A stretch of DNA of 64,000 bases, taken from Octopus vulgaris (lineage: Eukaryota). A program made the translations under genes and the position numbers. The notes under the pieces were generated by a model. It did no database searches. It was not told where the DNA came from and was given only the letters and a program-made list of their open reading frames with translations. The stretch is taken from assembly GCA_951406725.2 (NCBI GenBank), contig OX597833.1, positions 47,182,001 through 47,246,000 of the forward strand. Reading direction: 5' to 3'. Shown here one piece after another: positions 1 through 64,000 of this stretch (position 1 is its first letter; each line of letters opens with the position of its first letter).

Positions 1-5
1 GGAGG

Positions 6-63
<58 letters not shown>

Positions 64-656
64 GAAAAAGAAATAGAAAAAGAAATAGAAAGAGAGGGAG
101 GGAATATCACGTCTGCATACGTACGCAATGTCCCTGACTCTCCCTCTTTTCCTCCGTCACACATCGACAAACAAATATTACGTATGAGAGTTTGTGTAAT
201 CTCACTAACTTCGACACTGATTGAGTTATGTGTTTTGATCGTCTTCCTAACCTTAACCTCCTCTTGACTGCATTAATAGCGTTGATGATATTTTAAAAAG
301 ATGCAAACGTACTTTCTCTCAGAGGACCTTTCTACTTCTCATCTTTCAAATGCGTTAGGTGTTTGGTTACACGCTACCACTTTCGCAGCTCATTCTCTCT
401 TCATCTGTTCATTCTACTAATTCGTAGACGTGAAAAACCTTTTGTTGTTGGAGTAAGAGACGTTTCTCTTGCTGGTGGTTGTCTGCGCATGATCGATATC
501 GTGTTACACAATAGGTATCACACACGCTACATGAATGATTTTACGCCAGACACCGAATTCACGTGCAGACACGGGTGCCTTTACCTAGTCGCGTCATATG
601 GCAAAAATAAACACCCAAATCTCATTCAAATAGCTATCACTTTTAAAAGTGGCCTT

Positions 657-1068
657 GGATCTTTTCGGTTTGAACGGCAGTTTTTAACATAATTTCTAGG
701 TAACTAAAAAAATTTAAACTTCGTATACTGGTAGAATGTGTTTATAAAACATCTTTTTCTCTTGGCTTTATTGAGAAAATTCTATAGTTTGTAAGATATT
801 TCTTGTTTTTTTCTTCAATTTCTGCAATTTCAACCAATCACTGACGTCTATTGAGGTAAACAAAAAAACATTCTATGCCGTATGAATATGTCCCTCGTTT
901 AAGAAACAGATTGGGTTTATTTACATTTGTGAAGAAAAGAAGATACCCTTCCCCCACCCTAACCCTAAAACAGATTGAAATGCAATAGATCGATACTAGG
1001 ATCATAATTATGGGTGACAATTTCATATGACACCGCTAGAAAAACTGCCGTTCAAACCGAAAAGAACC
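657..1068 (+). mobile_element. MITE family A (GGATC-TIR, 8-bp TSD), copy 1
   Basis: TIR ggatcttttcggtttgaacggcagttttt / aaaaactgccgttcaaaccgaaaagaacc; flanks gtggcctt/ctggcctt; internal ccctaaccctaa. Confidence 0.9.
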
Positions 1069-2966
1069 CTGGCCTTTCCTACATGATCCCCGAAAATGTG
1101 ATGAGTTGGTCGTGGCTAGAATGTCTTTGATCAAAGGCCCAAGCCGATGAGGGCTGCCATGAGTTTAGACGACACCAACAACAAGAATATCAAAAACTAA
1201 ATTCATTGATAAATCTGGTGAAAACTCATGTTATATTTGTACCTAAGAGGCGTACTCACGGTTTGTAAGTGCAGGTATGAGAAACTCGCTTTAGAACCGC
1301 ATGGTTTCAAGTTCAGTTCCTCTGCGCGGCATCTTGGGCTAGTGTCTTCTGCCATAGTCCTGGGTCGACCAATGCCTTGTGAGTAAATTTGCTTGTCGGA
1401 AACTGTCTGGAAGCCCAGTGTGTGTGTGTTTTGAGTATTTGTACATCCTATCACTTGACAATCGTTGTTGGTTTGTTTATGTCCCTTTAACTTGGCAATT
1501 CTGCAGAAGACCATAGAATAACTACCAGACTTAAAATAAGTACTGGTGTTGATTTGTTCAACTACAGTCCTTCAAAGCGTTGCTCTAACATGGTTGCAGT
1601 CCAATGAGTGAAACAAGTAATAGATACTGCTATCAGCCACAGCAACGCAACGCTTGTAAAAACCTCGAAAGCCACGACTTGACTGATTTTTTTTAGTATT
1701 AAATGGGGGAAGAGATAAATCTTGTTTTGATTGGGGGAAGGGAAAGTCTGCTGTCAAATAGCTTTACCTGAAGATGTGGGAAGTCGGTTCGTCTAATTTG
1801 GAGGTTCTTAACCCGGACGGAATTGCAGCGAGCAGGCAGAAATGTTAGAACGCCAGGTGAAATGCCTAGTGGGTATTTCGTCCGCCTTTACGTTCTGAGT
1901 TCAAATTCCTCAGAGGCTGGCTTTGCCTTTCATTCGTTGAGGGCGACTTTGCCTTTCACTTTTTCGGGGTCGATAAGATAAGTACCAGTTAGGTAATGAG
2001 GTCAATGTGATCAATTCAACCACTCTTGGGTATAAGTATAAAAACTGCATCCGTCTACCAAGCCATGTCGAGCCAAAGTGTCAGAGTAGGCTCATCAAAC
2101 TAGTGTGATCCCACGCTATTTTCTGATGGAGAGAAAATGCTGAAGCCTTCGTCTTGCAGTGGGTTGAACATGAGCAATCTAATCCAGTCTAACTTGAATG
2201 AAAAAGTGGATGGGCTCTGGATGTTTAGAAAAGTGTTTGTTTAAACTAAAGTATTTAAACCAGATACAATTCTTATTTTTTAAACTTATTTTTAAAAATT
2301 GTTTGTCGGGGTTAAGATTTAAAAAAAAAAGGAAGGACATTGTGTTATCAGTAAGCAGAAATATAATTAATGTACCATGGTATAAAGAACCCTTGTGTAT
2401 AAGGAACTCCCTAATTTTGGGGGTTTAACATTTGGAAAAAAAGGTTTTGTAAGGGATTATAATACTATCCATGTATAAAAAAACTCCCATATTTTTTTAA
2501 CCTAATTTTTGACGAAAAAGGGTTCTTTATACAGGTTAAAATACGGTGATTTCGTTATGTAAAAATTTCCAAACAAAAACAAAAATCACCAATAATTTTC
2601 CGTATTTCTCCCCCTTTCCCTCCACAACCAACTAGCTGTCTTGTTCCCCTCTCTTTTTACCTCTCTCCCCTCATCCAAGAACATAATAATTTTTTTTTCA
2701 ATATATACATTCTAACTATCCTACACAATTTATCTTAACTTACCACTGTTTTCACACTCGATAACTTTAGTAATAGCATCATGAACACGAATATTGTTTT
2801 GTTATCCAGATTTGCCGGAATGATTTCAGATAAGATAATAATGTTTTTGTTCGGAATACAAAAGCATAGACAACAAATAGGATTAACAATCTTGATTTCT
2901 CATTCAGATTAGAATATCAGGCTAATTAGAAGGAAATTTAGTGGGAAATATTCTCATATATACAAC

Positions 2967-3313
2967 ATCTATTATATAAAATCCGTTCTGTCTGTCTGTG
3001 TGTGTGTGTGTGTCTTCTAGGATCTCGGGCATCCTCCATCCGATTGTGCTCAAATTTGATATGTTGATACCTATTTCTTTATTACCCACAAGGGGCTAAA
3101 CACAGAGGGGACAAACAAGGACAGACATAAGTACTAAGTCGATTACATCGACCCCAGTGCGTAACTGGTACTTAATTTATCGACCCCGAAAGGATGAAAG
3201 GCAAAGTCGACCCCGGCAGAATTTGAACTCAGAACGTAACGACAGACGAAATATGTTGATACCGACGGTATCATGGCATGTATAAGTCTTGAAAAAATTA
3301 CAAAAATCGATTC
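2967..3313 (+). mobile_element. Helitron-like 5' segment interrupted by a SINE and cut by the Tc1-type element
   Basis: TCtattatataaaatccgtt(ctgt)n start; SINE at 3073-3250 flanked by repeat atatgttgatacc. Confidence 0.5.
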
Positions 3314-4017
3314 CAGAGTGGTGCAAAAGTTTGGACCCACGAGCAATTTATTATATAACAATTTACAGTTCACAATAAGTATTCTAACTGATTTCCACCA
3401 CCTTCTGTGCAAACATTTGGACTCATGGCAATTTACGGTTTACAACAAGTGTTCAAATTGATTTCCACCTTCTCCCAAACACTTTCTTACTCGGGAGACA
3501 CATGATTTTTGCACATTTCTAAGCATAGAGTTATTCGCTCTTATAGTTTCAATTTCTTGTGTGATGTCATCTTCTAGTGCTTGTAATGTTCTTGGCCCGT
3601 TAGCATAAAAACATTGATTTAAGATATCCCCATAAGAAAAAAAACCTAAAGGACTCAAATCCAGAGATCTTGGTGGCCATTCAACCGGTCCTTGACGTCC
3701 AATTCATTTTCTTGGAAATATATTGTCCAAAACACTGCGCATATCTTTGGTATAATATAGCGGAGCCCCATCCTGTTGAAACTACATTTCTCGTCGAATT
3801 GCTACGTCATCTAGGCATGGTATAAGGAATGTTTTTAATAAATGAAGGTATGACTCACTCGTTACCGTGTTTGGGAAAGAAATAGGGACCAATTATTGTA
3901 CTTCTCCATATAGACACCCACATCATGATCCTTGAATAATTAAATGATCAAAATCATGTTAAAGATAAGAAATACTTTTTTGTAATTTCTCTATGCGTCC
4001 AAACTTTTGCAGCACGT
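3314..4017 (-). mobile_element. Decayed, internally deleted Tc1/mariner-superfamily DDE transposon
   Basis: Minus-strand motifs FQQDGAP, IGRQGPVEWPPRSLDLSPLGFF, GGNQFEHLL*; TIRs gtggtgcaaaagtttggac / gtccaaacttttgcagcac. Confidence 0.85.
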
Positions 4018-4025
4018 ATATACAT

Positions 4026-4084
<59 letters not shown>

Positions 4085-4102
4085 ATGTATATGTATATAT
4101 AT

Positions 4103-4165
<63 letters not shown>

Positions 4166-4510
4166 TATATGTATGTATATATATGTATATATATGTATAT
4201 AAATGTGTGTATATGTGTTTGTGTGTCTATGTTTGTCCCCCTAGCATTGCTTGACAACCGATGCTGGTATGTTTACTTCCCCGTCACTTAGCGGTTCGGC
4301 AAAAGAGACCGATAGAATAAGTACTGGGCTTATAAAGAATAAGTCCCGGGGTCGATTTGCTCGACTAAAGGCGGTGCTCCAGTATGGCCGTAGTCAAATG
4401 ACTGAAACAAATAAAAGAGTAAAAGAGTATATGTATATGTCATGATAGATCGTTAGCACCTACACGCATTTTTTCTCTCCTTGTTTCTCTCCTTGTTTTT
4501 TTTCCGTGTA

Positions 4511-4548
4511 TCTTTCTGTCGAAGAGCGTAGGCTCGAAACGTAAAAGA
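4511..4548 (+). ncRNA. Minimal hammerhead-like motif (C3-G8, A6U) in pLTR-like repeat 4446-4640
   Basis: tcttt-CTGTCGA-a-gagc(gtag)gctc-GAAA-cg-T-A-aaaga. Confidence 0.55.
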
Positions 4549-4898
4549 ATTTTTCTATTCCTGAGAGCTATACTAATACATTTGTTTGTTTGTACTCCAC
4601 CTGCCTTCGTCTTTTGTTTATTTTCGTAAACTTTCTCTTTATATGTATATATATATATATATATATGAATATATGTGTGTGTATATATATATATATATAT
4701 AAGCATGTGCATATGTATGCATGTATCCATGTATATATGGATGTATCTATGTACACACACACACATAAATAGATAGTGTATATGTATGTATGCATATATA
4801 TCTATAAGTAAGCTTATACATATATATATGTACATGTATGTATATACGTGTTTTTATGTGTATGTGTGTATGTATATATATATGCTTATTTGTACTTA

Positions 4899-4981
<83 letters not shown>

Positions 4982-5443
4982 TTACGTATGTACGTATATG
5001 GTACAATTTAGCTCATAAAGTGTACGAAGCATTTAAATTGCTGTTGTATGTCCTTACATCACTATGCCAGGTAAATTCGTATCAGAGCCAAAAAAGCAAA
5101 TTTATGAAGGTCATGGGAGAGAGAGAGAGAGAGAGAGGTGGGGTGTTATTTGGCCGAATTTGCCCATCAATGTTAGACAGCATACGATAATAGTATGGCT
5201 GCACTTTGTGCGTAATATATTTGCATCTGATCTATTATTCCAGACTGTTCTCAAGTTTCACTTTAAATTTTTGTAATATAAGGTTGTGAGGTTAAGACGA
5301 TTCAGACGGGGTGCAGGTATTATCTGCCAAGCTGCAAGATGCAAACAATTAACACTCACCTTTTACAGACACACTCATTCACATTCACAAATACACTTTA
5401 TAATACGTATATGTGAATTATGCGTGCGTATACACATACATAC

Positions 5444-5499
<56 letters not shown>

Positions 5500-5749
5500 A
5501 TATATGTATGAATGTGTGTATGTATGTGTGTATGTATGTATGCATGTATGTATGAATGTGTGTATGTATGAATGTGTGTATGTATGAATGTGTGCATGTG
5601 TGTATATTTTAAGTGTACACATAGCAAAACAAACCATCTGTATTCCATTTGCTTTTTGCCTGAACACTGACGAAAGAGATGGTACACTTAGTATGCCCTC
5701 CCTTTTATTTCTATTTGCCTCTCTCTCTCTCTCTCTCTCTCCACACACA

Positions 5750-5816
<67 letters not shown>

Positions 5817-6002
5817 TTTTCTCTTTTTGTTTGTGCGTTTGCATGCATGTAGGTGTGTTGTATGCGTGTGTGCCATTGCATATGTTATTGGATATACATT
5901 CTTATCTTGAAAGTTAACCGGGTCACGACAATAAAACTAGTTTGCTAGTCTCGGCTATTTCTGGCAAAATACAACGAGAATACTGCTCACTCAGGACAGA
6001 TT

Positions 6003-6557
6003 ACCACTCAGTACCAGACAGTGGCTCTCATGGCTTTTGATCTTAACTGATTGGAAGTGTTATCATGTACATTGTTTTGTCTTGGTATAAAAGATGAGCT
6101 ACCGCGAATATTCTGCTCAATACCACAGATTTGCTTGTCAGTTGTTTCACCTCAACTTGTTGAGCATGTCCCTTGGTGACTGACGATATGTGCATCTTTG
6201 ATCACCAGCAGAAGTTAAGGGGGAGCATCATAGCCATGTGCTGAGAGGAATTCTTTAGGGGTTGAATAATTCACCTCTGGAAACATGGGTGTTTCGTTCA
6301 TCATCCTCAAACAACCCTTATTTAGGGACCATTGGAGCGGGATGGGCTACTCGACCTGAAGAAAATTATAACTGGTCCCCCACCTGTAAGGTCATGTGCT
6401 GTTTATCTTGGTATAATATCACCATGTCACGCACATATGGTTGTGATGCATGTGCCTGGTGCACCCTTATCAGACAGGTAATTATGATGGGTATACTAGG
6501 CTTCGTATATTTTATCCCAGTGTCATTTTTATGGCATGCACTGCTTTGTCACTCAAT
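6003..6557. repeat. Unclassified interspersed repeat ending in (TAA)n; decayed copy at 53610-54215
   Basis: Shared blocks tgattggaagtgtta, tttgcttgtcag, tatgtgcatct, gatgcatgtgcctggtg. Confidence 0.7.
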
Positions 6558-6579
6558 AATGATAATAATAATAATAATG

Positions 6580-6633
<54 letters not shown>

Positions 6634-7978
6634 TATTGGATGATTGTATAATTATATGCGCTAAGAATTCAAATCCCTCCTAGGTCAACTTAGCCTTTCT
6701 TCTTCTCGGTGTCAGTAAAATAAAGAACCAGTTCACAATAGTAAATTGGCGGAATTGTTAGAGCATTGGACGAGATACCTTGTCGTATTCGTTCCAACTC
6801 TGTACGATCTGAGGTCATTACCCGCTTTCACATCACCACCTAGTCATTGGGTACCTTTTGCAAATCTTACTCAGTTGCATGAATTCGAATCAGCATCCCG
6901 TTTTTAGCGTAAATTCCTCCATTCTCTATTCTTGGGAATCTCTGACAGTGGCATAAAAGCTGTGTGGCTTAGTGGTTAGGATGTTGCACTCAAGATCGCA
7001 TGGTTGTGGTTTCAATTCCTGGACTGAGCAATATGTTGTGTTCTGTAGCAAAACACTTCGTTTCACGTTGCGCCAGTCCACTCAACGGGCAAAAATGAGT
7101 AATCCAGCGACGGACCAGTGCCTCAACAAGAGAGTGAGTATATACGCCACAGAATCCGGGAAACCGGTCTGAAGAGTCTATGGCTCAGGAAGGACCTTTG
7201 ATCCTGACTGTGGTGTAGCTAGAATGTGTAAGGCGGCGAGCTGGCAGAACCGTTAGCGTGCCAGGTGAAATTCTTAGCGGTATTTCGCCTGCCGTTACGT
7301 TCTAAGTTCAAATTCCGCCGAGGTCGACTTTGCCTTTCATCCTTTCGGGGTCGATTAAATAAGAACCAGTTACGCACTGGGGTCGATGTAATCGACTTAA
7401 TTCCCTTGTCGGTCCTTGTTTGTCCCCTCTATGTTTAGCTCCTTGTGGGCAATAAAGAAATGAGAATGTGTACGATCTGGAATAGCCTTTGAGTTCACAG
7501 CTCCCTTCTTCTCCGGGACCCCAAGCCTATACAGGGTTATACGGCAGACCCCAAAGTATCACTATTGATAAAAGTATCGCCCGGCTGAACTGTCCCTCCT
7601 CGCTCCACCTCCTATACTACTCTCTTCTGAAAACTATCGGCTCAAGGATGCTAAACCCCCACTCTCTCTCTCTTCTAAGCAAATAAAATAAAAGCGGTTG
7701 GCATAGCTGTGTATAATAGCAATGAGCTGTCTGATATACATATCAATGAAAGCAACCTACATTTAGTGAATGTTGTGATATTTGATGACACCAACATATA
7801 TTTATGTATACTACTCGGGAACCCGACTCTGCTATCCACCTCACTGTACACACAATTTCATAACAAATACTTCTTTTTTCCCCGCGCTACTTTACCTCTG
7901 TATTCTTTGCTTCATATTTTCTTCTTTCGTCTTTATTCTTCTCCCATTGGCTTCTTTTATTTATATTCTATATTCTTT

Positions 7979-8100
7979 ACGGAGATGTACTTGCATAGCA
8001 TGTGATTTGATCTGAGATCGTGTGCTGAAACGAAAACAATTGCAGCGTGGAAGGTGTTTGTAAGCCATTTAAGAAAACACCTTCCGCGCTGCAATTGTGG
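7979..8100. mobile_element. Family P1, short copy
   Basis: Same extension and arm start, short inverted segment ending gctgcaattgt; 12-bp direct repeat tctatattcttt. Confidence 0.75.
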
Positions 8101-8368
8101 TCTATATTCTTTCTTTTCTCTTTTCCCTCTTCTACTTCTTTCTTTCTATTTTTTTTCTCCATGGGGTCAATCTGTTCTGTTACCACTTGATCTAACCCTG
8201 CCAAAGTTTCTAACCAGAACCCAAATCGTATTATATGCTACACTTACTGGGGACATGTTAATTTTTCTAGTTGATTTCTACTTTGTTAGGAAACCTTTAT
8301 CTCAAACCGGACTCACTTTGTTTGGGGTGGTGATATTGCTTTAATATATAGCACTAACCTCAAGGTAT

Positions 8369-8601
8369 AAGGCGGCGAGCTGGCAGAAACGTTAGCACGC
8401 CGGGCGAAATGCGTAGCCGTATTTCGTCTGCCGTTACGTTCTGAGTTCAAATTCCGCCGAGGTTGACTTTGCCTTTCATCCTTTCGGGGTCGATAAATTA
8501 AGTACCAGTTACCCACTGGGGTCGATATAATCGACTTAATCCGTTTTTCTGTCCTTGTTAGTCCTCCCTGTGTTTAGCCCTTTCTGGGTAGTAAAGAAAT
8601 A
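8369..8601 (+). mobile_element. SINE family S2 (Meta-domain-like), representative full copy
   Basis: aaggcggcgagctggcagaa head, B-box gagttcaaattcc, central gactttgcctttcatcctttcggggtcgataaattaagtaccag. Other copies near 1820, 3073(-), 7230, 10142, 18345-18857(-, trimer), 21725, 38198, 38925, 44740, 54255(-), 55278(-). Confidence 0.9.
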
Positions 8602-9294
8602 GATATTGCTTTAATATACATCACTAACCTCAAGGTATAATGGTTTCTTACAACAATGAGAGAGCCTCTTCATGGTCGGTCAACCTGCTCGTGAAAGAAT
8701 GCTAATCTCTCTGCAATCACCTATAAAAGGTGGGGAACACTCTGAAAGCTTTATAACCCCTAGGCTAGCATTTCCCATCCTTTTAACATCGTAACCCGTT
8801 TTGGTTAGTTAATAATCCTCTGTAGTACTTATTTTAATAATTGAGTTCTCAAAGAGCAAACACAAAATTTGTGGGAACGGAAACGAAAACGGTCGTGTCT
8901 GTGTGGTAAGAAACTTGCTTCCCAAGTCACATGGTTCCGGGCTTAATACCCCTGCGTGGAACCTTGGACATGTGACTTCTTCAGTAGCCTTGGACCGACC
9001 AAAGTTTTGTGAGTAGATTCGGTAGACGGAAACTGAAAGAAGCCCACAATATATATACGTGTGTGTGTGTGTCTGTGTCTCTCCTCCACTACCACTGCTT
9101 GACAACTGGCATTGGTGTGTTTACGTCCCCGTAACTTAGCGATTCGGCAAAAGAGACCGATAGAATGAGTACCAGGCTTTTAAAAAAAATAACTACTGAA
9201 GTCAACTTGTTCGGCTAAAATTCTTCCTGGAGTGCTCCGGCATGGCCACTGTCTAATGACTAAAATAAGTAAAAGGTAAAAAAATCTCTTGGGT

Positions 9295-10542
9295 GAATGC
9301 AGTCAGCTAGCACAAAAAGAATATATGGTGCAGGCATGACTGTGTAGGCAAACGAATAGATTTGGATGTTAGCCGTGTGTGAGGCTTCGAAATAACTGAA
9401 AATTTGTATAAACACGAACTAGAGGCTGTGATAGAGAATGAAAATGACAGGATTTTATGGGACTTCTCATAAAGACTGGCCGCACTAATGAAGCAAAATG
9501 ATCAGGTATGAACAGATAGGACAAAATAAAGGCGCGGGAGTGGCTGTGTGGTAAGTAGCTTGTTTACCAGCCACATGGTTCCGGGTTCAGTCCCACTGCG
9601 TGGCACCTTGGGCAAGTGTCTTCTACTATAGCCTTGGGCCAACCAAAGCCTTGTGAGTGGATTTGGTAGACGGAAACTGAAAGAAGCCCATAGTATATAT
9701 GTAAATATATATATATGTGCGTGTGTGTTTGTGTGTCTGTGTTTGCCCCAACCAACATCGCTTGACAACCGATGCTGGTGTGTTTATGTCCCCGTAACTT
9801 AGCGGTTCGGCAAAAGAGACCGATAGAATAAGTACTGGGCTTACAAAGAATAAGTCCCGAGGTCGAGTTGCTCGATTAAAGGCGGTGCTCCAGCATGGCC
9901 GCAGTCAAATGACTGAAACAAGTAAAAGAGTAAAAGAGAGAGTAAGATGATAAACTTTGCAATACCATGTAATAATAGAGTGGATATTAAAAAAAATTGG
10001 AAAAACTGAGAAAAACCAGAGAAGTAAAGCGATTGTGGAAGACTGAAGACAACAATTATTTCTGTAGTAATTCTGTGGTAATTTCTGTGGTAATTCATGC
10101 ACAATACCCAAACAGATACCTAAGAAGCTGAAAGAAGCTTAAAGGCGGCGAGCTGGCAGAACCGTTAGCACGCCGGGCGAAATGCTTAGCGGTATTTCGT
10201 CTGCTGTTACGTTCTGAGTTCAAATTCCGCCGAGGTCGACTTTGCCATTTCATTACTTTCGGGGTCGATAAATTAAGTACCAGTTACGCACTGGGGTCGA
10301 TGTAATCGACTTAATCCGTTTGTCTGTCCTTGTTTGTCCTCTCTGTGTTTAGCCCCTTGTGGGCAATAAAGAAATAAGAAACTGAAAGATATTGGAATTG
10401 AGATTTGCATTACCGGCCTGCAGAGACGAGCAATCCTATATTCTGCATCCCAAGAAAGATTTTTTCAGTTTTCGGAGATTTGTTGTTGCCATACCTCAAG
10501 ACAACATCCCTGCCAACTAATGAAATATGTAATAGTTATAGG

Positions 10543-10585
<43 letters not shown>
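9295..10585 (+). mobile_element. Decayed R4/Dong-clade non-LTR 3' end split by two SINEs
   Basis: Broken peptides ECSQLAQKEY..RHD.VGK, LYKHELEAVIENENDRILWDF, MINFAIPCNNRVDIK, KTTIISVVI, then a (TAA)n tail. Confidence 0.7.
9531..9940 (+). mobile_element. SINE family S1 (CORE-like, internal TA/TG microsatellite), representative full copy
   Basis: Head ggcgcgggagtggctgtgtggtaag, CORE-like ggcaccttgggcaagtg, tail gaaacaagtaaaagagtaaaagag. Other copies near 1270, 4215, 8890, 11460, 11821, 13235, 21675, 22470, 35505, 42170(-), 42553(-), 48524, 50570(-), 52171(-), 55680(-), 56220. Confidence 0.9.
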
Positions 10586-10586
<1 letters not shown>

Positions 10587-10893
10587 TATCATTAGTAGTG
10601 GGACCCATGGAAATTTCCACGGAATGGAAAAAATTAAGAGGACCTATTTAAGAAAGAAAGGATGACTTGCATTTTTATCAGATTCATAGTTTAGCTTTCT
10701 TTAAATATTGTTGACGTTCGTCTACGTTCATTTCCTCACGTCTCCGTCGGTGTTGTCTTTTTCCTATTTTTATTATATTTTCTCGCTGTTTCTCTCTGAT
10801 CCGTGCTCTATATCTGCGCATCCTTTCTCGGGCAGCTTGCAACCGTGCTTCATGTGGATCTAGACTTCAGGCTAAATTAACGCTTAAAAACAA

Positions 10894-11245
10894 TTGCAGC
10901 GTGGAAGTTGTTTGTAACCCATTTAAGAAACACACAAAAGCCGTTCGATTCACTTCAACATTTAAGATTAATTTGTCAAAATATTTTCGTCGCTAAACCG
11001 CGACCTGTTCACTGACAAAAATCCGTGCTGCATCACGGATTTTTGCAGCACGGATTTTTGTCAGTGAACAGGTCGCGGTCTTAAAGCGACGAAAATATTT
11101 TGACAAATTAAACTTAAATGTTGAAGTGAATCGAACGGCTTTTGTGTGTTTCTTAAATGGCTTACAAACACCTTCCACGCTGCAATTGTTTTCGTTTCAG
11201 CACACGATCTCAGATCAAATCACTTGCTATGCAAGTACATCTCCG
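10894..11245. mobile_element. Fold-back Penelope-like non-autonomous element, family P1
   Basis: Inverted arms of about 145 bp plus a one-sided ~55-bp extension; 16-bp direct repeat taacgcttaaaaacaa; hammerhead motif in each arm. Confidence 0.75.
11057..11107 (+). ncRNA. Minimal type-I hammerhead ribozyme motif, G3-C8 variant
   Basis: tttgtca-GTGAACA-g-gtcgc(ggtcttaaa)gcgac-GAAA-atat-T-T-tgacaaa; also on minus at 10972-11019 and 40120-40170. Confidence 0.65.
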
Positions 11246-11683
11246 TAACGCTTAAAAACAAATACAAATTTTTTCAAGCGAGCAGACGATAAATAATTAC
11301 ACTTATGCGCATGCGTTAAGTGATGATGGCTATAAAAAAAATACTTTTCACTATCAACACACCATCACCGCTCTTTTTCTCTCTCTCTCTCTCCCTCCCT
11401 CTCTCTCAATATAACTGTTTCCCTAGTCCATCTCTCTCTTTTTACCTTTCCCATTCTTTCGTATATATATATGCGTGTTTGTGTGTCTGTGTTTGTCCCC
11501 CCAACATCGCTTGACAACCGATGCTGGTGTGTTTACGTCCCCGTAACCTAGCGGTTCGGCCAAAAAAGATACCGATAAAATATGTACTAGGCTTACAAAG
11601 AATAAGTCCTGGGGTCGATTTGATCGACTAAAGGCGGTGCTCCAGGATGGCCACAGTCACATGACTGAAACAAGTAAAAAGAG

Positions 11684-11822
<139 letters not shown>

Positions 11823-12009
11823 CGCAGGAGTGGCTGTGTGGTAAGTAGCTTGCTAACCAACCACATGGTTCCGGGTTCAGTCCCACTGCGTGACATCTTG
11901 GGCAAGTGTCTTCTGCGGGCCGACCAATGCCTTGTGAGTGGATTTGGTAGACGGAAACTGAAAGGCGGTGCTCAAGCATGGCCGCAGTCAAATGACTGAA
12001 ACAAGTAAA

Positions 12010-12044
<35 letters not shown>

Positions 12045-12080
12045 AAATTGGGGAATTAGGTTGTGCAACATACGCCGTAC

Positions 12081-12248
12081 CTTTCTCAAGATCATTACCA
12101 ACATTAAATGGTGTCAAATGACTAACTATACAAACAGGAATCGAGAATGAATCGTACGTTGAAATCATCAACAGCTTAACTCTTTCTCTAGGGCACATCC
12201 TTCCAGAAATAGCCGAAATACTGCTCATAGTAATAATACCTTTCCGTC
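12081..12248 (-). other. Candidate isolated minus-strand exon (coding or lncRNA)
   Basis: Minus-strand ttattttag| acceptor and AAG|gtacgg donor; 168 bp, open in phase 1 ([26 protein letters not shown]...); no recognisable homology. Confidence 0.3.
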
Positions 12249-12665
12249 CTAAAATAAGTAGACATATATACATATACGCGTGCGCGTTTGCACGCTCACA
12301 TTTCTCCGTACATTCATTTCCAATTCTAATAAATCTCCTACGGGGAGCTTAGGATTCAAGTGAAACAGGTCTACAGGTGTAGGAAGTGAATATTTCGTAA
12401 GACGATAATGGCTATAGTCGAATTATATATTATCAGCATGCTTGCAATGACTTTGATACTCGGTTAAGTAGGTATAGAATTTAGTTCACCGATAATACTT
12501 AATACACCCGCCACACACACCACAGACACACTCATGCACATACACATGAGAGCCAACGAGAGTATCTCTGTGTGGTAACTCGATCTGCTGGAAATAACAG
12601 TCAAATCTCAATCAAGTCACACTCCACCATCTTGATTTTAAAAAAAAATGTGGGGATCATTTGAC

Positions 12666-12930
12666 CTGTGGGTCTCAACTGGGGTCCATATGATCTTTGG
12701 AGGTCCATAGAAGATTTTGTCGTTAAAATTTATGTGCAATAAATTATTTATATATCTACAATACACAAAAATATTTTAACAATTTTTTAAATACAATTCC
12801 TAATAATATTTAATTATAAAAATATAATAGGATTTTTTTTTTTTTACTTTGAATGGTTATGAGGGTCCTCCCGAGTAAAATTGGGACCAAAGGGGTCCAT
12901 AGGCAAAAAAAAAATGGTTGAAAACCACTA
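12666..12930. mobile_element. hAT-type MITE (decayed reverse copy near 32905-33180)
   Basis: TIR ctgtgggtctcaac / gttgaaaaccacta; 8-bp TSD catttgac/cattagac; repeated gggtccat motifs. Confidence 0.75.
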
Positions 12931-13569
12931 CATTAGACAATACAAACCGTGATAAACGTTGACTGAAAAAGACATAATCCTAGCTTGAATACCTCTATAT
13001 TTATCGTAATATCTTCCTGATAAGGGCTGAAGCGCTAATACAACTGTGCAGCACAGACGGAAAAGTAGAGAGAGTACAGCTTATCCTATTCCAACGTAGC
13101 ATCGCATATAATTAACTGGTGCATGTCACAATGTGCAGTATGGTCGTCACATAGACAGATTACGGTATTATGCGGATCTGTGTGTATATATGTGTGTATA
13201 TGTGTGTGTGTGTGTGTGCGTGTGTGTGTGTCTGTTTCCCCCCCCCCCCAACATCGCTTGACAACCGATACTGGTGTGTTTACGTCCCCGTAACTTAGCG
13301 GTTCGGCAAAACAGACAGATAGAATAAGTACTAGGCTTCCAAAGAATAAGTCCTGGGGATCGATTTGTTCGACTTAAGGCGGTGCTCCAGCATGGCCGCA
13401 CTCAAATGACTGAAACAAGTAAAAGAGTATATTTCTAAATGTAAAATAGTTATTTCCATTTAGTAAACGCACTTGTATAACCACAATTTTTTTTATAATT
13501 GAGCTCTGACGTTTCTGAGTGCAAATATATAAATTATGTTCGTTCGGCAATGACTAAGTTGTTTTAAGT

Positions 13570-13850
13570 CTCACATTCATCATTGCTGCTCCTCGTTTCT
13601 AGGTGAAATATATCCTACAGCTACTTCTGATATGCCTTTAGCGACACCTTCAGTAATAACTTCAATATCAACGTACACTTCAAATAAATCAGCAGTATCC
13701 TTCATACCACTATGTTCATTTCTAGGCTTCAATTCCTTTAATCTCGAGTGGACTGCAAAATATTTTAACCATTCTTCAACACATTTGGGATCAGGCAACG
13801 TCAATTTTGATCCTACTTTGGAACACCATTTGAAGTGAGGTAAATAATTC
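13570..13850 (-). pseudogene. Possible decayed Gypsy gag N-terminal fragment
   Basis: LTLPDPKCVEEWLKYFAVHSRLKELK...TADLFE resembles, from memory, gag starts of invertebrate Gypsy elements; no LTRs seen. Confidence 0.35.
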
Positions 13851-13912
13851 GTAAAGACAATAATTTATTTGGCTGTAGCAAATATATAGTTTGACAAGGA
13901 ACATTCATATAT

Positions 13913-14105
13913 AGGGGTTGGACAAAATAATGGAAACACCTTAAAATTTCAAACAAATTTATTTTAATATGGGGCAGGACTGCCTTTGGCAGTAATTACA
14001 GCTTGAATTCTACGAGGTATGAACTCGTACAAAGTTTGAATTGTTTTCAAATGAATTTTTGTTCATTCTTCAGCTAAAACAGTCACCAGTTCTTGCAGTG
14101 ATGAA
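13913..14105. mobile_element. Tc1-like end fragment
   Basis: Begins aggggttggacaaaataatggaaacacc after a TA run; no partner end seen. Confidence 0.45.
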
Positions 14106-14425
14106 GATAAACACAAGTATAGATTGTTAGTTTCTACATACGTTTCAATATTGCAGTTATTTAGAACTCAGCATCAAATGTTCCAAGTACATTTGGATGC
14201 ATATCGCATGTGGAACATCCGATGTTGAGTTCCAAATAACTGCATTTGTGAAACGTACGCAGGAATTAACAATCTATTCCTGTGTTTATCTTAATTTTCT
14301 ACTATATATATATACTTATATAATCCGAGGGTTGAAGAACTAAATGCCTTCGGCTTTAGTGTTTGACGGAGGCATAGCCCTTTATGCATACGAAACTATT
14401 GGTCACTCTATGACCAGACGTTATG

Positions 14426-14458
<33 letters not shown>

Positions 14459-14490
14459 TGTATGTATGTATGTATGTATGTATGTATGTA

Positions 14491-14554
<64 letters not shown>

Positions 14555-14762
14555 TGCGTGCGTGTGTGTGTGTGTATGTATTTGGCGATATATAAGACGT
14601 ACCTTTTCCCTCCTAAAATGCGAATCAATAAATAAATTACCCCGGGTTTTTTTATGTAGCATTCAATCTTTATTACATAGTTTAATACATTAAAGACTTG
14701 TTTCTCTGAATATGCACTGCGGAAAAATTGTGGTGCGTCTTATACCATCAATGCAGTGTGTG

Positions 14763-14806
<44 letters not shown>

Positions 14807-14819
14807 TGTGGGTGTGGGT

Positions 14820-14904
<85 letters not shown>

Positions 14905-15547
14905 GTTCAAAATTTTCATCATGTCTATTGAATGGCCTTGCAAAAAGGATTAAGATCAAATGATGCAGATTTCTCAAAGGTTAATTTTTTATATATATAT
15001 ATCTGATCTTCATTCTCTTCTAGATATAGAATTCGAGATGTGCAAAGAAAAATGGGATCGTGCCAATATCGAAGTCTATAGATACATACATACATACATA
15101 CATACATACGTACATACGTACATACGTACGTACGTACATGCATACATATTCGTGTTATTATTGGGAAGATGTATGTTACGAATGCACTTGGATAGATAGG
15201 TTAGAGACAGACAGACATAACTGAAGGAGAACAAAAATAAGCATTAATGTCGTATTTCTTAAAATATTTAACGGCATGACGGTAAGTTGACAGAAATTGT
15301 AGAGCCGCTGGAGAAACAGCTTTGAAGTATATAGTTTCATAAAAGCATTCAAGGTATTTATTTACTTATCTGTTTATTTAACCATTTTAAGGATGTAGTG
15401 TAATATTGAAAAGGCGATTAAAAGCATGATTATGTTACCTCGATATCGTTTTCCCAATCTACATCGGCAAAACGAAATAACGAGTTGCAGCAATATTAGA
15501 TTAATGTTGGTTTTAGTATTTAAAGAAGACATTACGTTTGTGGCATT

Positions 15548-15963
15548 GGATCTTCTCGGTTTGAACGGCAGTTTTTAACATAATTTCTAGGTAACTAAAA
15601 AAATTTTAAACTTCGTATACTGGTAGAATGTGTTTATAAAACATCTTTTTCTCTTGGCTTTATTGAGAAAATTCTATAGTTTGTTGTTTTTCTTCTTCAA
15701 TTTCTGCAATTTCAACCAATCACTGACGTCTATTGAGGTAAAAAAAAAACATTCTGTGCCGTATGAATGTGTCCCTCGTTTAAGAAACAGATTGGGTTTA
15801 TTTACATTTGTGAATAAAAAAAAGATACCCTTCCCCCTAACCCTAACTAACCTTAACCCTAAAATAGATTGAAATGCAATAGATCGATACTAGGGTCATA
15901 ATTATGGATGACAATTTCATATGACACCGCTAGAAAAAACTGCCGTTCAAACCGAAAAGGTCC
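15548..15963 (+). mobile_element. MITE family A, copy 2
   Basis: Same TIRs; perfect TSD gtggcatt. Confidence 0.92.
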
Positions 15964-16785
15964 GTGGCATTTCTGTGAAAGATCACAACTAAAATTAGTT
16001 AAAACAACCAAGAACTTCCTCTTTGATCACTTCAAGTATAAACGATGCAAGGGGCAAGCTACTTTCAGACAGATAGTGTTAAAAGGTAGTTGCGTAACAA
16101 GAAGGGGTTGGGTGGGGAGGATGTGAGGAGAGTGGTCCACTCCGGGCGATGCTTCCATGGGATCGTCATTGAGTTTGTAGAACAAACTGTTTCATCCGTT
16201 GGTTTACTGCCAGTCTAACTTGAGATTGTTTAGAATGCTGGTGTTGAGTGTTTGATTCTGTGAATATTTGCGAATGTTTAAAAGATAGATAACTCAGAGA
16301 AATGAATATTTCACCAACTAGAGATTGTAAGGACCTCGTAATAAGTAAACAAAATAAATAAATAACTATGCGAATTTTAAAATTTTTTTGCCCTTCATAT
16401 TTCCATAAATTCAAATTCAAATTCAAATTCTTGATCCCGCTTCATGATTATTTCCCTTGTAAGAGCTGTTATCTCTAATGAAACCTTGTGTAATGGATAA
16501 AATATGTTATGAAAAGAACAATGATAAAATTTGAATTAAAATGATAACGTTAGGATTTATCATTATAAACACATTATTTAAACTGTGATTGGAAGTAATA
16601 GTTTGAGCTAGCTAATATAATTAAAATTGGTAATTAGTCCTGGAATATGAATTAATGTTTTTAGTTGATGTTCTTTGTATATTGGGATGCTAAGCTCAAC
16701 TAGTAAAGTTTATTTTTAGAGAACTGAATTGCCGGTAAAGTGTTCTTGAAAGAATTCGATATTTTTTTCAATGTTATCATTTAGG

Positions 16786-17082
16786 TGAAGGTGCGTAGCT
16801 TAGTGGTTAGGGATATTCAGTTTGCGATCGTAAGGCTGTGAGTTCGATTCCTGGCAGCGCATTGTGTTCTTGAACAAGACACTTTATTCCATGTTGCTCC
16901 AGTTCACTTAGCTGGCAAAAATGAGTTGTACCTGTATTTTGGAGGGCCAACCTTGTCACATTCTGTGTCACGCTGTATCTCCCTGAAAACTACGTTAAGG
17001 GTACCCATGTCTGTGGAGTGCTCACCTACTTGCACGTTAATTTCACAAGCAGGCTGTTCCGTTGATCGGAACCCTCGTCAAT
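16786..17082 (+). mobile_element. SINE family S4 (tRNA-derived)
   Basis: tagcttagtggttagg ... gagttcgattcc ... gttgctccagttcacttagctggcaaaaatgagt; related at 6960-7200, 26778-27035, 36126-36885, 63110-63255(-). Confidence 0.8.
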
Positions 17083-17663
17083 GATTCAATTCGAACTAAA
17101 TTCAAACATGTCTGTACTTACAGTCGACATTGACCGTTTAAAGACAATTTAGTTGTCAGGGTTAATGAGAAATGACTTTTGAAACATGAATTTTCTGCTG
17201 TTTTATATTACCTTGATAAAATATGTAATGTGTATTCGCCTAGCTGTCGCATGTAATGTGTTTACGCCTAGCTGTCGCTTATCTGTGTTTGAATTCTTGA
17301 AGATATAAATAAGCAAATACATAAATGGCGTGTGTATAAATAGATCACTTTCTGATATTGCGAGTCTGTATGTGTGACACATATTTTTAGGATTAAATAT
17401 TTTTAGAAATGTATATTTTTTCTGCTCAAGCGTGTAGATACGATCAAATGAAATTTGTTTTCCTTTATGATAACATATAATCATTGGATTATTTTAATGA
17501 GGACATGGTGAGAGGGAGGACATGGTGGGATAGTTGCATAACCAAGGACTATTTCCACTTCACAGTTGTTTGGTCTTCCTTGGGGGAAGATACTGCAAAG
17601 ATTTTGCATTAACTTTTTGTTTTAAAGAAAATAGTTAAGAATTGGTATCGAAAAATTTAGTTT

Positions 17664-18081
17664 GGATTTTTTCAGTTTGAACGGCAGTTTTTTCTAGCAG
17701 TGTCATATGAAATTATCACCCATAATTATGACCCCTGTATCGATCTATTGCATTTCAATCTGTTTTAGGGTTAGGGTTAGGGGTGGGGGAAGGGTATCTT
17801 TTTTCTTCAGAAATGTAAATAAACCCAATCTGTTTCTTAAACGAGGGACATATTCATACGGCACAGAATGTTTTTTTTTACCTCAATAGACGTCAGTGAT
17901 TGGTTGAAATTGCAGAAATTGAAGAAAAAAACAACAAATATCTTACAAACTATAGAATTTTCTCAATAAAGCCAAGAGAAAAAGATGCTTTATAAACACA
18001 CTCTACCAGTATACGGAGTTTAAAAGTGTTTAGTTACGTGGAAATTATTTTAAAAAACTGCCATTCAAACCGAAAAGATCC
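17664..18081 (-). mobile_element. MITE family A, copy 3 (reverse)
   Basis: Same TIRs; perfect TSD tttagttt. Confidence 0.92.
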
Positions 18082-19555
18082 TTTAGTTTTCCTTCTGTTC
18101 TTCTGTGATAGAAATTACCATACAAAAGGAAAAGAAACTGATTGTAAATTTGTAATGTCAATTAGTAACTTAATGATGCATCGGACAAATGAGTTTGTTT
18201 TGTAATCTACTCAAACGTTGATCTACGAATTTGATTACCAATTATATACAGTGATAGATTGCAACTCCTTATCTGCAAATATTTGCTGCAGGCCTAATAA
18301 ATAATGGTTTCGAATTTCTGCATAGCGCTAGCAATCTTAGGGTGCTCAACTGGTACTTATTTAATCGGCCCCGAAAGGATGAAAGGCAAAGTCGACCTCA
18401 GCCGAATTTGAACTCAGAACGTAACGGCAGACAAAATACCTATTTCTTTACTACCCACAAGGAGCTAAACACAGAGGGGACGAACAAGGACAGACAAATG
18501 GATTAAGTTGATTATATTGACCCCAGTGCGTAACTGGTACTTATTTAATCGACCCTGAAAGGATGAAAGGCAAAGTCGACCTCGGCGGAATTTGAACTCA
18601 GAACGTAGCAGCAGACGAAATACCTATTTCTTTACTACCCACAAGGGGCTAAACACAGAGCGGACAAACAAGGACAGACAAACGGATTAAGTCGATTATA
18701 TCGACCCCAGTGTATAACTGGTACTTAATTTATCGACCCCGAAAGGATGAAAGGCAAAGTCGACCTCGATGGAATTTGAACTCAGAACATAACGGCAGAC
18801 GAAATAGTGCTAAGCATTTCGCCCGGCGTATTAACATTTCTGCCAGCTCACCACCTTTGGGTCTAACAAATAATGAATATACAAAAAAAGCCCAGTTTTC
18901 ATGTTTTATTTGTTAGCTTTTTTGATTTTGATTTTGATTTTCGAATTATAGTTTCACGATTCATAGTAATGCAAAACTGACCCTGACTGTGTCAGCAGAT
19001 ATTTAAAAGACATATTTCTGCAAACATTTGAAAGATATAAAGTGCCGGTAGATATTTAAAAGATATATTAGTATTAATGTGTTGACAAAAAAGTTAAAAG
19101 ATAAATGTGTTGGCAGGTGGCAACAGATATTTAAAGATAACGTATACGTCGGAAGTTTAATGGTGGGTTCTGTTTAATTTCATTTTAGTTTAATAAGGAA
19201 ACGTCTGTCAGAGACAGCTGAGAAAAGTTTAATGTGGATATCGGCGAAAAGGACTGATAGAACTGCAAAGGAATACAGCAAGCCACTAAACATACGAGGA
19301 AAGAAACAGTTTGAAGCTGTGCATGTAGATGCTGTGGTCTTTGTGACTGAGCAATAAACTCACCCAAATGTTCAGAGTTCAATCCCCACTAAAGGTGGCA
19401 TTTAAAAACCACAGGACACCTAGGAATCACTACCTTCTGGGTTCAGCTCCCTTAGAATGTCAGGAACTAACGGACCAAAACATTTGTTTGACAGGAGCCT
19501 TTCCTCTGAAGATTTCTCCTGCTGTCCGCTCACTCTGTCCACTCGCTCTGTCCAC

Positions 19556-20073
19556 GGATCTTTACCTTTTGACCGACAGATTTAAAAAATAATTTTTTGT
19601 AACTTAACACTTTCAAACTTCGTATACTGGTAGAATGTGTCATCTTTTACTCTTAGCGTTTTTGAGATAAACTTATATTTACGAAGTAATTTCACGTTAA
19701 AGTAGTCCTATTTCGGTAATTTCAACCAATCAATGACATGTGTCCAGCTGAATAAAATTACTGCCGTTGTTTGTCAACAACAACTATCGGCGGTGTATTT
19801 TTCGTTTGTCACTGTTATTTATTACATCGTTCGTGTGTTTGTACTTGTTTTAGGGTTAGGGTTAGGGTTTTAGGGTTATGGTTGTCATAAATAACAGATA
19901 CAAATGAAAAATACACCACTGGAAGTTCTTGTAATTTTATTTAGCTGAATACACGTCATTGATTGGTTGAAATTTCTGAAATACAACTACTTTAACATGA
20001 AATTACTTTGTAAATATAAGTTTTTCTCAAAAATGCTAAGAGTAAAAGATATTTTATATGACACTTTCTACCA
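19556..20073. mobile_element. Long-TIR relative of MITE family A with central (TTAGGG)n
   Basis: Starts ggatcttt, shares aaacttcgtatactggtagaatgtgt and ttcaaccaatca blocks; right arm is the reverse complement of the left; centre tagggttagggttagggttttaggg; right end truncated. Confidence 0.75.
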
Positions 20074-20334
20074 CTTTGTTGAAAGCATTAGGACCAGGTC
20101 TCCAATTTGAGGATACTTTCCCTTCTTCTTCCCACCAGTTTTGGAAGTGCTGAAAAGGGCTGCGAGCACTGCTCATTATCCTGACTAAACAATAAAAAGA
20201 TTAAAAGCAGTAACACCACTTTCTCTATAATTCGTACTTTCAGAAGAAGAACAAAGGACTGAAATGTCAGCTGTTTCACTTTTTACAGAAAATGAACACA
20301 TAATCATACAGTAAATTTCCCTCATTTGACTAAC

Positions 20335-20935
20335 ATTCTCGCCATCTTCTTTTTAACTATATTCATTTCGGCTTTCTGCATTCTGGGTTCAAATCCTACC
20401 AATGTTGACTTTGTCTTTCATCCTTTCGGGGTCAATAAATAAAATACCAGTTCAGTACTAGGTTCAATGGTTCTTTTCTCCTTAGCTCTTTCATTCTTTT
20501 TATTCTTTCTCGAAGAAATCTCCCAGGGAGGGACAAGCTCCGACAAGTACAAATGCCCAAGACAGTGCATGTCGCAATGACATCCCTGCTACTTCATCGA
20601 GAATTGAAAGCCTACAGTAAGGCAAGGCATATTATATCCAAGATGTGATACACATCCATTTTTAACCTGGTGTACAGAAATTTAAAGATTTGGCTATTAA
20701 ATTTAGCAAAACGTGCAACTGCACAGAGAATTTTTTTTTTAATCAGAAATACCTCTAAATATGCAAAGTGGATCTTTTTAGTCCTAACTCCATAACTCAT
20801 CATGGCCTGTAATACCATGGTTTCAAAGGGTACATTTGTTCGGTTGGGCCTGAGAATATCTCATGGGTCCTTCTCTATAAAAAAGAATTTAAAAAACAAG
20901 AAAAAAACCCTCACAGCCAAACCCCGCCCCGTGTT
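20335..20935. promoter_or_regulatory. Possible promoter region upstream of the zinc-finger gene
   Basis: YY1-like cgccatctt at 20340 and GC box ccccgcccc at 20922 in otherwise AT-rich, largely non-repetitive DNA. Confidence 0.25.
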
Positions 20936-22212
20936 TCGAAAGGATTCATCTATCTCCCTTAAATGGGCCTTGAAAGCAGTCACGCTCTGCTTTGAAGAAG
21001 TGCCTGTATACCATTTCAAATGAAAAATGTCAATTTGACAACCTAGTTTTCTATATCTCTGATTTATCTTCTCAAAAATCTGACTGATTAAATTGTATGT
21101 AATATGAAGACTTCGGGTTGATATACGGCAATGAGTAAAAAATAAATAAATAAATAAAAATAAGAAAGTAAGAAAGAAAGAAGCTTGGTTATTTGAAGTA
21201 AAAGTACACTGGTTATTTAGCTTATCGTGTTCTGAAAGCTTATCAGCTGTGAAAAGTTCATTTATGTTATATGTGAACGCCTGGATATACCTTTGTGCAT
21301 GTGTGTGTGTGTGTGTGTGTATGTGTGTGTGAAAGAGAGAGACACACACAGACAGACAGATAGACAGACAGAAGGAGAAAGACCCAGAGAGAATGTGTAT
21401 GTATGTATCTGCAAAGTGCTTGAAAAATGTGAAACCCTAGAATATTTCACGGGTAATTGAATCAGAAGGACCCGGTATCTATAGCAGAAATGAATGTAGG
21501 TGAAGTTATAAATAGGCCTTAATGTTGGTGGTGAGCATCCCGCAGAACGATAGATATGTTTCAATGCTTAGATATGTTTGATATGCTTTGATATGCTTCA
21601 GTGTTAAGCTAAACGTGTAAGTTTGATTCCTGACTATTCATGACTACTTCCCTTCCTTATACATTTTTTTTACATAGTATGGCTGTGTGGTAACAAGCTT
21701 GCTTCTTACCACACAGCCATACTAACATTAGCACGCCAGGCAAAATGTTTAGCGGTATTTCATCTGTCTTTACGTTCTGAGTTCAAATTCCGCCGAGGTC
21801 GACTTTGCCTTTCATCCTTTCGGGGTCGATAAATTAAGTACCAGTTATGCACTGGGGGTCGATGTAATGGACTTAATCCGTGTGTCTGTCCTTGTTTGTC
21901 CCCTCTATGTTTAGCCCTTTGTGGGCAATAAAGAAATAAGAAGCTTGCTTCCCAACCACATGGTTCCAAGTTCAGTCCCACTGTGTGACACCTTGGGCAA
22001 GTGTCTTTTACTATACCTTCTGGCCAACTAAAGCCTTGTGAGTGGATTTGGTAGACAGAAATTGAGAGAAGTCCATTGTATATATCGTTGCTATTGTGTT
22101 AAACTGTTGTATATCCAAATTTGGCCAAATGCGTTTTTTGTTTTTTCAGTATTTTTTTTTTTTTTGCTTGCAATCACTGGTTCTTTTGGTCAAACTATCA
22201 TATCTGCTTCAG

Positions 22213-22238
22213 ATGCCAAGATATCAAAAATTGTCAAA
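22213..22238 (+). CDS. Candidate start-codon exon of C2HC zinc-finger gene (MPRYQKLSK)
   Basis: ATG at 22213, donor AAA|GTATGG; the phase-2 end matches the phase-2 start of the 25170 exon. Other weak candidates exist (21441-21499, 23879-23916). Confidence 0.35.
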
Positions 22239-22416
22239 GTATGGTACAACGGTTTTGCTTTGGTTGCTTTGGAATAGTGAAGCTGCTTTTTTGTTTTCTG
22301 AAAAAGCAACATTTTGGACTTACGATGCTTTTGCATAATAGCAACTCTATGTGTGTGTGTATGTACGTATATATATATATATATATATATATACATACGT
22401 GTATATATATACATAC

Positions 22417-22476
<60 letters not shown>

Positions 22477-23422
22477 CTATGTTTGTCCTCACCCCTGTCA
22501 TTGCTTGACAACCAATGCTGGTATGTTTATGTTCCCATAACATTAGCAGTTCGGCAAAGGAAACTGATAGAATAAGTACTAGGCTTACAAAGAATAAATC
22601 CTGGGGTTGATTTCTTCAAGTATTAACCTTTAATGCAGTGCTCCAGCATGGCTGCAGTCAAATGACTGAAACAAGTAAAAGAGTAAAAGTATATATGCAA
22701 ATATCATGAAGAACTGTCTATGTGGTCTGACCTGCTAGAAATAGCAACGAAATCTTCTTCCCATCTTAGAAAATAGAAACAAAGACACAATGGATAATAT
22801 AGTATGTTGCATGGGAAAAAAAGACTGAATGGTCATGAGTGGAGAGCCTTTCATTACAAGCCTGCTTGAGCATGTGATTTCACATAGGATTAAAGAATAA
22901 AAATATAAGAAAATGGTAAGGCAGTAAGGTACAGTGTCTTAGTTTCATCTCTGTTGATTCTGAGTTCTAATCCTGCCAGGAATAGGGAATTCGCAATGAT
23001 TTCTTTCTGCAGCACAAATCGATTATATTGACCTCTGCACTTGATTAATACTTATTTTATCAACTCTCAGAATGAGAAAATGTGCCAAGATAAACAGAAC
23101 AGTGGCATTGTATGAGAGAATGGGCTATAACTGATGAGATTGATCTCTGTCTGTGGCTATCTGAACATCACTATAACCACCACTCGAAGAAAAGCAATAC
23201 ACTGGAGCCGTTACATTCTCAACCACAGCATACATAGATAAGAATTGGAATTTAAACCCATAAGGTCCCAGGGCAATTGCCTTGAGTACCCATGCCTGAA
23301 GACAGCAGTACCCCTGCCTACCTTTCCTCTGCTTGATTTGTACCTACTTTATCAACACAGGATGGATGAAAGGTGAAGTCAACTACAGAACATAAACTTA
23401 TAAAAATACCATAACACATATA

Positions 23423-23578
23423 CCGTATTTTAACATATAAGGAACCCTTTCTAGTCAAAAATTAGGTTACAAAAATATGGGATTTTCTAATACATGGATA
23501 GTATTATAATTCCTTACAAAACCTTTTTTCCAAATTTTAAGCCCCAAAAATTAGAGGATTCCTTATGTTAAAATACAG
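23423..23578. mobile_element. pogo/Tigger-like MITE (reverse partial copy near 2374-2547)
   Basis: TA-ccgtattttaac ... gttaaaatacag-TA. Confidence 0.7.
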
Positions 23579-24404
23579 TACTTTTCATTCTGATCCTTCC
23601 TTTGTTTTTTGACAAAATTACTAATGTCCTTGACTGGCATATTCTCCATTTCTATATTCTCTGATTTCAATCTTTTCAGTGATGAAATATTTAGCTTATG
23701 GAATCCTTATTCAATATCATAATCCACATGCTTTTATATTCTAGAAATAACTGTGAGAGACTCTATTTGTTTGTACTCTCTATTTAAATTAAATGTTTTT
23801 CAAGTGATGCCAAATGTTTTGTTTTTTCATTTTCTATTTTAATCTACATACCATCACTATATCTATTGTTCTTCCGAGCCTGCCATTTTTCACCACCCTC
23901 ACAAAACTACATCAAGGTTAACGGACGGCAAAGTTTCCTGAATAGTAGATTGCTTGATGGAAATAGTTTTATGAGAATTATTTTCGTCTCTTATCTCCTG
24001 AGTTTAAATCCTTACATTCACTTATCTGGGGTTTGATAAAATGAACACCAGTTGCACACTAGCTTATCTTGTTTTTCTCCAACATGTTGAGCCATATGGT
24101 CTGGAATGACCTGAAATGATCTGGGACTTGGTTCTTGATTTCATAGCATTAAGTAGATTTGAGATAAATCTCACTGGACTATTGCAAGTGTGTGTAAAAA
24201 ACTAAAGCTTAGCCATCACTCACTAGTAGCTTGTATCATGCTCTTTTAGTAATTGTTTTAAGAGTTTATTTAGTTGTAAGCAGATGTAGACATCTTCTCA
24301 ACCTTCCAATCCTTTACCCAACGAAATATTGAAGAAATGACAGGATATGCTGCACCAACACTTTCTTCTTCCAGCACAGTTGGTATTCATTCTCAGTCAA
24401 GTTG

Positions 24405-24697
24405 TTTGTTCCTTCTCGAGCCATGCCTGGCTCATAATGGCCAGTTTCCCGGTTTCTTGGCGTATAGGTTCCCCACCTGGACGGTCCATCGAAGGTGAGC
24501 TGCAAGATGCAGGAGGAAAGAGTGAGAGAAAGTTGTGGCGAAAGAGTCAGCAGAAGTTTCGCCATTACCTTCTGCCGGAGCCGCGTGTAGCTTAGGTGTT
24601 TCACTCATAAACACACACATCGTCCGGTCTGAGATTCGAACCCGCGATCCCACGACCGCGAGTCCGCTGCTCTAACCACTAGGCCATGTGCCTCCAC
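24405..24697 (-). mobile_element. SINE family S3 with clear tRNA-derived head
   Basis: Minus: tggcctagtggttagagc (A box) ... ggttcgaatctc (B box); TSD agtcaagttg. Related copies 37620-37908(-), 46290-46630(-). Confidence 0.88.
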
Positions 24698-25005
24698 AGT
24701 CAAGTTGACAGTAGCAACATGAAATGGTGTGCCTCGTGCAGGGACACAATGGGCTGCTTGATCCAGGAATCAAATCCTCAATCTCATGATAGTGAACGCA
24801 ACACTCTAGTCAATAGGGCATGTATTTTCACACACATGGTGTGTGTGTGTGTGTGTGACTTTGTTGACAGTGACTCCCATGTTTAGTCATTAGTGGTTTA
24901 TTCAAAAACCATTTTCTTACACACTAGCATCTTCATCATCACCACCACCACCACCACCATCACCACTACCACCATCTCCACTACTACCACCACCACCACC
25001 ACCAT

Positions 25006-25039
<34 letters not shown>

Positions 25040-25169
25040 TTCATCATCACCACCACCATCATCACTACTGTTGTTATACGTCTACTGTCCATGCCGTCAT
25101 GTATAACATGTAAGTAACTGCCAGTTACCAGATTCTGACAAATGGTTGTTCTGTTCTTCGACATTCCAG

Positions 25170-25417
25170 GGAAGCAGACCGAGACAGCTGTTCAAGAGAA
25201 GATGACTCAGGAAGCAACCACGATACTTTCTCTAATTCTAAACCAACTTACACCAATGGATATTCCACTGAATTTCCTAAATTCTTCGAAACATTTGAAT
25301 CCATTATTAATAAGAACATGAAGTATATGCATAAACACTTCTTCAATGCTGATTCTGCACAGAACAACTTACATTCTGACTATTTTCCATCATCTTCAAG
25401 TAGTTTTGCTGAAGAAC
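25170..25417 (+). CDS. Exon of C2HC zinc-finger gene (EADRDSCSREDDSGSNHDTF...SSSSFAEE)
   Basis: Acceptor ttcttcgacattccag|, donor GAAC|gtaagt, open frame over 248 bp, phase 2 to 1. Confidence 0.7.
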
Positions 25418-25524
25418 GTAAGTTAGCAATTCCTCTTTTTTTTTTACTTTTTGTCTTTTACTTGTTTCAGTCATTGGGTCATGGCCAAGCTGGTGCACTG
25501 CCTTGGAAAGTACAGTTAAACAAA

Positions 25525-26009
25525 TTGCCATATTCTGAACTCCCTACTTGAACTCCTTCCCTGGGCATGGACACATTGAAACTCCGACGTCTGGCAGCTG
25601 ACTTGGCAGACACCCATAAAATTATTAACCATCTTACAAACAATAACTCTGAGCACCTTTTCAAACTCCAGCCTGTCTAACACCCGTGGACATATTTACA
25701 AAGTCAGAAAACAGCACAGCTCCCATGACTTTAGGAAACATTTTTTCACGCTGAGAGTTGCTGAAGCATGGAACAAACTGCCGGCATCAGTTGTTAGTTG
25801 TCGGAGCACTGCATCCTTCAAAACTTCCATGCTTCCTGAGATTCGCCAACACTACACCTGATTTTCTCCCCTTCATACACATGCAAGCATGTATCTGACT
25901 TATACACTGTTCACTTTCCAGACATTTGTACATTACTGCATATGCTTTATAATGCTTTATACGCACTTTTAACAAGTTGTAGAGCACCTGAGCAATGTAT
26001 ACAATAATT

Positions 26010-26044
<35 letters not shown>

Positions 26045-26315
26045 TAGTTTTATTTTTTATAGCGTGCTTTCACTTCACTACCGAGTGCAGCTCTGTGTGC
26101 CTTGGGTATGTGCTGTGATTTGTTGTGATGCTTTCTGAGATTCGCCAACACTACACCTGATTTTCTCCCCTCCATACACACACAAGCATGTATCTGACTC
26201 ATACATTGTTCGCTTTCCAGACATTTGTACATTACTGCATATACTTTATACGCACTTTCTGACAAGTTGTGGTGCACCTGAGCACTGTATACAATAATTT
26301 CATTATCATTATTAT
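25525..26315 (+). mobile_element. CR1-clade LINE 3' end with a second copy of the 3' UTR
   Basis: SLGMDTLKLRRLAADL...FRKHFFTLRVAEAWNKLP, 3' UTR and (ATT)n tail; UTR repeated at 26135-26315. Confidence 0.88.
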
Positions 26316-26384
26316 AAATGAACCCTAGTATTTGTTTTTTAACGTTTGGTGCTTATTCAAGAAGAACAACAAATTTCCTGTGAG

Positions 26385-26775
26385 CGATGAAAAGTGACTG
26401 TAGATTTACCAGGGTGCCAGGGACTTTTTCCCATCCCAGTTATGAAAAAACCAGACATTTTAATGTGGTGTGAAAGAAAGAAAGTGAATCTGGTTGAGTT
26501 AACAGTTCCTCATGAAGATAACATGGACACCGTTCAGGCTTGGAAGATTAACTGTTATGTAAACCTCCTCGAGGAATGTGAAGATGCAGGCTGTAAAGCG
26601 GAGCATCTTCCAATCCAAGTTGGATGTAGAGGGTTTATTGGACACAGTGTGAGACAACTGTTGTTATCGTTAGGCCTAACTCATCGTAAAGTAAATACCA
26701 CCATGATCGATATCCAAACTACAGTGAAAAAGACTAGCCACTGGATTTGAGACGATGAGCGATGGCTAGAAGAAT
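26385..26775 (+). mobile_element. Hero-like non-LTR restriction-like endonuclease fragment
   Basis: KPDILMW...VNLVELTVPHEDNM...LLEECEDAG...PIQVGCRGFIGHS...SHWI, a PD-(D/E)xK-type C-terminus. Confidence 0.8.
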
Positions 26776-27139
26776 GTATGTTGTGTTCTTGAGCAAGTCA
26801 CTTTATTTCGCGTTGCTCCAGTTGACTCAGCTGTAGAAATGAGTTGCGACATCACTGGTGCCAAACTGTATCGGCCTTTTACTTTCCCTTGGATAACAGT
26901 GGTGGCACGGAGAGGTGAGGCTGGTATGCGTGGGTGACTGCTGGTCTTCTAGAAACATCCTTGCCCAGACTTGTGCCTTGCAGGGGAACTTTCTAGGAGA
27001 ATCCTATGGTCATTCTTGACCGAAGGGGGTCTTTTTAATGTGCTTACTTGTGTGTGTATGTGTGTATATATATATGTATGTATTTATATATATATATATG
27101 TATGTATGTATATGTATTTATATATATATATATGTATGT

Positions 27140-27181
<42 letters not shown>

Positions 27182-27673
27182 ATATATATATATGGATAGA
27201 TGGATGGATGGATAGATAGATAGATAGATAATGTTTTTAACATCTACTTTTCAATGTAGTCAGCTGAGACTACATAGGGGCAAACCATTCTACAGCCTGG
27301 TTCCCCCTCCTGACACTAACCCTCACTTGTTTCCAAGCAAAGTAATAATAATCCACCAGTCTATCAGACAATGAACAGCCTGGACATGATTTCATGGAGA
27401 ACTACAAACAAACTACACCTGTTGTATAAACAGTGATGGTTTGTTTACAATTAGCATGTAATGTGTTAAGAAGCCTGGTCATGCTTCCACAGTGGCCTGC
27501 AAACATACAACACCATCTGAATGAATAGTTAGGCATTTGTTTACATTCAGTGCATAGATATGTCAAAACAAGGGAAAATACAAACTCATTCACACACACC
27601 TATACAAACATACACACACACACACACACACACATATCAGTTATGCACATTTAGAAAGTTTGTTAGAAAAATT

Positions 27674-28280
27674 GGATCTTTTTGGTTTGAACGGCAGTTT
27701 TTAACATAATTTCTAGGTAACTAAAAAATGTTGAACTTCGTATACTGGTAGAATGTGTTTATAAAACATCCTTTTCTCTTGGTTTTATTGAGAAAATTCT
27801 ATTGTTTGTAAGATATTTATTGTTTTTTTTCTGCAATTTCAACCAATCACTGACGTCTATTGAGGTAAAAAACATTCTGTGCCGTATGAATATGTCCCTC
27901 TTTTAAGAAACAGATTGGGTTTATTTACATTTGTGAAGAAAAAAAGATACCCTTCCCCCACCCCTAACCCTAAAACAAATTGAAATGCAATAGATCAGTC
28001 GTTCCCAAACTATGAGTTGCGACCCACAGATGGGTCGCGAAAGGAATCTTAGTGGGTCGCAAAAAGTTATAAAATTACGCATTAGCTTTGATTAACTGCT
28101 GTCTATCGAGATAGTTCAGTAGAGTTAAGTGGCTCGTCATAAACCGGTGTGATAAATAGTGGGTCGCGACTCTAAAAAGTTTGGGAACCATTGCAATAGA
28201 TCGATACTAGGGTCATAATTATGGGTGACAATTTCATATGACACCGCTAGAAAAAACTGCCGTTCAAACCGAAAAGATCC
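27674..28280 (+). mobile_element. MITE family A, copy 4, interrupted by a hAT MITE
   Basis: Same TIRs and body; flanks do not match; nested insertion at 27996-28193. Confidence 0.88.
27996..28193. mobile_element. hAT (Charlie-like) MITE nested in MITE A
   Basis: TIR cagtcgttcccaaac / gtttgggaaccattg, perfect 8-bp TSD caatagat, internal gggtcgc repeats. Confidence 0.9.
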
Positions 28281-28690
28281 AGATGTGCTACTACGACAAA
28301 GAGCCTGAGAGTTGAGAATGCGTCTATGTTTGCTTGTGACTATATAGACATATAAAACAATAAGTGAAAGCATGGTACATATTTATCAAGCCATATTCGT
28401 TCTCAGGTGATGGCTGACTCTTAGTTGCGGCATAACAACGTAGTGTGTGTGAGTTGTTATGATTGTTAGGCAAATCTCATTGTTATACAATTCTTTATCA
28501 GGAATAGACATTGCAATGATTGTTGGTCGTAAACAAAGCAGTAAAATATATGAAGGATATTATTTACATTTGAAAATAAAGCAAAGATACCGGCGGTGAT
28601 GACTGCTACGCACACACGTGAGTGCGTATGTACATAAGTACGTATGTATTTATGTATTTTGTTTTTCTGTCCTCTCACTGAACACTTACT

Positions 28691-29379
28691 GGTACTACTT
28701 AAGAAGAGTGGTCCCGGTGCGCGCACTCGCGTGCTCGCGGATCCGCGCTAGCTAGTCGTGACTAATCGATCCTACAACGACTACCTATCTATCTATCTAT
28801 CCGCTCAGTCGAAGTCGACTCTCGGTTACTCGATGGATCAGTGTCCTCCAGTCAGTTCTATCCTGGGCCGCTTCTTTCAGACTGGCTATGTCCATTCCGG
28901 TATCACTCATGATGGTGTCAAGCCAGCGGGTTCTTGGTCGGCCTCTTCCTCTCTTGCCACTGACCATTCCGAGCATGATGTCCTTCTCCAGGGATTTTCT
29001 CCGCATAGTATGACCGAAATATGCCAATCTATGCTTGGTGATCCTAGCTTCTAGCGACAGCTTCGGCCTGATCTGCTTAAGAACTTCTCCATTGATGAGC
29101 CTCGCTGTCCATGGAATCCGTAAAAGACAACGACTACCTAGCAACAAAAAAAAATACTTATTTTGTGTTTTATTTACTTTACAACGACTACCTAGCAATG
29201 TAAATAAAACACAAAATAAATAATGTTTATACTCAAAGTACATAATTTTTTTAAAACAAAGTAAATAAAACACAAATTAATTATTTTTTTTAAAAACAAA
29301 GTAAATAAAAAAAAACACAAAGTAAGGATCGACTAGTCACGACAAGCTAGCACGGATGCACGAGTTCTTGAGTAGTACC
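28691..29379. mobile_element. Merlin-like MITE interrupted by an RTE LINE
   Basis: TIR ggtactacttaagaa / ttcttgagtagtacc plus subterminal inverted block gctagctagtcgtgactaatcgatcct; GGTAC terminus; flanks cacttact/cacttata. Confidence 0.65.
28787..29126 (-). mobile_element. 5'-truncated RTE (BovB-like) LINE
   Basis: LRIPWTARLINGEVLKQI...RLAYFGHTMRRKSLEKDIMLG...RGRGRPRTRWLD...DRTDWRTLIHRVTESRLRLSG*, (GATA)n tail, direct repeat acaacgactaccta on both sides. Confidence 0.92.
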
Positions 29380-29822
29380 CACTTATACATTATCTTCGAT
29401 GAGAGAGTCCGTCATATACGTACATACCCACGAACATACGTACGTATGTACGCAGGTACGTTTGCACGTGAGTACGTACATACGTACATGTGTACCCATG
29501 TACGTACATCTTGTGGTCCGTGTGTGGAATAACTTGTCGGTCCCTTGCAGGTTTTGGGAGTGAAATGAGTTTAAGAGGCGCTCTTACTTCGACATGAGTC
29601 GACTTTTACTAATGCATGCATGTATGTATGTAGGCATGTATCAATATGTATGTATGTATGTATGTACGCAGGCACGAACGCACACACGTAGTATGTACTC
29701 ATGTACCTGTGTACGTGTGTGTGTGTGTACCTGTGTTTAGAGATCATGTAATAGTTGTAAACGAGTATCACCATCATATAAGCGAGATTATTCATTTCTA
29801 GCCTTCTGTGAATAACCATGCA

Positions 29823-30238
29823 GGATCTTTTCGGTTAAACGGCAGTTTTTTTTAAATAATTTCCACTAACTAAACACTCTTAAACTTCGTATACTGGTAG
29901 AATGTGTTTATAAAACATCTTTTTCTCGTGGCTTTATTGAGAAAATCCTATAGTTTGTAAGATATTTGTTGTTGTTTTTCTTCAATTTCTGCAATTTCAA
30001 CCAATCACTGACGTTTATTGAGATAAAAAACATTCTGTGTCGTATGAATATGTCCCTCGTTTAAGAAACAGATTGGGTTTATTTACATTTCTGAAGAAAA
30101 AAGATACCCTTCCCCCCACCCCTAACTCTAACCCTAAAACAGATTGAAATGCAATAGATCGATACTAGGGTCATAATTATAGGTGACAATTTCATATGAC
30201 ACCGCTAGAAAAAAATGCCGTTCAAATCGAAAAGATCC
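29823..30238 (+). mobile_element. MITE family A, copy 5
   Basis: Same TIRs; TSD accatgca/accatgcg. Confidence 0.9.
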
Positions 30239-30635
30239 ACCATGCGTAGCTATGGAAAAACTTTATCGTGCTTGAAAAAAAGATGAGTGTTGGTGACTGG
30301 AAAGGTTTCCAACCCTAAAAGAATCTGCTTCAGTAAATTCCATCTGAACCATGCAAGCATAGAATAGTGGATGCTAAAGGAGGAGGAGGAGGAGAATATA
30401 AATGCTCGTTTAAAAAAGCCAGCTTTAATAGCAAAACTTTGAAGTAAACAGTCTCTATAAATATTAAAATTACTAGTAATATATATATATATATTTAGTA
30501 TCATGTGTGTACACACAGACACAGACACACACTCACACATGTATACTTATATTTGGATATATGTGTGTGTGTGTGTATGTATATGCATATATATGTACAT
30601 ATATATGTATGTATGTATGTATACATATAAATATG

Positions 30636-30697
<62 letters not shown>

Positions 30698-30701
<4 letters not shown>

Positions 30702-32563
30702 AATGCATAATTTTTCGTGTGTCGATGGCAGCGGAGTTGGTGTCCACGCTCAAACACCTGCACCTGTGTTTGCTTCTCCCCCTTCTTCCCTCCCTCGTGA
30801 AGCTGTGGGAAAGGGAGTTTAAGGAAATCAACGTCGTAATGCGTTGTCAAGGAGACCAGCGTTCTTTTAGAACAACGACTTCATGGCTTGAAGACACCAA
30901 AACAGAAATGGCTAAGAAAGCCCGAATTTGGCATCTATAAAGGAAGTAACTCTCTAAAAATGCTTATATAGTTATTTCCCTTACAAATCCGAGCAACGCC
31001 GGGCGATACTGCTAGTATATATCTATATATATAAAACTGTAGTTGTGTGAGTGTCTGTCCCCTTCGATTTAGATTCCTAACTCCTCCCACATTTTGCGGT
31101 GCAGTTTAACCAAAACCGGGTATCTTATAGTCGTGATTAATTTCGAGCCCGTCTGGCTATTAGCGCGCGTCTACGATGAGTCTACGATTTAAAAAATAAT
31201 TTAACATCATTTTTTATTCCATTTTAATGCATAATTTTTCGTGTGTCGATGGCGGCGGAGTTGGCGTCCATGGTCACACCTGCACCTGTGTTTGCTTCTC
31301 CCCCTTCTTCCCTCCTTCGTGAAGCTGTGGGGAAGGGAGTGTAAAGAAATCAACGTCGTAAAGCGTTGTCAAGGAGACCAGCGTTCTTTTAGAACAACGA
31401 CTTCATGGCTTGAAGACACCAAAACAGAAATGGCTAAGAAAGCCTGAATTGGCATCTATAAGGGAAGTAACTCTCTAAAAATGCTTATATAGTTATTTCC
31501 CTTACAAACCCGAGCAACGCCGGGCGATACTGCTTGTATATATATAAAACTGTAGTTGTTTGAGTGTCTGTCTCCTACGATTTAGATTCCTAACTCCTCC
31601 CACATTTTGCGGTGCAGTTTAACCAAATTCGGGTATCTTATAGTCGTGATTAATATCGAGCCCGTCTGAGTATTAGCGCGCGTCTACGATGAGTCTACGA
31701 TTTTTAAAATAATTTAACATCATTTTTTATTCCATTTTAATGCATAAAATGCATCGTGTGTCGATGGCGGCGGAGTTGGTGTCCACGCTCAAACACCTGC
31801 ACCTGTGTTTGCTTCTCCCCCTTCTTCCCTCCCTCGTGAAGCTGTGGGGAAGGGAGTTTAAGGAAATCAACGTCGTAATGCGTTGTCAAGGAGACCAGCG
31901 TTCTTTTAGAACAACGACTTCATGGCTTGAAGACACCAAAACAGAAATGGCTAAGAAAGCCCGAATTGGCATCTATAAAGGAAGTAACTCTCTAAAAATG
32001 CTTATATAGTTATTTCCCTTACAAATCCGAGCAACGCCGGGCGATACTGCTAGTATATATCTATATATATAAAACTGTAGTTGTGTGAGTGTCTGTCCCC
32101 TTCGATTTAGATTCCTAACTCCTCCCACAGTTTGCGGTGCAGTTTAACCAAATTCGGGTATCTTATAGTCGTGATTCATATCGAGCCCGTCTGAGTATTA
32201 GCGCGCGTCAACGATGAGTCTACGATTTTAAAACTAATTTAACATCATTTTTTATTCCATTTTAATGCATAATTTTTCGTGTGTCGATGGCGGCGGAGTT
32301 GGTGTCCACGCTCACAGCTGCACCTGTTTGCTTCTCCCCCTTCCCTCCCTCGTGAAGCTGTGGGGAAGGGAGTGTAAAGAAATCAACGTCGTAATGCGTT
32401 GTGAAGGAAACCAGCGTTCTTTTAGAACAACGACTTCATGGCTTGAAGACACCAAAACAAAAATGGCTAAGAAAGCCCGAATTTATAAGGGAAGTAACTC
32501 TCTAAAAATGCTTATATAGTTATTTCCCTTACAAACCCGAGCAACGCCGGGCGATACTGCTAG
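30698..32563 (+). mobile_element. Head-to-tail array of non-autonomous Helitrons (one partial + three full units of about 510 bp)
   Basis: Units start TCtatatatataaaactgtag and end cccgagcaacgccggg hairpin + cgatactgCTAG; ends at 31015, 31536 (CTTG), 32053, 32563. Confidence 0.88.
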
Positions 32564-32687
32564 TATATATATATGTATGTATGTAGCCATATGTACGTGT
32601 GTGCGCACGCGCGTATAATAGATAGACAGACAGATGGATTGATGGATAAATAGATAGATGGATAGACAGACAGACAGACAGACAGAC

Positions 32688-32745
<58 letters not shown>

Positions 32746-33233
32746 CCATCCATTTTTTCCCCTTTTCCATGTTGTGATGAGTTGGCTGGATCATGGACTG
32801 AATCAGCCTGGTTTCTACAGCTTGATGTCTTTCCTGTCACCAATCACGTCACAGACTGAACTCAGAGTATTTCATTGTGGTATCAGTATAGTGAATGAGC
32901 AACCATTCTCTATCTTGATCAATGTTACTCAACCACTTTTTACCTTTGGACCCCTTTGATTCCTATTTTATTCAGATGAACCCTCATAGGTATTCAATAT
33001 TTTAAAAAAATCCTATTACCATATTTTTATAATTAAATATTACTCGCAATTGTATAAAAAAATACTGTTAGAATATTTTATGTATTGTAGAAGTATTTGT
33101 AATTTATTGCACATAAATTTTAGCAACAAAATCTTATATAGACCACCGGCAGCCATATGGACCCTGTTTGAAAACCACTGATGTAGATAGAGTAAAGCAG
33201 TCTCTTTAACACTTGACCAAACTATGTACAGTC

Positions 33234-33290
<57 letters not shown>

Positions 33291-33690
33291 AACCAACGTG
33301 TAGATATACAAACATAATTTTCTATGAAAACCTATCTGACCCTGCAGAAATATTACTTTTTACTTGGAAAGCAGGTGAAGGGGTTTGTGACAGGAAGAGT
33401 ATCAAGCTTTAGAAAATCCATCTCAACAAATTCCAACTCGAGTAGACATTAAAATGATGATGATGATGATGCTGATGATGGTGGTGGTGGTGGTGGTGGT
33501 GGTGGTGGTGGTAATGGTTTGGTGGTGGTGGTGGTGATAGTGATGATGGTGATGATGATTATGATGGTGGTGGTGGTAATGGTTTGGTGGTGGTGGTGGT
33601 GATAGTGATGATGGTGATGATGGTGATGATGATGGTGGTGGTGGTGGTGGTGGTGGTGGTGATAGTGATGATGGTGATGATGGTGATGAT

Positions 33691-33737
<47 letters not shown>

Positions 33738-34091
33738 CGACGACGATGACAACGACGACGATGTTTGATGATAAGAATGACAGAAGATAACCAACACACT
33801 CAGAATGGTGCCTCTATTTTATCTAAATTAAGATATACTGGCAGGAGTCCTATACTAATATAATATAGTTTATGTATTCGAATATCTTAATGTCTATAGC
33901 AGACAGATTTCAAACGCAGGATATTTGGGTCAGTAGTCTGTTACATTAACCATTTAGCTACTGTATCTTGACATTGCGAGTTATGTAGTTTATTTGAGAA
34001 TGCAAATAAATACAATGGAACTAAAAAATATTTTCTTTTTGTACCCAGAAATCAACAAAATACTTTTTTTTTTTTTTACTCAAGAATAATG

Positions 34092-34512
34092 GGATCTTTT
34101 CGGTTTGACCGGCAGTTTTTAAAAGTAATTTCCACGTAACTAAACACTTTTAAACTTCGTATACTGGTAGAATGTGTTTATAAAACATCTTTTTCTCTTG
34201 GTTTTATTGAGAAAATTCTATGGTTTGTAAGATATTTATTGTTTTTTTTTTCTGCAATTTCAACCAATCAATGACGTCTATTGAGGTGAAAACATTCTGT
34301 GCCGTATGAATATGTCTCCCGTTTAAGAAACAGATTGAGTTTATTTACATTTCTGAAGGAAAAAAGATACCCTTCCCCCACCCCTAACCCTAACTCTAAC
34401 CCTAACCCTAAAACAGATTGAAAAGCAATAGATCGATACTAGGGTCATAATTATGGGTGACAATTTCATATGACATCGCTAGAAAAAACTGCCGTTCAAA
34501 CCGAAAAGATTC
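34092..34512 (+). mobile_element. MITE family A, copy 6
   Basis: Same TIRs; perfect TSD gaataatg. Confidence 0.92.
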
Positions 34513-34611
34513 GAATAATGCTAATTCAACCCCAATTTTAGCCGTAGTATTTTGTATTAAATTCCTCGTATTATACACAAATAAATGCAGTAGACTGGTG
34601 TGTGTGTGTGT

Positions 34612-34654
<43 letters not shown>

Positions 34655-34968
34655 TGAGAGAAAGATAGAGAGACTTTACAGGCAATGACAAAATTAATAC
34701 ATAGTAAGGGAGGTAACTCCCTTTTCTCGTTTACACATTTTCTACTATACGAATTATGAAAAGCTACTTTACATGTGGGATATCAAAATTTTTAATGTTT
34801 TTAATTTACTATAACACGGTTCAGTGTTCAGATTAAGCAAGGCTTGATCTGTTAAAATATATTTCTTTGGTATAGGCTGCAGTCAGTTTAAGTGAATTTT
34901 GTTTATTGAAAAAGGGAAACGCAGACACAAAGACACACACAGATACATACACACACACACAGATACGT

Positions 34969-34999
<31 letters not shown>

Positions 35000-36177
35000 A
35001 ACATCTTCCATAGTTTGCATCTTTCAAATTCACTCACTAGGCATTGATCAGCCCAGGACTGTAGTAATAGACACTTAACCCAAAACAATATGGCTGCAGG
35101 CTCCTTAAACATGCAGCCATGCCTGTACCTATTCATACGAAATTGCTGGACTTTATTTACCAAATTTAAACATTATCCCTAATTCTTAATGTCTCAATTC
35201 CCCCATAGTTTTCAAAAATATGCACCCTAACTTTTATGAATGTTACAAGCAGGACAGGACCTACGAGGGTTGACATCAGCCAGTGTGTTTGTTGGGAACC
35301 TGAAGGACTAAGGATAGGCCATGTAAGTTTCTGACATGATTAGGAGGCCCCCAGATATATCTCCTCAGTCAGAGCCTGAAGACAACCTCATTTCACCTTA
35401 CAGAATTTTTGTTGGAGACCCTCCTTGCAACTGATGTGCATTCTATGCAATATATACAGTTTCATCCCTCTCTTTTATGAGTTGATTTTACAGTAAATTT
35501 CTCCAGGAGTGGCTGTGTGGTAAGTAGCTTGCTTACCAACCACATGGTTCTGAGTTCATTCCCACTGCGTGGCACGTGGGCAAGTGTCTTCTACTATAGC
35601 CTCGGGCTGACCAAAACCTTGTGAGTGGATTTGGTAGGCGGAAACAGAAAGAAGCCTGTCGTATATATGTATATTTGTGTGTGTATATGTTTGTGTGTCA
35701 ATGTTTGTCCCCTCCAACATCGCTTGACAACCGATGCTGGGTGTGTTTACATCCCCGAAACTTAGTGGTTCAGCATAAGTGACCGATAGAACAAGTACTA
35801 GGCTTACTATGAATAAGTCATGGGGTCAATTTGGTCGACTAAAAGTAGTGCTCCAGCATGGCCGCAGTCAAATGACTGAAACAAGTAAAGAAAGAAAGAA
35901 AGAAAGGGTTTCTAAAATGATATATCAAATATCATCATCATTGTTTTAATGTCTGCTAATCTATCATTATATGAACCACACAGAATTTATTGTGGTAGAT
36001 TTTCTATTGCCAGAGGCCCTTCCTGTTGCCAAACCCCACCTGTTTTCAGATATGGTAATATTTCCCCATGGCTGGACATGTGTTTTTAAGTAGACTGGAA
36101 ATGAACAACATCATTGGTGTAAAGACATGTGGCTTAGTGATTAGAGTACTCAGCTCATGTTCATAAGGTCATGGGTT

Positions 36178-36627
36178 TGTAGGGAATACGACCATACGTA
36201 AGGAGTTGGTGATGGAAATGTCTCCTTTTATGTGCCATATGGTCGCCTACAAAGAATAAGCCATTTCTAATATATTTCCTGAACAGTGAGGATGTCAGCC
36301 ACACTACAGAGCCCGTTATCAGACGTTTTGCCGTAGACAAAACAGCGCTAAAATGGTTTTACTGCAGCAAAGAGGTGATGTCCGAACGGTTGGTCACATA
36401 AACTGGCACTAGGTCACCAATTTGGACATTCGAGTGAACGTAAGGCCACTGAGAATAATGGAGGCTTGCGTGTTCGAAAACTAGGGGTCACCAGTTTATA
36501 GGGAATACGACAGTACATAAGGAGTTGGTGACGGAAATGTCTACTTTTATGTGCCATACGGTCGCCTACAAAGAATAAGCCATTTCTAATATATCTCTCA
36601 AACAGTGAGGATATCAGCCACACTACA
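36178..36627 (-). mobile_element. TRIM-like miniature LTR retrotransposon
   Basis: 131-bp direct repeats (36178-36308, 36497-36627) with tgtag...ctaca termini, 188-bp interior, minus-strand TGGTGACCCC 3 nt after the repeat, flanks ggtt/agtt; sits inside a tRNA-SINE head. Confidence 0.75.
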
Positions 36628-37053
36628 AGTTTGATCTCCAGCTGTGCATTGTATCCTTAAGCAAGACACTCTATTTCTTGTTGCTCCAGTCCACTCAGCT
36701 AGCAAAAATGAGTAGTACTTGTAATTCAAAGAGTCCAGCCTTGTCACATCTGGTGTGTTACACCGAATCTCCTTGAGAAGTATATTAAGGGCATGTATAT
36801 CTGTGGAGTGCTCAGCCACTTGCACGTTAATTTCATGAGCAGGCTTGATCTATTGACTGGATCATGTGGAACGCTTGTTATTGTAGCTGAATATAGTACC
36901 ATTGGACTTGTGTGTGACAGTGATGCTTATTTACGATCATCATGTGTTTTCATGAAAGACTGGAAACAAAGGACACTGCTTGTAAGACGGTGACACTTGT
37001 TTACAACTATCATGCAATACCGAGATGGAGAAGCAGAAACATGTACAAGCACA

Positions 37054-37106
<53 letters not shown>

Positions 37107-39977
37107 ACAAACACACACACAAACGCACACACAGACACACACACACACATACACAAACACACACACAAACACACACACAGGCAAATACAAACACACACAC
37201 ACAAACACACACACACACACAAACATAAACACACACACACACATGCATGCAAATTCTCATTTAAACCTATCATTATAAGTACATTAGGCTATGTACCTAT
37301 ATATTTACACTAAAACCTAGAAACACTACGTTTTGTGAAGAAAGAGCAAAAAAAAAAAACTGATGCAGATTCTCCGATTCCAATCTATTAGTGGTACAGT
37401 GAAAATTTGTAAGATATTCCAAAGATTCTCCACTTGAGATTTTTTTAGGTGAAGAGATGCACACACTTGGGTGTATGCATTGGCAGTTCAACCAACACAC
37501 CAACTGAACCACATATTTACAAACATTGGGAATTCTCTTGACTCAAAATGTCTTCTTGCTTTGCTAGCAACCAGCTAGAAATTTTCTTAAATATTTTTAT
37601 TTATGCACCCTTTTCAAGCTTAGCCAGGCTCATGGGCCCGGTTTCCTGGTTTCTATGGCATATGTGTTCCCTCCAGCTGGACGGGACGCCAGTCCATTGC
37701 AGCGTTACTCAAGAAACAGGAAGAGAGAGTGAGAGAAAGTTGTGGCAAAAGAGTACAACAGGGGTCACCACCACCCCCTGCCGGAGCCTCGTGGGGCTTT
37801 AGGTGTTTTTTTCTCAATAAACACACACAACGCCTGGTCTGGCAATCGAAACCACAATCCTCCGACCACAAGTCCACTGCCCTAACCACTGGGCCATTGC
37901 ACCTCCACGAACTCTCTTAAGAAGAACCTAAAATAAAACTCAAAGAAAAATCATTAATGCATACATTTGCATGCATACATTCATTCAACAGGCTTCTTTC
38001 TGTTTCCATCTACCAAATCTACTCACAAGGCTTTAGTCAAACCCCAGCACTATAGCTGAAGACACTTACCCAAAATATTGAATTTTTTTTTTTTTTTTAT
38101 CACCCTGAACTATATTTCCCATTTTGAGAGTTGCTACTGATACAACATATCAATTAGTTTGTTCTCTAGTCATCTTCAGGTAAAACACTCTGAACTGAAG
38201 GCGGTGAGCTGGCAGAAATGTTAGCACACCAGGCGAAATGCTTAGTGGTATTTCATCTGTCTCTATGTTCTGAGTTCGAATTCTGCTGAGGTCAACTTTG
38301 CCTTTCATCTTTTCTGGGTTGATAAATTAAGTACCAGTTATGCACTAAGGTTGATATAATCGACTTAATCTGTTTGCCTGTCCTTGTTTGTCCTCTCTGT
38401 GTTTAGCCCCTTGTGGGTAGTAAAGAAATAGGTATTTCATCTGTCTCTACATTTTGAGTTCAAATTCTGCTGAGGTCAACTTTGCCTTTCATCCTTTCGG
38501 GGTCAATAAATTAAGTACCAGTTGCGTACTTGAGTCAATCTAATCAACTGGCTCCATCCTGAAAAATTTCGGGCCTTGTGCCTGGAGTAGAAAAGAACAC
38601 TCTCTGAACTGGTCAAAACAGTGTTTTAGCAACACATCCAAGATAAAGAAAACAGTTAGCAAAACAAACACCAGATCATAAGGATAAAATTCATGTTAGG
38701 AACTCAAGTCAGAAATATACAAGGCACCCATGCCAGTGACACATAATAAAAGGCACATGTGCTGGTGACACATAAAAGGCACTCGTGCTGGTGACATGTA
38801 AAAGGCTCCTGTGTCACTGACATGTTTAGAGGTACCTGTGCTGGTGACACATTAAGGGCATCTGTGCCAGTGATGGGTAAAAGGCATCCAGTACACCCTG
38901 TGGAGCAGTTGGTATTAGGAAGGGTTCAAATTCTGCTGAGGTCAACTTTGCCTTTCATCCTTTCGGGGTCGATAAATTAAGTACCAGTTACACACTGGGG
39001 TCGATGTAATTGACTTACTATCTATGTCTGTCCTTGTTTGTCCCCTCTATGTTTAGCCCCTTGTGGGTAATAAAGAAATAGGTATTAGGAAGGGCATCCA
39101 GCTATAGAAACCAAGCCAAAACAAGACTGGAGCCTGGTGCTGCTCTCTGATTTACCAGTTCAAGTCAAACTGTCTAACCCATGACAGCACTGAAAATGGA
39201 TACTAAATGATGATGATGATGATGAGTACAGCATCACCATGGGAGGCTTTATTGGCAGCTGGCTGATGATGTAAAAGGGTGGATGCAAATTCAACCTATA
39301 CACCACCTGCTGAGAACCCTCCCCTGAGAACCCTTCCCCACCAGCCACCTAAAAGCAATCACAGTGGTGAGTGCTTCTCAAGGAAATCACCAGGGGTCGT
39401 TCATTGACCTGTTGCTATAAGGAGGAGAACAGTTCTCCAAACTGCTGCCATTTCTCCCCTTCTTGAGATTGCTTTTCACTTTAGCAGCCAGATCGTCTTC
39501 ATGTCATACATACCCAGCCATAATTCCAGAAACATCTCACATTATGAATAACTTAGGGAATTGTATTTGCATTGCAATATACTTAAAACATAATTGTGTG
39601 TGTGTGTGAGCACATGTGTGTATGTGTGTGTGTGAAACTATAAGTGTATAACTAATACATTGTGTTAGAATGTACACGCATTTTATACTCACTACATTTT
39701 TGGCGTTCTCTTGTTTTCAGATTTTTATTGTTTTAATATTATTAGCCCCGCCTTAGCGAAGGTAGAGGTATTGTTTTCAGTCATGTTTGTTTGTTTGTTT
39801 GTTGGTTGGTTGGTTTTGTCCATGGACAAAATATCTCAAGAACTGCGGGATGGATTCAGGATGAAACTTTCAGGAATGTTTGGTCTGGTGACTAGCACCA
39901 ACTGATTAGATTTTGGGATCGATCTGGTACCGGACAAGGATTCTGGATTATTTATATTTACTTTACTTTACATGGAA

Positions 39978-40269
39978 TTATGGAGATGTACTCGCATAGC
40001 AAGTGATTTGATCTGAGATCGTGTGCTGAAACGAAAACAATTGCAGCGTGGAAGGTGTTTATAAGCCATTTAAAGAAACACACAAAAGCTGTTCGATTCA
40101 CTTCAACATTTAAATTTAATTTGTCAAAATATTTTCGTCGCTTTAAGATCGCGACGTGTTCACTGACAAAAATCCGTGATGCAGCAAATTAAACTTAAAT
40201 GTCGAAGTGAATCGAATGGCTTTTGTGTGTTTCTTAAATGGCTTACAAACACCTTCCACGCTGCAATTG
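39978..40269. mobile_element. Family P1, third copy
   Basis: Extension + full arm + truncated inverted arm ending gctgcaattg; 13-bp direct repeat tttactttacatg. Confidence 0.78.
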
Positions 40270-40296
40270 TTTACTTTACATGATTACGATCTTAGA

Positions 40297-40845
40297 TTAA
40301 CTTTTAGTAGTTATAGAGTCAGGTGTCAGAGGTGATGGAGATGGAACATTTTGATCTTCAACAGTAAAGATGCCTGCATAGCATCCAGCAAGGATTTCTG
40401 CACATTCTTTGGGATTGTCAGTAATCTGGTCTATGTGGGGATTGCGAAGGGGGCCAACTGGAGAGTGAGGTCTCTGTTTTGAACGTACGTACTTCCAGAA
40501 CACTTTGCTGTCAGGGTTGGTTGCTATGCACTGTTCGAATTCAAGCACTGCCTTTTTTGTCACCTGCTTGAGATGGTTGGCTGATCTATTGCGCTTTTTC
40601 CTGTTGATCTCTGATTTGTGCATTTTGTATTCCTGTTCAACATTACAGCGTTCTTTCCTGGCACGTCGAACTGCTGCAGCCTCCCAAATTGTCAACACTA
40701 CACCTGATTTTCTCCCCTCCATACACATGCAAGCATGTATCTGACGCATACACTGTTCACTTCCCAGATATTTGTACATTTCTGCATATGCTTTATATGC
40801 ACTTTTGACAAGTTGTGGTGCACCTGAGCACTGTATACAATTATT

Positions 40846-40882
<37 letters not shown>

Positions 40883-40897
40883 TATTATTATTATTAT
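40297..40897. mobile_element. CR1 composite: internal ORF2 piece (minus) fused to 3' UTR/tail (plus)
   Basis: KVFWKYVRSK...VGPLRNP...ITDNPKECAEIL...IFTVED on minus 40297-40690; family 3' UTR + (ATT)n on plus from ~40692. Confidence 0.75.
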
Positions 40898-41481
40898 CAG
40901 AGCTCATAACAATTTTTTTTTGCATTTTGTACTTTTATTAGCATTCACATAATGAATTTAATTAGTTCCTCCAATAGATCGGCATCTCAAACAAGAACCA
41001 CTACTTGTATTATGAGCTGTCAGTAACCAAGTCAGACTAATAAGTTCTTACCTTTTGTACTTAAATAAACAGAAATTATAAATATTGATATATAGCTAGT
41101 TCCTTATACAGTGAATGATCATTTGAAAGTCTTCTTACATTTTATTATTATTATTTTAAGTTTTTCTCAGTTAACTCCCTTTAGGCTGTAACTACATTTT
41201 GAATTGGTGCATTTAACTTAGGCTTGTATTAGATAAAGATAAACTATTTATTAGTGTTACTAAATTTTGTACTACAACTTTCACATTCCATGACTACCAT
41301 TGGGATTGACCTGGCACTGGACAAAGATTCTGGATTATTTTTCCTGTTTTTCTACTTAATTTTTGAGAGCAGTCGAGTTTATTTCAGATATTCGCATTTT
41401 AAAAATCATCTCTAGCTAATTGTTGAGAGGATGTTGGTGTTGCCTTAGCGGAGGTTTTTGCTCTCTGAGTGCTCTACTTTC

Positions 41482-41918
41482 CTTTTTGGCCAAGGTCTCA
41501 TCAACTTTTTCAAGTTTCACTTGAAAAGGAAGATGAGAGCAGAGAGGGAAGTGATGTCTGGTAGCAAATTTAATGAAAGGTGGGCGAATGTCGCAAGAAT
41601 GGCCAGTATGAACGGACCAATTCTGAGGATACACCTGTGAAAATTAAAAGAAAATATAAAAGGAGAAAGGGGCTCTCTACCTCCCCCCCCCCCTTTTGAC
41701 CAGGCTCCTGTGGCTTTTATGGGTTTTTCCACGAGTAACCTTTCGAAGTACCTCCCCCTATTGGGAGTTTTAATTGTTACTTATATTTCGTTGTTATCCT
41801 GCTTTTGTACACGGACTTTTTCAAATGGACAAAACCCTTTGTAACTTTTATCCTGTGTTTTGTCCCTTTATGTTTTAATTGATTTTTGTTAGCCCTTGTG
41901 GCCAATAAACGAACGAAT
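41482..41918 (+). mobile_element. LINE 3' end (possibly L1/Tx1-like)
   Basis: GLINFFKFHLKRKMRAERE...FNERWANVARM...L*, then a UTR ending agcccttgtggccaataaacgaa. Confidence 0.5.
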
Positions 41919-42007
41919 TATTATTATCATTATTTCTATTATTCTATATATTTTTTCTTTCTCACGTTACTTAAATTTCTCTGTTTTCCATTTCTCCATT
42001 GTTTCAG

Positions 42008-42075
42008 CTCCACCCCAAAGGTCAGAACTGTTTTCATGTGCATTTTGCGGGCTGGGTTTTAACCTTGAGGAAATG
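42008..42075 (+). CDS. Exon with first half of zinc finger (PPPQRSELFSCAFCGLGFNLEEM)
   Basis: Long polypyrimidine tract + tttcag|, donor ATG|gtgagt, 68 bp, phase 1 to 0. Confidence 0.85.
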
Positions 42076-42339
42076 GTGAGTACATCTATCAGCCTCCTTG
42101 TCATCATAATCACCATTTTACTTATTTCAGTTATTGGACCATGGACCATGGCCCATGCTGGGGTTCCACCTTGAAAGATTTAATCAAATGAATTGACACT
42201 CGTACTTATCTTTAAAGTCTGGTACTTATTCTATCAGTCTCTTTTGCTGAACTGCTAAATTACAGGGATGTAAACAAACCAACACCAGCTGTCAAGCAGT
42301 GGCAGACAACAAACACCTACATACACTCCTCCTACACCT

Positions 42340-42378
<39 letters not shown>

Positions 42379-43639
42379 ACAGGCTTCCACACAGTTTTTT
42401 GCCTACTAAATTCACTCACAAGGATTGGTCAGCCCAGGACTATAGCAGGAGACATTTGCCAAGGGTATTGCACAGTGGGACTGAACCTGAAGCCAGGTGG
42501 TTCCAAACCATACAGCCATCTCTACACAACTACACAGCCATGGCTCTCTCTACTCTTTTACTTGTTTCAGCCATGCTGGAGCACCGCCTTTAGTCGAGCA
42601 AATCGACCCCAGGGCTTACTCTTTGTAAGCCTAGTACTTATTCTATCGGTCTCTTTTGCTGAACCACTAAGTTACGAGGACGTAAGCACACCAGCATCGG
42701 TTGTCAAGCGATGTTGGTGGGGAGGGACAAACACAGACACACAAATGCACACACACACATACATATATACATATACATATATACATATATTATACATATA
42801 CATATATATATATTTCAGTTTCTGTCTACCAAATCCACTCACAAGGCTTTGGTTGACCCGAGGCTATAGTAGAAGACACTTGCCCAAGATGCAATTCAAT
42901 GGGACTGAACCCGGAACCATGTGGTTGGTAAGCAAGCTACTTACCACACAGCCACTCCTGCGCCTATGTTTAAATGTGTCATTCAAGAAGGTCTTCAGTT
43001 TGAACAATTTTCATGATGTTTCATATTTAGATGCTTTTATTAAATTCATTCAATTGTTAAACATAAATAAATCATGGATTTGATTTACTGTCATGTGATG
43101 TTTTACCAACCCTGTATATATATATATATATATATAAATTAGAAAAAAAATCACCTTTTATCAATTCAAATTGATAGAATAAGTACTAGGCTTACAAAGA
43201 AATTAAATTACACCATCTAGAAAATTACATATAATAGAAATATAAAAAATAAAATAACAATAATATACCGATGATTAAGTAAATTGCAAAATAATTATGT
43301 AATTTAATAAATATGTAATTTAATTGTTCATTTTGAATTGATAAAAGGTGTTTTTTTCTAATTTTTATATATATATTGTATTTTGTGAAATTTGATTTAG
43401 TATTTCTAAATTGAATTTTTCCTGTAAGTTAGGAATAATATTCCATCAAATTATCATTATATATATATATATATATACAGAGAGAGATACAGACAGACAA
43501 TGTAATATTTTAATCAAGCCCAAACGCCCACTCAAAGCTTTAATTATCTTAGAACTTCACCAAGTCTAAATCCAGTTCTGGTTTCTGTTTATATTTATCT
43601 CAAGATAATAAAAAAATAAATGTCTTGTGCATCTTACAG

Positions 43640-43778
43640 AGAATTCACGAACGGAGATGTATGAAAACCAGATCTCACAGGAAGTCCTCTGATCCCTTTA
43701 GAAAAGCCTTCACAGCTGAACCTTATACTGAAGATAGAAAAACTAACCTCTTTTTCAAATCTTCTTCAAATGAATCAG
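43640..43778 (+). CDS. Exon completing zinc finger (RIHERRCMKTRSHRK...SSSNES)
   Basis: cttacag| acceptor, CAG|gtaagt donor, 139 bp, only frame 0 is open, phase 0 to 1. Joined to the previous exon it gives CAFC-x11-H-ERR-C. Confidence 0.85.
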
Positions 43779-44371
43779 GTAAGTTTCTTTTATGTGTTGT
43801 ATTTGTTGTTGTTAATCCCTGTGCCCCTTATAAATCAAAATATGCAAGGTTGGATAAAATACCTTGTGGTACTTGGTTTCATCCATTTATGTTCTAAGGT
43901 CAAATCCCTGAGAATTTTACATGCATACATACATATGTAAATCATCATCATCATTTGTTTCCATGGTGACATGGATTAGAGAGCTTGACCAGAGCTGGCC
44001 AGCCCGAGAGCTGCACCAGTTTCAAGTTGTCTGTTTTGGCTTGGTTTCTATGGCTGGATGCCCTTCCTAATGCCAACCAGAGTGCACTGAGCATTTCTTA
44101 TGTGACACCAGCTCAAGTGCTCTATATGTGGCACAGGCACAGGAGCTGTATACATGGAACTTGCATGTGTGCATTATACATGGCACTGGTATGGGTGCTT
44201 TTTACATTGCACCAACATTGGTGCTCTTTTATGTAACACCGGCACAAGTGCTTTTTATGTGGAACTGACACGTTTCGTTTTTGGATTTGGTTTGCAAGAT
44301 TCTTTATATGAGTTCATGTGTTGAAGCATATTCTGTTGTGTCTGGGGAGAGTCCTTTTCTTTTTGTCAAGA

Positions 44372-44408
44372 CTATTGAAAAGGTTGCAAGACGCAACGAA
44401 AAGTTTAG
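44372..44408 (+). ncRNA. Minimal hammerhead-like motif, U3-A8 variant
   Basis: cta-TTGAAAA-g-gttgc(aagac)gcaac-GAAA-ag-T-T-tag, between inverted repeats tgttgtgtctggggagagtc / gactctccccagatgcaaca. Confidence 0.5.
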
Positions 44409-46875
44409 GAAAATAAAAATAAGAAATAAGTGGAAATTTTACCGGTGAGTGTGTTACATTATAAGGCACAAAAAGAAAATGACTCTCCCCAGATGCAACA
44501 GGACATGACGCATGTTTATTGTAACCTATAATCATGAATGATGCATAATGAGCAAAAGAGTACAATCTTTGGTAAAAGTAGCCAAAAAGGGGTTCCACCA
44601 AAGGGTCTCTGCAGTAACTTTAATCAACAGGATGTGTAGCTCAGAGATCCTGGAAACACTCCGGGTCAAGCCACTATTTCTCCACATTGAGAGATCACAG
44701 CTCTGATATTACAGATATGTGATTAGAATGCCACAGAAGGTAGTGAGCTTATAGAATTATCAGCATACCAGACAAGATGCCCAGCAGTATTTCTTGTGAC
44801 TTTATGTTTCTGAGATCAAAAGATCAAATTCTGCTGAAGTTTCACCTTTTCAAGGTTGATAAAATAAGTACCAGTTGAGCAACTTAACCCCTACCCACAA
44901 AAATTTCAGGCCTTATGCCTATAAAAGAAGGGATCATCATCATCATCATCATCATCGTCGTCGTCGTCATCGTTATCATCACCATCACCACCATCACCAC
45001 CACCACCACCACCACCACCACCACCAGTAGTAGTAGTAGTAGTAGTAAGGCAGTTGGGCGGCAGTAAAAGTTTATTGCGAGAAATGTTGTCGTAACTGTT
45101 AAAGGTCAGAATATATAATTTCTGGTATTAGTTCACCGACAGAAATCAAACCATTTGCCAAGCATCACCAGTTACATTATAAAGTGCTGGCTACACCCTC
45201 TCCACAAAGTATGTACTATAATCTTTTTCTGCCATTTTAACTGAACTGTGGTAACTCCACAAGATAATTCATCAGTCACTTATAACAAGCAAGATAGATT
45301 ATTTTACAATTGACACTGGAAAATTTTGAGAAGGTGCCTTCTGTATGAAGAACATATTCTTTAAATATTGGTTACTAAGGTAGTGGACTGAAAATAATTT
45401 TTTAAATTAATTGGAATTGTAATCTGAATGAGTTAAGAAAATCAGTCATTAGTGTTGACGAAAATTATTTTCAGGTAGCTCAAGGGAGAGAACCTCTGAA
45501 ATTTCAATTAGCCAAAAGTTCCACCTACCAAATTCACTCACAAGACATTGGTTGCCCCAACGCTGCATTAGAAGACTTCTCCAAGATGCTGCTGCAATGG
45601 GACTGAACCTGAAACCACAGAGTTGCAAAGCAAGCTTCTGAAGACATATATATATATAATTTAAGAAACACTATATATGTTTTTTATGTGCTACTATTAG
45701 TTTCATACGCTGAGAACATGCCAAACTTTGTTTTATAACATGTCTGGTGTCCCAGCACAATCATCAGACACTATCCACACTTCATAGTTTCCTGTACATA
45801 CAGTTGTTGTCTATCCCAAAACTGGAGGATCAAACCAGAAATTACTGCATGACACATTGTCTTCTACTACAGTTTGTTTATGTGATTGCATAACAAACTT
45901 TTTAATCACTCAAGAATATTTGTGCCTTTGTTTTTTTTTCTTAAAAAAAATTCTAACTTATTTCTGTCCCTTTTCTTATACTCTAACCTTTCATCTGGCA
46001 TTAAGTCACCTTCTTCAATACTACTCACCCACTCAACTGAAATGTGTATGTGTGTGTGTGCATGTGCAGGTGCCGCATAAAAAGCACTCAGTACACTCTG
46101 TAAAGAGGTTGGTGTTAGAAAGGGCATACAGCCATAGAAACCATTTCAAAGCAGACAGCAGAGTTTGGTTCTGTCTTCTTACTTGCCAGCTCCTGTTGAA
46201 CAATCTAACCCATGGAAAATGGGCATTAAATGATGGTGGTGGTGGTGGCGGTGGTGGTAGTGGTGGTGGCTGCTGCTGCTGTTGTTGTTGTTGATGTTGA
46301 GCGGTTTGAAACGTGGTCCTTTGCTATTCGTAAGACCCGCAGAAGAGAAAGCAGGTCAACCCCCAGCACCGAGAGCATTAACAGATGGATGAATGCGCAT
46401 CCAGGCTCAGCGGTTGCGTAGGAAGTTGGGGACAAGAAACAGGAAGAAAGAGTGAGAGAAAGTTGGAGCGAAAGAGTACAACAGGGGTCGCCACAACCCC
46501 CTTCCGGAGCCTCATGGAGCTTTAGGTGTTTTCATTCAATAAACACACACAACACCCGGTCTGGGAATCGAAACCACAATCCTCCAACCGCGAGTCCGCT
46601 GCCCTAACCATTGGGCCATTGCACCTCCACTGCTGCTGAGTGAGATAAAATACTAGGGATTGAAATGAGAGATTTTCAGCAAGGAACTCGGATTGAAACT
46701 CCATATATAATGTTCTGAAATTGTATGTTTAGAATCACAAGGCCATACTGACACCTTTCTTGAAGTTTATACTAAAAGTCAAATACTATTCCCATTTCAA
46801 GCATAACAGGTTTAAGTGCTGAATTAATGGTTAAGATGGAAGGTATTTGGCAGAGATCTTGAGAGTGTGTGTATC

Positions 46876-46912
<37 letters not shown>

Positions 46913-47390
46913 GTGTGTTGTGTATATGTTGTATGTAGTGTATTGTGTGTACACCTGCATGTAAAATGTTTGTGCTTGAGTGTATGTAATTAATATGTGT
47001 ATATGTGTGTGTATGGTTGTGTGTGTGTGTGTGTGTGTGTGTTATGTGCTGGTTATGGTGGTTGGAATGATCAGTCATGACCCCCACCACCACCACCATC
47101 GCCACCACACATTCTGTTTATTTATTTATTTATTCATATTTATTGGAATTTGGTTGCATTTTAGATTAAGTGGGGTGGAGGGAAGGGGGGACAAAGAAAG
47201 ACAGAGGAGCAAGAGAGGGAGAAAAGTGCAAAAAGAAAGATAGAAGCAAGAGAGAAAGAGAGAGAGAGAGAGAAGAGCAAAAAAGAGAGATAGGGGCAAG
47301 AGGGAGAGAGGGGTGCAAGGGAGGCAGAGAGAGGAACCAGAGAGATTAGCAAGTAAGAGGAACCAGATTAACACGAGAGTGATTGAGAAG

Positions 47391-47429
<39 letters not shown>

Positions 47430-47736
47430 CAGATAGGGAGAGAGACAATAAGAAATAGTCAGAGAGACAACAAGAGAGAGAGAGAGATTGATATAGAGAA
47501 AAAGAGAATGTGAAGAGACAATGTAAGATTACACATTCAAAGACAAAGAAGAAAATACCGCTTTCAATGAAATACAATACCTGAAACATACCCTAACCTA
47601 TTTCTAAAACGAGGAAATAATAAAACAAAAATAAAACAGGTTCCTTTTCTAACCTGTTAAGTGACACCAACAGAAACAAAACAAGGGAACAGAATTTCTG
47701 GGTAAATGAGGAATCTGATAAATCTAACAGCTTTAA

Positions 47737-48305
47737 CCCTTCATTACTGTATTTATTTTGAGATGCTCTGTGTTTCTTTCAATTATTTTAAATATAACAA
47801 AGAATTTAGTAAATTAACTTTGTTATCATTAAGCTAGTGTTAGTAACATAAATTTTAACTAAGATTTGGTGGAAGATTTTAATTCAGAACTTATGAAAAC
47901 AAGCTGACTTGGCAGACACCCATAAAATTATTAACCATCTTACAAACAATAACTCTGAGCACCTTTTCAAATTCCACCTGTCTAACATCCATGGACATGT
48001 TTACAAAGTCAGAAAACAACATAGCTCCCATGACTTTCGGAAACAATTTTTCACGCTAAGAGTTGCTGAAGTATGGAACAAACTGCCGGCATCAGTTGTT
48101 AGTTGTCGGAGCACTGTATCCTTCAAAACTTCCATGCTTCCTGAGATTCGCCAACACTACACCTGATTTTTCTCCACTCCATACACACGCAAGCATGTAT
48201 CTGACTCATACACTGTTCACTTACCAGACATTTGTACATCACTGCATATACTTTATACGCACTTTTGACAAGTTGTGGTGCACCTGAGCACTGCATACAA
48301 TAATT

Positions 48306-48346
<41 letters not shown>

Positions 48347-48401
48347 AGACATTTATGCTAAAAAGCTAGAGCCAGTTTCAGCCGGGTTGTTAACGAAAGG
48401 G
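47737..48401. mobile_element. piggyBac-like MITE interrupted by CR1
   Basis: ttaa|cccttcatta ... taacgaaaggg|tcaa; CR1 3' end inserted at 47903-48345. Confidence 0.6.
47903..48345 (+). mobile_element. CR1-clade LINE 3' end
   Basis: HGHVYKVRKQHSSHDFRKQFFTLRVAEVWNKLP + (ATT)n. Confidence 0.88.
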
Positions 48402-49393
48402 TCAATTTCCCTCAACAGATTCTTTATTGCCCTTAATTCTTTCCTGACCATACACTGTGTGTGTGTGTTGAGCCACACCTATCTCTCTCTTCTTACCCCC
48501 TGTCCATACTGATATTTCTCCATAGGCACAGGAGTGGCTGAGGTGGTAAGGAGCTTGCTTCCCAACCTCATGGTTCCAGGTTCAGTCTCACTGCATGGCA
48601 CCTTGGGCAAGTATCACCTACTATAGCTTCTGGCTGATCAAAACCTTGAGAGATGGATTTGGTAGACGGAAACTGAAAGAAGTTCCTCGCGTGCACACAC
48701 GTGCGCGCGTGTGTGTGTGTATGTATGTGTGTATACATGTGTCTTTGTGTCTGTGTTTGTCCCCCACCACCACTTGACTACCAGTGTCGGTGTGTTTACA
48801 TTCCTGTAACTTAACGGTTCAGCAAAAGAGTGTGGCAATAAATTCCAGACTTATAAAAAGAAAAAAGGGACTGGAGTTGATTTGTTCAACTAGAATTCTT
48901 CAAGGAATTCAGTCAAGTGACTGAAGCACGTAAGATCTGTATATATATAAAGCAGGATGTGTGTGCATGTGTACGTGATTGTAGTTTATACACATCCACA
49001 AATTAGCATGCATGTTACTCAAATTTTAGGAGGACATTCATCACGACCCTAGCTGTATTTTCGTCAAATTATTTTCCCCCAAGGCACCTGCGAATAGCAG
49101 TAAATAATTTTGAGCCATAACTCCAGTTTTCACGCCATTATTATTTACAAAACATGAGCTAAGTCCCATTCTAACGACGGTGTAAAGGGAGGGAGGGAGC
49201 GAGAGAGAGAGAGAGAGATAACAGATTTTTAAAATTTCTTTTTAGTGATTGACAAAAACAGACAGACAGGTGTTGTGATGTATGTATGTATGTGTGAATG
49301 GTTTCAGTCACACACATACAAACACACTCACGCGAGTATTTATGCGTACAAACCAGATGCATGCAATGCGTGTGTTGACTGTATATATATATA

Positions 49394-49781
49394 TCTATAT
49401 ATAAAGCTGAAGTTGTCTGTATGGCAGGTTTGGTAGCCTTCAACTAACACTATCTCCTCCGAGACCTTGCGGCACAAGTTGACCAAAATTGAGAGTATGA
49501 TAGAAGAAGGCTTGCTCTTCCTTCCATAGAAGGAAAGATTCAAATTGGACCATGTTAACACCAAAAATTATTTACATCAAAAAGGTGCTTTTTTTTCTAT
49601 GAAAATCCCTATTTTTTTACGATTTTTTTACTGCTGTATCGCCATTTTTTGGTGTATTTCAACCAAAAAAATGTTCACTTAAAGAGAATAACAAGCTACA
49701 TAATGCAAAATTTTTACTTTTCAAAATTTCCAATTCTAAAGGGTCGAAACAAACCCGAGTAACAATGGGCGATACTGCTAG
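49394..49781 (+). mobile_element. Non-autonomous Helitron, same ends as the array but different interior
   Basis: a|TCtatatataaagctgaagttgt ... aaacccgagtaacaatgggcgatactgCTAG|t. Confidence 0.8.
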
Positions 49782-52632
49782 TATGAAATAAAAGACCCAC
49801 TCCTTTTTGTCACTCACTATATTCACCTCTACCCTCATAACCAACTATCTGTTATTTTACTCTCTTATAACTACTTCCCCCTCTTGTCTCATGAAGGTTT
49901 TGTTATATATATAATGAACTTATTGTATACACTGCTCAGGTGCAGTACAACTCATCTGAAAAAGTAGCTAAAACTGCATGGATAGTACATAGAATAATGC
50001 ACAGGAAGTGAACAGTGTATAAGTCTATAAAAAGAAAAAGAAACGGAGGAGGGGGGGCATCAAGTATACTGTTGACAAATTTCAGTGGATAATTTTTGTG
50101 GATGTCTACCCATTGCTACCATCTTAACTTTTTCCCTGATAGTTCCACCCACTCTTATATAAATGTAGGGTGGTTGTATATCTCCTCCCTAGCAAGACAC
50201 CTCTGCTTTTCCCTCAGTCTCCTCCCTACCCTCTCAAATATTCTCTTCCCCACTTAATCAAGAGGGCTTCCACTTTCCCCTTCTTTTCCCTTTTTCTTTT
50301 TCTTTCCTGCCTTGGCAGTTACTTGGCAACCCCACCAGTGCTGGTGGCATGGAAAAATAGCACCCAGTAGATGTTGTAAAGTGGTTGACATTAGGAAGGA
50401 CTTCAAGCCACAGAAACCATGCCAAATCTGATATGTAGCATGATGCAACCTTGTGCTCACTGGATCTTGTCAAATTGTCCTAACCATACCAGCATGAAAA
50501 ACAGATGTTAAATGATGAGGATAATGTGTAGATGTGTGTGTGTGTGTGTGTGTGTGTCTATGTATATACTCTTTTACTTGTTTCAGTCATTTGACTGCGG
50601 TCATGCTGGAGCACTGCTTTTAGTTGACCAAATTGACTCTGGGATTTATTCTTTGTAAGCCCAGTACTTATTCTATCGGTCGCTTTTTGCCAAACCGCTA
50701 AGTTACAGGGACATAAACACACCAGCATCGGTTGTCAAGCAATGCTAGGGGCACAAACACAGACACACAAACATACACACACACACATATATATGACGGG
50801 CTTCTTTGTGTTTCCGTCTACCAAATCCACTCACAAGGCTTTGGTCAGCTTGAGGCTATAGAAGTAGATATTTTCCCAAGGTGCCACGCAGTGGGACTGA
50901 ACCCAGAACCATGTGGTTGGTAAGCAAGCTACTTACCACACAGCCACTCCTGCGCCTATATATATATATATATATATATATATAAGAAGAGAGAAAGAGA
51001 GAGAGAGTAACTATGGTCTGTATCCAATACAAAGTATTGTAATTATATTAAAAGGTAATCTTTGTATCTCCCTTAGAGCATATGGTGACCAGTGCTTCCC
51101 ACTGATGAAGTCCAGTAGACTGAAATCACAGGATAGAAGAATTCCAGTACTCATGGCGGATGATTCTCATCTGCTATGATCTATGTGTGTGCTTTTATGC
51201 ACCATACGCTTATACAAGAGGATCTCTCAAGGCTAATAACGTAGTATTTGATGCTCTGACAAGTCATTCATGTTAAGTTGGATATAAAGATTACATTTTG
51301 GTATTAGTACTGCTTCTGTCACTAATAATTAATTTGTAATTATATTTGATACTGTTCCGAGCATGAATATTTTGATGCTCAAACTTTTACCAGGTGACAT
51401 ATAGTATGTAATACTATAGTTTAGACATATATCACCATCTCATTTTGATGACTAGACAGCATCTGTATTATGGTGATGCAAGGGAGATAACTGATGGTTA
51501 GTTTGTTGGGATTCTCACATTAAGTGATATTTATTAGTGTTGTACTGTTTTTATAAATGCTATTAGCATTATAGAAATAGGGAGGTGTTCTTATAAAGTG
51601 TATGAACCAGTTATGCAAGGATGAAGTTGTATCTTCTGTAAAATCTGCTGTTCCACCAATGGAATATGTACTTACTAAAAGGCTTTCCCGTTTAAAAGGT
51701 AGTTTGTGAGTAAGCTTATATCTAATTTGATGATGATATAGGATGCCAAAATGTTGGCAGATATTTGTGAAAGTGTTGGCATCTGCCATAAAAAGTATAT
51801 TTTGATATTTGTTTGGGGCCGTTGGAATTGTAGATGGAAATTTTAAGCAAAGGTATATTAACCACCCTACTTCTTTCAGAAATAACACCAACAGAATACA
51901 CGGGTGTTATCCAACTATGTTTGGCGGTTAAAGGAATATAGCTTGTGAGTATATTATCAAGTGGAAAATCCAAGTACAAAGTATACCATTTATGAATGCT
52001 ATGAGAAACTGTAAGTTATGCAGAGCAGAAATGAGAATAATATTGAAAGCCATAACTATATACTTAAATATTCACTCAGGATATTTTGGCAGATGCCACC
52101 AATTTAGCAAATATTTACCAAAATTCTGACAACATATATCATCAACAGACTGGCTATATAAAGAGAGATTACTCTTTTACTCTTTTACTTGTTTCAGTCA
52201 TTTGACTGTGGCCATGCTGGAGCACCGCCTTTAGTCGAGCAAATCGACCCTGGGACTTATTCTTTGTAAGCCCAGTACTTATTCTATCGGTCTCTTTTGC
52301 CGAACCGCTAAGTGACGGGGACGTAAACACACCAGCATCGGTTGTCAAGCAATGCTAGGGGGACAAACACAGACACAAACACACACATACATATATGTAT
52401 ATATACATATATACGACAGGCTTCTTTCAGTTTCCGTCTATCAAATCCACTCACAAGGCATTGGTCGGCCCGGGGCTATAGCAGAAGACACTTGCCCAAG
52501 GTGCCTCGCAGTGGGACTGAACTCGGAACCATGTGGTTGGTAAGTAAGCTACTTACCACACAGCCAATCCTGAGTATATCTATCTGAAGAAAACCTTTCA
52601 ATAATATTTACTCCTACTGTGGAATTGTAAAC

Positions 52633-52634
<2 letters not shown>

Positions 52635-52681
<47 letters not shown>

Positions 52682-53135
52682 AATTATTGTATACAGTGCT
52701 CAGGTGCTCTACAACTTGTCAAAAGTGCGTATAAAGCATGTGCAGTAATGTACAAATGTCTGGGAAGTGAACAGTGTATGAGTCAGATACATGCTTGTGT
52801 GTGTATGGAGGGGAGAAAATCAGGTGTAGTGTTGGCGAATCTCAGGAAGCATGGAAGTTTTGAAGGATGCAGTGCTCCGACAACTAACAACTGATGCCGG
52901 CAGTTTGTTCCATGCTTCAGCAACTCTTAGCGTGAAAAAATGTTTCCGAAAGTCATGGGAGCTGTGCTGTTTTCTGACTTTGTAAACATGTCCACGGGTG
53001 TTAGACAGGTGGAGTTTGAAAAGGTGCTCAGAGTTATTGTTTGTAAGATGGTTAATAATCTTATGGGTGTCTGCCAGACGTCGGAGTTTCAATGTATCCA
53101 TGCCCAGGGAAGTAAGGTGTTCAGAATATGGCAAA
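52635..53135 (-). mobile_element. CR1-clade LINE 3' end
   Basis: TRGHVYKVRKQHSSHDFRKHFFTLRVAEAWNKLP + (ATT)n. Confidence 0.9.
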
Positions 53136-56072
53136 TGCCTTATAGAACATTCTAATTTCGCTCTTGTACACTCTTGTATACTCAGTGAGTTTATTCCCTT
53201 CTCTGCTTGACTTCTAAAACACTAATAATATTGTAATGACAACAGTTTAATATCAATTAATATAACTTACGATTATACCAAGGTAAATAATTCCTACAAA
53301 AGCAGTCATGAGTTATCTCCCTTCTATCACACTATAATGTATATGATGACCTGGTTTATCACCAAAATGGTGTTTAACTTGATATTTGCTTGAATGAAAT
53401 TTGAATGCACCTTATTCTTGGGTATTATTGTGTTATCCATCTGGAGGATCTTGAAGTAGCAACGTATTCATCTAGTAAACTGTATTTAATAATAATATGA
53501 CCTGGTGCAATACCAGGCTGTGGTTCTTCTGGCTTCCTATCTTATATAATAATAATAATAATAATAATAATGAAATTATTGTATACAGTGCTCAGGTGCA
53601 CCACAACAATATGATTGGAAGTGTTAAACATGTACATGCTTTGCCTTGGTATAAAAAAGGGGCTAGAACAAATATTCTGCTTAATGCATTAAATTTGCTT
53701 GTCAGCTGCTTGACCCTAACCAGATGAGTCCCTTAGTGGCTGACAATATGTGCATCTCTAATCAGGAGCAAAAGTAGGAAGGGAGCATCATGTTGAGAGA
53801 GATTCTTCAGGGTTTTAATAATTCATCCTTAAACCTTATTCAGGGACTTTTTTGAGTAGGATGGGCTAGTCTCATCATCATCATCATCATCATCGTTTAA
53901 CGTGCGTTTTCTATGCTAGCACGGGTTGGACGGTTCGACCGGGATCTGGGAAGCCAGGAGGCTGTACCAGGCTCCAGTCTGATCTGGCAGTGTTTCTACA
54001 GCTGGATGCCCTCCCTCGAAGATAATTCTAACTGAGCCCTACCTTCAAGGTCATGGACTGTTTATCTGGATATGAAGTCACCATATGTCACACACATATG
54101 GTTATGATGCATGTGCCTGGTGTAACGTTATTAGATAGGTAGTCTTGATGGGTATATTGGGCTTCGTATATTTGTACCCTAGTGTCACTTGAATTGTGTG
54201 TACTGCTATTTCATTCAACAACAACAACAACAACAACAATAATAATAATAATTATAATCCTTTTTACTAAAGGCACAAGGCCTGAAATGTTGGGGGAGGG
54301 GACTAGTCAATTACATCAACCCCAGTATTTCACTGTTATCTATCAACCCCAAAAGGATGAAAAGCAAAGTCGACCTCAGTAGAATTTGAACTCAGATCAT
54401 AAAGACGGATGAAATGCTGCTAAGCATTCTGCCCGGTGTGCTGACAATTCTGCCAGCTCACCGCCTTAATAATAATGATAATAATGATTTCTTTTCTTCG
54501 CCACTTTTATTTAAATCAGATTACAAGGACAGTTTACAATTTGTGTGGAGATTTACTTATAAAGATGAAGGGACAAAAGGAAGAGAAGGGCATATAAAAA
54601 GTATACAAAATATTGAACACTTGGATGATACAGTCCTCCTGATATAGAAGATCTTCCAACTGTGGCCAATCAAGGAATCCTACAGATCTATTATTGTCCC
54701 AACCACCAAGGGCACAAGCCCTCACCCAATTATTGTTCAATCTACAAGTGCATGTTTATATTACTCAAAGGTAATGACTAGTGACCGAAACCTTTGGTTA
54801 TATGCTGTGCTTGAGAAGACCCGTCAAGACAACCGAAATTGTAGTCATGGCCCTTGCTGGTGTCACTCAACTGGCACCCATGCTGGGGGCACATAAAGAT
54901 CACCTTTTGAGCATTGGGCCTCGCAGAGACAAAGTAACTGAGTTCCTTTCACGCATTTGGCCTCACAAAGGCAATAACCAAGACCCTTGGCATTATGTCA
55001 TGCTTGAGAAGAAGACCCATCAAGCCAAGCAAAATCACAGTTGTGGCAGATACTGGTGTCACGCCAATGGTACCCATGCTGCTGGCATGTAAAAGCACCC
55101 ATTACACTCTCAGAGTAGTTGGCATTAGAAAGGGCATCCAGCTGTAGAAAATCATGCCAAATCAGACTGAAAACTGGTGCAGCCTTCCAGCTTACCAGTC
55201 CCAGTCAAACTGTCCAACCCATGTCAGCATTGACAACAGATGTTAAATAATGATGATGATGATACATATATATATACCCCAGTATTTCACTGTTATTTAT
55301 CAACCTCAAAAGAAATGAAAGGCAAAGTCGACCTCAGCAGAACTTGAACTCAGATCACAAAGATGGATGAAATGCTGTTAATAATTCTGCCAGCTCACCA
55401 CCTTAATAATAATGATAATAATGATTTCTTTTCTTTGCCACTTTATATATCTATATATATATATACGTATGTATGTGTGTGTGTGTGCATGCGTGCGTGT
55501 GTAAACTATGAAAGAAAGAAAATGGAATTCATGAGATTCTTTATTCAGAGCCACTACAATCATTTTGACTCATTATGCACCTGTATTTTGCAGGCAAGAT
55601 GCTGTGCAAACAGTTGTGATGCATGATTGGTGCAGATGCATTGCCTTAGGTGACTTTTCAAAAAGTAGCTACACAGCTAGTTTCTTTCAGTTTCCATCTA
55701 ACAAATCCACTTACATAGGCTTTGGTTGGCCTGAGGTTTAAAAAAAAAAAATAATAATAATAATAATAATAATAATGAAATTATTGTATACAGTCCTCGG
55801 GTGCACCTCAAGTGCTCAGGTGCACCACAAGTGCTCAGGTGCACCACAAAGTGCTCAGGTGTACCACAAGTGCTCAGGTGCACCACAAAGTGCTCAGGTG
55901 CACCACAGGTTATAATAGAAGACACTTGCAGTGGGACTGAACCTGGGGCCATGTGGTTACGAAGCAACCTTCTTACCACACAGCCATGCCTGCACCTATA
56001 TTTATTAATTTTATTTTTTATCTTTTACACTTATTTATTTTGATTTATATATTTCTTTCTTTTAATTTCCAG

Positions 56073-56176
56073 AATTCAGTACCTGTGCCTGCCCTAAAAA
56101 TGCAAGCATGAAAAAGATTCACTTGCCCTCCTGTAGTGAATATAAGTATTCGTCATCACCTTTTAGCCTCCGTCAG
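56073..56176 (+). CDS. Exon (EFSTCACPKNASMKKIHLPSCSEYKYSSSPFSLRQ)
   Basis: tttaatttccag| acceptor, CAG|gtaagt donor, 104 bp, phase 1 to 0, open. Confidence 0.8.
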
Positions 56177-56313
56177 GTAAGTACAGCAAAATATATTTAT
56201 ATACTTGTTTCATTCATTTGGCACCTTGGGCAAGTGTCTTCTACAATAGCCTTGGGCCGACCAAAGCCTTGTGAGTAGATTTGGTAGATGGAAACTGGAA
56301 GAAGCCCGTTGTA

Positions 56314-56388
<75 letters not shown>

Positions 56389-56619
56389 ATATATGCTTGT
56401 GTGTCTGTATTTGTCCTATCCCCCCAACATCGCCTGACAACCGATGCTGATGTGTTTACATCCCTGTAACTTAGCGGTTTGGCAAAAGAGACCAATAGAA
56501 TAAGTACTAGGCTTACAAAGAATAAGCCCTGGGGTCGACTTGCTCGACTAAAGGCGGTGCTCCAGCATGGCCACAGTCAAATGACTGAAACAAGTAAAAG
56601 AGTAATGGATTGCAGTTAT

Positions 56620-57000
56620 CACCAATGCGTCTGTGAACTTTCTTCATGCAATTTTGGTCTGCCCGCTTGGGCTCTTGTGTCTCCCTTGAGGTGTCCATCG
56701 GAGGTCTTGCCTTGTAATGTTGGAAACAAATTTCATTTAAGGTGTGTTCCAGCGAACCACATTTCCACATCTTCATTTGGGTGTCGATAAGTTACCAGGT
56801 TTGTCTGTTCTCACAAGGCTTTGTTTGTGAGTCTGTCTCATTGTTTCACTGTCTCACCTGGCAGATGTTTCAGACACATTTATTCACAAATGCTTCGAGC
56901 TTTTCAATGGAGAACTTTGTGACTCACCATGTTTCACACGCACACAGCAGAACCTTCATATTTATATTAAAGAGTCAGTTTTGTGTTTGTTAACAACATC
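56620..57000 (-). mobile_element. Decayed RTE-clade LINE fragment (similar remnant at 44570-44740, plus)
   Basis: Broken peptides KLEAFVNKC, IDTQMK..K, EHTL, ITRQDLRWTPQG. Confidence 0.55.
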
Positions 57001-57257
57001 TGTGATCTTCAGATGGGTCTGAAAATACCTGAAGGCAGCTATAACTTTCCCAACCCTTGTTTTATATCCTCATCAGTTCCATCCTCCTTATTGATGACCC
57101 TTCTCAGGATGGAAGCTGTAAGGACACAACACATTCAGTCATAAATTGGATCAATCAAGGCTCACCTTGAGCTTAACAACAACACTAACAACAGCTGTTA
57201 TGGAAAAGAACACCTATTGAAAAATGAAATGATTTTCTTTTCTCTGTTTTTCTATAG

Positions 57258-57333
57258 AATGATGGGTCTATTTTCCCTTCAAAATCTGAGTGGACCCCAC
57301 CTGTATACACAACTTCATCAAGTTTTGAAACTG
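57258..57333 (+). CDS. Exon (NDGSIFPSKSEWTPPVYTTSSSFET)
   Basis: tttttctatag| acceptor, CTG|gtaagt donor, 76 bp, phase 0 to 1, open. Confidence 0.8.
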
Positions 57334-57611
57334 GTAAGTAGTTATATTTCAACTTTCTTACTTTTTTTTTTTTTTTTTTTTTATGCTTTAGTCTCTATGC
57401 AGGTAAAAACATGAGCAGGAAGAAAGTTTCAAAAACTTTTAAGATGAAAAAAAATCAAAGACCCTAAAATTTTTTTTTTAAAGATTGATATATTCCAGCT
57501 ATAAAAAAAAATAATTTATGTACACACACAATTACTTGTGCACACATTCATATATATACTCTCTCTCTCACTTTCTCTCTTTCTATTTATCTATGAGTGT
57601 CTGTCTACTTA

Positions 57612-57639
<28 letters not shown>

Positions 57640-57643
<4 letters not shown>

Positions 57644-57725
57644 TCGATCAATTAATCTATCTGTCTGTCTGCCTGCCTGCCTGCCTGTCTGTGTGTTTGT
57701 CTATCTGTCTATCTATCTGTCTATC

Positions 57726-57756
<31 letters not shown>

Positions 57757-57783
57757 CGATCGATCGATCACTCTAGATGTTTG

Positions 57784-57814
<31 letters not shown>

Positions 57815-58199
57815 GTCAATTAATCTTTCTATCTATCGATCGATCACTCTAGATGTCTGTCTGTCTATCTATCTATCTATCTATCAATTAATCTATCTAT
57901 CGATCGATCACTCTAGATGTTTGTCTGTCTGTTTATCTATCTATCTATCTATCAATTAATCTATCTATCGATCGATCACTCTAGATGTTTGTCTGTCTGT
58001 CTATCTATCTATCTATCTATCAATTAATCTATCTATCGATCGATCACTCTAGATGTTTGTCTGTCTATCTATCTATCTATCTATCAATTAATCTATCTAT
58101 CTATTGATCGATCACTCTAGATGTTTGTTTGTCTATCTATCTATCTATCTGTCAATTAATCTCTCTATCTATCGATCGATCACTCTAGATGTTTGTCTG

Positions 58200-58238
<39 letters not shown>

Positions 58239-58290
58239 GTTAATTATCTATCTATCTATCTGTCGATCACTCTAGCTGTCTGTCTGTCTA
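57640..58290. repeat. Higher-order ~55-60 bp tandem repeat built on (TCTA)n
   Basis: Recurrent atcgatcgatcactctagatgt and atcaattaatct blocks, about 8 units. Confidence 0.9.
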
Positions 58291-59344
58291 ACTAGCTATC
58301 TATCTATTTATTTTATCCCTCAGTCCGTTCATCCATCTGTCTCTCTGTCCATCTGTTTGTCTGTCTGTCTATCTATCTATCCCTCCATCCATCTATCTCT
58401 CTATCTATATATCTTTCTATTCATCTCTCAATCAATGTTACCCATTTCATCCATTCATCCAGCTATCTCTCTGTCCATCTATCCATCCATCCATCTAGCT
58501 ATCAATCTATCTATTTCACACATACCACAACCTAGTACATCACTGTGTCATTAGCAGATTCACTTCAACCAGACTACACACATACACATACACACAAACG
58601 CACACACATGCATAATCAGTTCCTTTCTTAGCCACATTTTTCCTGCTGGTATTGACCTACAGATGTATTCAGAATTACCATCAGCGGCAACAATCTCTGC
58701 CAAACATCATGGACCTTTCTGCCTTCTGCCTTGACTAACTTCTAATCCAAACAGAGATGTGCTCTACCTTCCCGTGTTCCCTCATCATATACTTCTCCGA
58801 TTGCATACAACCACACATCCATCCTTCCATGGTTGCATGCCTGGGGTGTTGATATTTGTTAAAGTAGATTTTCTTATTTTACAGTTGATGTCCTTGCTAA
58901 TACTTACTACCCAGTCAGAAAGTGTCTTTACCCTGGCACAGTACGATGGCTGTAGTTAAATCCGAACTTACTACCTTTGTGCTGTCAGTAGTCAAGTATC
59001 TTAACCTCATACACACATGCACACACGCATGCACACACACACACACACACATGCATACATGCACATACATACACATATATATCCACACATCATAACCTCA
59101 CACCGCCTCAAATCATAACCAAATGCATATGCACCCACACAAACACACACACACACACACATGCATACATATATCCTCACATCATAACCTAACACAATGC
59201 TCGCACGTCTTCAAATCATAACCAAATGCACACACACACACACACAAGCACACATACACACACACACACATGCATACATGTACATACATACACATACACA
59301 TACATATCCTCACATCATAACCTTACACATCCTCAAATCATAAC

Positions 59345-59703
59345 CAAGTGCACACACAAGTTAAATGCACAAACATGCACACACAAGTAAATGCACACAA
59401 GTTAAATGCATGCAAATGCACACACAAGTAAATGCACACAAGTTAAATGCACGCAAATGCACACACAAGTAAATGCTCACACAAGTTAAATGCACACAAA
59501 TGCACACACAAGTAAATGCACACAAGTTAAATGCACGCAAATGCACACACAAGTAAATGCACACAAGTTAAATGCACGCAAATGCACACACAAGTAAATG
59601 CACACACAAGTTAAATGCACACACAAGTAAATGCACACACAAGTTAAATGCACACAGAAGGTAAATGCACATACAAGTTAAGTGCATGCACAAATGCACA
59701 CAC
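59345..59703. repeat. Minisatellite, 14-17 bp unit aaatgcacac(ac)aagt(t)
   Basis: More than 20 consecutive units. Confidence 0.9.
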
Positions 59704-60378
59704 ATACTCTCAAAAGTTAGCCTCCACGTGTAACTCAGCATAATCTCACATACACACACACACACATTCTGACATCTTGATATTAAACGTATACACACAT
59801 ATCTCCGTATTTTAACGTCTCAAATATGCAAATGTATACTCACATATATACATGCATGTGTTCTCATGCTTTAACCTCACTAAGTGACACACATGTCTAT
59901 TATGTCTTAACCTTACATACATACTAATACTCTTAACATCTTAATCTCACAAACACGCAAACTAACAAGAGAAGCCTTTATGTGGTCATTCCGATACACA
60001 CAGACACACACACAGACATAGACATAAAAACACACAAATATGAATGTGTGTGTGTGTGCAGTATCTGTATTGCATGTATGTGTGTGAATGTGTATATTCT
60101 CACGCAGACATCTGAAAAGTAAATAGACATCTTCATTTTTTTTTTCATTTTTTTTCCTTATGAAAGATTTTATTTACTAAAACAAAATAATGTCATTTCG
60201 TTGGCATTTAAATACTTAATCTAGCATTTAGCAGGCATGACTTGTGCAGTTGTTAATTATTTAACTATTTAACACCAATTTCAACATCATACTAATGACT
60301 AGTGTCCACACAGATAAATCAGTATATTGAGAGGTGTCTATTTATTTTTGTGATGTCTGTGTGCATATATATAATATA

Positions 60379-60508
<130 letters not shown>

Positions 60509-60549
60509 TCAATCAAATTCCAACTTAATCAGATTTTCACATTTTATTC

Positions 60550-61130
60550 ATCATCATCATTGTTTAACGTCTGCTTTCCATGCTAGCATGGGTTGGATGA
60601 TTTGACTGAGGGCTGGCAAACCAGATGGCTGAACCAGGCTTCAATCTTGATCTGGTAGAGTTTTTACAGCTGGATGCCTTTCCTAATGCCAACCACTCCG
60701 AGAGTGTAGTAGGTGCTTTTACATTCCACGGGCACGGGGCCAGTTAGGCGGTACTGGCAATGACCTCGCTCGAATCTTTTTACACATGCCACCGGCACAG
60801 GTGCCAATAAGGTGATGCTGGTAACGATCACGCTCGAATGGTGCCTCTTACATGCCACTGGCACGGAGGCCAGTTAGCCACTTTGGCAACAATCATGCTC
60901 GGATGGTGCTCTTAGCACCCTACTAGCACGGGGCTTAAGTGCCAGGAAGGTGACGCTGGTAACGATCACACTCAAATGGTACCTTTTATGTGCTACACGC
61001 ACAGAAGCCGGTTAGCCGCTCTGTCAACGATCACTCGTATGGTGCTCTTTGCACCCCGCTAGCATGGATGCCAGTCATCAAATTTGATTTTGATTTTGAT
61101 TTCACTTGCCTCAACAGGTCTTCGCAAGCA
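60550..61130 (-). mobile_element. Retroposon with (GAT)n tail and internal ~50-bp tandem units
   Basis: catcatcattgtttaacgtctgctttccatgctagcatgggttgg end shared with 38720-39225, 43940-44270, 50320-50520, 53872-54015, 54780-55263, 62210-62430. Confidence 0.7.
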
Positions 61131-61647
61131 GAATAAACCAGTATTTTCATATTTTACACAATCATCAGGTTTATGTAGTGACAATCATGTTCTACAATTG
61201 ACGTGGAACACATCTATCACTACATAACCCTGATGATTGTGGAATGTATGAAAGTACTGGTTTATTTCAGTATAGTAAAATTGTAAAAATTGAAAATAAT
61301 AACATCAGACTAAGTTGGAATTTCATTGATTAATATATTCTTCTATACACAACCATGCAAACTCAGGTGTGTGTGTATGTGTTAATATTGAACAGTGAGA
61401 ATGAGTGCTGAACACCACATTGGTGACTAAATGTTCTTTATTCGTGGGTTAACAAAGCTACCATTGGTTTCATGTCGAGTGAAATCTCTCAATAATTATC
61501 AAACCTGCCACATGGAATGTCGTTGTTCATCTCCATCTTGGATGGAAACACCAAGATGGAGATTAACACCAACATTCCATGTAGAAGGCTTGGCTTGATA
61601 ATTGTTGAGGTTTCTCTTGACATGGAACCAATAGTAGCCTTTTTAAT

Positions 61648-62205
<558 letters not shown>

Positions 62206-62797
62206 ATACCATCATCATCATTATCATCATTTAACCTCCATGTTTCATGCTGATATGGGTTGGGCAGTTTGATAGGATCCGGTGTGCCCGAGGACTACAT
62301 CATGTTCCAGTGTCTGCTTTGTCATGGTTTATTCCTCTGGATGCCTTGCTGAAGACCAACCGCTTTACAGCATATACTGGATGTTTATTTCATACTGTCA
62401 GTGTTACAATGGTCACCAAGTGGCTTGCATAACTACAAACCCCAAAGTGTGTGTGTGTGTGTGTGTATGAGAGAGTGAGGTAACTTAATGGTAGAGGATG
62501 AGCAGTAGAGAATTATAAAGTATGAGAGAAAAGGGCCAGCGCAGAGCAAGTTCCTTGCTGGACTATTTGCATTTCAGGAGAGAGGATAGCAACGATCAAA
62601 TGCAGGTAGAAAACCATAAAAACAGTGGTGATGAGGAGGGGGTCAAGGTCAACCTTTATCGTATGAGAGGGTTGACGATGGGATAGGCATCTACTTCAAG
62701 CATGAAAAAGTGGATGGTAAATAATGATGATGATGATGTTGATGATGATGATGATGATGATGATGATATTGAAGATTATATGTACTTTCAATTTCAG

Positions 62798-62882
62798 ATT
62801 TTATTCCAGAACCAATAGTACCATCATTATTAATACAAAGAATAAACAATATTTTAACCAGAAATTCCGACTTATATAATAG
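62798..62882 (+). CDS. Exon (DFIPEPIVPSLLIQRINNILTRNSDLYN)
   Basis: ttcaatttcag| acceptor, TAG|gtaagc donor, 85 bp, phase 1 to 2, open. Confidence 0.75.
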
Positions 62883-63282
62883 GTAAGCCTTTTATTTATT
62901 TATTTTAGACTTTTTCTTTTATTTTATTTTCAAAACTTGCTGATTGCATACTAGATGATCTTGTAGTTATTTCAAACATCTTGGTAAACTGAAATGAAAC
63001 AGAAACAAACATACTAATAAAATCAAGGAGCAAGGTCCTTCCCAAGTCATCGGCTCATAAGGCCAATTTCCCCAAATTTTTTGGCATATATGTTACCTTG
63101 CTGTCCTGGATGATGGTCTGTCACAAGATTACTCATTTTCACAATGTGAAATGAAGTGTCTTGCTCAAAAACACAATGCATTGCCCAGTCCAGGAACTGA
63201 AATCACAATTTTACAATCATGAGTGGAATGCTCTAAGCACTGAGCTACATGTATCCATTCATTATAAAATACCTGTTGTGAA

Positions 63283-63785
63283 TTAAGATATGAACCATTT
63301 TGTTGCACAATGCGTTTCCATCTTTCCTTTAACTTGAAAATACCCTCTTCCCATAATTGAGGTGGTTTCATGGCAAAGAATTCATCAAGGTATCTTTTTA
63401 CGTCATCCAAGGAATTGAAATTTTTACCATTAAGACTATTCTGCAGAGACCTGAATAAGTGGAAATCCGAAGGAACAACATCTGGTGAATATGGAGGGTG
63501 ATGTAACACATCCCAGCTGAGCTGCAGCAATTTTTGTCTGGTTCCCAAAGCATCAAGTGCCGAAAATGAACTTTGTCTGATTCCCAAAGCATCAAGTGCC
63601 GAAAATGAACATTTTAAAGGGTTACAGAATTAACCCAGGTTATCGGAACATAAACCTTCTTCCACGAAAACTGTACTCTAAATGGAGGTGTAGTCAAATT
63701 CTATTTTATGAACTCAACCATGTTCTAAAATAAGTCGAAAGGTAAGCTACTATAAATCGGCACGAACTTTCCGGACAGCCTAATA
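63283..63785 (-). mobile_element. Mariner remnant with internal deletion
   Basis: WDVLHHPPYSPDVVPSDFHLFRSLQNSL...GIFKLKERWKRIVQQNGSY; one TIR (minus) ttaggctgtccggaaagttcgtgccgatt next to TA; 30-bp duplication at the deletion junction. Confidence 0.9.
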
Positions 63786-63868
63786 TTTTCCAAAATCATG
63801 AGCGCTGTGCTGTTTTTTTGATTTTTATAAGCATCAACATTTTTAAACAAGCATTTTTGTTGTCACAG

Positions 63869-63890
63869 ACTCAGAGGCCATCTCAAATGA
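63869..63890 (+). CDS. Probable terminal coding exon (RLRGHLK*)
   Basis: ttttgttgtcacag| acceptor; the phase-2 continuation reaches TGA at 63888-63890. Confidence 0.55.
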
Positions 63891-64000
63891 ATTGCTAAAA
63901 TGCCACGATCACAGAATCTGAATTTCCAAAAAAAGAAAAATTACTCCATCAGGGAATCATAACAAAAATGTTTTGATGCAACTTCATTTTTTTCAAAAAT

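What the first reader, a model, noticed from the sequence alone, without database searches (positions are those of the whole stretch)
10878..11261. Fold-back retro-insertion carrying two opposed hammerhead ribozymes with a swapped G3-C8 core pair
Seen: a long palindrome whose plus arm reads helix I tttgtca/tgacaaa, core GTGAACA, one extra nt, helix II gtcgc/gcgac, GAAA, palindromic AATATT helix III and a U-U site; the mirror motif is on minus. Known: the hammerhead core is CUGANGA with a C3-G8 Watson-Crick pair, and Penelope-like elements carry minimal type-I hammerheads with palindromic helix III that act as dimers. Inference: the two core changes are compensatory (G3-C8), so this may be a functional ribozyme that CUGANGA pattern searches miss. 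The extra nt is G here and C in the 40120 copy, as expected for an unpaired position.
Basis: partly seen in the sequence, partly recalled or inferred. Interest (0 to 1): 0.82.

Follow-up and report, generated by a model that had tools for sequence, protein, structure and literature searches.

The report
Swapped-core hammerhead in Penelope-like retrotransposon
This palindrome is an ordinary truncated insertion of a Penelope-like jumping gene whose roughly 7,000 copies carry a hammerhead-type RNA motif with two paired core letters swapped (G3-C8), while sister elements keep the same pair as C-G or U-A, so the fold is likely preserved by selection, though self-cutting is untested.

Summary
10878-11261 is a 5'-truncated, 5'-inverted insertion of a Penelope-like element (PLE). 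I found the ORF-bearing parent (pseudo-LTR, RT + GIY-YIG ORF, pseudo-LTR). The motif lies 93 nt before its start codon, where PLE hammerheads sit, and 6,856 places in the genome match the G3-C8 core. In sister families, anchored on the homologous ORF start, pair 3-8 reads G-C (111/117), C-G (21/22; 7/8) or U-A (25/25), and helix II covaries too. So the swap is compensatory and the motif is a true minimal-hammerhead homolog. Corrections: the two opposed motifs are a by-product of PLE inversion (45/92 copies). They lie on opposite strands and cannot form a cis dimer, and read-through RNA buries them in one long hairpin. The G/C difference at the extra base is a sporadic mutation. Cleavage is unshown: only 2/92 copies begin at the cut site, and G3-G8 mismatch copies are in excess. 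I found no natural G3-C8 in the papers searched (one key paper unreadable); engineered G3-C8 is partly active. This scan noted G3-C8 hammerheads before, in protist PLEs and phages. Verdict: new variant of a known kind.

The parts
10878..10893 (+). Left target-site duplication; its last 7 nt are shared with the end of the inverted arm
   Evidence: (D13)
10887..11034 (-). Inverted, tail-less copy of the PLE pseudo-LTR end; it stops at the inner of two recurrent 3' ends (likely RT start site 1)
   Evidence: inverted arms end at L181 4863-4869 in 34 of 45 copies
10972..11019 (-). Minimal type-I hammerhead-like motif, G3 at 11012, C8 at 11007, predicted cleavage after 10979
11035..11043 (.). Fold-back junction, short rearranged duplication of the unit's 5' end
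   Evidence: D17
11044..11248 (+). Forward copy of the PLE pseudo-LTR end with tail, about 95% identical to the pLTRs of the ORF-bearing element in L181
   Evidence: 94.1% and 94.5% to L181 4723-4925 and 8984-9182
11057..11107 (+). Minimal type-I hammerhead-like motif, G3 11064, C8 11069, extra G 11071, predicted cleavage after 11100
11157..11248 (+). First ~30 codons of the PLE ORF (start ATG 11157); in full-length copies the ORF continues into RT and GIY-YIG
11193..11248 (+). PLE 'tail' of about 55 nt, present on one arm only (likely the stretch between two RT start sites)
   Evidence: PMC11167929
11246..11261 (+). Right target-site duplication; its first 3 nt are shared with the tail end
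39978..40300 (.). Second fold-back copy of the same family; intact motif on minus at 40120-40170, the other arm truncated inside helix I
7977..8098 (-). Third, short copy of the family without the motif
44372..44408 (+). Homologous motif of sister family F3 with a U3-A8 pair, inside its own fold-back insertion

Best explanation
The stretch is a 5'-truncated, 5'-inverted insertion of a Penelope-like retrotransposon whose pseudo-LTR carries a homolog of the minimal type-I hammerhead with the 3-8 core pair swapped to G-C, which likely still cleaves, weakly and only as a dimer or with protein help. Shown: family membership, ORF-bearing parent, position of the motif before the ORF, compensatory pairs across sister families. 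Inferred from published PLE biochemistry: the RT-endonuclease nicks both strands of an AT-rich target about 11-16 nt apart and primes cDNA at two internal sites in the first codons of the ORF. Both cDNAs run to the RNA's 5' end about 15 nt before helix I and are joined head to head, which gives the palindrome and duplicates the motif. Inferred for the ribozyme: helices I and II fold in a monomer, helix III (AAUAUU) forms only between two motifs, G3-C8 replaces C3-G8 in positioning the 2'-OH of residue 8, and cleavage would fall after U17 (11100). Its natural setting would be a transcript of the tandem full-length element, not this locus; here read-through RNA buries both motifs.
For: Parent element: L181 has pLTR 4723-4925, ORF with YVDD RT motif, CxxxCxxC linker and VYQIKC..YIGET nuclease, then pLTR 8984-9182. 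A profile of homologs hits reverse transcriptases in the PDB (best E 1.9e-6). Copy number: 6,299 exact matches to a 24-mer and 6,856 to the G3-C8 core with flanks. Covariation with copies anchored on the ORF start and positions 3/8 not scored: F1 G-C 111 of 117, F2 C-G 21 of 22, F4 C-G 7 of 8, F3 U-A 25 of 25 (motif found in 117/163, 22/38, 8/24 and 25/42 anchors; the rest truncated or decayed). Helix II pairs 3 and 4 switch C-G/U-A and G-C/A-U. On an 18-sequence alignment made without a structure, 96% of cells pair and 0 of 500 shuffles reach this; slid controls pair 10-73%. An older family F5, found by a pattern with F1's 5' helix strands, has canonical CUGAAGA with F1's 3' strands (GCGAC in L336, TGACAAA in L341). 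Features named by Cervera and de la Pena are present: extra base between 9 and 10.1, G10.1-C11.1, palindromic 15.2-16.2 (PMC4209133). The engineered C3G/G8C double mutant partly restores cleavage in a PLE hammerhead that needs the PLE protein (PMC11167929). The nested dimer costs nothing in the energy model: -27.0 vs -26.4 kcal/mol for two monomers.
Against: No cleavage or RNA-end data. Only 2 of 92 tail-anchored copies start within 2 nt of the cut site, one of them at a locus edge, against 32 at the 5' start 50 nt upstream, so uncleaved RNA is the template. 422 copies have G3 with a non-C at 8, and 40 of the first 100 listed have G8 (hand count). That is far more C>G than other columns show and may mean a mismatched G3-G8 master once transposed. 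The young sister family F2 has C at position 9 in 19 of 22 copies, and F4 has an irregular helix I (helix I only 63% paired across families, partly from misregister of F3). The extra base is G where the published consensus has H, and N17 is U. Only four to five families, all related and from one genome, carry the covariation signal, so it rests on few independent events. Pfam did not recognise the ORF.
Confidence: 0.62

Rival explanations
1. The motif is a hammerhead descendant that no longer cuts. The fold is kept for another job, such as an RNA handle for the RT, an RNA-RNA dimerisation signal through the palindrome, or control of translation of the ORF 93 nt downstream.
For: Inserted copies almost never begin at the cut site (2 of 92). 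In a lizard PLE, hammerhead mutants do not affect insertion in vitro and no reads ended at the cut site (PMC11167929). Excess of G3-G8 copies; C9 in the very successful F2 family.
Against: A plain structural role does not need U4, G5, A6, G12, A13, A14, A15.1-U16.1 and a Watson-Crick 3-8 pair, all kept across families whose RTs are about 55-62% identical. Arms of fold-backs agree at diagnostic sites in 17 of 21 loci (random pairing 17%), so there is no general sign of two different RNAs per insertion.
Confidence: 0.27
2. The G at position 3 was fixed for a DNA- or splicing-level reason. It creates TCAGT / TTTGTCAG, which resemble an initiator and a splice acceptor (consensus recalled). C8 followed later or by drift, so ribozyme function was relaxed during the change.
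For: The unit's 5' end is sharp: 32 of 92 copies start at the same AG|ATGCAG, behind a CTAAC-pyrimidine-AG stretch, so promoter or splice signals lie here. Penelope has an internal promoter with an intron next to its hammerhead (PMC2377424; PMC4209133). G3-G8 copies could be the intermediate.
Against: The 5' pile-up is about 20 nt upstream of position 3, not at it. G8 copies are scattered over older subfamilies, not one clade, and their enrichment in the oldest type is not significant (11 of 30 vs 2 of 15, p=0.16). This rival still needs selection on the pair to explain C8.
Confidence: 0.08
3. The hammerhead likeness is chance within a fold-back repeat (a MITE or miRNA-like hairpin).
For: Rfam lists only sub-threshold miRNA-hairpin matches here and no hammerhead.
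Against: Shuffle controls; same position and core in canonical-core sister families. Rfam also finds no hammerhead in three loci with canonical cores. The element has an RT-nuclease parent and one-sided tail, unlike a MITE.
Confidence: 0.02

Closest known systems
Minimal type-I hammerheads (min-HHR) in the pseudo-LTRs of Penelope-like elements (Cervera and de la Pena 2014, PMC4209133)
   Same: Type-I layout, palindromic helix III, extra base between 9 and 10.1, G10.1-C11.1, location in both pLTRs, thousands of solo copies, pairs on opposite strands 100-700 bp apart, a covarying 3-8 pair (U3-A8 reported).
   Different: G3-C8 core, not reported in the parts read; extra base G where their consensus has H; 7-bp helix I and a 6-nt palindrome.
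PAc (Poseidon, Anolis) hammerhead and tail (Frangieh et al. 2024, PMC11167929)
   Same: Motif near the pLTR/ORF junction; tail lies in the first codons of the ORF between two recurrent 3' ends; AT-rich targets.
   Different: There G3-C8 is an engineered double mutant with partial activity; here it is the natural state. PAc's ORF starts in stem II; here it starts 93 nt after G3. This ORF has a CxxxCxxC linker.
Neptune / Nematis clades of endonuclease-bearing PLEs (as described in Craig et al. 2021, PMC8557442)
   Same: RT then C-terminal GIY-YIG, CX2-5CxxC linker, partial tandem plus inverted 5'-truncated copy, (TA)n bias (52 of 92 tails followed by TA repeats).
   Different: Clade not resolved: no reference sequences were at hand, and four peptides of this ORF were absent from that paper's supplement.
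Natural hammerhead core variants (Perreault et al. 2011, PMC3088659)
   Same: Compensatory 3-8 change found in nature.
   Different: Section 8 names only U3-A8; the figure itself could not be seen.

Membership tests
Penelope-like element (EN+) | Single ORF with RT and C-terminal GIY-YIG nuclease | tested here: met
   YVDD and VYQIKC..YIGET..H..H motifs; profile hits PDB RTs; weak likeness to a Pfam-positive GIY-YIG PLE of the same genome (E 5.6e-8 for RT, 0.001 for the nuclease). Pfam itself gave no hit.
Penelope-like element (EN+) | Pseudo-LTRs from partial tandem, with inverted 5'-truncated copy | tested here: met
   L181 has two direct pLTRs around the ORF plus an inverted copy; 45 of 92 copies are fold-backs.
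Penelope-like element (EN+) | One-sided 3' tail | tested here: met
   About 55-nt tail on one arm only; longer than the 30-40 bp quoted in PMC8557442.
Neptune/Nematis clade | CX2-5CxxC linker before the nuclease | tested here: met
   CQSNCAVC in the ORF.
Neptune/Nematis clade | Placement in an RT tree with named references | not testable with these tools
   The tree has only unnamed loci.
Minimal type-I hammerhead | Helices I and II around the core, G10.1-C11.1 | tested here: met
Minimal type-I hammerhead | Literal core CUGANGA | tested here: not met
   Core is GUGAACA in 6,856 places.
Minimal type-I hammerhead | Watson-Crick pair between positions 3 and 8 | tested here: met
   G-C 111 of 117; C-G and U-A in sister families.
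Minimal type-I hammerhead | U4 G5 A6 A9, G12 A13 A14, A15.1-U16.1, H17 | tested here: met
   All present in F1; N17 is U.
Minimal type-I hammerhead | Palindromic helix III allowing a dimer | tested here: met
   AATATT; computed dimer -27.0 vs -26.4 kcal/mol. Real dimer formation untested.
Minimal type-I hammerhead | Site-specific self-cleavage | not testable with these tools
   Needs in vitro assay or raw RNA-end reads.
Non-LTR retrozyme | Non-coding head-to-tail tandem unit with a hammerhead in each repeat | tested here: not met
   The unit is the pLTR end of an ORF-bearing element; this locus is an inverted pair.

The most novel reading that the evidence does not exclude
A natural, active G3-C8 hammerhead fixed in a recently mobile animal retrotransposon. 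One PLE clade in one genome has used three different Watson-Crick pairs at the catalytic 3-8 position (C-G, U-A, G-C), with old G3-G8 copies as relics of the transition. This would imply that CUGANGA-based surveys miss whole ribozyme families of thousands of copies and that some 'hammerhead-less' PLEs are not.
Probability: 0.45. Interest if true: 0.68.

Novelty: new variant of a known kind. Interest (0 to 1): 0.5.

Why it matters
Whether PLE hammerheads work or merely ride along is open (PMC8557442, PMC11167929). Here, related families with RTs only about 55-62% identical keep the catalytic box and swap the 3-8 pair three ways. That is comparative evidence that selection acts on the active hammerhead geometry, since pair 3-8 is a tertiary pair of the catalytic fold. 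F1 and F5 form a natural minimal pair (same helices, G3-C8 vs C3-G8) that can be assayed directly. It also shows that descriptors fixed on CUGANGA, and Rfam models, miss thousands of motifs in a single genome. The fold-back arrangement itself is ordinary.

Tried and rejected
DNA similarity search of the own genome returned nothing because common words are skipped; exact patterns were used instead. Rfam: no hammerhead at the locus, but none at three canonical-core loci either, so this is uninformative. Pfam GIY-YIG search found other PLE families (one with a U3-A8 motif), not the parent; the one family fragment in L059 is an unrelated insertion. Pfam did not recognise the F1 or F2 ORFs; single-sequence PDB search gave nothing. 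A structure prediction of the ORF was still unfinished after ten collection tries, so there is no fold evidence. Metagenome search gave two short related contigs without a motif and one weak hit. Sequencing runs: no RNA holder listed; the four runs laid were contigs, which cannot show ends or strand. Their listed variants fell outside core and helices, but 37 rows were not shown. A fourth pair, A3-U8 (8 of 50 double-changed places), was rejected: the six family copies inspected belong to different subfamilies, which fits independent decay. 'Two different RNAs per fold-back' was rejected as a general rule (17 of 21 concordant). Cleaved RNA as insertion template was rejected (2 of 92). A non-autonomous SINE-like or retrozyme reading was dropped once L181 was found. 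Literature searches for natural G3-C8: 'G3C8' 0 papers, 'G3-C8' 1 paper with an engineered variant, C3G+G8C 2 papers, both engineered, U3-A8 covariation 1 paper, GUGANCA and similar 7 papers that looked unrelated by listing, cephalopod PLE ribozyme none relevant. Lunse, Weinberg and Breaker 2017 (about PLE hammerhead variants that cleave as dimers) could not be read and may already list G3-C8; supplement file 1 of PMC4209133 and all figures were also unseen.

Full report
Observation. On plus, 11057-11107 reads helix I TTTGTCA, core GTGAACA, extra G, helix II GTCGC/GCGAC with a 9-nt loop, GAA, palindrome AATATT, T, and TGACAAA. A descriptor that accepts any Watson-Crick pair at positions 3 and 8 finds it, the mirror motif at 10972-11019 on minus, a third at 40120-40170 and a weaker U3-A8 motif at 44372-44408. 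Shuffles almost never give such a hit: 2 of 100 window shuffles at loose settings, 0 of 100 with a palindromic helix III, 0-1 of 5000 arm shuffles. Helices I and II fold in one arm; helix III does not.

What the element is. An exact 24-mer of the arm occurs 6,299 times in the 2.8-Gb genome and the tail end 3,409 times. Some copies run on upstream through a shared CTAAC-pyrimidine-AG stretch (440 matches). Following these led to L181 (G000:C4:22952000-22961900): pLTR at 4723-4925, an ORF with a YVDD RT motif, a CQSNCAVC linker and a GIY-YIG-type nuclease, a 3' UTR, a second pLTR at 8984-9182, and an inverted truncated copy upstream. This copy's ORF is interrupted; another copy has a 1,025-codon open stretch. 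Pfam did not recognise the protein, but a profile of 55 homologs hit PDB reverse transcriptases (E 1.9e-6), and 269 representatives matched at E below 1e-30. The ORF starts 92-93 nt after G3, and the tail is its first 30 codons. This is the architecture described for endonuclease-bearing PLEs with the CX2-5CxxC linker (Neptune or Nematis; PMC8557442, passages read). The clade could not be resolved.

The fold-back is ordinary. Of 92 copies picked by their tail alone, 45 have an inverted partner, whose 3' end falls at L181 4863-4869 in 34 cases; 52 of 92 tails are followed by TA repeats. Target duplications of about 11-13 nt are visible in non-TA sites such as L061, L080, L098 and L132 (printout; read by eye, as the script's own counter missed them). 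Inverted 5'-truncated copies and opposite-strand hammerhead pairs are described for PLEs (PMC8557442; PMC4209133, main text parts 1-2 of 4). A lizard PLE nicks and extends both strands and starts RT at two internal sites that define the tail (PMC11167929, parts 1-2 of 4). I infer the same here. The two motifs are on opposite strands, so no transcript holds both in sense, and read-through RNA folds into one hairpin of -246.9 kcal/mol with both helices at probability 0. Arms agree at subfamily-diagnostic sites in 17 of 21 scorable loci (of 44 found), against 17% for random pairs, so they mostly come from one template.

Is the swap compensatory? Within the family the test is weak because copies are young (median 1% difference among 17 youngest-subfamily arms). 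No core or stem site of 42 has a minor allele of 20% or more, against 3 of 8 in loop II (p=0.003) and 8 of 115 downstream (p=0.11). The extra base is G in 57 of 62 copies, so the C at 40120 says nothing. Between families the answer is clear. Protein searches found sister PLE families at about 55-62% RT identity with homologous ORF starts. With copies anchored on that start and positions 3 and 8 left unscored, the pair is G-C in 111 of 117 F1 motifs, C-G in 21 of 22 F2 and 7 of 8 F4, and U-A in 25 of 25 F3 (motifs found for 117 of 163, 22 of 38, 8 of 24 and 25 of 42 anchors). Helix II pairs 3 and 4 switch between C-G/U-A and G-C/A-U. On 18 hand-picked natural copies aligned without a structure (one misaligned copy of a distant PLE was left out), these six pairs are 96% paired, 0 of 500 shuffles reach that, and slid controls reach 10-73%. 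Related rows inflate this score, and the signal rests on a handful of events. Helix I is less tidy across families: 63% paired, partly because F3's shorter helix III shifts the register and F4 is irregular. An older family, F5, turned up among 50 places with F1's 5' helix strands but both core positions changed. L336 has CTGAAGA with GCGAC, L341 has TTGAAGA with TGACAAA, and both precede the homologous ORF start. In the RT tree, F1 branches apart from F2 and F3 (one best segment per locus, loci under 180 aligned residues left out). I take C3-G8 as ancestral because it is the general consensus; the tree does not prove it.

Does it cut? Not shown. For: all other core residues are kept. Pair 3-8 is a tertiary pair of the active fold, and G8C loses activity by about 1e5-fold while C3G partly restores it (PMC8495972, passage). 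The double mutant partly rescues a PLE hammerhead that needs the PLE protein. The nested dimer is computed at -27.0 against -26.4 kcal/mol for two monomers. Against: published min-HHRs are inactive as monomers and weak as dimers. Only 2 of 92 copies start at the cut site, one of them at a locus edge, while 32 start at AG|ATGCAG about 15 nt before helix I, so the uncut RNA is what gets copied. The extra base is G where the published consensus has H (supplement file 2 of PMC4209133, part 1 of 3 and passages). The prolific F2 family has C at position 9 in 19 of 22 copies. And 422 F1 copies have a non-C at 8, 40 of the first 100 listed being G (hand count), which is many for a C>G change. They are absent from the youngest subfamily (0 of 30), scattered among older ones, and their partner arm has C8 in 4 of 6 loci. 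They may record a transitional G3-G8 master or a mutation hot spot; I could not decide.

Mechanism committed to. The motif acts on transcripts of the tandem full-length element, where two pLTR motifs, or two RNAs, pair through AAUAUU and cleave slowly after U17, probably helped by the element's protein; the cut is not needed for insertion. Short copies like this one arise when RT starts in the first codons of the ORF and runs to the RNA's 5' end. They are passengers, and at this locus the motif is likely silent. Probability that the natural G3-C8 RNA shows site-specific cleavage in a dimer or protein-assisted assay: about 0.55-0.6. Probability that it is a hammerhead homolog with a compensatory swap: about 0.95.

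Novelty. Natural U3-A8 is published (PMC3088659, section 8; PMC4209133). I found G3-C8 only as an engineered variant (PMC6765202 and PMC6155905 passages added nothing on this). The most relevant paper, Lunse et al. 2017, was not available, and figures were not visible, so absence from print is not established. Earlier notes of this scan describe G3-C8 hammerheads in protist PLEs and phages; I did not test them. What this locus adds is a high-copy animal case with a found parent and three-way covariation among paralogous families. Verdict: new variant of a known kind, interest 0.5.

Noticed in passing
L181:4696-4727 and 440 genome matches: The unit's sharp 5' end lies right behind a CTAAC-pyrimidine-AG stretch that looks like a branch point and splice acceptor. 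Among 55 copies with this end, 14 have GAG and 13 TG before ATGCAG, and the first G of GAG is not in the parent. This fits a capped transcription start or an intron end; undecided.
   Followed up: partly
L349-L398: Excess of G3-G8 copies in older F1 subfamilies: a possible evolutionary intermediate of the C-G to G-C swap, or a mutation hot spot.
   Followed up: partly
L206, L207 (G000:C1:59389600-59399500; C17:6329500-6339400): Sister family F2 has intact 1,312-codon open frames in many near-identical copies and a hammerhead with C instead of A at position 9 (19 of 22), while older F2 copies have A9.
   Followed up: partly
window 44330-44500: Fold-back insertion of sister family F3 with a U3-A8 minimal hammerhead; a pattern for the F2/F3 ORF start has 16,726 matches in the genome.
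   Followed up: partly
L037-L060 (e.g. L042:2668): A further, distant PLE family (781-codon ORF) carries a U3-A8 motif without the extra base and with palindrome ACATGT.
   Followed up: no
L010, L026: Two fold-backs whose arms differ in loop II type, as if copied from two different templates; a minority (4 of 21 loci discordant).
   Followed up: partly
L332:875-1065: Fold-back with three head-to-tail 50-nt repeats of the motif's 5' half, suggesting repeated template jumps at the RNA 5' end.
   Followed up: no
L212:7746 and L042:3015 (minus): Other canonical CUGANGA minimal hammerhead-like motifs not linked to the families studied.
   Followed up: no
window 9000-12050: Several copies of an abundant SINE-like repeat next to (TA)n runs; its sequence recalls cephalopod SINEs (from memory, not tested).
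   Followed up: no
window 28797-29273, 40297-40779, 63165-63587: ORF fragments that look like LINE (RTE- and CR1-like) and mariner transposase remnants (family names recalled, not tested).
   Followed up: no
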